DNA of 36,487 nt from a virus. A program made the translations under genes and the position numbers. Shown here one piece after another: positions 1 to 36,487 of the stretch. Within the stretch, counting starts at the first letter, position 1. Every line of letters starts with the position of its first letter. The notes beneath the pieces were generated by a model. That model was given only the letters and a program-made list of their open reading frames with translations, searched no databases and had not been told where the DNA came from. The DNA is taken from positions 1-36,487 of IMG/VR virus record IMGVR_UViG_3300034146_000008; one strand, written 5' to 3'.

Positions 1-127
1 GCTCTTCATCAAGCTCGTTTTCTTCTTTTTCGTCCATAAGTTTTTAAGTTACATGTATAATTTGTGGTTCTTTTTTTCTTGGTTGCCACATAACCAACTG
101 ACGCTTTACAGTCGTCGGGAAAGGATA
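1..127. repeat. terminal direct repeat, copy 1 (identical to 36361-36487); marks circular closure of the contig
   Basis: Compared the first three sequence lines with lines 36361-36487 base by base and found 127/127 identity. The repeat cuts through two minus-strand genes (36053..36397 and 44..400). Confidence 0.95.
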
Positions 128-400
128 AGATGCAAATTCTTTCTTACCTTGCCGTATCTGTGTGTCGATATTGTTTTTATCGTCTGTTGAACAATGCTTA
201 GCGTTCCAAAAGATAATTTCTTCTCCATTCATAGCTATTCCATCTGAACCAAACACGTCTCTTTTTACGTAGATAATCTTTCCCGGTGCTACCATTCGTC
301 CACACATAAATTCTGTGATCTGAACGGTATATCCCTGCTTCTCGAACCACACTTGGGTTTTCTTTTTGTAGTAGTTACCTCTTTGGGTTGTGCTTGGCAT
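44..400 (-). CDS. PD-(D/E)XK-type nuclease, Holliday-junction-resolvase-like (tentative)
   Basis: 118 aa, ATG at 400. Has a basic N-terminal helix (KKKTQVWFEKQGY). RDVFGSDGIA ... IIFWNAKH resembles the D...(D/E)xK core of Hjc/RecU-like resolvases. It is the last gene of the recombination module. Confidence 0.45.
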   Translation of the reverse strand: MPSTTQRGNYYKKKTQVWFEKQGYTVQITEFMCGRMVAPGKIIYVKRDVFGSDGIAMNGEEIIFWNAKHCSTDDKNNIDTQIRQGKKEFASYPFPTTVKRQLVMWQPRKKEPQIIHVT

Positions 401-566
401 TGGGAATGAATGTTGTTTTATAAGCGAGCATTTGGTGTCCTCGACAGCAGTAGCGTTGCTTGTTGCTACGTAAGGCTATGCCACAGTACAGACAAACCTT
501 CTTTAGTAGTTGGTTATATATCCTGCTTCCTCTGGCCTTGGCAGTGGTACGTTTGTAAGTGCGCAT
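375..566 (-). CDS. small Cys-rich (zinc-ribbon-like) protein, hypothetical
   Basis: 63 aa with CLYC...CCRGH. The only start is the ATG at 566, which forces a 64-nt overlap with the upstream gene, hence the low confidence. Confidence 0.3.
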   Translation of the reverse strand: MRTYKRTTAKARGSRIYNQLLKKVCLYCGIALRSNKQRYCCRGHQMLAYKTTFIPNAKHNPKR

Positions 567-907
567 ATTTTATCGAGGTACTCACCAAACTCGACTTTAG
601 TTAGTTCAGTAGTGCTAGAAGGAATTTTTACTGTCTCCCCGTTTACGTGAATGAACTTTGGAGGTAGAAGTTTTCTCCTGAAATACTCGTGCATGTCGTC
701 AGCGATATTACCCGTCTCTGCTTCAATGACCTCTAAGTAGTGCCAGTAGTAAGCATTCTGCGTAGAACTACGCTTTGCTTCTCTCCTGTATATTTCAAAC
801 GTCTTTCCCTCACTGTCTTGCAATAGCTGTTTAAAACGGATGGTGTTCATAGTGCCAAAATCTGGCTTTCCGTTAGTTACTTTGAATACAATGAGGGGTC
901 GACGCAT
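503..907 (-). CDS. NinB/Orf-like recombination protein (tentative)
   Basis: 134 aa. KRSSTQNAYYWHYLEVI and the later SSTTELTKVEFGEYLDKI resemble the lambda NinB signature (RSxxQN..W ... S..EM.E) as I remember it. Lies in a recombination-module context. Confidence 0.4.
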   Translation of the reverse strand: MRRPLIVFKVTNGKPDFGTMNTIRFKQLLQDSEGKTFEIYRREAKRSSTQNAYYWHYLEVIEAETGNIADDMHEYFRRKLLPPKFIHVNGETVKIPSSTTELTKVEFGEYLDKICALTNVPLPRPEEAGYITNY

Positions 908-912
908 GATGT

Positions 913-1179
913 TTACTTAGTTTCTCTAGCTACAAGAGCGATAGAGGTTAGAATAAAGTTTCTGTTTCTGCCTGTGTCTTTAGTGATCTCTGAGATTGGA
1001 ACTCCCTTTTTCGCATAGTCACTATAGATTTTGCGATCGAGTGGAGTGATCTCACGTTCACGGCGACCAATAAGACGAGCATCTTTGTACATCTGCACAA
1101 ACTCTGCATACCCTTTGTCACCTAGAGCACGTTGGATGATTACGCCCTGAAATGTCTTTTTTCCTTTTCCTGTTGTCAT
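913..1179 (-). CDS. hypothetical protein
   Basis: 88-aa ORF, ATG at 1179, tightly packed in the minus-strand array. Confidence 0.6.
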   Translation of the reverse strand: MTTGKGKKTFQGVIIQRALGDKGYAEFVQMYKDARLIGRREREITPLDRKIYSDYAKKGVPISEITKDTGRNRNFILTSIALVARETK

Positions 1180-1188
1180 ATATATTTG

Positions 1189-1971
1189 TTATCGAAGGTT
1201 AATGAGTGGCATTGTCTGACCAGTGACCTGAGGCATGATGCCATTCCACTTTTCTATCGCACGGAGTTGTAGCACTTGAGGATTTGAGTTGATTGCTTGT
1301 GACTCGATACGAAGGGCTTCTGCACGTCCCTGAGCTGACACGATCGTCTGTTCTTTTTCGTATTTGATCTGTTCAAGCTTATTCTTAGCTGCGAGAGCAT
1401 CTTGTTCAGCGGTTACTTTTGCTTCAATTGCCTGATTGAATGATGGTGAGAAATTGAAGTTAACGATACTGAAACCTTCGGTATGAATACCAAGTGGTGT
1501 GAGACGTTCTGCTAAGTGATTCTTGATGTCTTCGCTGACGATTTCTCGCTTAGTGATAAGCTCTTCTGCTGTAAATTTTGCAGTTGTTGCTTTTACTGAC
1601 TCCTGAATGTAGGGGTCGATCACACGTTCCTTGTAGCTCTGGCCAAGTGTGGTGTAGAGGCGAACGATTTGTGTCTGATCGAGTGAGTAATTAAGAGCTA
1701 CTGAAGCTGAAACATTTTGAAGGTCCTTAGAAGCTGCTGTTGCATCTGTCTGTTCCTTCTGAGTCATCACGTCCATCTTCTGAACTTTTTCGATAAATGG
1801 AAGTTTGAAGTAAAGCCCTGGCTCAATTACTTTTCCTGTCACTGCGTTGAACCGAGTTTTTACACCTACCTGTCCAGCTTTTACTGTTCCAAAACTGCCC
1901 AAAATAATTAGGAGTACAACCAACACGGTTAGAACTCTCTTAACAACCTTTACTGGATTTATTTCCTGCAT
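1189..1971 (-). CDS. SPFH/Band-7 (prohibitin/HflC-like) membrane protein
   Basis: 260 aa. N-terminal TM helix (VLTVLVVLLIILGSFG), then a typical PHB domain (GQVGVKTRFNAVTGKVIEPGLYFKLPFIEKV ... ITKREIVSEDIKNHL ... FSPSFNQAIEAKVTAEQ) and an Ala/Glu-rich coiled-coil tail. Confidence 0.85.
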   Translation of the reverse strand: MQEINPVKVVKRVLTVLVVLLIILGSFGTVKAGQVGVKTRFNAVTGKVIEPGLYFKLPFIEKVQKMDVMTQKEQTDATAASKDLQNVSASVALNYSLDQTQIVRLYTTLGQSYKERVIDPYIQESVKATTAKFTAEELITKREIVSEDIKNHLAERLTPLGIHTEGFSIVNFNFSPSFNQAIEAKVTAEQDALAAKNKLEQIKYEKEQTIVSAQGRAEALRIESQAINSNPQVLQLRAIEKWNGIMPQVTGQTMPLINLR

Positions 1972-1974
1972 AGA

Positions 1975-2274
1975 CTACTTCTTTGCTTTCTTAGTTGGCT
2001 TCTTCTTAGACTTCTTTGGTTTGCCTCCATTAAATCCCTTCATAACCTCACCAATCATTGCAGCCTGAAGCATTTCCTGATTTGGAAAGTTACTTACTAG
2101 GCATCCAACATGGTTGATTCCAACGTTGCTTCCAGCCATCATTGCTTCTGTGTGCTGTCCAGTGTTGACTGCAACAAAGATAAAGTGGTTGTTGTGTTCA
2201 CTAGCAGCCTTGAGTAACTGCTCTAGTCGCTTCTGACCTTTACTATCAAGAACTTCGTTTGTTTTTGGTTTCAT
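1975..2274 (-). CDS. hypothetical protein with Lys-rich C-terminal tail
   Basis: 99 aa, ATG at 2274. C-terminus is GGKPKKSKKKPTKKAKK. Confidence 0.6.
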   Translation of the reverse strand: MKPKTNEVLDSKGQKRLEQLLKAASEHNNHFIFVAVNTGQHTEAMMAGSNVGINHVGCLVSNFPNQEMLQAAMIGEVMKGFNGGKPKKSKKKPTKKAKK

Positions 2275-2275
2275 A

Positions 2276-2557
2276 TTATTTTTTCAATTTACTTTCTAAT
2301 CGCACGAGACCCCACCTTATAGCCGGTCGTCCTTGGTAATACCGAGTGCCAGTTTTTTTAATGAGGCCCAATCTAAACAGTTCGTTTCTTCTGCCAGTAA
2401 CTTGGTTGATTTCCCAGCCTAGTTTTTCTCCTATTTCACGGTCAGTTACTTCTCCATACTTTTTTATCGTTGAGTACACCATTGCCTGTCGTGGACCAAT
2501 CGTTTCCACAATGTCTTTAAAAGCGATCAGAGATGTGCTTTGCATTCGTGTTTTCAT
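2276..2557 (-). CDS. winged-helix DNA-binding protein (MarR-like fold, tentative)
   Basis: 93 aa. The pattern VYSTIKKYGEVTDREIGEKLGWEINQVTGRRNELFRLGLIKKTG is typical of a wHTH recognition helix plus wing. Confidence 0.55.
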   Translation of the reverse strand: MKTRMQSTSLIAFKDIVETIGPRQAMVYSTIKKYGEVTDREIGEKLGWEINQVTGRRNELFRLGLIKKTGTRYYQGRPAIRWGLVRLESKLKK

Positions 2558-2567
2558 AGGATTATTT

Positions 2568-2921
2568 TTACGAGGTCATGCTTCTTACTGCGTTCCAAAA
2601 GTAAGCTGGGCAGAAATAACCTGTTTCGTTCCATTGCTTCTTATCGTCTTGTCTTCGAACCTTAGCTAACTCGTCGAACATGAGTGCGTCACCCAAACTG
2701 GACTCGTATTGTTTTACAAACTTCTCACGGTATTTATCTATATCCTGATTAGGAAACTGAACATACGTGGTTGTATCAGTACTCATAGCTTTTACTTCAG
2801 CGAGGAATGTTCTGTATGCCTTCTCTGTATAACCATGCTTCCACATTTCTTTTTTGCAGTTACGAATCATTTCAAGACTCATAGTTGCGCCAGTTTCCTG
2901 CTTTGATTTGTCGAATCCCAT
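2568..2921 (-). CDS. hypothetical protein
   Basis: 117-aa ORF, ATG at 2921, packed between neighbouring genes. Confidence 0.6.
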   Translation of the reverse strand: MGFDKSKQETGATMSLEMIRNCKKEMWKHGYTEKAYRTFLAEVKAMSTDTTTYVQFPNQDIDKYREKFVKQYESSLGDALMFDELAKVRRQDDKKQWNETGYFCPAYFWNAVRSMTS

Positions 2922-2922
2922 A

Positions 2923-3720
2923 TTAGTTTTCGTGGATGAAGTCTAGTAATGTTTTGATGGTCCATTTGGTGATATAACCTTTCGGATTGTTTGAAGTCTT
3001 GAGGTTTTTCTTTACCTGACTAAAAGCATTCGCTATTTGTTCGTCGGTAAAGGGTGCTAAGTCTGATGCATCCCGTAAGTGTCGTTGTGTGAAGACATGC
3101 CATTGGCCTTTGGTTGTAAACCTTGGTTTAAGCTCGTCTGCATATTCGGCTATAAGCCTGATATGTCTGCTGGGACTCGCACGCATTTTCTCTAGATACT
3201 CCTTGAGGTCTTGTGGTGTTGTATCTTTCTTTGGGTCTAACTTCTTAGGACTGGAAGAAGACGCAGCTTTAGCTGCATATCCTTTAGGTTCAGGTTTAAG
3301 TTTAGGTTCAGATTCAAGTTCAGGTATGTCGGGCTCTGTACCCAGACTGGTATCAGACTGTGGGAGTTTGTCTATTTCGTTGATTTTTAAGAGTACTTCA
3401 GGAGGTACGAGGCTCATTGCTCTGCTTACTCCAATTTTGATGCTCTCATTCTCTCGCTGATGCTTTGAGAAGTTTCTGATGTAGACCCACCCGTTGACGT
3501 AGTAAACCTTTCCTTTGAGCCGCTTAATCATTTTCTGTACCGTTTTCTCCTCCAGTCCAGTCTCATTAGCCATAGTTTTGGTGGAGAGTTCATAGATGCC
3601 ACAAATATTTGTGTGTTCATTTGTTAGGAAGTAGAGAAATAAATACTTCTCAAGTGGGTCAAGGTTTACTACATATGTGTCTGACCAAAATCGGGTATTT
3701 ATTATTCTCTGTTTTGCCAT
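2923..3720 (-). CDS. replication initiation/organiser protein (DnaD-like winged-helix N-domain, tentative)
   Basis: 265 aa. The N-terminus FWSDTYVVNLDPLEKYLFLYFLTNEHTNICGIYELSTKTMANETGL..VYYVNGWVYIRNFSKHQ matches the pattern seen in phage replication organiser/DnaD-type proteins. Followed by a low-complexity linker. Located next to SSB and ERF. Confidence 0.5.
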   Translation of the reverse strand: MAKQRIINTRFWSDTYVVNLDPLEKYLFLYFLTNEHTNICGIYELSTKTMANETGLEEKTVQKMIKRLKGKVYYVNGWVYIRNFSKHQRENESIKIGVSRAMSLVPPEVLLKINEIDKLPQSDTSLGTEPDIPELESEPKLKPEPKGYAAKAASSSSPKKLDPKKDTTPQDLKEYLEKMRASPSRHIRLIAEYADELKPRFTTKGQWHVFTQRHLRDASDLAPFTDEQIANAFSQVKKNLKTSNNPKGYITKWTIKTLLDFIHEN

Positions 3721-3744
3721 GTTGTTAAGGAATATGAATTTTAA

Positions 3745-4077
3745 TTAGAACGGTATTTCGTCTGCGTCGATCTCTTCTCGTGGGTACTCAACGTCTTCTG
3801 ATTCAGGGAAGTTCACACCTGGAGTTGTTTCTGCTGTAGATTTAGGTGTCTTTGATGGTTGCCAAGTACTCAGTTCGAAGTAGATTGAACCGCTACGTGA
3901 CTCTTTCATCTCGATGGTGAACCAGCCTTTCCCACTCATGTGATTAGCGTTGTTACGCATGAACTCGTTGAACTTCACAGCGTTCACAAGGATTTTTCCT
4001 TTGATGAAGTTAGGTGCTTTTTCTGGTGGGTCTTGCCACATAAGTCCATCTGCGAATATTTTTTCTTTTGGTCCCAT
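3745..4077 (-). CDS. single-stranded DNA-binding protein-like, with bacterial SSB C-terminal tip mimic
   Basis: 110 aa. Acidic tail ending DADEIPF (compare E. coli SSB DDDIPF). Sits between ERF and the replication organiser. Confidence 0.5.
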   Translation of the reverse strand: MGPKEKIFADGLMWQDPPEKAPNFIKGKILVNAVKFNEFMRNNANHMSGKGWFTIEMKESRSGSIYFELSTWQPSKTPKSTAETTPGVNFPESEDVEYPREEIDADEIPF

Positions 4078-4538
4078 TAGATTCTTCGATTAGCTGGTCT
4101 AGTACCTGTTGGTTCTTGCTCGACCCCCTCTTCTTCGTAGGTGATGTCATCACTCTCAGGGTTTGTGTTGTCTTTACTGTCAGCATCCTTCGTATCGTCA
4201 ATACAGAAGAGGCCATTAAGTGCGTACTTTCGTGCGTATGAACTTGCTGCTCCTGTGATCTGAGCATCGTCCATACCTTTCTTGTCTTCTGACTCTCGTG
4301 CGTATGCGGTTACGCTTTCTTCTTTACCGTAGCTGTCTTTTAGTGTTGCTGTTGCTTTGACGTAGTACCTATCTCCTATCTGCACAACATGATCACTTAG
4401 AGTCAGTGTTCCTTCCCCTAGGAGAGGTTTGACTGCTTCCAGGATGTCTTCACAGTTTCGGTATTTGTATTTACCGAATTGGTTAAATTGGTTTTTTGGA
4501 GCTTTCAACTCCTTTTGTATCTTGTTGAGTAGTTGCAT
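4077..4538 (-). CDS. erf: ERF-family single-strand annealing protein
   Basis: 153 aa. FGKYKYRNCEDILEAVKPLL ... YARESEDKKGMDDAQITGAASSYARKYALNGLF matches the ERF superfamily pattern from memory. Confidence 0.7.
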   Translation of the reverse strand: MQLLNKIQKELKAPKNQFNQFGKYKYRNCEDILEAVKPLLGEGTLTLSDHVVQIGDRYYVKATATLKDSYGKEESVTAYARESEDKKGMDDAQITGAASSYARKYALNGLFCIDDTKDADSKDNTNPESDDITYEEEGVEQEPTGTRPANRRI

Positions 4539-4731
4539 ATACTTTTTTTAGTTCGAATAAATTTGTGTACTTATCAGGAATGAGCTTTTTAATGAGCTCA
4601 TTTTTCTTGGCTTTTTTAGCTTCCTCGCCAAGTGGAGGCATATATAGGATGCTTTTCATGATGCTTGCAGCAGTTCCAGCAGGCATTTTTTCGATCTCTC
4701 CTATTAGCTGGTTGTTTTCGTTGAGGTGCAT
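4483..4731 (-). CDS. hypothetical protein (ORF-track ORF 4483..4851 trimmed to the ATG that abuts the upstream stop)
   Basis: ATG at 4731 lies 1 nt after the TAG (4733-4735) of the upstream gene. The 3-prime end overlaps erf by 56 nt. Confidence 0.45.
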   Translation of the reverse strand: MHLNENNQLIGEIEKMPAGTAASIMKSILYMPPLGEEAKKAKKNELIKKLIPDKYTNLFELKKVYATTQQDTKGVESSKKPI

Positions 4732-4732
4732 A

Positions 4733-4927
4733 CTAGTACTTCCTTGGGAACTTACGTTTGTTTTCACACCAGATACAAATTCCATTAGTAAGCGGTAGAA
4801 CTGTTTTGCATACCTTGCATCGCCCTTTCTCAGTAACTGTGTCGAAGACATGCTTCATCTCTTCGATTTGTTCTGGTGTTGAGCCAACACTCACAATTTC
4901 TTCGCTTTGATTTGCTGAATCTGACAT
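4733..4927 (-). CDS. zinc-ribbon protein, hypothetical
   Basis: 64 aa with CKVC-x13-CIWC. It is the first gene after the 700-bp non-coding region. Confidence 0.55.
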   Translation of the reverse strand: MSDSANQSEEIVSVGSTPEQIEEMKHVFDTVTEKGRCKVCKTVLPLTNGICIWCENKRKFPRKY

Positions 4928-4990
4928 ATATTTATTGCCCTAAGCTGCCCGCCTTATAAGTGGACAGCTTGGAGCATATAAGGCTTGTAA

Positions 4991-5092
4991 TTAGAGGACG
5001 CATGCAACCAAGATGAGAGCAAAGCCTATTGAACTGAGTGCCATTACTACTGCATCAATTCGTTTAGTTTTCTTTGCTATGTTGTTTCGCAT
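4991..5092 (-). CDS. 33-aa single-TM micro-protein (candidate)
   Basis: Hand translation: MRNNIAKKTKRIDAVVMALSSIGFALILVACVL. Below the ORF-track size cutoff. Confidence 0.3.
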   Translation of the reverse strand: MRNNIAKKTKRIDAVVMALSSIGFALILVACVL

Positions 5093-5129
5093 AGCCCAAG
5101 TTTGTGTGTAATTCATTGTTAGTATGTAA

Positions 5130-5400
5130 TTCTTGTTAATGGCGAGAGAGACAAACGCCTACAACCTCAAGGCCTCACCCGTTTTGCTTTCAGCCTCTCG
5201 GCTTGGAGTTATGAGCTCCTGGGCTAACGGACTGATTGTTGGTTGTAGGAGCATGTCTCCCTCTTTCGACCTACTGCTTGTGGCAGTCGTCGAAAGATTG
5301 GCCTGTACAGCTTTTGTAGTTACTGGACATTGAGGATGCATGTGTGCAAGCACAAGTACTCGCAGAGCGTAATTAAAAAGAGGACAATCTTTCGGCGACT
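5130..5400. ncRNA. G+C-rich helix-rich non-coding core (candidate structured RNA or leader; strand unresolved)
   Basis: No credible ORF. Long-range 9-bp pairing CCTACAACC (5158-5166) with GGTTGTAGG (5241-5249). A 14-bp composite hairpin at 5262-5297 (TCTTTCGAC..ACTGC-TTGTG-GCAGT..GTCGAAAGA). Several smaller hairpins. Confidence 0.3.
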
Positions 5401-5404
5401 GTCC
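5372..5404 (-). terminator. rho-independent terminator (minus strand), second of a tandem pair
   Basis: Minus strand reads GGACAGTC-GCCGAAA-GATTGTCC followed by TCTTTTTAATT. Confidence 0.5.
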
Positions 5405-5408
5405 GCAA

Positions 5409-5435
5409 ATAAAAAAGACCAGGTTTTGGCCTGGT
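5409..5435 (-). terminator. rho-independent terminator (minus strand) downstream of the int/HTH operon
   Basis: Minus strand reads ACCAGG-CCAAAA-CCTGGT followed by CTTTTTTATTT. Confidence 0.6.
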
Positions 5436-5530
5436 GAGTGAATATAAATCGTGTGAACGCCCGTATACTAAAGGGTTTTTTAACGTTGTCGTATAACCAT
5501 ATTTTTACGACACTGTCAAACGATTTTTTT

Positions 5531-5553
5531 AAGCACCACCAGTGCTTTTATTT
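5531..5553 (+). terminator. candidate plus-strand intrinsic terminator
   Basis: AAGCAC-CACCA-GTGCTT followed by TTATTTG. On the minus strand the hairpin would be followed by an A-run, so it is plus-specific. Confidence 0.4.
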
Positions 5554-5629
5554 GCGAACAGTTGAGTTGTTAAGGTGTTATCTCTCTGAGTTACCGACCT
5601 ACTGATATATCTATTATAGCTCTAGTATA

Positions 5630-5851
5630 TTACTTGTCTACACTGTCTTGTGGATAAGTCTCTTTTATCTTTGGAAGTCTAGGTTTTATTTTACCAGTAC
5701 CTATTAAATGCCATCGGTTAACACTCTTTAAAGGCTTGTTCATTTTCTCTGCAATTGTTCTGAGAGACATTGGAATACCTTTTTCATCTAAAACTTTTCG
5801 GTATTCCATTACTTCTTTAACTTTCTCCATGTCTGTATAAGGATTTGGCAT
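5630..5851 (-). CDS. small helix-turn-helix protein (excisionase/regulator candidate)
   Basis: 73 aa. MSLRTIAEKMNKPLKSVNRW is a typical HTH. Immediately downstream of the integrase. Confidence 0.55.
   Translation of the reverse strand: MPNPYTDMEKVKEVMEYRKVLDEKGIPMSLRTIAEKMNKPLKSVNRWHLIGTGKIKPRLPKIKETYPQDSVDK
5632..5644 (+). repeat. 13-bp direct repeat ACTTGTCTACACT, copy 1
   Basis: Exact copy also at 5868-5880. A partial copy ACTTGTCT at 6909-6916. Confidence 0.8.
5649..5657 (-). promoter_or_regulatory. perfect DnaA box (TTATCCACA on minus strand)
   Basis: Plus strand reads TGTGGATAA. Lies 5 bp from the 13-bp repeat copy 1. Confidence 0.5.
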
Positions 5852-5867
5852 ATTTCGATACTAGCAC

Positions 5868-5880
5868 ACTTGTCTACACT
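5868..5880 (+). repeat. 13-bp direct repeat ACTTGTCTACACT, copy 2
   Basis: Exact match to 5632-5644. Abuts the integrase stop codon. Confidence 0.8.
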
Positions 5881-6734
5881 TACAAGTACTTTTCAGCCTG
5901 ACTTTCAAACTCTGTATCTGAGTACTGTTCATAGATAAAAGTACTCACAGGATTCTGATGACCTAGTGCTCGGCTTATAAATGATAGCGGTGCATTGTAC
6001 TTATCACGCCTGTGATGAGCGTAGCCATGCCTAAAACTATGAGGCGTTACTTTCTCTGTGATGCTTGCCTTGCGTGCATAATAACTGACTATACGCTCAA
6101 TAGATCGAGGCGTAAGCCTTGTATTGCCGGACATGCAATTAGAGATAAACAACGGAGATGTATTTGTCAGTATCTGACGTAGCTCTAAATACTGCGAAAG
6201 CAGAATGTGAGTCTCTTTACTCCAAACAATAATTCTTCGCTTATTGTTTTTCTTCGTGATGAGAGATGTCTTATTTCGACTACGACTAATCTGTTCGATA
6301 TTCAACGATGTGAGCTCAGATACTCGTACACCAGTTTCCCAGAGCATGCGAACAATAATGCGATCACGAAAAGCTGCAAAAGAGGACTCGTCTATCACTG
6401 CGAGTATCTTTGAAACCTCATCTTCAGTCACTGCTCGGTGGCTCTTAGGGTTTGTTTTACCTACTTTAATAAGCTCGGGAGATAGACATGACTTCCCTTG
6501 CAGTTTCCAGTACTTGAAAAAGTTCTGAACTGCGACTGTCGCAAACTGCGCAGTGTATGGACTGTACTTTTCTAAGTAAAGTCGATACCGCACAATATCT
6601 GCTACAGCGTATTTACTTAACGCTTTAGAACCATTCACTTCAAGGAAACGTTCAAGCCACACACGATACATTTGAGCTGCTCGTGGAGCGTATGTTCCTT
6701 TCCATGCTAGATACTCTGTTATTTCTTTCTGCAT
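5880..6734 (-). CDS. int: tyrosine recombinase/integrase (XerC/D-like)
   Basis: N-terminal SAM-like domain. Catalytic signature ETGVRVSEL (Arg), HSFRHGYA (HxxR), LGHQN, and Tyr in STFIYEQ. The ORF-track start 6743 is a TTG; the first ATG (MQKEITEY) is at 6734. Confidence 0.85.
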   Translation of the reverse strand: MQKEITEYLAWKGTYAPRAAQMYRVWLERFLEVNGSKALSKYAVADIVRYRLYLEKYSPYTAQFATVAVQNFFKYWKLQGKSCLSPELIKVGKTNPKSHRAVTEDEVSKILAVIDESSFAAFRDRIIVRMLWETGVRVSELTSLNIEQISRSRNKTSLITKKNNKRRIIVWSKETHILLSQYLELRQILTNTSPLFISNCMSGNTRLTPRSIERIVSYYARKASITEKVTPHSFRHGYAHHRRDKYNAPLSFISRALGHQNPVSTFIYEQYSDTEFESQAEKYL

Positions 6735-6745
6735 AAAACGCAAAT

Positions 6746-6769
6746 CCCACTAGCTTCTACACTAGTGGG
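6746..6769. repeat. perfect 8-bp inverted repeat CCCACTAG-N8-CTAGTGGG just upstream of int
   Basis: Read directly. Lies 12 nt upstream of the int ATG. Operator- or hairpin-like. Confidence 0.7.
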
Positions 6770-6815
6770 CTGCGGCGTGTAAAACACGCACGGTAAGTAT
6801 ACCGCTGACAACGCA

Positions 6816-6852
6816 CTACTGGTAGAAGTATTCCCTTTTCGGGAATCAGTAG
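6816..6852. repeat. composite hairpin/inverted repeat (CTACTG..ATTCCC-TTTTC-GGGAAT-CAGTAG); candidate recombinase core-type site
   Basis: 6+6 bp of complementarity with an 8-nt bulge. The inner arms ATTCCC/GGGAAT flank a 5-nt spacer. Confidence 0.4.
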
Positions 6853-6943
6853 GCAATACTAACTAATAATTGTCAACTAAGTTAACGCCTACGACCCTAC
6901 AACATATTAACTTGTCTGTCAATAAAGACCATCAAATTTGATA

Positions 6944-6977
6944 CATTTAGTGTAGCACTGAAGTTCAAATTTAGTGT
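6944..6977 (+). repeat. two copies of ATTTAGTGTA spaced 24 bp (6944-6953, 6968-6977)
   Basis: Exact 10-bp direct repeat. Contains AGTGTA(G/C), the reverse complement of the CTACACT core of the 13-bp repeats. Confidence 0.7.
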
Positions 6978-6983
6978 ACGATC

Positions 6984-7011
6984 GTTCACACCTTTATTTA
7001 GCAATATATAA
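6984..7011 (+). promoter_or_regulatory. sigma70-type promoter on the plus strand (TTCACA-N16-TATAAT)
   Basis: -35 TTCACA at 6984-6989, 16-nt spacer, perfect -10 TATAAT at 7006-7011. Confidence 0.45.
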
Positions 7012-7017
7012 TGGAGT

Positions 7018-7205
7018 TATCCCCAGAATCGAATTAAAACCTTATTTTTCAAGGTGTAAAGTGAACGACTTGTCCCCTGCCTCAGTACACTTAGTGCATG
7101 GGTTTTCTGGAGTGCATGGCTCTTCGTGCAACAGCACAATAACATCACCAGTTAAAATATTTCTAAAGTAAAAGAGCCTCCTTATGGGGAGACTCTTTAT
7201 TTCGT
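7018..7205 (+). ncRNA. candidate ~185-nt plus-strand small RNA (promoter to terminator), antisense in orientation to the rest of the genome
   Basis: Bounded by the promoter at 6984-7011 and the terminator at 7174-7205. The only internal ATG ORF is 14 aa. Contains the tandem AGTGCATGG repeat and a near-consensus DnaA box TTATCCCCA (7018-7026). Confidence 0.35.
7174..7205. terminator. bidirectional rho-independent terminator
   Basis: GAGCCTCC-TTATGG-GGAGACTC (8 bp, 1 mismatch) followed by TTTATTTCG on plus and by CTTTTACTT on minus. Confidence 0.55.
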
Positions 7206-7246
7206 CCTTTCTTAAGGGACTTGTCCGTCGGTAGCGAATCGGCGAA

Positions 7247-7510
7247 TTATGTTTCTGCTACATCGTACAGCAAGGGGCTGCGGATGAGCGTATTGTAGTC
7301 TACACACGGAACTAAGTGCTCTACCACCGGAGCTTCTTCGTCAGCGTTACGTACTTTGCAACGCCTACATTCAGTCTCAAATTCTACGTGTATAACCGTG
7401 TTAATGGTCTTTGTACGTTTGTAGAATATCTGCTGTAAGGTCGGCTGATCGCAATCAGGACACCAAAGTACTTTCGTAGCAGTTGGTGCTGCTGTCCTTT
7501 TCTGGCTCAT
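7247..7510 (-). CDS. zinc-ribbon protein, hypothetical
   Basis: CPDC ... CRRC. The ORF-track start 7531 is a TTG; the first ATG (MSQKR) is at 7510. Confidence 0.5.
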   Translation of the reverse strand: MSQKRTAAPTATKVLWCPDCDQPTLQQIFYKRTKTINTVIHVEFETECRRCKVRNADEEAPVVEHLVPCVDYNTLIRSPLLYDVAET

Positions 7511-7670
7511 GGCAATTTGTTTTATCGCCAAACTTTCATCTGGCTGAAGTGAAAGAAAGATTTACAACGTGGCTTAGAAGACACTTTACTTTTGGAAGTG
7601 CGCTTGTTCATGTGCGTGTATTTAGGTGTGAAAGAATATTTGTCGCTCTTAGAGCGATCACAACCTCCGA

Positions 7671-7793
7671 TTACTCGGAAGCTGTATCGTTCTGAGATGT
7701 TAGAACGCAAACTTTACGTCCACACTTAGTACAAGGAGTATCAGTAAGGCGACTAGTGCCACTATCATCTTTGGGGAAGACATGATCACACAT
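7671..7793 (-). CDS. 40-aa Cys-rich micro-protein (candidate)
   Basis: Hand translation: MCDHVFPKDDSGTSRLTDTPCTKCGRKVCVLTSQNDTASE. The ATG at 7793 is 1 nt after the upstream TAG (7795-7797). Confidence 0.35.
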   Translation of the reverse strand: MCDHVFPKDDSGTSRLTDTPCTKCGRKVCVLTSQNDTASE

Positions 7794-7794
7794 G

Positions 7795-8109
7795 CTATCC
7801 CTCTAGGTCCATCTTTGATGCGTAGGATGGGTTTCGGGCTGCAATAGCACGCTGAGCTGGCTTCTCAATAAAGTTCTGAACGAAGATTTTGTAGGTTACA
7901 ACTGCGTATACAGCAGCAGTAATGAAGTACTTAACGAAGGCAGCGAGAGTTGTGTACTCGAATCCTCCGTAGAAGAACATCCCGAGAACAAGCACGATAA
8001 TCGCTGTAAGGTTACGGCGAATTTCTGTTGCACCAAGAGCTGGAATGAGGCTAAGTAAACCAGCCACAAACGCTGCAAGGATTCCTAAGATTTCTGTTGA
8101 TAGTTCCAT
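7795..8109 (-). CDS. membrane protein with about 3 TM helices (holin candidate)
   Basis: 104 aa. Hydrophobic segments ILGILAAFVAGLLSLIPALG, AIIVLVLGMFFYGGF and FITAAVYAVVTYKIF. Adjacent to the lysins. Confidence 0.5.
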   Translation of the reverse strand: MELSTEILGILAAFVAGLLSLIPALGATEIRRNLTAIIVLVLGMFFYGGFEYTTLAAFVKYFITAAVYAVVTYKIFVQNFIEKPAQRAIAARNPSYASKMDLEG

Positions 8110-8111
8110 AG

Positions 8112-8246
8112 TTATCTAATTATTCGAATAATAATGACAATGACGGCAAGAACTAGAAGCACGTGAAGGACTGAGCCAATAGCGAATACTCCACCTACTC
8201 CGAGGAGCCAGAGAACGAGTAGAATGATAATGATTGTTTCTAACAT
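8112..8246 (-). CDS. lmo0937-family-like 44-aa membrane micro-protein
   Basis: Hand translation: MLETIIIILLVLWLLGVGGVFAIGSVLHVLLVLAVIVIIIRIIR. Matches the remembered family pattern ML.TII.ILLVLWLLG...GG..H.LLV.AVI. ATG at 8246 is 1 nt after the amidase stop, and its own stop is 2 nt before the next start. Confidence 0.5.
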   Translation of the reverse strand: MLETIIIILLVLWLLGVGGVFAIGSVLHVLLVLAVIVIIIRIIR

Positions 8247-8247
8247 G

Positions 8248-8826
8248 TTATTGAAATGCTTTAACTAATAAGTCATGCACCTGAGCATGCAGTTTATCTA
8301 CCTCTTCGACGATCGAGGTAGAGACTTGAAGTTGTGCCCAGGTGTCAGGAAGTTTGTTGCCATAACAGGTCTTTACTGCAAATTTACGGTGTGGGACTAT
8401 GGCTGTTGCTCTAAGGTTGTGTTCTTTAAGTTTCTGCATGAGTAGGGTTCCTAGAGCCTTGGTTTGGGCTGCTGTAGGCATCGTAGAGTCGAAGTTACCA
8501 GCTAGACAGATACCGATAGATTTATCGTTGTAGCCCACTGTGTGAGCTCCTAGGTCACTGTCAGCACGAGCTTGATAGACTTTGCCGTTCTTCTCAATGT
8601 AGTAGTGGTATCCGCAGTAAAACCCGAGAGAACTTTTATAGTTCCATAGAAGTTTGTGGTAGTCGTCGCATTGTTTGAACGTGAAGTTAGAGCTGTCGGC
8701 TAGAGGGTTCTTGTCTGTACCACCTGTGTGGTGAATAACTAGCCACTGAGGTTTATTAAGACCTGCCTTAGCGACTTTACTTTTAGGGTCCATCCCCTGC
8801 TCTAGTTCTGGGTAGATTTTTTTCAT
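8248..8826 (-). CDS. N-acetylmuramoyl-L-alanine amidase (Amidase_2/PGRP, T7-lysozyme-like endolysin)
   Basis: WLVIHHTGG, GYHYYIEKNGKVYQAR, GAHTVGYNDKSIGICLAGNF, and the Zn ligand pair in PHRKFAVKTC (H-x7-C). Confidence 0.85.
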   Translation of the reverse strand: MKKIYPELEQGMDPKSKVAKAGLNKPQWLVIHHTGGTDKNPLADSSNFTFKQCDDYHKLLWNYKSSLGFYCGYHYYIEKNGKVYQARADSDLGAHTVGYNDKSIGICLAGNFDSTMPTAAQTKALGTLLMQKLKEHNLRATAIVPHRKFAVKTCYGNKLPDTWAQLQVSTSIVEEVDKLHAQVHDLLVKAFQ

Positions 8827-9866
8827 TTGAATATGTTGTTTAGTTCTATTCGTGTTGCAGAGTCGACTTCCCCTGTAACTTTAATTCCCTGCATTGCTTG
8901 AAAACGCTTAACTCCATCACGTGTAAGTCCCCCGAAGTATCCAGTTGGTGGTTGAATCATTGGGAAAAGGTAGTCCTGAGAGTCTTTAAGGTATCCAAGA
9001 CAACGCTGGAGCATAGCTACTTCTGTGTTGTCTGAACCGAGCTTAAGATTTTTTGTGAATACGTACTTTGGTTTTTCAGTGATGCTGTCGTTGATTTTGT
9101 TTTTGAAGTCCTCGAAGTAAAGTACAGAATCACAGCCCTTAATGAATTCGTCTTCTGTGATTACAAATAGACCTTTGAAACCCCACTGATCTGACCAGCT
9201 ATTCTGACAGACCCAAGACCTCTTCCCTTTCCATAAAGTTCGATCAACAATTACAATTTCGTGTCCGTCTTTCCCACTTTTAGAAAGTGGAGCCCCTCCG
9301 TCTGGATTAAGATAGCCGTTGAAGCGTACAGAGATACCGATACCTTTTCCAATATCAACAATTGAAGCAATGGCATCTGTATTCCAAGGGTCGATAGAAA
9401 GGAACTTACCTCCACGGAAAATCTTAGCCACAATACGATCTCCTTCAGTTTCGTCAGAGATAACTCGCATAGACATTTCATCTACAAGCTGTGAACGAAG
9501 CTGTATTTCAAACGGAAGACCGTTCTCTGCTGCCCACTGAAACGATGGTATTGGATAACACCCTCCACCTGGAGCAACGAAGTTTCTTGCGTAGCCTGAA
9601 CGAGCTGAGAACTCATAAAACTTACCTTCTTCACGAAGGTTTTCAATTCCAAGAATCAGAGCGATAGCCTGCCAAACACACGAGCCAGACGTATATTGAT
9701 CTCGTATCTTGCCGTAGCGTTTCCACTGGTCAGGTTGTTTCTCTATCCATATGGCAGCTTTAGCTACTCCACGAGCTTCTTCATACTTATAGAGCTTCTT
9801 CTTATCTACTGCGGAGTCGGGTAGTGCTCCTGTACCTCGATTGAATGGTGTTGATGCTGTGTTCAT
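8823..9866 (-). CDS. papain-family (C1) cysteine peptidase fused to a C-terminal PG_binding_1 domain (second endolysin candidate)
   Basis: Catalytic motifs QYTSGSCVWQA (Q..GSCW), DGHEIVIVD (His) and CQNSWSDQWG (NSW). C-terminal MLQRCLGYL...GYFGGLTRDGVKRFQAMQGIKVTGEVDSATRIELN is a peptidoglycan-binding repeat. Start trimmed to the ATG at 9866, which abuts the upstream stop at 9868. Confidence 0.7.
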   Translation of the reverse strand: MNTASTPFNRGTGALPDSAVDKKKLYKYEEARGVAKAAIWIEKQPDQWKRYGKIRDQYTSGSCVWQAIALILGIENLREEGKFYEFSARSGYARNFVAPGGGCYPIPSFQWAAENGLPFEIQLRSQLVDEMSMRVISDETEGDRIVAKIFRGGKFLSIDPWNTDAIASIVDIGKGIGISVRFNGYLNPDGGAPLSKSGKDGHEIVIVDRTLWKGKRSWVCQNSWSDQWGFKGLFVITEDEFIKGCDSVLYFEDFKNKINDSITEKPKYVFTKNLKLGSDNTEVAMLQRCLGYLKDSQDYLFPMIQPPTGYFGGLTRDGVKRFQAMQGIKVTGEVDSATRIELNNIFK

Positions 9867-9867
9867 A

Positions 9868-10311
9868 TTATTTATGTGAGTCGGTTGCTTGTTCTGCAAC
9901 TCTGTCTATGACGCTGTGAGCCATTTCTGCTAAATGTTTAGGGGTGTATTTTTCTAGTTCTGTCTCAAGGTCATCTATTCGTTTGTTAAGGCTGGCGATT
10001 TCTTTACTATGATTTTCTTTAATAACTCTAATCTCTTCGTTCTTCTCTTCTCTTAGGTGTATTCGTTCTTCCTCCTTTAGGTAAAACAATGCTCTGAGCT
10101 CAGCCAGTTCTTTCTTTACGAATTTTAATTCCGTCAGAGACTCTCGATAGAGAACTTTCCATTCATCACTAAACGTCACTAACACCTCAGCTTCCATCTT
10201 CTTAGCCTCTGCACTGGACTTAGGTTTGGCACCTTTGAACGCTAAGTAAGCAGTGAATAATGCACCGATAAGACCCAAGATTGCTGTAATGATTGTTGCT
10301 GTGTTACTCAT
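9868..10311 (-). CDS. N-terminally anchored coiled-coil membrane protein (lysis-associated, spanin- or holin-regulator-like)
   Basis: 147 aa. TM helix IITAILGLIGALFTAYLAF followed by a charged heptad-like region. Confidence 0.5.
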   Translation of the reverse strand: MSNTATIITAILGLIGALFTAYLAFKGAKPKSSAEAKKMEAEVLVTFSDEWKVLYRESLTELKFVKKELAELRALFYLKEEERIHLREEKNEEIRVIKENHSKEIASLNKRIDDLETELEKYTPKHLAEMAHSVIDRVAEQATDSHK

Positions 10312-10631
10312 AACGTTAAAGATTTAGTTCCATGGTTGTAAATCGTGTATTTTCGGACAGTAAACGCCAGCAGAAGACCCATAATTACAGTCTCAACTAC
10401 CAAACCTACAAGGATATAAGAAGTATCAAAGTGAGAATAAAGTTCTAAAATTTCTTTAAAGTGGAAGGCCGTCCATACGTACGTTAAGAAACGTATGAAG
10501 CTTGCTATCGAATACAATGACCAAGTACGTGTGGGAGTTAGTTTAAGATTTGCAATTTTCCAGCCGAATACAGCATTCCCGAGAGAGGCTAATAGTTGGT
10601 ATGCTATGAATGCGACGTAGAAAAAAGCCAT
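10308..10631 (-). CDS. polytopic membrane protein (holin candidate)
   Basis: 107 aa with 3-4 hydrophobic segments. ATGA overlap with the downstream gene. Confidence 0.55.
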   Translation of the reverse strand: MAFFYVAFIAYQLLASLGNAVFGWKIANLKLTPTRTWSLYSIASFIRFLTYVWTAFHFKEILELYSHFDTSYILVGLVVETVIMGLLLAFTVRKYTIYNHGTKSLTL

Positions 10632-10633
10632 AA

Positions 10634-10852
10634 TTATTTCTTAGGATTCTTTTCTTCCTCGATCTCTTTGCGAGTCTTTACACCTTTTGATCGACCCTCA
10701 GCTATGAGCGCATCAATTTCTTGTATTCGCTTTTCAGCTGCTTCTTTTTCTGCAACTAGATAGTCTAGGTTGTGGAGCGTTTCGTTCGTCTGGGTCTTTG
10801 TTTCTGTGATCTTGAATGTTGTGTCGCCCGTTTTTATTGTTTGTTTTGACAT
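10634..10852 (-). CDS. small coiled-coil protein, hypothetical
   Basis: 72-aa charged ORF, ATG at 10852. Confidence 0.5.
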   Translation of the reverse strand: MSKQTIKTGDTTFKITETKTQTNETLHNLDYLVAEKEAAEKRIQEIDALIAEGRSKGVKTRKEIEEEKNPKK

Positions 10853-10879
10853 ATATACTTCTTAATTTATTGTTAATAA

Positions 10880-13879
10880 CTACGCTGTGTTTGCTTTAAA
10901 TATCCAAATACGCCACTGACATGTACCCCCGTTATCATGGTAAAAATCCATACGAGTGACGTTCGTAGTGCTTTGGTACCTTCCATATGTTTCTTGGCCG
11001 TATACTTGTCCGCTCGTGGTGTTGTAGTTCGAGCCTTTGCCGTACATGAGAGTATGTTCACTAGCCGTTTTTGAAAGTTGAAGTTCGCCTGTAAAGTGCC
11101 TTCCATCTGTAGTAACTAGTGACCAAGAGTTGTTTAGGGTGTTACCTGCGCTAGCTGAAGATGAGTAGTAGTTAGCTATGTAAGAGAATGCGTAGTTACT
11201 TGCTGTGTCGTTATTCAATCGAATACGCATTTGTCCTGACGAAGAAGCGTTGCGCATTTGCACAACGATTCGATAGTTTTTATGAGCTTCAAGATCAAGA
11301 CCAGTACTTACGATTATTGAAGACGTCGCTACGCCTCCATTGTCGTAATAACCGACGAGTGATTCTGCTGCGCTCCCCCCTCCTGCTGGTGTTTCCCAAG
11401 TTGCATCACCGTCAGCATCTGAAGTAAGTACCTTACCAACACCAGGTGAACCGCCCGTGATCTTTATCGCTGGAGTTGTTAGTGTTCCCGTAAACGTAGG
11501 AGAAGCTAGTGGTGCGAGTGTTTCTATCTTGTCATAAATAGCGTTCTTGGTAGGTACTTGAGTTGAACCATTCCATCCAACTGCATAGGCATCATCAGGT
11601 ACGGTTGTAGGGACATTGAGCGTCACTGCCGAAGCACTAAGGAACATTGGAGCAGAGACAACGGTATTTCCAGCTAAGAACCCAAAGAATGCTGTATCTG
11701 CATTCATAACCATAGAGAACACTTGAGAACCTGATGTAGCGTTAGTAAACGCAAATCCATTACCTACCCATACGCCGCTATAGTTAATCGAACCTAGAGA
11801 AGCGAGACCTAGTGCTGGAGTGCCGCTAAATGTTTGTCCGCCACTTACAGTTAGGTTTCCGAGTTTTGCTGTCGTACCAATTGAGAGGTTTCCAGTACCG
11901 TAGAGAATCATTCTATCCGTAGATGTATAGCCGTTGTGGTACAGGTGGCCGAAGTGCAAGTTAGTGGTATTTACTGAGTTGTCAAATGAAGTACTGATTG
12001 CGCCAGTTATAGCAACTGAATCGTCCCACGTCATCATTTTTCTACCACCAACGTCATACGAAGTAGATAGACGAAGCATATTTATGTCACCAGCTCCGTC
12101 GTTGTTTATGACTGCATAACTTTGAGCTCCGATAGGTACGTTAAAATCCACCGATGCCCCTAAGTTGATGGTCATTGTATTTACTCCAGCAGCTCTAAAC
12201 GATAGAGCGTTTGCATTAGTATCCCAATACAATCCCCAGTCATCATAGTCAGTACCTACGTCGTAGAAAGACATGAGATAGCCACTTTCATCATAGAAAC
12301 GCCATCGGCCTGGCCCTACGCCACTTCCACCAGTACGCAAAGCTGAAGCTCCGGTTCCTCTAAGCTGTCCAGGGAAAACAATGTCTCCGTTATTTTGAAC
12401 AGTTAGTCGTGTATTCCAAGAAATATTTGCACCACCTAAACCGCTTCCAGCAGTACGAAGAACCCAATCACCGTTGTACATGTACTGGTTTACTGCTGGG
12501 CCATTTGCGTAGTATGTCCAATTACCTAAGCCGACTGCATTTGAGATCAAGTGCATATCACCTGAAGCACCGTACACAATAGCGTTTGTACCGCCATCAA
12601 AAACACCTGCGTATGTATCCCAAGTGGAAGGAGTTCCTGAGCCTATAACAAGGTCTTTTTGAATACGTGAGCGACCGTTTACATCTAGTTTGTATGTAGG
12701 GTCAATACCAATTCCAAGCTTATCGCCACTGAGCATCATTGATGCATCCCCTGATGTATTACCCCATAGTAATCTGCCTGTAATGTTACGGTATGCAATA
12801 TCTCCACCTAAAGCGTTGCCGAAGTATTGTCCTGGCCCAGCACAGTAAGCAATCATTGAGTTACCACCAACACCTCCTACACCGATAGCCGAAGGACCAG
12901 TGTCAGGGAGATCGAGCCATGTACCGCCAATAAACGAAACAATCTTAAGTAGATTATTGCCGTTAGGTGAATCGTAAAAGTTAAAAGACGTAGTTGGAAC
13001 ATTTACATGAAAACGAAAGTCGCTTCCTTGGATGCCGAAGCCGATAGTTCCACCGTTACCGTCGTCCCAAACAGCTAACTTTGCATTTCCGAGACTAGAA
13101 CCAAATGTTAGAGCGCTTAAGGTAAGTTTTTTCGTTGTGTTGTTCCAAAAGAAGTTAGCGTTATCTTGTGCAATTGTTGTTCCGTTCCAAAATAGTACTG
13201 AACCACTTGTGAGTGAAGGTATAGTAAGCTTTGTGTCGAGGACTGCTTGAAGGTCTGCCTGGTCTGAAATTAAGCCAGTAATGGAACCCCAGCTCCCTCC
13301 GCCATTCTGTTTACTAATAAGAAAACGAGTTTGGTTTTGAAGAGTAGCTATAGCGTTTCTAAGAGTTGCCTCTGTGGTGAATTGCTCTAAACCCTTAATG
13401 GCTGATGCATCAAGTCGTTCGTCTTTTTTTAATGACTCAAGTTTTTCTCTGATTTCTTCGGCTGTGTCTTTCTCTGGAATTTTTATCTTCTCTAATACTA
13501 GAGGTAAGACAAGTGGAACAACGTCTTCAGGATTAGCGTCTTTACCGGGTTTACCATCTTCAGGCTTTGAAGCAAGAACTGTTGCTGATATTTTCTGAAA
13601 TTGAGTGAGAGCTGCATCAATTCGTTTAGTTACTGCTGAATCTGCTGCTTTGTTTCGCTGATCTACTTGTGCAAGTGTTTCCTGATAGCGTGTATTTATC
13701 TGTTCAAAGGTGTCGTTAACGAGCTGACGTGTCTCTTCGTTGAGGTCTTGAGTGTTTTTCTTGAAAGATGCGAGTATGGAAATAAAGCCAGCCAGTACTT
13801 GCTCAATGTCTTCGGTAGTGACAACGTTTTCTATATTAAGAACTTCCGCTATCTTCTTAAGCTTCTGTATATTGTCCAT
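10880..13879 (-). CDS. tail fibre / receptor-binding protein
   Basis: 999 aa. Coiled-coil N-terminus, long Gly/Ser/Thr/Asn-rich beta-type region, largest gene in the genome, last of the virion genes. Preceded by its own promoter-like element. Confidence 0.65.
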   Translation of the reverse strand: MDNIQKLKKIAEVLNIENVVTTEDIEQVLAGFISILASFKKNTQDLNEETRQLVNDTFEQINTRYQETLAQVDQRNKAADSAVTKRIDAALTQFQKISATVLASKPEDGKPGKDANPEDVVPLVLPLVLEKIKIPEKDTAEEIREKLESLKKDERLDASAIKGLEQFTTEATLRNAIATLQNQTRFLISKQNGGGSWGSITGLISDQADLQAVLDTKLTIPSLTSGSVLFWNGTTIAQDNANFFWNNTTKKLTLSALTFGSSLGNAKLAVWDDGNGGTIGFGIQGSDFRFHVNVPTTSFNFYDSPNGNNLLKIVSFIGGTWLDLPDTGPSAIGVGGVGGNSMIAYCAGPGQYFGNALGGDIAYRNITGRLLWGNTSGDASMMLSGDKLGIGIDPTYKLDVNGRSRIQKDLVIGSGTPSTWDTYAGVFDGGTNAIVYGASGDMHLISNAVGLGNWTYYANGPAVNQYMYNGDWVLRTAGSGLGGANISWNTRLTVQNNGDIVFPGQLRGTGASALRTGGSGVGPGRWRFYDESGYLMSFYDVGTDYDDWGLYWDTNANALSFRAAGVNTMTINLGASVDFNVPIGAQSYAVINNDGAGDINMLRLSTSYDVGGRKMMTWDDSVAITGAISTSFDNSVNTTNLHFGHLYHNGYTSTDRMILYGTGNLSIGTTAKLGNLTVSGGQTFSGTPALGLASLGSINYSGVWVGNGFAFTNATSGSQVFSMVMNADTAFFGFLAGNTVVSAPMFLSASAVTLNVPTTVPDDAYAVGWNGSTQVPTKNAIYDKIETLAPLASPTFTGTLTTPAIKITGGSPGVGKVLTSDADGDATWETPAGGGSAAESLVGYYDNGGVATSSIIVSTGLDLEAHKNYRIVVQMRNASSSGQMRIRLNNDTASNYAFSYIANYYSSSASAGNTLNNSWSLVTTDGRHFTGELQLSKTASEHTLMYGKGSNYNTTSGQVYGQETYGRYQSTTNVTRMDFYHDNGGTCQWRIWIFKANTA

Positions 13880-13886
13880 TTACAGG

Positions 13887-13917
13887 CCGAATATATAACC
13901 CTTGTAGGTCCTGTAAA
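13887..13917 (-). promoter_or_regulatory. conserved promoter-like element, type 2 copy (TTTACA-N16-TATATT) ending 7-10 nt before the fibre ATG
   Basis: Minus strand: TTTACAGGACCTACAAGGGTTATATATTCGGCCTGTAA-ATG. 19 nt are identical to the copy at 17921-17939. Confidence 0.55.
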
Positions 13918-13950
13918 GGCAATTCCCCTATTGTTTTTATAAAATGAGAG

Positions 13951-13956
13951 TATAAT
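13951..13956 (+). promoter_or_regulatory. perfect TATAAT -10 box 38 nt upstream of the plus-strand tRNA
   Basis: TATAAT read directly. Only a weak -35 (TTGTTT at a 14-nt spacing). Confidence 0.3.
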
Positions 13957-13994
13957 GACCGTGTCTTTTGGTAATTTATTATTTTAAAGGCGAC

Positions 13995-14085
13995 GGAGAG
14001 TTGGCAGAGCGGTCTAATGCACCGGTCTCCAAAACTGGCAGATCACTTACAACAGGTCTCAGGGGTTCGAATCCCCTACTCTCCG
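13995..14085 (+). tRNA. class II (long variable arm, Ser-like body) tRNA with anticodon CCA
   Basis: Manual cloverleaf: acceptor GGAGAGT/ACTCTCC, G73, D arm GCA-GAGCGGTCTAA-TGC, anticodon stem CCGGT/ACTGG, loop CTCCAAA, variable arm of about 22 nt with an AGATC/GGTCT stem, T arm AGGGG-TTCGAAT-CCCCT. No encoded CCA end. Confidence 0.8.
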
Positions 14086-14134
14086 CATTGAATAGTATGT
14101 ATATGATATGTACATACATATGTATACACATATG

Positions 14135-14143
14135 TTATTCACA
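14135..14143 (+). promoter_or_regulatory. DnaA box (TTATTCACA, fits TTATNCACA)
   Basis: Read directly. Flanked by 8/9 matches at 14122-14130 (+) and 14161-14169 (-). Confidence 0.5.
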
Positions 14144-14171
14144 TCTACCATGTGTTGACATGTGTATGACA

Positions 14172-14180
14172 TGTGGATAA
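14172..14180 (-). promoter_or_regulatory. perfect DnaA box (TTATCCACA on minus strand)
   Basis: Plus strand reads TGTGGATAA. Confidence 0.55.
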
Positions 14181-14336
14181 ACTTAAATTACCTGTTGTAA
14201 GGTACGACCTAACAGTCGTTGCATGGCCTTAAAAGCCAGAAAATATGAGAATAGCGTGTTTCTTTGAGGTTTGTAGGTGTTCGTAACCTGCCTCAATTAC
14301 GAATCCCGAGTCTTTTACTCGGAAAAGCACACTAAC

Positions 14337-14364
14337 AAAAAAGTCCCCTTTACGGGGCTTTTTT
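14337..14364. terminator. bidirectional rho-independent terminator
   Basis: A6-G(T)CCCC-TTTAC-GGGGC-T6. Confidence 0.6.
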
Positions 14365-14366
14365 GT

Positions 14367-14375
14367 TTATCCACA
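14367..14375 (+). promoter_or_regulatory. perfect DnaA box (TTATCCACA)
   Basis: Read directly, immediately after the terminator T-run. Confidence 0.55.
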
Positions 14376-14418
14376 GTTATTTGATGAAATTTAACTTATG
14401 TGGTGTAGTATAGGTATT

Positions 14419-14571
14419 ATGAAGGTCTATATACAAGCATTTAGTATGGTACTGGTTCTTGGAGGTCTTGTATTTACTCTAGTCGGAATCGGTAACGAAA
14501 CTTTAGAGTATATACTTGGCGGAGGTATTTTAATTGCTACTGGGTTCACCTTATACAAACACACTAAATAA
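14419..14571 (+). CDS. 50-aa two-TM micro-protein (candidate)
   Basis: Hand translation: MKVYIQAFSMVLVLGGLVFTLVGIGNETLEYILGGGILIATGFTLYKHTK. Confidence 0.4.
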   Translation: MKVYIQAFSMVLVLGGLVFTLVGIGNETLEYILGGGILIATGFTLYKHTK

Positions 14572-14572
14572 C

Positions 14573-14719
14573 ATGGTTATAATCATACTTATTGCAATAG
14601 TACTCATCGTCCTCGCTCTTCGCCCATGGTGGAAGCGTCAGATGCGTGACGCCAAACTCAGAACCTTAATAAAGATTTCTGAACAAGGTGAAAAAGAAAG
14701 AAATAGCAACCTAGGCTAA
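14573..14719 (+). CDS. 48-aa single-TM micro-protein (candidate; ORF-track ORF 14534..14719 trimmed to its ATG)
   Basis: MVIIILIAIVLIVLALRPWWKRQMRD... The ATG is 1 nt after the upstream TAA. Its stop overlaps the stop of the convergent gene 14716..16338. Confidence 0.4.
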   Translation: MVIIILIAIVLIVLALRPWWKRQMRDAKLRTLIKISEQGEKERNSNLG

Positions 14720-16338
14720 TCTTTTTTTGAGTTGCGAACCATCTTTTGCAGCTTAGCTTTTTTAACAGCTTCACCAGCTACTTTGTCTACAGCAATGTCC
14801 ACTACTCTTCCTACTGCTCCAAGTGGGCTTGTCGGGATACCTCCTTCTAAAAGAGAACGTGATCGGGTGTCCCCCAATATATCCATTACTGACTTAGCTG
14901 TTACTGCATCTTGAGATAGGTCTATACCTGTCTCTTTTTTAATTTGAGCAAAGAGTTTCTTGGTACCAGCATCAGAAGGACTAAAGAAACGCTTAAGAAG
15001 TGCTCCTCCCTTGTTGCCATCTTCACCTAGAAGTTTATTCAAGTTGCCGTGAGTGTTCTTAACTCGTGAGTAGTTTGCTTTAGCTACAGCAAATTCTTCA
15101 CCGCCAATTTTTTTAGCTTCATCGTTAAGCTCTTTAATAATTTGTTTAAGCGTTGCTTCAACCTGTGTATTTACAGGTACTGCTGTTAGAGACTTACGCT
15201 TGTATAGCTGATCTTGAATATTAGAAATAACGTCGTCTACCTGACGTAATGTTGGGTCTTTCCCAAGACGAGAAAGCTGGGAGTCCGTGATCTTTATTAG
15301 AGTCTTATCGGCTGTGTCACTGAATTTTAGAGACCTGCTTGGTGCAGATTTAACATTCCCTTTTTCGTCTATGATTCCACCAAGGTCGTCATATAGTCTC
15401 TGTCGAAGAGTTGTTTTGGCGTTCTGTGCAATAGGACCAACCTTAACATCCCCTTTTACTTTAAGTGTTTCTGAAATAATCCTTCCGTAGTCATCCATTT
15501 GACCTTGAAGAACTGGAAGAACTTCTTTTGCTTTGAGTCCTGCTGACTCTAAAGGAGTAATTACTCTAGGGTCTGCCAAAGCCTTTTCGCCCTGCCTGAT
15601 ATATTCCATTACTTTAGCAGTAGGAGTTTCTTTAACAACTGTTACAACTTTCGGGTCGAGCTTCACAAAGTTTTCTGCAAAGCTAGGGCTAATATTAGTA
15701 TTTCCAATACGTAAAGTATCACCAAATTTTTCCCCTGTGCTAGCTAGTGAGTCATCAAGTTTCTGTACACCTGTTCTGATAACGTTCTTACTTTTTGTAA
15801 TAGCGTTAGCACCTCCTTGTACAGCAAGAATGTTTCCTGCAATTTCTCCAGTATTAGCTGCTGTCCCCGCAATTTCCTCAAGACGTCGTGCTGCATCTGG
15901 GTTTTCACTAACCCACTTTTGTAGTGCATCGTTGTCGCTGATCTTGTCCGTTAAAAAGCTGAGACCCTGACCCATTTTCTTACCAACATAATCTAATGCG
16001 TCTCGTCCTGGTTCAGGTAAAGCCTCTTTTACCACTTTAGGGATACCACTAAAAGCTGTTCCTACTGCTGACGTGCTACGTCGTAGTGCTGACTGACCTG
16101 CAAACTCACCTTCTCCTGCTACTGCATCGCTAATACGATCACCACGCTGTTTGAAGTCCTGAGTAACACGTCCAATAAAGCCTGCTGGTTTAGCTGGCTC
16201 TGCTGGTTGATCGTTGAATCCCTGAAGAGTGTATCCACGTTCTACAAGACCTTCAATAAGGGCTTTCTTGTCAGCACCCTTAGGAGCATTATCTACGATT
16301 ACTTTCACTTGTTCTTTTGTGATGTATTTTTTGTCCAT
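14716..16338 (-). CDS. large virion-associated protein (internal/ejection protein candidate)
   Basis: 540 aa, Ala/Gly/Lys-rich, no recognisable enzymatic motif. Lies in the tail/internal protein block. Confidence 0.4.
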   Translation of the reverse strand: MDKKYITKEQVKVIVDNAPKGADKKALIEGLVERGYTLQGFNDQPAEPAKPAGFIGRVTQDFKQRGDRISDAVAGEGEFAGQSALRRSTSAVGTAFSGIPKVVKEALPEPGRDALDYVGKKMGQGLSFLTDKISDNDALQKWVSENPDAARRLEEIAGTAANTGEIAGNILAVQGGANAITKSKNVIRTGVQKLDDSLASTGEKFGDTLRIGNTNISPSFAENFVKLDPKVVTVVKETPTAKVMEYIRQGEKALADPRVITPLESAGLKAKEVLPVLQGQMDDYGRIISETLKVKGDVKVGPIAQNAKTTLRQRLYDDLGGIIDEKGNVKSAPSRSLKFSDTADKTLIKITDSQLSRLGKDPTLRQVDDVISNIQDQLYKRKSLTAVPVNTQVEATLKQIIKELNDEAKKIGGEEFAVAKANYSRVKNTHGNLNKLLGEDGNKGGALLKRFFSPSDAGTKKLFAQIKKETGIDLSQDAVTAKSVMDILGDTRSRSLLEGGIPTSPLGAVGRVVDIAVDKVAGEAVKKAKLQKMVRNSKKD

Positions 16339-16339
16339 A

Positions 16340-17911
16340 TTAGAGTGAGTTTAGATATGATTCAGTATCCATTGGTCCAATTTCTGACGTAAGTGCACTT
16401 TCAACTGTATCTAGGTAAGACGTACTAGCTGTACCTCCTGCTTTTTCGTATGCTCGTTCAGTAATCTTCGTAATGTTATCGAGTTCAGCTTTGAATGCTT
16501 TTTCTCCAACCCTATAACCAGTTACTCTTCCGTCACCGTTTTTGATAGTCCAAGTACCGATCTTGTTTGCTGCGCTACGTAGCATGCGGTTTTCTTCGTC
16601 GGAAAGAGCTCCAAGAGTTCCGCCTTGAGCTTTTAGGTTGAGAAGTGTGTCTAACGTTTCTTTAGATACAAGCTGTTCAACGTCACCAATAAATGACTGT
16701 CGTGCTGCTCCTGCATCTAGTCTTCCTCCACGTCCAAGTGGACCTGAAGAACCTACCGCAGCAGAAAGACCCTTGTGAGTTTTAATGCCTTTAATAAGAG
16801 CGAGTTTGTCTTCAAGTACTAAACGCTTATCAGCATCAGTTACAGTTTTGTTTTCTTTAATGGCTGCTTCAGCTTGAGCAATACGCAGCCGGGCAGCTCG
16901 GTCAGCCATGGTGCTACGTATATTTGCCTGCTGGAGACGTTCAGTGCTGAGTTGTTCTTTTAGAAGAAGGGCCCTAGCTGTTGCACTGCTATATTTTCCA
17001 ATTGCTCGTGCTACATCAACTGCACTTCCACCTTTCTTTGCTATATCACGTGCAGAAGCAAGGATACCTTCAGGGGCCTGGTTTGCTTGTGCGTCAAGAA
17101 GCATAGTTTCTACTTGCTTAGCTCTTTCTTTCTTATCTGCCAGTTCATCTGCTTCATTTTTAATAGCTACTGAAAGAGCCTCTGAGCGTTTCTTGTCGAT
17201 TGCATCTAGTGAGTCTTTATTGAGTTCATACTGCTTCTCTTTCATAGCAAGGCGAGCCTCTAGAGGCTTATACTTGAGGTCAATCATCTGCTGTGCCTTG
17301 TCTTTTGCAGCTTGTAGCCGAAGTTGTGAACCAGTCATTCCGGCAACAGCAATATCTGACTGCTGAGCAATAGAAAGAGCACGGATAGCATTTTCACGAA
17401 GCATCCCGGTGGTCTGTGGTGCAATACCTCGATCTGTTGCACCTGTGTTTCGGTTTCGTTCTTGAACAACAAGTGGTATAGCCTGAGCTTCTCGGTTTAA
17501 CGACTTAGCTTGACCATTAAGTTCCGCAAGTTGGCTGACAAAGTTGTTGAGGTTTTCAGTCTCTCTGTTTACGCCTGTAGCGTCTTCTGCAAGTTGAGTA
17601 TCTGCTGTCTTTCCAGCCATTTGCTCCATAAGACTTAGGATGTTGTTTCCAGTTCCCGTCTGCTGTGTTTGAGCTTTCGTAAGCTGGTTGTTATAGGTTG
17701 TGTAGTCATCAATAAGACCCTGCGTGATACTTCCAATCATGCTTCCGTAGTTAGGTTCTGTCGTAGTGTCTGTAGCGATCTGAAGAGGTGTAGTTGGAGC
17801 AACTGCGCCTACTGGAATGTTTGGACTATTAAGTTCACCAGTAATTGGATTGTATGGTCCTATTGCTGTGCTGTAGCCTAGTTTCTTTTGTTCTGCGTTC
17901 AGTGTTGCCAT
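16340..17911 (-). CDS. coiled-coil-rich virion protein (internal/ejection protein candidate)
   Basis: 523 aa with long Ala/Gln/Lys/Glu heptad-like stretches. Preceded by a conserved promoter-like element. Confidence 0.4.
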   Translation of the reverse strand: MATLNAEQKKLGYSTAIGPYNPITGELNSPNIPVGAVAPTTPLQIATDTTTEPNYGSMIGSITQGLIDDYTTYNNQLTKAQTQQTGTGNNILSLMEQMAGKTADTQLAEDATGVNRETENLNNFVSQLAELNGQAKSLNREAQAIPLVVQERNRNTGATDRGIAPQTTGMLRENAIRALSIAQQSDIAVAGMTGSQLRLQAAKDKAQQMIDLKYKPLEARLAMKEKQYELNKDSLDAIDKKRSEALSVAIKNEADELADKKERAKQVETMLLDAQANQAPEGILASARDIAKKGGSAVDVARAIGKYSSATARALLLKEQLSTERLQQANIRSTMADRAARLRIAQAEAAIKENKTVTDADKRLVLEDKLALIKGIKTHKGLSAAVGSSGPLGRGGRLDAGAARQSFIGDVEQLVSKETLDTLLNLKAQGGTLGALSDEENRMLRSAANKIGTWTIKNGDGRVTGYRVGEKAFKAELDNITKITERAYEKAGGTASTSYLDTVESALTSEIGPMDTESYLNSL

Positions 17912-17918
17912 GGTCGTG

Positions 17919-17949
17919 GTGAATATATAACCCTTGTAGAATTTGGCTA
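17919..17949 (-). promoter_or_regulatory. conserved promoter-like element, type 2 copy (TAGCCA-N16-TATATT) ending 7-10 nt before the ATG at 17911
   Basis: Minus strand: TAGCCAAATTCTACAAGGGTTATATATTCACCACGACC-ATG. Confidence 0.5.
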
Positions 17950-18264
17950 GGCCGTAAGCCCGAGCGTGTTTAGCACCGCTATGATGCTAGCTATGCTTGC
18001 TCTAGCTTGTGAATCAACTGTTGCACCGCCAGATGGTGGAGTAATAGCTGCGGGCTGAGTTGAAGGTGTCTTTCCGTAGAATGCAATTTTGTTACCGCCA
18101 AACGTAGCATCCGAACTGACAAATAGAGGTTTGTTTATAACCACTTTGTCTATGAAGTAGGTGCGCTGGTAAACATCCATAAACTCATTAAGCTCATTAA
18201 CCTTTCGTGTTAACGCTCGTACTTCTTCCCTTAGTCTGTTTATTTCTACTTGTTCTGGACTCAT
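17947..18264 (-). CDS. hypothetical virion-module protein
   Basis: 105 aa with an N-terminal coiled coil. ATGA overlap with the upstream gene. Confidence 0.5.
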   Translation of the reverse strand: MSPEQVEINRLREEVRALTRKVNELNEFMDVYQRTYFIDKVVINKPLFVSSDATFGGNKIAFYGKTPSTQPAAITPPSGGATVDSQARASIASIIAVLNTLGLTA

Positions 18265-19745
18265 ACAAGGTCATTTACTACTTTGTAACGGTAACGAATT
18301 TCTTTAATCTGAGCTCCACCAGAACTTTCTACGAGGAATTGGAACTCTCTCCCAGTAGCAAATGGTTTTCCTCCAGCTTCAGCAGATGCTTCGACAACGT
18401 ATTCACCAAGTGAGTTAGGTTCAGAAATAATGCTAGTCATATCAGAACCATCAACAGAGTAAGAAAGCCCTGCTGAGCCTGTAGCTGATCCCGTAATGGC
18501 AATGTGAACGGCCTCAAGGGTTTTTGACTTGAAGCGATCACTAATAACCATGTTCGGGTTTACCGTTGTCTTATATTTACTAGTTGCTATATATGACGGA
18601 GTGGTTGTCGTCGATTGAAGACGATATGTGCCCCCTGAGTCGAAGTAGCCTAGATAAAAAATATCCCCGATTAGGCTCAGGCCTGAAGGTGAACCAGCTA
18701 AATCTGCTGCGTTACTAGTACCGAGTCTAAAATATCTCTCTTTAGTAACTACCCAGTATCCTTCTTTGTTTTTATAGACACACCAAATGGCTGTTGAGTT
18801 TCCTCCTATTGCAAAGTAAAGCTTGTCGTCTTTCTTGAGTTTTAAAACTGGGTAGGTGTTGTCAGCACCTGCTGGGATAGGGATAGACTTAACAGTTGTT
18901 ACGGAACCGCCGGAGTAAACTTTTACGTCTATCTTGTAACTAATAGTGCTTGAAAAGTTTGTCCTAGAATAGACTAAACCAACGAGCACTTCGCCTAGGT
19001 TCTCTAAAATTCTTAGGTCTCCTTCTCCAAAATCAATAACGCCTTGAAGTGTGTTGATCGTTGTGTCTCGTCCCCAAAGTACGCCGTAGGAGTTACCAAT
19101 GCCGTATGTTGGGCGCATAGCTATAGCTAAATAACCACCCCAATGAGTGATAGAGCTAGCTGTCATGCCGTCAGGAAGAATAGTTGAAGCAGCAGTGTAC
19201 GTTGATGCGTCCCACTTACCAATAATATTACCGATAACTGTATACAGTACGTTATCTTCAGGGTGAACATACGGACGAGGAAAAGAACTTCCAATATTTG
19301 TACCAGCGTTATTGCCTACCGTACTAACAGCACCACTCCACTTTTGAAGGTCACCGTTAGTAGAAAGAACATAAGGTAGCCCTCGGTAGATAACTAATGT
19401 TCCTGGAGCGTATGTACCTGTTCCTGATGCTACTTTCAGCCAAGGGTCTGTAATTATGGTTTTAGTATAAAAAGATGGTGCAGCTAAAACGTCAGTAGAC
19501 TTACCAACTCCTACGATCGTGGGAGTACCTGAGACACTAGCAATCCCAACATCAGCGATGCGAATCTCATTCATGTCGTAGTCGACGCTACTGATTATTT
19601 CTTCAGTATTACCTCGTATAGGGATGAGCTTGTGAGGATTTGTATATATATCAAAGTTAAGACACTCTTCGCACTGATCTGTAGCGAATGTACGATTGTC
19701 TTCAGCGTGACCGCCATCAAATTTGTTTATATATACTGTTGGCAT
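18261..19745 (-). CDS. tail structural protein (nozzle/tubular-B-like, tentative)
   Basis: 494 aa, beta-rich. The N-terminus INKFDGGHAEDNR...NFDIYTNPHKLIPIRG is reminiscent of podovirus nozzle proteins. The call rests mainly on position. Confidence 0.35.
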   Translation of the reverse strand: MPTVYINKFDGGHAEDNRTFATDQCEECLNFDIYTNPHKLIPIRGNTEEIISSVDYDMNEIRIADVGIASVSGTPTIVGVGKSTDVLAAPSFYTKTIITDPWLKVASGTGTYAPGTLVIYRGLPYVLSTNGDLQKWSGAVSTVGNNAGTNIGSSFPRPYVHPEDNVLYTVIGNIIGKWDASTYTAASTILPDGMTASSITHWGGYLAIAMRPTYGIGNSYGVLWGRDTTINTLQGVIDFGEGDLRILENLGEVLVGLVYSRTNFSSTISYKIDVKVYSGGSVTTVKSIPIPAGADNTYPVLKLKKDDKLYFAIGGNSTAIWCVYKNKEGYWVVTKERYFRLGTSNAADLAGSPSGLSLIGDIFYLGYFDSGGTYRLQSTTTTPSYIATSKYKTTVNPNMVISDRFKSKTLEAVHIAITGSATGSAGLSYSVDGSDMTSIISEPNSLGEYVVEASAEAGGKPFATGREFQFLVESSGGAQIKEIRYRYKVVNDLV

Positions 19746-20713
19746 TATGCGTAAGTAATTAAGATTCCCATTACCTTAGCTGTTCCCGCTCCGTCACTTC
19801 CCTGCCCTCCTTCACGGCTTGCGAAAATACTCCAAACACGTCCTTTAGTAAGTCCGTCGTAAGCGCTACTCGGTATTGTTCCTAGAAGCTCTGAAGAACC
19901 AGAAGCGTCTGGTAACAGAGTTCCTGTGGATGAGTCAGTTTCTATAGTTGCTCCATTAGTACTTTTAAAAGTAAAGTTCCAGTACTGATTTTGCCCAGAG
20001 AAGTTACTTGCTCCGTATAGCAACTGAATAGAGGTGATAGTCCTATCTGGTACAAAGAATGACCCATAAACCGACGTCGTTGAGCTGTCGGAAGTAGTCA
20101 CATACAAGTAGTTATCGTTTACTCCATCGGTAGCATTTGTCGTCTTTGTAAGTTGAACAAACAAAGACGGTAAAGATGCCTGTACGTTGGTGAGTAATGC
20201 ACCGTTTAAAGCTGGAAGTTGTCCTGAGCCGTTAAGCTTTACAATCTGGTTAGCACCCGTACCGCTATTTACTGAGATAACGCCTCCAGCAATGGTAAGT
20301 CCTGATGTAGCAGCGTCTGTATTTCCTTGGAGGACACCTTTTGCAGAATATGAACCATCAGAAACAGTAGCTTCTGCTGCCCAGCTTGGGACACCTGATG
20401 CCACTTTTAGAATGTGTCCATTAGTACCGATAGGTAGTCGTGTAAACGTTCCAGAGCCAGCATTGTAGTAGATGTCACCAACAGCATCTGAACCAACTCC
20501 AATTTTTGTTCCTGCGCCTAGAGTTTTATTCGTAAGGGTCTGAGCTGTAGAAAAGTCAGGAAACATAGCTGCAAACAACGTTGTAAGCAGTGACTTAATG
20601 TTTGACCACGTGGTCTTTTTAGTTGCGAGTGACGTTACATCGACAATTGGAAGAACATCCGAGTCTTGGATGGAGGTATACGACGTAAGTTCTGTTATCT
20701 TTTTATCTGCCAT
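19745..20713 (-). CDS. tail fibre/spike-like protein
   Basis: 322 aa. The N-terminus MADKKITELTSYTSIQDSDVLPIVD..TKKTTWSNI is a motif I associate with podophage fibre N-termini. Rest is Gly/Ser/Thr-rich. Confidence 0.5.
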   Translation of the reverse strand: MADKKITELTSYTSIQDSDVLPIVDVTSLATKKTTWSNIKSLLTTLFAAMFPDFSTAQTLTNKTLGAGTKIGVGSDAVGDIYYNAGSGTFTRLPIGTNGHILKVASGVPSWAAEATVSDGSYSAKGVLQGNTDAATSGLTIAGGVISVNSGTGANQIVKLNGSGQLPALNGALLTNVQASLPSLFVQLTKTTNATDGVNDNYLYVTTSDSSTTSVYGSFFVPDRTITSIQLLYGASNFSGQNQYWNFTFKSTNGATIETDSSTGTLLPDASGSSELLGTIPSSAYDGLTKGRVWSIFASREGGQGSDGAGTAKVMGILITYA

Positions 20714-20714
20714 A

Positions 20715-20858
20715 CTAATTTTTTGTTATGTTTGTAAACGCACTAATTTCTTGATCAAGGACGATTCGGCCTAAGTCTTCAAACAGCAGTAAGGACCCGT
20801 CTTCCATAAGAAGTCTTGAGAAGCTGGTCGGTTTTGAGATGTTTGTCCAGTCAGCCAT
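20715..20858 (-). CDS. 47-aa hypothetical protein (candidate)
   Basis: Hand translation: MADWTNISKPTSFSRLLMEDGSLLLFEDLGRIVLDQEISAFTNITKN. TAATG overlap upstream, and its stop is 1 nt before the next ATG. Confidence 0.4.
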   Translation of the reverse strand: MADWTNISKPTSFSRLLMEDGSLLLFEDLGRIVLDQEISAFTNITKN

Positions 20859-21580
20859 TATCGTGAGCTCCTATACACCATCCGAATTTGAGTAGGACGG
20901 TCTTGAGAGCGACTAGCGTAATAATCCTTAATGCGTTCTTCGATATTTGCCATTTCAACTGCGTAGTTCTTAGCTGTAGGAAGGCCTTTAGAAAGTGCGT
21001 AGAAGTACGCTGGTCTAATAGCGAGGTACTCATGGAACATGTCAGGAATACCTGGCTTTTTGTTTGTGTCTGTAGGTAAAAAGTAGGAAGGTGTACGTGA
21101 GTAGTAGATTTTGAGTCCAGCATTACGTGCGTAACTTGGTGCTGGGTATAGAAAGATTCCGTTAGCTGTTTTGTCGTAATAGCGAGGAATACCAGGGGTA
21201 CTCATAAAGCTTGTAAGAGACTCGTGAATATCTCGTGAGTCAATCGGTACAAGTTCAAATGAGTTTCCCGCTGAGTCTTCCGCTTCAGCACGGTAAAAGT
21301 CCAAAATCTGATTTCCGTCTTCGTCGTATATGAAAGAGTAGTTCTGTACACCAGCTTGAAGTGGAGTCGTCGCTATTGGATAGTCGTCGTGGTTCGTGTC
21401 GTCAGATAGCCAGTCACCTGAGACCGATTGAGCGATCATGTTGTAGTTGGCGTAAGCGTTGTTTATGTCACGAGTCTTAGACTTGAGTGGGTAGGAAGAA
21501 GAAGTCGCACTCTGAGTATTCGTCAGGTCTTCGAGTAGTTCTATGACTCCTGTTCTGTCGGCAGCGTTAGAAAATTGCAT
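20858..21580 (-). CDS. head-tail adaptor / tubular-A-like protein (tentative)
   Basis: 240 aa. The N-terminal pattern (RTGVIELLEDL ... INNAYANYNMIAQSVSGDWLSDD ... YPIATTPL) resembles gp11-type adaptors from memory. Confidence 0.35.
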   Translation of the reverse strand: MQFSNAADRTGVIELLEDLTNTQSATSSSYPLKSKTRDINNAYANYNMIAQSVSGDWLSDDTNHDDYPIATTPLQAGVQNYSFIYDEDGNQILDFYRAEAEDSAGNSFELVPIDSRDIHESLTSFMSTPGIPRYYDKTANGIFLYPAPSYARNAGLKIYYSRTPSYFLPTDTNKKPGIPDMFHEYLAIRPAYFYALSKGLPTAKNYAVEMANIEERIKDYYASRSQDRPTQIRMVYRSSR

Positions 21581-21582
21581 AA

Positions 21583-22122
21583 TTACTTCCCGTACTTTTT
21601 CTTGTACAGCTTTTCGTATTCATCAAAGTGGTTAAACACAGTACAGACGATCTCTCCGTTTTCGAGCTTAATAGAGTCGTAGTCGTCGCCTCGTGTAGTA
21701 AGGAACGGCGAAAGAAGCCTCTTTCCAATAGGCTTAATTTTGTCTGTGTATTTCTGAGCTTTGAGAGCTAGTTTGTTACGAGCCTCTTCTTTCTGTTTCT
21801 TCTCTTCTGTTAGGGCCTCGTATTTTTCATAAAGTTCCTTAGGAGTCTTCGCCTTCATGCGATCAAAAATCTCACGCTTGATCGCTTCCATGTCTTTAAT
21901 GCACTTTTCTACATAGGCAGTAACAGCCTGTTCTTTTTCCAAAAGATCACTGATGTCTACAGACTTTTCAACCTCCTGTACCTTGAGGTCTACTTCGTTC
22001 ATCGCCTGCTCTATGACTTCAATTTCCTTAGAGATTTCGATACCTGATTTAATGAGTTCTCCCTTCGCTGTAAGAAGGTTTTGGAGTTTCGGGTCTTGGA
22101 GTTTGATTGTTTTGGGATACAT
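21583..22122 (-). CDS. coiled-coil protein, hypothetical
   Basis: 179 aa, Lys/Glu-rich. Preceded by a conserved promoter-like element. Confidence 0.55.
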   Translation of the reverse strand: MYPKTIKLQDPKLQNLLTAKGELIKSGIEISKEIEVIEQAMNEVDLKVQEVEKSVDISDLLEKEQAVTAYVEKCIKDMEAIKREIFDRMKAKTPKELYEKYEALTEEKKQKEEARNKLALKAQKYTDKIKPIGKRLLSPFLTTRGDDYDSIKLENGEIVCTVFNHFDEYEKLYKKKYGK

Positions 22123-22127
22123 ACGCC

Positions 22128-22158
22128 GTGAATGTAATACCTGTGTAGCGTATGTAAA
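22128..22158 (-). promoter_or_regulatory. conserved promoter-like element, type 1 copy (TTTACA-N16-TACATT) ending 5 nt before the ATG at 22122
   Basis: Minus strand: TTTACATACGCTACACAGGTATTACATTCACGGCGT-ATG. A 27-nt block 22123-22149 matches 28005-28031 with 1 mismatch. Confidence 0.55.
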
Positions 22159-22161
22159 GGG

Positions 22162-23211
22162 TTACAAGATTGATGTGTATGCGTCTTCCCACATGTGAGA
22201 GACGTTGTTTATGTCGTATATAAATGACACGTACTTCTTAGCTTCTTTCCCGAGAGCAACCCTATAGTCTTTATCGTTAATGAGCTTCTCTATTTGCTCA
22301 ATCCATTCGTCAGTAGTATCTGCTAGAAGCAAGTAACGGCAGTCAGGGACAGACTGGTATGGACTGTCATCGGTCATAAATTCCTGGCAGATGCATGGAA
22401 CCCCAAGCATTGCGAACTCTAGAAACTTAATATTTGACTTTGCCTTGTTTACCTCGTTATCTGCACGAGGAATAACCACCATATCTAAGCGCAATTCATT
22501 GATAGCGTCGTAGTACTTGTCTGCATCAACGAAATAGTGCATCTCTACGTTCTTACTATTCCAGTATGCATACTCATTCTTGTAGATTTCTTGCACGGTC
22601 GGGTTTCCTTCGGGGTCAGGAAGAACCATAGCGACTAGCTGGACACGTTCATCATGCTCATAGTGATCAATGATAGGTTTTAGGACTTCGAGGTCTCCTG
22701 TGGTGCCTACAGAGCCAACAATACCTATTCGAATCTTATCTGATTCGTTCTTTAAAGGGTCATCAAAGTAGAAAGGGTCAACACAGTTGGGTAAGACCAC
22801 AACGTTGTCGTTTAGTTTTAGATATTCATCCTTTAAATACTCGGTAGTACATGTAACGAGGTCTGCTTCCTTAATGAAAGTCTCAATATCTTCCATTTTG
22901 TTTGGCTGTTTCTCTGCCATGTACTCAGTAAGCTTTGAATGCTCAGGGTTTTTGTAGGTATCGTCGTTGTCATAGACTATTTTCTTGCCGAGGCTCTTCA
23001 AAAGACGTGCTAGTTGCAGCTTCTTCTCCCCTTCCGGCCTATGAAAAACAACAACATCCGCCTGCATAACGGCCTGCTGCTGTATGTTCGAACCTTTTTG
23101 AGGTCCAGTAAGGCTTGTCCTATCCCCATCCCATCCATTAGCAGTAAGTGGAAGAAGACAACGGAGGTTGTAGCAAGCTTCTATTCCACTTGAGACATAG
23201 TAGACACGCAT
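22162..23211 (-). CDS. GT-B fold glycosyltransferase (GT1/GT4-like)
   Basis: 349 aa with two Rossmann-like halves. The C-terminal half has IRIGIVGS ... SNIKFLEFAMLGVPCICQ (E..A.G.P motif) and ...LINDKDYRVALGKEAKKYV, typical of family 1/4 transferases. Confidence 0.6.
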   Translation of the reverse strand: MRVYYVSSGIEACYNLRCLLPLTANGWDGDRTSLTGPQKGSNIQQQAVMQADVVVFHRPEGEKKLQLARLLKSLGKKIVYDNDDTYKNPEHSKLTEYMAEKQPNKMEDIETFIKEADLVTCTTEYLKDEYLKLNDNVVVLPNCVDPFYFDDPLKNESDKIRIGIVGSVGTTGDLEVLKPIIDHYEHDERVQLVAMVLPDPEGNPTVQEIYKNEYAYWNSKNVEMHYFVDADKYYDAINELRLDMVVIPRADNEVNKAKSNIKFLEFAMLGVPCICQEFMTDDSPYQSVPDCRYLLLADTTDEWIEQIEKLINDKDYRVALGKEAKKYVSFIYDINNVSHMWEDAYTSIL

Positions 23212-23212
23212 A

Positions 23213-23572
23213 TTATTCTCCTTCTAGTTCCTGTAACTCACGCTTCATATCTTCAATTTTGATACGCTTGAGTTCCTTTAGACGATTAAGCTCTTCCTCT
23301 ACACGGTAAATTTGTTCCTGAATAGCCTTTGGAGAGCTGAGGTCAACAAGAGTTTGAACAAGACCTTTAGGAGCGTTGTCTGTACTTGGTTCTTCAGTCT
23401 GAGTTGCATCAGTACCAGCCAAGCGTTCTGTAATAGCTTGAATCTGTTCCTTGGTTGGTTTGTAAACTTCGTTACGCTCAATGATCTCCTTTGTGTGAGG
23501 GTCAATTACGTTTCCTAGTGTGTCGATACGTACACGTTCTTTCTTTATATTTGGTGAAATTATGACGTTCAT
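23213..23572 (-). CDS. hypothetical protein (ORF-track start 23599 is GTG inside a hairpin; trimmed to ATG 23572)
   Basis: 119 aa, MNVIISPN..., C-terminal coiled coil. Confidence 0.55.
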   Translation of the reverse strand: MNVIISPNIKKERVRIDTLGNVIDPHTKEIIERNEVYKPTKEQIQAITERLAGTDATQTEEPSTDNAPKGLVQTLVDLSSPKAIQEQIYRVEEELNRLKELKRIKIEDMKRELQELEGE

Positions 23573-23588
23573 GTTGTGTCCTGATTGT

Positions 23589-23622
23589 CTTGGGTACACC
23601 GAATCAGGCGAATGTACCCAAG
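23589..23622 (-). terminator. 10-bp perfect hairpin after the capsid-associated gene (attenuator/terminator or RNA-processing site candidate)
   Basis: CTTGGGTACA-N14-TGTACCCAAG. No T-run on either strand. Confidence 0.35.
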
Positions 23623-23646
23623 CACAACAATTATTTATTAATTGGT

Positions 23647-24036
23647 TTACTTAGCTGTCTTAGTTTCAGACTTTGCCTGAGCTTCAGCAGCTTTCATTGT
23701 TTCTGCACGGTTAGCAGCCTTAGCCTCGTGAGAAGCCTTGAGAGCAGCAACCTCAGCTTCGTGCTTAGCATCGAGAGCTTTGATCTGTGATTCAAGGTTT
23801 TCACCACCTTCCTCAATGTTTACTGCTGTTGAGTAGCTGTCTTCGAACATAGCTACACGCATAGCGAACATTTCGTCGGTTTCGTCGTCAAACTGGACTG
23901 GATAGTGGCCGTCGTAGCCTGCTGTTGGAGCGAGGTTTGGCTTACCATTATCAAGACGATTTCCGTTTGGACCGATAGGTGTACCCTGTTCTGCAAGCTT
24001 GCTTGATGAAGTTGTCTTTGCTTTTTCTTTACTCAT
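23647..24036 (-). CDS. head-associated protein (decoration/auxiliary capsid protein candidate)
   Basis: 129 aa, directly downstream of the major capsid gene, with an Ala/Lys/Glu-rich C-terminus. Confidence 0.45.
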   Translation of the reverse strand: MSKEKAKTTSSSKLAEQGTPIGPNGNRLDNGKPNLAPTAGYDGHYPVQFDDETDEMFAMRVAMFEDSYSTAVNIEEGGENLESQIKALDAKHEAEVAALKASHEAKAANRAETMKAAEAQAKSETKTAK

Positions 24037-24056
24037 ATAGTTACTGGATTAAGCTA

Positions 24057-24992
24057 TTAAGCCTGTGAAAGGATAAGTACTCCTGCTTCATCACGGTTTT
24101 CGATCACACCGTATAGGATGTCAGAAGTTGTAAGGGTTGAGAGGTACTCAGGGATGTAGTGAGACTGAACACGGATACCGTATTCACCTGTCATCATCTG
24201 TCCGCCGTCACCAGCCATTGAACCGCCTTCACCGAGTGGTGATGTAGCAAAGTGGATAGCGTCACGGTGCGCAAGGGCGTTGTTACGTCCTGTTGAACCT
24301 GATACGTACTGGATGTTGTTAGACACATACACTGGGATACCGTAGAGAAGGTACTGAGGACGCTTCGCTGTTGGGTCGTTACTTGGAGAGTTAATCGCAA
24401 GTGAGAACTTGTCGATACCCTGAACCTGAGACCAGAACACACCTGAAGAAAGGAAGAATGCAACATCTGTTGATGTGTCAATTCCGTTTCCTTCAAGGAT
24501 ACCGATAGCTGAACGAATCGTAGCGTCAGTAATTGCTGTAAGAGAAGTTCCTACAACGTTTGAGAATCCTGCGAAGAGTGATGCAATAGCTACTTCAAGC
24601 TTTTTAGCGAGAGTGTAACCTGCGCTCTGAGCGTAACGTTCCTGGAGGTAGTATGAACGCTTGAGCTGTGCTGCTTCACGGTCTTCAATTGCGAACGACA
24701 CTTCAAACCACTGGTTGACTGTAAGTGTTACTTTCGTGTCTGTTGGAGAGTTGAGAGTAACTGCTGTAGCGTTAGCCTTAGCATTTGCAGTCATTTCAGT
24801 TGTTGTCGGTGTGTAGAGGGTGTTACCACCATCTGCGAGCTCATCAGAACGGTCTGTGAAGAAGTCTGCGAGCATGAGTTTTAGTTTGTAAAACTCGTTG
24901 ATCTTGTCACCCCATACCGCTGGAATATAACTAGCCAGCGTTGTTGAGGTTTCTGTATTGGTTGGAAATGGCATGTTTGTAATGCCCAACAC
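24057..24992 (-). CDS. major capsid protein (HK97-fold type)
   Basis: 311 aa. Position after the scaffold. Pattern ...VTLTVNQWFEVSFAIEDREAAQ...YAQSAGYTLAKKLEVAI... is typical of phage major capsid proteins. The 24992 start is GTG; an alternative ATG is at 24974. Confidence 0.65.
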   Translation of the reverse strand: MLGITNMPFPTNTETSTTLASYIPAVWGDKINEFYKLKLMLADFFTDRSDELADGGNTLYTPTTTEMTANAKANATAVTLNSPTDTKVTLTVNQWFEVSFAIEDREAAQLKRSYYLQERYAQSAGYTLAKKLEVAIASLFAGFSNVVGTSLTAITDATIRSAIGILEGNGIDTSTDVAFFLSSGVFWSQVQGIDKFSLAINSPSNDPTAKRPQYLLYGIPVYVSNNIQYVSGSTGRNNALAHRDAIHFATSPLGEGGSMAGDGGQMMTGEYGIRVQSHYIPEYLSTLTTSDILYGVIENRDEAGVLILSQA

Positions 24993-25005
24993 ATAGTGCG
25001 TGGGC

Positions 25006-25539
25006 TTACTGGCCCATCATCTTCTTCCAAGCTGCTTTATGTTCATCACGAGATGAACCAGCTTTAAAACTTTTGTCTTCAGGTTTTGATTCACCTGAAC
25101 CACGTGCAGCACCGAGTTTAGCTTGTTCCTTACGCTTACTTTCCTTCCAAGTAGTCTGAAATGAAGTAAACAAAGGGTCTTTAATGGCATCAGTGAGTTT
25201 TACTCCTTTGCCTTTAGCTACAACTTTTGCTTGGTCGATCTCCTCATCGGAGAAACCACGTGCAATAAGCTTTAACTCATCAGAATAATGCGGGTCAGCA
25301 TTATTGGTGTTGTTAATATTTGGTTGCACCTTAGGTGCTTTGTCGGGAGAGCCTTTAGTTGCGTCGTAAGCAATAGCTTTACGCTGCATACTTGTGAACT
25401 CTTTCTTGCTGAGGACTACTGTGTCTTCTTTAGAGTCTTCCGTCGAAGATTCTTCATCGGAACCTGTTTCCTCGTGTGTAGTAGTTTCTTCCTGCTCCTC
25501 TACACTTTCGGGAGCCTGTACGTTTGTTTCTTCTGCCAT
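25006..25539 (-). CDS. scaffolding protein (candidate)
   Basis: 177 aa with a highly acidic N-terminus, charged and helical. Lies between the portal and capsid genes. Confidence 0.5.
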   Translation of the reverse strand: MAEETNVQAPESVEEQEETTTHEETGSDEESSTEDSKEDTVVLSKKEFTSMQRKAIAYDATKGSPDKAPKVQPNINNTNNADPHYSDELKLIARGFSDEEIDQAKVVAKGKGVKLTDAIKDPLFTSFQTTWKESKRKEQAKLGAARGSGESKPEDKSFKAGSSRDEHKAAWKKMMGQ

Positions 25540-25612
25540 AAACGATAATGGTTAAACGTTCAGTGAGGAACGATACTCGTAATAAGGTCGTTTTTGGACG
25601 GTACGATAACCG

Positions 25613-25840
25613 TTAGCGTGCTTCGTTAAGCTCAGGCTTTTTCTTAGGCTTTGACTGGAACATGTAGTCCATTTCTTCAAAAGCTTTATCAATCACTTCC
25701 TTAGCCTCTGCGACTGCACTTGTGTCTTCTTTGTCGAACACTTTCTTGATCGCTTCTTCCCGTAGGAACGCAATAAGGTAGCCGTGAACGTTCACTCGCA
25801 TATCCTTGTTGTTATAAAATTCTTGTAGAGAGTTATTCAT
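25613..25840 (-). CDS. hypothetical protein
   Basis: 75-aa ORF, ATG at 25840. Confidence 0.55.
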   Translation of the reverse strand: MNNSLQEFYNNKDMRVNVHGYLIAFLREEAIKKVFDKEDTSAVAEAKEVIDKAFEEMDYMFQSKPKKKPELNEAR

Positions 25841-26033
25841 AGCTTGGGTAGTATTCGAACCCGATACACGACTCTAGTTGCTGGGAGGTTGCCTCTTGCT
25901 TCCAGTTCTCATCAAGCCAAACGTCGTCTGGCCGTATTCTTCGTTCCTTGAGGAGAGCATCATGGGCTGACTTCGCCATGATGTATTTCTTGACGATATA
26001 GCGTTTCTCAGGACACGTTACTTTCTGCTTCAT
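25833..26033 (-). CDS. hypothetical protein
   Basis: 66-aa ORF with ATGA-type overlap to the portal gene. Confidence 0.5.
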   Translation of the reverse strand: MKQKVTCPEKRYIVKKYIMAKSAHDALLKERRIRPDDVWLDENWKQEATSQQLESCIGFEYYPSYE

Positions 26034-27856
26034 ACAACAGGTGTTGGGTTAGCTTCTAATGAGAGTTCTACTGGTTGTGGCTCAGTTACCTCTTCTTCTG
26101 GTGCAGCAAGCTGTTGCTGTTTATTCTTTTCAGCGATAGCTGCTGAGATAGAGACTGGACTGATACCAGCTCCTGAGAGCTCTATGATCTTCATAAGCAC
26201 TTGTGAAAGGACTGGGTCTTGTGTGAGAGCTGGATTGTTCGCAACAGTCATCAGGATGTTTGTGAGGCTTTCTAGTGTTGCTGCTTTGTTTCGCTGTTCG
26301 CCTGTAACGTTGACGGTAATTTTTGCTGAGAAGTTCTTGTAGAAGTCTTTAGGAATGTTTAGGAAACGCTTGTTCTTAGTCTGTTTAATGAACTCGTCAG
26401 CGTTATCTAGGAATGCCTGGTAGTCTTCAGCCGAAACAATCTTCCCTTCGAACATAAGCTCTGCTGCACGCTCGTTAGCTACACGAGTAGCGAAGTTACG
26501 GTCAATTTCTTTAAGCTCTTCAGGGGTAAAGTCGTATGCGAGGATATGCTCTCTGTTCAGCTTTGTAGCGAGATACGGCATTATCCAGTCCTCAAATATC
26601 TCTGTAATGAAAATTCCTAGTTCCTGCTGAAGGTTTCTAAATACGCTTGAAGACTGCTGTAGGACGGTTGCCTGTAAACGAAATGGAGTACCTGAAAGTG
26701 GAGTATCGCCACGCTGAGCTGCGTATGCTGATGTAGTTTTCTCTAACTGAGAGTTCCACTGGTTAATAAGGTTTTGGTACTGCCCAAGACCACCAGATGG
26801 AAGGAGTTGCACAGGTACGATAGGCTTGTTGTGTTCAACTTCGAGGACTACACCATCGTCTGTTTCTGCAAGGAGATTGCGTCCTTTTACTTTCTTAGAT
26901 GCTGACTGAGCAATAACCTTTGAGGTGTATTCCATGGCTCGGAACTGCTTTAAGACTGTGTCGTTGGTCCACACCTGAGCTTCCTCACCTTCTTCAAACA
27001 CGCCTACTCCGAATGCTCGTCCAGCACGAGGTTTACGAGCGAGATACTTGTAGACCTCTTCTGTGTCGTCTTCCCAGTAAAGAGGAATATGAGCGTCTGT
27101 ACTTAGTTTTCTACGGCCAGTGACTGTTGGAGTACCTGCTACGTAGTGGAGCTGGTATGAGTACTCAACCTTGTCTTCGTCTGTTATTTCCTCACCATTT
27201 AGCTCTTTGATGTAAGAACGTGGGAACATTCCACGGATTTCGTAGACTGGAACACGCTTAGTAGAGCCCTGGTCACGAAGACTTTGGATAACCTTCTTTA
27301 GAGGTTCCTTTTCCCATACTTCGAGCTTGTCTGAGAGCTCTTTAGCAGTCATGTAATGACCTTCAATGATTGGGTTATTGAGAATGTCTACTTGGTCTGT
27401 GATCAAGTTTTTCCATGCTGGAAGCTCTATGTAGAGCATTTCCTTGCCGTTCTTGTCTTTTCGTAGACACTTCTTAACGAGAAGAGCTCCATAACGGGAG
27501 TGAACGTCACGCATATCGTTCAATGTCTTACCGAAATTACTCTCCTTCATGTAGACGTAGATGTCCTTTGTCATAAACATCGACTCTGTATAGTGATTTC
27601 CGTCGTCTGAGGTTGCTTGGATGTCTGATGTGTTGATGTCTTTAGCACTGTTCTCCACGTCACACACAGCATTGAGAATCTGGTAGTACGGCTTATCACG
27701 GCCACGTTCATCTTTCTGACCGTTTATGTACTTACTATTGGAGTAGAACTCGATAGTCCTAATAAGTTTCTTCTGAGAAAAAGTAAGACCATCAACCAAC
27801 TCAATGGTCGTGTCATAGTTCTTCTTTAATGATTCGAGCTCTGTGATTATATTCAT
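26030..27856 (-). CDS. portal protein
   Basis: 608 aa. The size, and the position just downstream of terL and upstream of the scaffold and capsid genes, support the call. Acidic C-terminus. Confidence 0.65.
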   Translation of the reverse strand: MNIITELESLKKNYDTTIELVDGLTFSQKKLIRTIEFYSNSKYINGQKDERGRDKPYYQILNAVCDVENSAKDINTSDIQATSDDGNHYTESMFMTKDIYVYMKESNFGKTLNDMRDVHSRYGALLVKKCLRKDKNGKEMLYIELPAWKNLITDQVDILNNPIIEGHYMTAKELSDKLEVWEKEPLKKVIQSLRDQGSTKRVPVYEIRGMFPRSYIKELNGEEITDEDKVEYSYQLHYVAGTPTVTGRRKLSTDAHIPLYWEDDTEEVYKYLARKPRAGRAFGVGVFEEGEEAQVWTNDTVLKQFRAMEYTSKVIAQSASKKVKGRNLLAETDDGVVLEVEHNKPIVPVQLLPSGGLGQYQNLINQWNSQLEKTTSAYAAQRGDTPLSGTPFRLQATVLQQSSSVFRNLQQELGIFITEIFEDWIMPYLATKLNREHILAYDFTPEELKEIDRNFATRVANERAAELMFEGKIVSAEDYQAFLDNADEFIKQTKNKRFLNIPKDFYKNFSAKITVNVTGEQRNKAATLESLTNILMTVANNPALTQDPVLSQVLMKIIELSGAGISPVSISAAIAEKNKQQQLAAPEEEVTEPQPVELSLEANPTPVV

Positions 27857-28002
27857 CGGCTATTTTGCTGATTTATGCGTGCTTTCGACTCCATACGGTC
27901 AAGCTGCTCAAGCCGATCTTCCTCATCAGTTATTGGTTCCCAATCGCTAAAGTAAACTTTTTTGATGAGAGCGTATTCTGCTGGGTCGTCGAGCCTGGGC
28001 AT
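27853..28002 (-). CDS. 49-aa hypothetical protein (candidate)
   Basis: Hand translation: MPRLDDPAEYALIKKVYFSDWEPITDEEDRLEQLDRMESKARINQQNSR. ATGA overlap with the portal start. Preceded by a conserved promoter-like element. Confidence 0.45.
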   Translation of the reverse strand: MPRLDDPAEYALIKKVYFSDWEPITDEEDRLEQLDRMESKARINQQNSR

Positions 28003-28009
28003 TTACGCG

Positions 28010-28040
28010 GTGAATGTAATACCTGTGTAGCTCGTGTCTA
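28010..28040 (-). promoter_or_regulatory. conserved promoter-like element, type 1 copy (TAGACA-N16-TACATT) ending 7 nt before the ATG at 28002
   Basis: Minus strand: TAGACACGAGCTACACAGGTATTACATTCACCGCGTAA-ATG. Confidence 0.55.
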
Positions 28041-28238
28041 GTACCTAGTTTTGAAAAGAGAAAATAGCCACCGAATTGTTTTAAAATTCATATCTTTGTA
28101 CCTATAAGTCTTTATCCCTTCTTCCCATTTCCTATATGAAGTCCAGTAACCTAAAGGGTTACTCGCTCGCAACTTTCTTCGCATCGTCCAAAATAACGAG
28201 GGATATTTGAATGTAAATAAGTATTTAAGTGTATTCAT
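28038..28238 (-). CDS. hypothetical basic/aromatic protein
   Basis: 66 aa with ATGA overlap to the terL stop. Confidence 0.45.
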   Translation of the reverse strand: MNTLKYLFTFKYPSLFWTMRRKLRASNPLGYWTSYRKWEEGIKTYRYKDMNFKTIRWLFSLFKTRY

Positions 28239-29434
28239 CGTGTTTGTTCAACAGACTGTCGTAAACGTGAGAGCATACGGTCTGCTTTCTCCTGTTCTTC
28301 GTCTACTGTTCCGTCTTTGATAAGCGAAACAAGCGCATATCGTAATGCGTCCATGGTGTGGTCAAAACCTGATTCTGGGATGTTCAGGACCTTGCCGTTC
28401 TTGTCAGTCATCCATAGGTAGTTTCGATACTCCTTAATGACGTTGATAGATCGTTTGGTGACTGAGATGCGTGCGTCTTGAATGACCCCTATACCGTTAC
28501 GGACTGAGTCTGGTCCCTTGTCTGCTCCGACAATTGTTACCCCATAGCTTGCAATGTCATCTATGCTTTTAGGCTCTGCGCTATCAGCTATAACCAGAGC
28601 TGTGTCTTGGCTGTTTAAAATATCTGCGATTTGCTTGTTAGATAGCCCTTTCTTAAAGGTTATTTCGTCTATGATGTAGCCACTGTTGTAGTAGTAAATA
28701 GCTACGATCGCTGTTGGGTCGTTTGTGTATCCAAAGTCGAGACCATAACGCTCAAGTCGTGCCTCGTGAGGTACTTCATCTATGATCTTCCAGTCCTTGT
28801 AAATCTTGCCTTCTACTTCACCTAGCTGACCAAGACCGTACACTTGCCACCATCCTTTACGGCTTTTACGTGCAAGGATAGAGCTCTTAATCTCTTCGGG
28901 AATGCCTTCGTTATCTATAAAGGTAAGGATTATGTGGTCCACGTCTTCGCGTGTTCCTAGTACATCTGTGTAGAACCAGAACTCATTTGTAGGGTTCCAG
29001 TCGAGGAAGATAAACTCTTTGGTACGTACTTCAATTTCATCGAACGCTTCGAGCTTGATGTTGTTTGCTTCATTTAAAAATGCTCTATCACGTCGTCCTC
29101 CACGGAGCTTTGAGTCGTCATCTGCTGGGAAGAACTCTATTTCACTGCCTGTTTCAAAAGTATAGGTTCTATCGGTCACGCTCCAGTTATCCTGCTTCCA
29201 GTATCCATGCCCTTTCATTATGTTCTTAAAGTCACGGAGAGCTCCACGCTTAAGGTGGGGTAGAGACTCTGAAATAACAGACGTAAGCGTAGGACTTGTG
29301 TCTCGTTGAGCCTTATCTATCAAATACGAAAGGATACTGATGGTCTTAGAGCTAGAGGTTCCCCCTTGTACAGCTCTAATCTTCTTCTTCAGGCTCGCTA
29401 CTTTCTTCAGTGCTGTTGTTATCTGGTATTGCAT
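28235..29434 (-). CDS. terL: terminase large subunit
   Basis: 399 aa. Walker A VQGGTSSSKT, Walker-B-like RAFLNEAN, and nuclease motifs GLDFGYTNDPTA, IADSAEPKS and FDHTMDALRYA (PBSX/Terminase_3-like pattern). Confidence 0.9.
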   Translation of the reverse strand: MQYQITTALKKVASLKKKIRAVQGGTSSSKTISILSYLIDKAQRDTSPTLTSVISESLPHLKRGALRDFKNIMKGHGYWKQDNWSVTDRTYTFETGSEIEFFPADDDSKLRGGRRDRAFLNEANNIKLEAFDEIEVRTKEFIFLDWNPTNEFWFYTDVLGTREDVDHIILTFIDNEGIPEEIKSSILARKSRKGWWQVYGLGQLGEVEGKIYKDWKIIDEVPHEARLERYGLDFGYTNDPTAIVAIYYYNSGYIIDEITFKKGLSNKQIADILNSQDTALVIADSAEPKSIDDIASYGVTIVGADKGPDSVRNGIGVIQDARISVTKRSINVIKEYRNYLWMTDKNGKVLNIPESGFDHTMDALRYALVSLIKDGTVDEEQEKADRMLSRLRQSVEQTR

Positions 29435-29774
29435 CTAGTGGTTTTAGATTGTCTAAAAGAGGGGTAGGAATAGTTACCTCGTGCTTGTTATCAGTCGTAG
29501 TGTGAGGATTACCTTCAGCCATCTTCCAAATAACCTCTTTAGGTAGTCCTTGTAGGAACTCCTGACGCTCTTCATCGTTCATAGAAGCCAGCATTTCCTT
29601 GGCGTATTCCTTTAAGGACTTACTACCCTTTGGTCTACCGCTTGGATTACCAGACTGTCCCTTCTTAAATACCCAAGGCTGAAGATGCACAGGTACTTTG
29701 CTGTTTTGTGGCTGTTCTCCAGCATCTTCCTCTTCCTCGAAGTCTTCTTCAGTTGTTAGGTTTTCTTCTTCCAT
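29376..29774 (-). CDS. terminase small-subunit-like protein (DUF5681-type motif, tentative)
   Basis: 132 aa. FKKGQSGNPSGRPKGSK is the motif I associate with small-terminase-like phage proteins. Acidic termini. Overlaps terL by 59 nt. Confidence 0.45.
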   Translation of the reverse strand: MEEENLTTEEDFEEEEDAGEQPQNSKVPVHLQPWVFKKGQSGNPSGRPKGSKSLKEYAKEMLASMNDEERQEFLQGLPKEVIWKMAEGNPHTTTDNKHEVTIPTPLLDNLKPLDAIPDNNSTEESSEPEEED

Positions 29775-29776
29775 AG

Positions 29777-29977
29777 CTACTTCTTTTTAAACACGTAATG
29801 TTGCTCTAAAGGGTTGGAGCACTCGACTTTCTGAGCTAAATATTGCACCTCTAAGTACTGCTGAGTCTGCATATTAAAGAAGCTTAGAGATATATGGTTC
29901 TCTCCTTTTGGTTTAGCAGCGATATGTAAAGTTACTTCGTCTGCTTCTTCAAATGTCATTCGTGTACTGTCTTCCAT
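29777..29977 (-). CDS. hypothetical protein
   Basis: 66-aa ORF, ATG at 29977. Confidence 0.5.
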   Translation of the reverse strand: MEDSTRMTFEEADEVTLHIAAKPKGENHISLSFFNMQTQQYLEVQYLAQKVECSNPLEQHYVFKKK

Positions 29978-29982
29978 AGTGG

Positions 29983-30099
29983 TTATTCCTTTACCGTTTC
30001 AACACTCTCTATCTCGTAGTCCTTAATGACTCCTTGAGCTACTAGTTGTATAAGCTCTAGTTCTACAAGTTGGGCTACTTTCTTCTCTGCTTCAGTCAT
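29983..30099 (-). CDS. 38-aa hypothetical protein (candidate)
   Basis: Hand translation: MTEAEKKVAQLVELELIQLVAQGVIKDYEIESVETVKE. The ATG is 2 nt after the upstream stop. Confidence 0.35.
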   Translation of the reverse strand: MTEAEKKVAQLVELELIQLVAQGVIKDYEIESVETVKE

Positions 30100-30101
30100 G
30101 G

Positions 30102-30329
30102 TTACTTTGCTCTCCGAGCTCTAAACATTGGTCTTATCTCTTTAGGCATAGGCACAACTTCAAACGAGTTCCCTTTCCTTTTACGTTCTAAGTAAGCCTT
30201 GAACTGTATTTCATGTACTAGTTCGCAGTCACAGCACTTAAAGAAGTAAGTTTCAGACGGAAATACCCACTCACTCCATCCACCTCTTCCTGCTATATGA
30301 TGCTTAAACTTTTTTGGTACTTTGTTCAT
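30102..30329 (-). CDS. hypothetical Cys-containing protein (trimmed to ATG 30329)
   Basis: MNKVPKKFKHH...FFKCCDCELVHE... The ORF-track start 30380 would overlap the upstream gene by 46 nt; the ATG at 30329 lies 5 nt after its stop. Confidence 0.5.
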   Translation of the reverse strand: MNKVPKKFKHHIAGRGGWSEWVFPSETYFFKCCDCELVHEIQFKAYLERKRKGNSFEVVPMPKEIRPMFRARRAK

Positions 30330-30334
30330 AGTGC

Positions 30335-30625
30335 TTAAGCTTCCCTTGTCGGTACAATTAGTCTTGCGTCTTTTTCCCACCTCTTTACTGTTAAGGCTTC
30401 AGCATTAGATTTCTTACGCTCATAGATCATCTTCTTGAGGGTACCTATAGCGTTCATTACCTCTGCCTTAGTCTTCATTTGACCGAAGTGAGGTGTCTTC
30501 CCTTTCATTCGTAGTTCAAGAACCTTATAGGCAGTATCCCGCCTTAGGCGTTGGTGTTTTGGGAAAGTATCTAGGTACTCTTCCAATAAGATGTGTCCTT
30601 CATTTTTAAGCTTATCTATAGTCAT
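30335..30625 (-). CDS. hypothetical protein
   Basis: 96-aa ORF, ATG at 30625. Confidence 0.55.
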   Translation of the reverse strand: MTIDKLKNEGHILLEEYLDTFPKHQRLRRDTAYKVLELRMKGKTPHFGQMKTKAEVMNAIGTLKKMIYERKKSNAEALTVKRWEKDARLIVPTREA

Positions 30626-30638
30626 AGTTGCTTATTGA

Positions 30639-30772
30639 GAGGTGCTACACCCTCCACACAATCAGCATGCCTGGTCAGCTTTCGAGGGCCTTACCTATAC
30701 TGATTAGTGAAGAGTTGTCGAGAATGCCCCTGCACAGAAAAGGAGAGAATCATGCAGAGGGTGTAACACCCC
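30639..30772. ncRNA. candidate structured intergenic element (~130 nt closed by a 14-bp helix)
   Basis: GGTGCTACACCCTC (30641-30654) pairs with GAGGGTGTAACACC (30757-30770) at 13/14 positions. Nested AATCAG (30660-30665)/CTGATT (30700-30705) and CTGCA/TGCAG helices. No ORF. Confidence 0.35.
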
Positions 30773-30782
30773 TTCTAAATAA

Positions 30783-31061
30783 CTACTGAGCGTCAGTCTG
30801 TTCGGTCGCTTCAGTCTCTTCTTCAGTGACTTCAGGACCAACCTTTGTTTCTTCTGTATTTTCCATAGGTGATGTTTTGTTAGTGATAATTAGGGAGCAA
30901 TTGCCGACCTTTTCGCTCCCGAGTATTTGATTGCAGTGAGAACATCTAATGACGTAGTGAGCATGAGGACAGTGAGAACGCTCTTCTACCCCATCTAAAT
31001 ATTTTCGATAGGCAGAGTTCTTTGAGAAGTTTTCTTTTGAAAATGGGTTTAATTTAGGCAT
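30783..31061 (-). CDS. hypothetical protein with His/Cys cluster and acidic tail
   Basis: 92 aa with HCPHAH...CSHC. Confidence 0.55.
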   Translation of the reverse strand: MPKLNPFSKENFSKNSAYRKYLDGVEERSHCPHAHYVIRCSHCNQILGSEKVGNCSLIITNKTSPMENTEETKVGPEVTEEETEATEQTDAQ

Positions 31062-31074
31062 TAGATACCCTGCT

Positions 31075-31104
31075 AGATGCTAATTCCTGTGCACTGCCCG
31101 TCAA
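31075..31104 (-). promoter_or_regulatory. possible degenerate promoter (TTGACG-N16-TAGCAT) related to the conserved element
   Basis: Minus strand: TTGACGGGCAGTGCACAGGAATTAGCATC. Shares CACAGG.ATTA with the type 1 element. Confidence 0.3.
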
Positions 31105-31410
31105 CTAGTTTTTAGTTCCGTCAATGATGTCTATGCACTGCCCAATAACCAGAGCGATATACCCTGATTCTCTGCTTTTAGCGTTGTCTTCTAGCTCTTT
31201 TTTAACGAACGTAGCCTCTTCTATCTTGAGGTCGACACTATCTTCAGTAGCGAACTTCTTTGCGAGTACGTAGCCTAGGTGAGGGTTAGATACTTTTCCG
31301 GCCATAACATTTGAGATTACTTCTCCGATAGTGAACTCACCTCCGCTAGGACTCATAATTGGTTCTCCTTTAAGGTCGAGGATGGGGGTCTTTGTGTTTA
31401 CTGTGATCAT
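31105..31410 (-). CDS. hypothetical protein (trimmed to ATG 31410; the ORF-track GTG start lies inside a terminator hairpin)
   Basis: 101 aa, MITVNTKTPILDLKGEP... Confidence 0.55.
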   Translation of the reverse strand: MITVNTKTPILDLKGEPIMSPSGGEFTIGEVISNVMAGKVSNPHLGYVLAKKFATEDSVDLKIEEATFVKKELEDNAKSRESGYIALVIGQCIDIIDGTKN

Positions 31411-31430
31411 TTTTTCAACGATTAGATAAT

Positions 31431-31478
31431 AAAAAATGCCACGCAACCTTCTCCCTTTCAAGAGTTGGTTCACGTGGC
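31431..31478 (-). terminator. rho-independent terminator (minus strand)
   Basis: Minus strand: GCCACG(TG)AACC...GGTT(G)CGTGGC (6+4 bp) followed by ATTTTTTATTAT. Confidence 0.5.
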
Positions 31479-31521
31479 ATTGGCTTTTTCGCCTTTGTTG
31501 CCCTATTTAGATGTTTTAATT

Positions 31522-31674
31522 TTACTCCTCCTGAAACGGAATGTCAAAACTATTTATGTCTGTCGCTCGCCTCACTGTACGTATCTTCCCATCCTCTGAT
31601 CGTTTTACTTCCAGTACTTCGTATGTGTGCAATGACCGAACCTCCTTGATCAATCGTTCTTCGTCTTTATTCAT
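31522..31674 (-). CDS. 50-aa hypothetical protein (candidate)
   Basis: Hand translation: MNKDEERLIKEVRSLHTYEVLEVKRSEDGKIRTVRRATDINSFDIPFQEE. Confidence 0.4.
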   Translation of the reverse strand: MNKDEERLIKEVRSLHTYEVLEVKRSEDGKIRTVRRATDINSFDIPFQEE

Positions 31675-31675
31675 G

Positions 31676-31774
31676 TTATTTATTGCTTATCCTCCCTAAG
31701 TAAAAGCCCGCATACACGCACACGATACTCCATACAAGTAAGACTAATGGTGAGAACGGGATAGTGCCTGGCAT
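31676..31774 (-). CDS. 32-aa single-TM micro-protein (candidate)
   Basis: MPGTIPFSPLVLLVWSIVCVYAGFYLGRISNK. Its stop is 1 nt before the next ATG. Confidence 0.35.
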   Translation of the reverse strand: MPGTIPFSPLVLLVWSIVCVYAGFYLGRISNK

Positions 31775-31783
31775 GTTGTTGGA

Positions 31784-31876
31784 TTAACTTAATAAAAGAA
31801 ACAACCCAGCTCCAAACCAGAATACTAATGTTGCTATTGCCCAGAGTGTTAGGAAGTCTACAAAATCCTTACTCAT
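31784..31876 (-). CDS. 30-aa single-TM micro-protein (candidate)
   Basis: MSKDFVDFLTLWAIATLVFWFGAGLFLLLS. ATGAGTAA overlap with the upstream gene. Confidence 0.3.
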   Translation of the reverse strand: MSKDFVDFLTLWAIATLVFWFGAGLFLLLS

Positions 31877-32054
31877 GGTTTACTTCTTTGGTAGTTACAT
31901 CAAACGGCTCAGTCATCCAGAAAAGAATACTCAGAATGAACGCACAAACTGTAACCAACTTTGAAGGCTGGTATATTCCCACACAGTAAAAGACCAAGAG
32001 GGCTAACCACGTGACCACGCTGATTACAGTTACGTAAGCTAAAAGTTTTTTCAT
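31869..32054 (-). CDS. two-TM membrane protein, hypothetical
   Basis: 61 aa with LAYVTVISVVTWLALLVFYCV and LVTVCAFILSILFWM. Confidence 0.5.
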   Translation of the reverse strand: MKKLLAYVTVISVVTWLALLVFYCVGIYQPSKLVTVCAFILSILFWMTEPFDVTTKEVNHE

Positions 32055-32057
32055 AAG

Positions 32058-32465
32058 TTACTTCAATAACTCTGGATTCTGATAAATATTCCCAAGCACT
32101 TTAAGAGGAGCGAGTATCCCTGAGTAAAGATCACCAAAGGCTAGAGGTGGATGGTAGTCACCTTTTACTCTCTCTGGCTGCATGTCTTTTTCTTTAATCT
32201 GAAACATTGTCCAGTGATCACTGTAAAACACTTCGCCAAGGTGATCTGACTTACACTCTTCGTCGAAGCAGTAACGTTGTACTATGTCGCCTTCGAAGAT
32301 CATCTCTCCTGTATTGTCTCTTAGTCCTGTAAACTGTCGCACCACTACTTTCCCTATGTTCGGGTATAAGCCAGTGGCGTATCCAGCAAAGGCGAATATC
32401 GGGAGTATTGGACTCATCTCTTTCTTATCTTCGTCCCACACCTGCACTATAATTTCTCTGCTCAT
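32058..32465 (-). CDS. YopX-family protein
   Basis: 135 aa. VRQFTGLRDNTGEMIFEGDIV ... VLGNIYQNPELLK matches the YopX signature (QyTGLkDknGkeIyEGDi ... iGNIyeNPELL). Confidence 0.8.
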   Translation of the reverse strand: MSREIIVQVWDEDKKEMSPILPIFAFAGYATGLYPNIGKVVVRQFTGLRDNTGEMIFEGDIVQRYCFDEECKSDHLGEVFYSDHWTMFQIKEKDMQPERVKGDYHPPLAFGDLYSGILAPLKVLGNIYQNPELLK

Positions 32466-32468
32466 TTG

Positions 32469-32555
32469 TTAATTCATTGAAATTCCTACTAAAAGACCTG
32501 CGATCAAGCACAACGTCCACCAAATTAGCCACAAAATTCCTTTTTCATCTTTCAT
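32469..32555 (-). CDS. 28-aa single-TM micro-protein (candidate)
   Basis: MKDEKGILWLIWWTLCLIAGLLVGISMN. Confidence 0.3.
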   Translation of the reverse strand: MKDEKGILWLIWWTLCLIAGLLVGISMN

Positions 32556-32578
32556 GTTGTTACTGGAGAGAAGTATTG

Positions 32579-32662
32579 TGCAGGAAGTAGGAGTCGCACC
32601 TACGGAATGCTATGCAAAACGGTTTTACAGACCGCCCCCGCCCTCTACGGGATTACTCCTGC
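32579..32662 (-). tRNA. tRNA-Tyr(GTA)-like, bacterial class II type, with non-canonical spacing
   Basis: Minus strand: GCAGGAG-TAAT-CCCG-TAGAGGG-CGGG-G-GCGGT-CTGTAAA-ACCGT-(TTGCATAGCATTCC)-GTAGG-TGCGACT-CCTAC-TTCCTGC-A. Anticodon GTA, with a variable arm containing a TGC/GCA stem. There are 4 nt (not 2) between the acceptor and D stems. The acceptor helix could extend to 9 bp. No encoded CCA. Confidence 0.65.
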
Positions 32663-32698
32663 ACGATACTCCCCTCTTTTATTGTGAGAGAACCAGAG

Positions 32699-32771
32699 CA
32701 GATGGGATGAGAATCGAACTCACCGCAGCCAGTTTTGGAGACCAGCTCGCCACCTTGGAACATGCCCACCA
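32699..32771 (-). tRNA. tRNA-Trp(CCA)-like, 73 nt, with irregular D/acceptor geometry
   Basis: Minus strand: TGGTGGG-CAT-GTTC-CAAGGTGGC-GAG(C)TGGT-CTCCAAA-ACTGG-CTGCG-GTGAG-TTCGATT-CTCAT-CCCATCT-G. The anticodon arm and T arm are clean. The 1-72 pair is U-U, and the D stem GTTC/GAGC shares a C with the anticodon stem. Confidence 0.55.
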
Positions 32772-32793
32772 AGTCTGCTTCCCTCTTTGTTAA

Positions 32794-32961
32794 TTAGACC
32801 TTCTTCTTTTTCGAACGCTTATTTTTTGTCCATTCTTCATCAAGGTATGTAAGTACTCCATACACTGAAGCAGCAAGTAGTTCTGTATCGTTGTCAGGTT
32901 CAGGAGCACCTTTGCTAATTTCTTCCTTAATGATTTCGTGAACCCTTTCTGATGGTTTCAT
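32794..32961 (-). CDS. hypothetical protein (trimmed from the GTG at 32985 to the ATG at 32961)
   Basis: 55 aa, MKPSERVHEIIKEE... Overlaps the HNH gene 3-prime end by 35 nt. Confidence 0.4.
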   Translation of the reverse strand: MKPSERVHEIIKEEISKGAPEPDNDTELLAASVYGVLTYLDEEWTKNKRSKKKKV

Positions 32962-33364
32962 GTTTTTTTCTTTGCTTTTCGTCACGCCTAAACTTGTACC
33001 AAGGATGTGGACGGATTTTTAATCCTCGATATAGTCTTAGTGCAACTTCAAACGGGAAAACATACCAAGGGAATGTTGCACTCCTCCAATGTGTTCTCCA
33101 CTTGTTGTTAATGTGGTCTTGCCTTGCTCGCTCGTGGTTACACGACGGACATGCAAGTACTAATGTTGTTTTACCGTCAGGCTTAGGTCTTAATCCCCAG
33201 AAGCGTGAGTACAGGTGATCTATTGTAGGAAAGTTATCTGGCAGCTTCCCTTGGTTTCTACGTGGCTTAAACGATACAAGTTTTTTTCTACACCAGAAAC
33301 AGTGTGGGTCTCTCTTCATGAGCACCTCTCTTCGTTTTTGGTGATACGCAGTTCTGCTACTCAT
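32927..33364 (-). CDS. HNH endonuclease
   Basis: 145 aa with CFWCRKKL ... TIDHLYSR ... CPSCNHERA (Cys4 Zn plus H-N-H). Confidence 0.8.
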   Translation of the reverse strand: MSSRTAYHQKRREVLMKRDPHCFWCRKKLVSFKPRRNQGKLPDNFPTIDHLYSRFWGLRPKPDGKTTLVLACPSCNHERARQDHINNKWRTHWRSATFPWYVFPFEVALRLYRGLKIRPHPWYKFRRDEKQRKKHETIRKGSRNH

Positions 33365-33369
33365 ACAAT

Positions 33370-33564
33370 TTAAGGTAGTAACTCATAGACGACCTTAGGT
33401 TGATACCACTTTGGGTATTCGACCTCTTTGTGCTCTTTGCTTCTCTGAACCTCTATTGCTCGGTACGTGAGAATTTCTCGTGCAACTCGTGAGGCTTTAA
33501 AGACTTTTGGTAGTTCGTAATGTGTCCGCTGCCAGTTTCGGACATATTTCTCATCAAAGGTCAT
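33370..33564 (-). CDS. hypothetical protein
   Basis: 64-aa ORF, ATG at 33564. Confidence 0.5.
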   Translation of the reverse strand: MTFDEKYVRNWQRTHYELPKVFKASRVAREILTYRAIEVQRSKEHKEVEYPKWYQPKVVYELLP

Positions 33565-33889
33565 GTTGCTGCACTTCTAGCTGTTCTGACCTTTTTTCGT
33601 CCAGTCGTTTATTCCATTTACTCCAACGGGGTATTGTTCCAACGTCATGGATGTACCACCGTGATAGAAGAGAAGAAGTTTTTGCAACAAACTTCATATC
33701 CCGACCTTTAGCGACATACATAATGGATGAGTTGAAGGGACTTACACTGAAGTTGTCTATACGTGGCTCAAAGAACTCGTCGAGTTCGCGTTCACTTTTT
33801 AGTGGTCCAAATACTCTAATTTGTATGATTGCACTTAAGGCTAGATACACTACCAGAAAGATTCCGACCGTTGTTAAGATGTGTGTCAT
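33554..33889 (-). CDS. N-terminally anchored membrane protein, hypothetical
   Basis: 111 aa. TM helix ILTTVGIFLVVYLALSAII. Confidence 0.55.
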   Translation of the reverse strand: MTHILTTVGIFLVVYLALSAIIQIRVFGPLKSERELDEFFEPRIDNFSVSPFNSSIMYVAKGRDMKFVAKTSSLLSRWYIHDVGTIPRWSKWNKRLDEKRSEQLEVQQHDL

Positions 33890-33892
33890 ATA

Positions 33893-34075
33893 TTACTTCC
33901 CGACTTTTACTACTACCTTTGGTGCTACAAGTTCCATGTTCTTGTACACCGCTAAATACCACTGTTCGTCGAAGATGAGAGGTTCAAGACAGACTTCGTA
34001 CCCATTCTCTAACGGTAGGCTGTAATAACCGTCTTGCTTCTGCCATCCTCCGAGTGCATCAATTGTAGGTAACAT
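33893..34075 (-). CDS. hypothetical protein
   Basis: 60-aa ORF, ATG at 34075. Confidence 0.5.
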   Translation of the reverse strand: MLPTIDALGGWQKQDGYYSLPLENGYEVCLEPLIFDEQWYLAVYKNMELVAPKVVVKVGK

Positions 34076-34077
34076 AA

Positions 34078-34419
34078 TTATTCGGATTTAGATTTTGTTA
34101 ATGTTTTTACTTTCTTGACCATTTTCTTATGGCCTTTTTCTGCCTGTGCCCAGTTGTTATACCTGTCCATGTCTTCATGCAGTTCACAGTTTTCGTGGCC
34201 TTCACAGAAAACCATAGTTTCAAACCACAGTGGCTTACCAACCCCAAAAGAGTGGTCAATACCCAGGAATACAGTTGAAATGAAATGTTCACCTACCGTT
34301 TCCTGATGTACTGCTCTTAACATAGGGTTCTTGTCTAGCCACCTAGCCCACTCCATAAGTGAGACTGGTACTAGCTCATGTTTGTCGTTAAGAATCATGT
34401 GCTGGCTCATACTATTCAT
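34078..34419 (-). CDS. hypothetical protein (conserved phage-type PLWFETMVF motif)
   Basis: 113 aa. I recall the FETMVF motif from many small phage proteins of unknown function. Confidence 0.55.
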   Translation of the reverse strand: MNSMSQHMILNDKHELVPVSLMEWARWLDKNPMLRAVHQETVGEHFISTVFLGIDHSFGVGKPLWFETMVFCEGHENCELHEDMDRYNNWAQAEKGHKKMVKKVKTLTKSKSE

Positions 34420-34627
34420 CTCCGTCTACTCTCCAGCCGACTGATTTGGATACATTGCCGAACTTATCTGTTACGATCTTGTCTTCGTCTGTTTCTGCCT
34501 CAAATTCAAAGTCCACACCTGAGACTGGGCACTTTCCCACTCCCTTTGCGGGGAGAGGAAAGCCACAGCCTTCTAGAGGTTCACCATGATTCGGACATAC
34601 AGGTTTATAGCTTGGTTTTGCTGGCAT
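34412..34627 (-). CDS. small zinc-ribbon-like protein (trimmed from the TTG at 34639 to the ATG at 34627)
   Basis: 71 aa with CPNHG..C ... KCPVSG. The ATG is 1 nt after the AAA+ gene stop. Confidence 0.5.
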   Translation of the reverse strand: MPAKPSYKPVCPNHGEPLEGCGFPLPAKGVGKCPVSGVDFEFEAETDEDKIVTDKFGNVSKSVGWRVDGDE

Positions 34628-34628
34628 A

Positions 34629-36050
34629 TTAGTCTTCAATCTCTTTAAAGAAACTATCTATCGACCCGCTGCTAATGTTTGTCTGAATGTTGTTACTCAT
34701 GCCTACACCTACGTCTTCCACCATTCGAGCCTTAGGTCCTTTATTGGTTCCCATTAAGTTCTGAGAGGCTTTGACTCGCTTAATTGCTGTATCGAAGTGT
34801 TCATTGGTTACCAACTCTTCTTCGTTAGCAGAAGCCATACGTGCAGCGTGTAGAATCACGTTCTTGATCAGTCCTCCCGTTAGTTCATGCTCAGCAAGTG
34901 TGTCTGACGATACATCTTGGTGTAGAGGTAACTTAGTTGGTATAAGCTTTTGCCAGATTGCCTTACGTTGCTCCAGGTTCGGTTTTGCGAACTCGACGAT
35001 TAGTGAGATACGTCTCTCTAGAGCTGCGTCCATACGGTCAACTTGGTTGGTTGCAAGAATGAGTACTCCTTCATACTTTTCAATTTCCTGTAGAAGGGTG
35101 TTCACTTCACCACCTAGTACCATTCCGAGTTGTGATCGGTCATAAATGAGCGAGTCACATTCATCAATGAACAGTATCTTGCCACCCTCTTTTGCTGACT
35201 GGAAAGCTTGCTGGATGTTTCGGTTAGCTGCTCCTGGTTCAGAGGACTGAATTTCTGCCATGCCTATAGTAAGCAGTTCAGTTCCTAGTGCACGTGCCAT
35301 AAGAGTGGCTGCCCATGTCTTACCCGTGCCTGGTGTACCGTGGAATAGAAAGGTCATACCTTTACCGTACTCAATGGTCTCTTCCAAGCCCCACTTCTTG
35401 AAGATTTTGTCGTGGTTTGTGTGTTGCTTAAGCACGGAGAGGATTTCTTTTTTAATGTCCTCTGCAATAACGAGAGCATCGAGAACTTTTGTATCTACAC
35501 CCTTTGGTTTTGATGTACTAGAACGAGTAACGTCAGAAGTAAGTCTGAGTACATCTTCTTCACACCACCAACTACGTCCATCTTCAAAGTGAACTTGGTA
35601 AGGAAGGTCTCGGCTGCCATGTGCGTCTGCTATTATTCCTTTCTTACCCACAAAACTTTTATCATTGTCGGGTGGAGCAATAGCTGTTACCCTGTCTCCC
35701 ACTTTAAATTTCTTCATATCTTTATTTTTTATAGAACTACCTGCGGATAACGGGGACCCTGCAAATGACGGAATAGGAGCACTGGTTAGTGGACCAACTC
35801 TTGCGGATATTACTTGTGGAGGAGTGCTAGTCATAGAAAAGCACTCCAGTGGGAATACTTCAGATACCCTTACTCCATTTACCTCTATAAGAGCTACTCT
35901 ACTTGAGCTATCTATGATCTCTATTTTTCCAATAACACCTGCATGTTTTGACCATCCGCTCGTTGCTAGTGGAGGTACGATAGACACAAAACGATCTACC
36001 CTAACCCAATCTCCTACACTAAATTGGTGTCCCGAATTTCCTGGACCCAC
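34629..36050 (-). CDS. classical-clade AAA+ ATPase (SpoVK/CbbX/EccA-like, COG0464 type) with two SH3/KOW-like N-terminal repeats
   Basis: 473 aa. Walker A HGTPGTGKT, Walker B ILFIDECDS, second region of homology LATNQVDRMDAALERR, lid GGLIKNVILHAARMA. The N-terminus has two similar about 60-aa units starting FSVGDWVRV and FKVGDRVTA. GTG start 2 nt after the upstream stop. No protease domain. Confidence 0.85.
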   Translation of the reverse strand: MGPGNSGHQFSVGDWVRVDRFVSIVPPLATSGWSKHAGVIGKIEIIDSSSRVALIEVNGVRVSEVFPLECFSMTSTPPQVISARVGPLTSAPIPSFAGSPLSAGSSIKNKDMKKFKVGDRVTAIAPPDNDKSFVGKKGIIADAHGSRDLPYQVHFEDGRSWWCEEDVLRLTSDVTRSSTSKPKGVDTKVLDALVIAEDIKKEILSVLKQHTNHDKIFKKWGLEETIEYGKGMTFLFHGTPGTGKTWAATLMARALGTELLTIGMAEIQSSEPGAANRNIQQAFQSAKEGGKILFIDECDSLIYDRSQLGMVLGGEVNTLLQEIEKYEGVLILATNQVDRMDAALERRISLIVEFAKPNLEQRKAIWQKLIPTKLPLHQDVSSDTLAEHELTGGLIKNVILHAARMASANEEELVTNEHFDTAIKRVKASQNLMGTNKGPKARMVEDVGVGMSNNIQTNISSGSIDSFFKEIED

Positions 36051-36052
36051 AG

Positions 36053-36397
36053 TTATATCTTCGGAGTCTTAAGTTCGACGTCCTTCTTACGCTGTTCGAC
36101 CATTCCTCGTAGTGCACACATGACTGTCATTGTCATACTCTCGTCTTTCCGGGTCGCTGTTGAACCAAACTCCATTCCTTCAAGGAATGCATTCATCTGC
36201 GTGAGCGTAAAACTAAGTCCACGATCTGCAAAAGTTTGCCTAAGTTTTGTTTCAATTTTTTCCTTTTGCTCTGGCCCTAACACAATCTCGGCAGCTTCAG
36301 CCATAAACCCTTTCAATGCAGCACTTGACCGTTTTGTAAGGTCTTTGAGCTTTTTCGAACGCTCTTCATCAAGCTCGTTTTCTTCTTTTTCGTCCAT
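36053..36397 (-). CDS. hypothetical protein (spans the circular junction)
   Basis: 114 aa with an acidic N-terminus. Its first 37 nt lie inside the 127-bp terminal repeat. Confidence 0.55.
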   Translation of the reverse strand: MDEKEENELDEERSKKLKDLTKRSSAALKGFMAEAAEIVLGPEQKEKIETKLRQTFADRGLSFTLTQMNAFLEGMEFGSTATRKDESMTMTVMCALRGMVEQRKKDVELKTPKI

Positions 36398-36487
36398 AAG
36401 TTTTTAAGTTACATGTATAATTTGTGGTTCTTTTTTTCTTGGTTGCCACATAACCAACTGACGCTTTACAGTCGTCGGGAAAGGATA
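36361..36487. repeat. terminal direct repeat, copy 2 (duplicate of 1-127)
   Basis: Identical to 1-127. Positions 36404-36487 duplicate the 3-prime part of CDS 44..400. Confidence 0.95.

What the first reader, a model, noticed from the sequence alone, without database searches (positions are those of the whole stretch)
13995..14085. Class II Ser-type tRNA body carrying the tryptophan anticodon CCA
The hand-folded cloverleaf is fully canonical for a bacterial class II tRNA:
- 7-bp acceptor GGAGAGT/ACTCTCC and discriminator G73.
- Ser-type D arm GCA-GAGCGGTCTAA-TGC.
- A variable arm of about 22 nt with an AGATC/GGTCT stem.
- T arm AGGGG-TTCGAAT-CCCCT.

However, the 7-nt anticodon loop is CTCCAAA: U33, anticodon CCA, A37. 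From memory, E. coli tRNA-Ser(CGA) begins GGAGAGATGCCGGAGCGG and has the loop CTCGAAA. This gene therefore looks like a tRNA-Ser whose middle anticodon base has changed so that it reads UGG.

SerRS does not read the anticodon; it uses the long variable arm and the acceptor. Bacterial TrpRS uses CCA plus G73, both of which are present. The molecule may therefore be charged with Ser (UGG to Ser mistranslation), with Trp on an atypical body, or with both.

The phage itself uses TGG as Trp at catalytic or conserved positions, for example NSW in the C1 peptidase. A simple code change is therefore unlikely.

The gene is the only RNA on the plus strand and has its own TATAAT box.
Basis: partly seen in the sequence, partly recalled or inferred. 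Interest (0 to 1): 0.75.

Follow-up and report, generated by a model that had tools for sequence, protein, structure and literature searches.

The report
Serine-type tRNA reading tryptophan, with antisense partner
This phage carries a real serine-type tRNA whose anticodon reads the tryptophan codon, and next to it sits a small RNA gene whose 5' end is complementary to the tRNA arm that the serine-charging enzyme recognises; the same two-RNA arrangement recurs in bacteria and I found no description of it.

Summary
Window 13995-14085 (+) is a canonical 7/5 cloverleaf class II tRNA with anticodon CCA (ARAGORN; Rfam 52.6 bits). Its body is tRNA-Ser: G1-C72, G2-C71, A3-U70, G73, a Ser-type D arm and a 22-nt variable arm. 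It scores 79.7 bits on a phage tRNA-Ser covariance model and 70.5 bits on a model of other long-arm tRNA(CCA). The phage itself reads TGG as Trp.

Two results go beyond the finding:
- Long-arm tRNA(CCA) genes are common in phage contigs, but nearly all have Trp-like acceptor ends. This gene is the rare Ser-type.
- About 100 nt downstream, a consensus promoter drives a ~180-nt terminated small RNA. Its first 12 nt are exactly complementary to the tRNA's variable arm.

The whole module is homologous in two other loci, where the arm loop and the small-RNA loop differ completely yet stay complementary. Ten of 31 Ser-signature tRNA(CCA) loci have such a partner, in either orientation. None of 105 ordinary Ser, Tyr or Leu tRNAs does.

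Best reading (inferred, about 0.4): a seryl-charged UGG missense tRNA held in check by an antisense RNA that masks its SerRS identity element. Charging and expression are untested, and every search demanded CCA.

The parts
13951..13956 (+). -10 box (TATAAT) upstream of the tRNA, with no good -35
   Evidence: Read from the sequence. The promoter scan did not list it because no -35 hexamer fits. The aligned position in the homologous locus L157 is TACAAT.
13995..14085 (+). Class II, Ser-type tRNA with anticodon CCA (14029-14031). G73 is at 14085 and no CCA is encoded after it.
   Evidence: ARAGORN; Rfam 52.6 bits; tRNA-Ser covariance model 79.7 bits against 70.5 bits for the long-arm tRNA(CCA) model.
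14039..14060 (+). Variable arm C-AGATC-ACTTACAACA-GGTCT-C. The segment 14046-14057 (CTTACAACAGGT) is the part complementary to the small RNA.
   Evidence: Sequence; inverted repeat I4, 12 of 12 nt; folds as a 5-bp stem with a 10-nt loop.
14090..14152 (.). AT-rich palindromic spacer between the tRNA and the small-RNA promoter. It is absent from the homologous locus L157.
   Evidence: Inverted repeats I1, I9 and I10; a gap in alignment A1.
14155..14183 (+). Promoter of the small RNA: TTGACA, 17 nt, TAAACT (10 of 12 matches)
   Evidence: Promoter scan. Conserved as TTGACT-16-TAATAT in L157 and TTGACG-16-TATACT in L172. The -10 hexamer ends 6 nt before the antisense segment in all three loci.
14190..14201 (+). 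Antisense segment ACCTGTTGTAAG at the predicted 5' end of the small RNA. It forms the hairpin ACCU-GUUGUA-AGGU, and its loop is complementary to the variable-arm loop.
   Evidence: duplex -18.9 kcal/mol; 0 of 500 shuffles reach it. The loop co-varies with the arm loop in L157 and L172.
14189..14372 (+). Predicted small RNA of about 182 nt, ending in the terminator hairpin 14334-14367 (AAAAAAGTCCC-CTTTAC-GGGGCTTTTTT) plus a T run
   Evidence: (I3). No Rfam family matches it.
14398..14719 (+). Two overlapping small + strand ORFs (57 aa at 14398-14571; 61 aa at 14534-14719) that look like membrane peptides. They share the opposite-strand insert with the RNAs but are not conserved with the module elsewhere.
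   Evidence: ORF list. The gene caller on L002 marks a 50-aa gene here. L157 and L172 have different downstream content.

Best explanation
The gene is a genuine, canonically folded tRNA with a complete tRNA-Ser body and the tryptophan anticodon CCA. It is one half of a two-gene RNA module. The other half is a small RNA transcribed from its own strong promoter, whose 5'-terminal hairpin is complementary to the loop and 3' strand of the tRNA's long variable arm.

Proposed mechanism:
- SerRS ignores the anticodon and recognises the variable arm together with G73 and the acceptor stem. The free tRNA should therefore be seryl-charged and insert Ser at UGG, making it a harmful missense suppressor.
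- The antisense RNA starts with a kissing-loop contact and then pairs across the variable arm. This masks or unfolds the SerRS identity element, or marks the duplex for cleavage, and keeps the tRNA silent.
- The pair would then act like an RNA-only toxin-antitoxin or switch module.

The phage acquired the module recently, into an opposite-strand insertion slot among its tail genes. The probable source is the bacterial lineage in which a homologous module sits on the chromosome.

Shown: the tRNA anatomy; the Ser-type body; the conserved and co-varying complementarity; the promoter and terminator placement; and recurrence of the module in unrelated genomes.

Inferred: charging by SerRS, toxicity, the direction of regulation, and any benefit to the phage.
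For: tRNA and its identity:
- establish the tRNA and its Ser-type body.
- The 10 module tRNAs share U8-G9 and a GCAGAGNGG...TGC D arm with C11-G24, which the search pattern did not impose. All their stems pair, with covariation.
- PMC5389517 reports that Ser-identity tRNAs with Leu anticodons insert Ser and arrest E. coli growth.

The partner RNA:
- A 12-nt perfect complement lies 104 nt downstream of the tRNA.
- The whole region is homologous in L157 and L172/L198: promoter, 5' hairpin, internal motifs and terminator.
- The arm loops in these three loci are UACAAC, UCACG and GGAA. The partner loops are GUUGUA, CGUGA and UUCC. L172 has one G.U pair in a 15-nt duplex, which points to pairing at the RNA level.
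- Across 10 loci the duplex energy is -19 to -31 kcal/mol, and 0 of 500 shuffles reach it.
- A sigma-70-type promoter ends 5-7 nt before the antisense segment, on whichever strand makes it complementary, in 8 of 10 loci. The background is 0.68% of positions, giving P of about 2e-16.
- Nine of the 10 partner RNAs have a terminator hairpin by the scan, giving lengths of 62-182 nt; in L183 a hairpin was seen only by eye.

Specificity:
- A downstream match to the variable arm scoring at least 10 occurs in 10 of 31 Ser-signature tRNA(CCA) loci. It occurs in 0/39 tRNA-Ser, 0/25 Tyr, 0/41 Leu and 2/75 other long-arm tRNA(CCA).
- With per-locus shuffles the counts are 8/31 against 1/39, 0/25, 0/39 and 0/76.

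Promoter asymmetry fits toxin-antitoxin logic: the tRNA has only a -10 box, while the small RNA has a 10-of-12 consensus promoter.
Against: - There are no expression, charging or toxicity data.
- Every collection scan demanded the CTCCAAA loop, and the genome and metagenome scans also demanded the GGA...TCC-G ends. I therefore cannot say that CCA is special to the module, and its conservation among relatives is partly an effect of how they were found.
- The ordinary tRNA-Ser controls come from phage tRNA arrays, not from the same environments.
- Only about one third of Ser-signature tRNA(CCA) loci have a detectable partner.
- CCA plus G73 are the major TrpRS determinants, so the tRNA may be charged with Trp partly or mostly.
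- The phage has about 140 TGG codons of its own and would be harmed by a Trp-to-Ser decoder.
- Related phages lack the module, so it is dispensable.
- The second contig carrying it (L002) is 100% identical over 7365 bp and gives no independent evidence of conservation.
- The benefit to a seemingly lytic phage is unexplained.
Confidence: 0.4

Rival explanations
1. It works as a tryptophan tRNA. TrpRS charges it through CCA and G73, as presumably happens for the many long-arm tRNA(CCA) genes of phages. The small RNA either tunes its level or masks the variable arm so that SerRS cannot compete, acting as an identity insulator.
For:
- Only 5 of those 103 loci also hold a class I tRNA-Trp within the stretch held for each locus, so in most of them the long-arm gene is the only tRNA(CCA) seen in that stretch.
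- The anticodon and G73 are the major bacterial TrpRS determinants, and the first base pair is only a minor one.
- TGG means Trp in this phage.
Against: - Those phage tRNAs have Trp-like acceptor ends: pair 1-72 is A-U in 42 and G.U in 18 of 78, and pair 2-71 is mostly not G-C. Only 4 of 78 have G1-C72, this gene's own sequence (seen in L002) among them. This suggests that working long-arm tRNA-Trp genes have shed Ser determinants, whereas this gene keeps all of them.
- Both model types place this gene with Ser.
- The window may already hold a class-I-shaped tRNA(CCA) at 32699-32771.
Confidence: 0.25
2. It is a tRNA-shaped riboregulator that is not used in translation. The tRNA fold gives RNase P/Z processing and stability, and displays the variable-arm loop as an antisense seed, in the manner of the RNase P-processed c4 RNA of P1/P7 and CI RNA of P4. 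The tRNA then controls, or sponges, the neighbouring small RNA.
For: - The complementarity lies in an exposed loop, the classic kissing-loop geometry.
- The variable-arm loop is oversized at 10 nt.
- The partner is always adjacent, and the pairing co-evolves.
- The P1 c4 and P4 CI comparison rests on established knowledge and was not tested here.
Against: - All features needed for aminoacylation and decoding are intact in the 10 module tRNAs, although several of them were imposed by the search pattern.
- No Rfam match to C4 or any other regulatory family.
- The partner RNAs share little beyond the antisense 5' hairpin. In the convergent loci they run into the tRNA's terminator with no downstream gene to regulate. 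The tRNA therefore looks like the target rather than the regulator.
Confidence: 0.15
3. It is an anti-defence decoy or replacement: a Ser-shaped tRNA that soaks up, or survives, a host nuclease that cleaves class II tRNAs or tRNA-Trp.
For: - Retron type I-A HNH nucleases deplete tRNA-Ser (PMC12475279).
- That paper also cites systems in which phage-encoded tRNAs can antagonise the tRNA-cleaving defence (retron Ec78, PARIS).
- This phage carries up to three odd tRNA-like genes that its relatives lack.
Against: - It does not explain the dedicated antisense RNA.
- It does not explain homologous modules on bacterial chromosomes among ordinary genes.
- It does not explain the CCA anticodon.
Confidence: 0.07
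4. It is an accident: a tRNA-Ser copy with a mutated anticodon on its way to decay, and the downstream complementarity is chance or a leftover DNA inverted repeat.
For: - It is a single copy in one phage lineage.
- Relatives lack it.
- The only other contig with it is 100% identical.
Against: - Chance for one 12-nt complement within 841 nt is about 0.02 (my own estimate).
- The same arrangement recurs in 10 loci with different sequences, with co-variation, a G.U pair, and matched promoters and terminators.
- The cloverleaf is intact.
Confidence: 0.03

Closest known systems
allo-tRNAs (Mukai et al. 2017, PMC5389517)
   Same: They are bacterial tRNAs with Ser identity elements (long variable arm, G73 or U73) but non-Ser anticodons. 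Two were shown to insert Ser at Leu codons and arrest E. coli growth. Some are linked to toxin-antitoxin loci.
   Different: allo-tRNAs have an 8/4 or 9/3 acceptor/T configuration and a long D stem with a tetraloop. This gene is a standard 7/5 tRNA-Ser with a 3-bp D stem and an 11-nt loop. The parts of that paper I read (term searches only) mention neither a CCA example nor an antisense RNA partner.
Anticodon-mutant or reassigned tRNA-Ser: supD-type suppressors, Candida tRNA-Ser(CAG), and nematode V-arm tRNAs (established knowledge)
   Same: SerRS does not read the anticodon, so a tRNA-Ser body with a foreign anticodon inserts Ser at that codon.
   Different: Those tRNAs read stop, Leu, Gly or Ile codons and have no dedicated RNA regulator. 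A natural UGG-reading example was not found in my literature searches.
Long-arm tRNA(CCA) of phage contigs (found here; I found no paper on them)
   Same: Long variable arm, CUCCAAA loop, G73 and often a Ser-like D arm.
   Different: They have Trp-like acceptor ends (A1-U72 or G1.U72) and 2-71 is mostly not G-C. They lack the antisense partner (at most 2 of 75-76). This gene scores better on the Ser model than on theirs.
Antisense-RNA antitoxins and RNA-only (type VIII-like) toxin-antitoxin pairs; kissing-loop antisense control such as hok/sok and CopA/CopT (established knowledge)
   Same: Adjacent genes in either orientation; a strong promoter for the antisense RNA; a 5' hairpin whose loop is complementary to a loop in the target.
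   Different: In this case the target would be a mature tRNA and the masked element a synthetase identity determinant. No such pair is known to me or was found in the literature searches. Toxicity was not shown.
P1/P7 c4 and P4 CI antisense RNAs (Rfam C4 family; established knowledge)
   Same: They are phage-encoded, RNase P-processed structured RNAs whose loops pair with nearby complementary sites.
   Different: No similarity by Rfam. Those RNAs are not tRNAs with an anticodon and an acceptor end, and they regulate downstream mRNAs.

Membership tests
Bacterial class II tRNA-Ser | 7/5 cloverleaf with a long variable arm (stem-loop) | tested here: met
   7-bp acceptor stem, 5-bp T stem, 22-nt variable arm with a 5-bp stem.
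Bacterial class II tRNA-Ser | Discriminator G73 with G1-C72, G2-C71 and A3-U70 | tested here: met
   All are present in the sequence. In phage tRNA-Ser the frequencies are G73 28/34, and the three pairs 34/34, 31/34 and 31/34.
Bacterial class II tRNA-Ser | Ser-type D arm (3-bp stem, C11-G24, 11-nt loop GAGYGGNNNAA) | tested here: met
   GCA-GAGCGGTCTAA-TGC, the same layout as the neighbouring tRNA-Ser genes in the comparison table.
Bacterial class II tRNA-Ser | Best-scoring isotype model, judged on the body, is Ser | tested here: met
   HMM: Ser 25.4 bits, long-arm CCA 18.4 bits, no hit for Leu or Tyr. Covariance models: 79.7 against 70.5 bits.
Bacterial class II tRNA-Ser | Anticodon for a Ser codon (NGA or GCU) | tested here: not met
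   The anticodon is CCA.
Bacterial class II tRNA-Ser | Aminoacylated by SerRS | not testable with these tools
   This needs in vitro charging or mass spectrometry.
Bacterial tRNA-Trp | Anticodon CCA and discriminator G73 | tested here: met
   These are the major determinants according to PMC9976931.
Bacterial tRNA-Trp | Class I shape (4-5-nt variable region) and a weak first pair (A1-U72) | tested here: not met
   The variable arm is 22 nt and pair 1-72 is G-C.
Phage long-arm tRNA(CCA) with Trp-like ends | A1-U72 or G1.U72 with G73 on a long-arm body | tested here: not met
   G1-C72 occurs in only 4 of 78 distinct sequences, one of them this gene's own sequence (L002). This gene scores lower on their covariance model than on the Ser model.
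allo-tRNA | 8/4 or 9/3 acceptor/T branch and a long D stem with a tetraloop | tested here: not met
   This gene is 7/5 with a 3-bp D stem and an 11-nt loop. Family definition from PMC5389517.
tRNA-Sec | 8/5 branch, UCA anticodon, 6-bp D stem | tested here: not met
   The best Rfam family is tRNA (RF00005), not tRNA-Sec. The anticodon is CCA.
Antisense-RNA toxin-antitoxin module | Adjacent genes, with the antisense RNA complementary to the toxin RNA and the pairing co-evolving | tested here: met
Antisense-RNA toxin-antitoxin module | The toxin is harmful when unopposed; the antitoxin is labile and the toxin stable | not testable with these tools
   Only the promoter asymmetry is suggestive.
C4/CI antisense RNA family | Match to the Rfam C4 model | tested here: not met
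   No such hit at the gathering threshold or at E-value up to 5.

The most novel reading that the evidence does not exclude
This is an RNA-only toxin-antitoxin or switch in which the toxin is a mistranslating tRNA (a tRNA-Ser body reading the single Trp codon). The antitoxin is a small RNA that base-pairs with the tRNA's variable arm, which is the element SerRS needs. tRNA identity would then be controlled in trans by an antisense RNA. The module is mobile: it sits on bacterial chromosomes of several phyla and has been captured by a phage.
Probability: 0.3. Interest if true: 0.9.

Novelty: new variant of a known kind. Interest (0 to 1): 0.8.

Why it matters
If the tRNA is seryl-charged, it is a natural, standard-shaped missense tRNA for the only Trp codon, carried by a virus. 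The antisense partner would be the first case I know of where an RNA is dedicated to pairing with a mature tRNA's synthetase-recognition element. That would add a new layer, regulated tRNA identity, to translation control, toxin-antitoxin biology and phage-host conflict.

It would also offer a compact, programmable handle for switching engineered tRNAs on and off, because the loop-loop pair can be changed at will, as the natural covariation shows.

Even if the tRNA is charged with Trp, two results stand. Long-arm tRNA(CCA) genes are widespread in phages, and a subset of Ser-type ones has co-evolving antisense partners. Both can be tested directly with simple experiments.

Tried and rejected
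**Searches for relatives**
- Exact-pattern and neighbour-protein searches of IMG/VR for relatives of this phage or module found nothing.
- Relatives reached through the 540-aa and 494-aa neighbour proteins (L003-L005, L190-L197) lack the tRNA. Synteny therefore gave no conservation evidence, only the conclusion that this site is an insertion slot.
- The phage and plasmid databases matched only ordinary tRNA-Ser genes.

**Readings rejected**
- Genetic-code change: rejected by TGG = W in TerL and by dense standard-code ORFs with all three stop codons in use.
- Intron or shifted anticodon: rejected by the covariance-model alignment.
- The small RNA as a leader or attenuator of a downstream gene: rejected because in 5 loci it is convergent with the tRNA and ends at the shared terminator. 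No conserved small ORF or Trp-rich leader peptide was found.

**Analyses that did not help**
- A duplex-energy scan of the flanks was dropped as a statistic because the GC-rich metagenome loci give low energies in any case. It was replaced by exact or ungapped matches with per-locus shuffles.
- The consensus fold of the three homologous small RNAs gave little beyond the terminator.
- The two extra tRNA-like genes were not found in relatives.
- Seven literature searches found no description of long-arm tRNA-Trp in phages or of an antisense RNA against a tRNA variable arm.

**Not done**
Only a weak 30-nt hit to an E. coli tRNA-Ser was seen.
Full report
**1. The observation**

ARAGORN finds one tRNA in the window, at 13995-14086 (+), with anticodon cca. 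Rfam's tRNA model matches 13995-14085 at 52.6 bits over its full length, with a 20-nt insertion in the variable region.
- acceptor stem GGAGAGT/ACTCTCC and G73;
- D arm GCA-GAGCGGTCTAA-TGC;
- anticodon arm CCGGT-CTCCAAA-ACTGG;
- a 22-nt variable arm C-AGATC-ACTTACAACA-GGTCT-C;
- T arm AGGGG-TTCGAAT-CCCCT.

There is no intron and no alternative loop register.

**2. The setting**

The window is a phage. It has a large terminase subunit at 28235-29434, nearly all genes lie on the - strand, G+C is 42.7%, and ORFs are dense under the standard code. TerL homologues at 66-78% identity occur on many 33-40 kb contigs. NCBI names two of them 'Candidatus Dojkabacteria bacterium', which hints at a candidate-phyla-radiation host.

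The tRNA sits on the opposite strand, between two large - strand genes. Relatives have other opposite-strand genes at this position, or a tRNA-Asp in one case, and none has this tRNA. The tRNA is therefore a recent insertion into a variable slot. A second contig carrying it (L002) is 100% identical over 7365 bp, so it adds no independent evidence.

**3. What kind of tRNA it is**

Among 882 tRNAs from 120 phage loci, the nearest neighbours are tRNA-Ser(UGA) genes. Some have the identical GGAGAGT/ACTCTCC acceptor stem and the same 'C-stem-loop-stem-C' variable-arm layout. Phage tRNA-Ser genes have G1-C72 in 34/34, G2-C71 in 31/34, A3-U70 in 31/34 and G73 in 28/34. This gene has all four.

| Test | Ser | Long-arm tRNA(CCA) | Leu, Tyr |
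|---|---|---|---|
| Profile HMMs, anticodon loop and T loop masked | 25.4 bits | 18.4 bits | no hit |
| Covariance models | 79.7 bits | 70.5 bits | not built |

The covariance result holds even though the long-arm tRNA(CCA) model has the CUCCAAA loop invariant.

The phage does not read TGG as Ser. The 8 TGG codons of TerL fall on columns that are W in 929 of 952 homologue residues and never S.

**4. Long-arm tRNA(CCA) genes are common in phages, but this one is atypical**

I scanned IMG/VR for CTCCAAA, then 21-32 nt, then GGTTCGAATCC. Of these, 103 carry an 81-92-nt tRNA(cca), giving 78 distinct sequences.

Their acceptor ends look like tRNA-Trp, not tRNA-Ser:
- G73 in 74/78;
- pair 1-72 is A-U in 42 and G.U in 18, and G-C in only 4, one of which is this gene's own sequence (L002);
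- pair 2-71 is mostly not G-C.

Only 5 of the 103 loci also hold a class I tRNA-Trp within the stretch held. The same loci also hold long-arm versions of His, Lys, Cys, Met, Asn and other tRNAs. I found no paper describing this.

Requiring Ser-type ends (T70-C71-C72-G73) leaves one further real case in IMG/VR (L048, an unrelated contig). It leaves about 11 in GTDB genomes of diverse phyla. With G1-G2-A3 also required, 33 stretches matched in metagenomes, most of which carry such a tRNA.

**5. The partner RNA**

Within the window, the variable-arm segment CTTACAACAGGT (14046-14057) has a perfect reverse complement at 14190-14201. My estimate of the chance of this in 841 nt is about 0.02.

The closest relative of the tRNA, in metagenome locus L157, differs in all three other stems by compensatory changes but has nearly the same variable-arm stem. 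Its arm segment CTTCACGAGGT also has its exact complement downstream. The two regions align throughout:
- the -10 box before the tRNA;
- the tRNA itself;
- a TTGAC(A/T) promoter;
- the complement, placed 6 nt after the -10 hexamer;
- hairpins and the motif AAAAGCACAYTA;
- a GTCCCC-loop-GGGG terminator.

A third homologue (L172, identical in the 246-kb contig L198) lies on a cellular-looking chromosome, between a SIMPL-domain gene and a membrane-protein gene. It has a 15-nt duplex with one G.U pair.

In the three homologues the small RNA's 5' hairpin keeps its ACCU/AGGU stem while the loops change together:

| Locus | Variable-arm loop | Small-RNA loop |
|---|---|---|
| window | UACAAC | GUUGUA |
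| L157 | UCACG | CGUGA |
| L172 | GGAA | UUCC |

**6. How general and how specific the partner is**

Ten loci show a match to the variable arm 34-122 nt downstream of the tRNA. Five are inverted, so the partner is on the same strand. Five are direct, so the partner is on the opposite strand and convergent with the tRNA.

- In 8 of 10 loci, by a strict rule, a sigma-70-type promoter ends 5-7 nt before the segment, on the strand that makes it complementary to the tRNA. The background is 0.68% of positions, giving a binomial P of about 2e-16. The other two have a TAGAAT box 4-6 nt upstream by eye.
- Duplex energies are -19 to -31 kcal/mol, and 0 of 500 shuffles reach them.
- Nine of the 10 partner RNAs end in a terminator hairpin by the scan, giving lengths of 62-182 nt; for L183 a hairpin was seen only by eye. 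In the convergent loci that terminator lies between the two genes.

Frequency of a downstream match scoring at least 10:

| Group | Raw count | With per-locus shuffle control |
|---|---|---|
| Ser-signature tRNA(CCA) | 10/31 | 8/31 |
| tRNA-Ser | 0/39 | 1/39 |
| tRNA-Tyr | 0/25 | 0/25 |
| tRNA-Leu | 0/41 | 0/39 |
| Other long-arm tRNA(CCA) | 2/75 | 0/76 |

The ten module tRNAs all pair in every stem, with covariation. They share a Ser-type D arm that the search pattern did not impose, and all score higher on the Ser model.

**7. Mechanism**

The review PMC9976931 states that serine identity rests mainly on the variable arm, helped in E. coli by G73 and acceptor-stem pairs. It states that this identity is independent of the anticodon, and that tRNA-Ser with foreign anticodons stay serylated and mistranslate. 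It also lists the anticodon, G73 and the first base pair as the major bacterial TrpRS elements. Ser-identity tRNAs with Leu anticodons arrest E. coli growth (PMC5389517).

My best reading is as follows. The free tRNA is serylated and inserts Ser at UGG. The antisense RNA has the stronger promoter. It pairs with the variable arm and blocks SerRS or triggers cleavage, making the pair a toxin-antitoxin-like switch. These steps are inferred.

Three alternatives remain open:
- the tRNA is mainly a Trp acceptor, and the small RNA insulates it from SerRS;
- the tRNA is only a scaffold for an antisense loop;
- the tRNA is a decoy for a tRNA-targeting nuclease (PMC12475279).

Chance and code change are effectively excluded.

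**8. Caveats**

- All scans fixed the CUCCAAA loop, and most also fixed the Ser-type ends. The role of CCA in the module cannot be judged from these data.
- The control tRNAs come from phage arrays, not from the same samples.
- Nothing about transcription, processing, charging or toxicity was measured.
- The phage's own 140 TGG codons make a free Trp-to-Ser decoder costly to it.

**9. Other things seen**

The covariance models and a relaxed ARAGORN run reveal two weak tRNA-like genes on the - strand. One is Tyr-like (GUA) at 32579-32662. The other is class-I-shaped with CCA at 32699-32771. Neither was found in relatives.

Three of the ten module tRNAs lack the 27-43 pair, which leaves a 4-bp anticodon stem. 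A 2026 paper links this feature to UGA reading by tRNA-Trp(CCA) (PMC13092985).

Noticed in passing
They have Trp-like acceptor ends (A1-U72 or G1.U72, with G73), and only 5 of the 103 loci also hold a class I tRNA-Trp within the stretch held. I found no paper on them.
   Followed up: partly
Loci L006-L125, for example L020, L034, L051, L069, L009: The same phage loci hold long-arm (81-94 nt) versions of other normally class I tRNAs: His, Lys, Cys, Met, Asn, Arg, Thr, Val, Gln, Gly and Ile(UAU). Class-II-shaped tRNAs for class I amino acids therefore look like a general habit of some phages.
   Followed up: no
window 32579-32662 (-) and 32699-32771 (-): Two weak tRNA-like genes were missed by default ARAGORN and by Rfam at its gathering score. 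One is Tyr-like (loop CUGUAAA) with a variable arm. The other is class-I-shaped with loop CUCCAAA (CCA). In one register the second has U1.U72, G3.U70 and G73. G+C is 56%. They were not found in related phages.
   Followed up: partly
window 14090-14152: An AT-rich block of overlapping palindromes (ATGTATA / ACATGTG motifs) lies between the tRNA and the small-RNA promoter. It is absent from the homologous locus L157. Its function is unknown.
   Followed up: no
window 14398-14571 and 14534-14719 (+): Two small hydrophobic ORFs (57 and 61 aa) follow the small-RNA terminator on the same strand, inside the opposite-strand insert. They are not conserved next to the module in L157 or L172.
   Followed up: partly
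L158, L159, L171 (module tRNAs): Three of the ten module tRNAs have a mismatch at pair 27-43, which leaves a 4-bp anticodon stem. A 2026 paper links 4-bp anticodon stems in tRNA-Trp(CCA) to reading of UGA (PMC13092985).
   Followed up: no
L158 (tRNA-Pro tgg, 86 nt), L135 (tRNA-Glu ttc, 90 nt), L166 (cluster including Leu, Cys, Trp and a 73-nt 'SeC' tca): Other irregular long-arm tRNAs with non-class-II anticodons lie beside some Ser-type tRNA(CCA) genes in soil metagenome and MAG contigs. They resemble the irregular tRNA polycistrons of Mukai et al.
   Followed up: no
L197 15855-15931 (-); L003 11855-12436 (-); L004 11603-12658 (-): Related phages carry different opposite-strand cargo at the same position among the tail genes: a tRNA-Asp, a 193-aa ORF, or a PG_binding_1 protein. 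The site is therefore an insertion hot spot.
   Followed up: partly
TerL homologues P0035 and P0101: Close TerL relatives on contigs of about 37-38 kb are labelled 'Candidatus Dojkabacteria bacterium' by NCBI. This suggests that the phage family infects candidate-phyla-radiation bacteria, or is binned with them.
   Followed up: no
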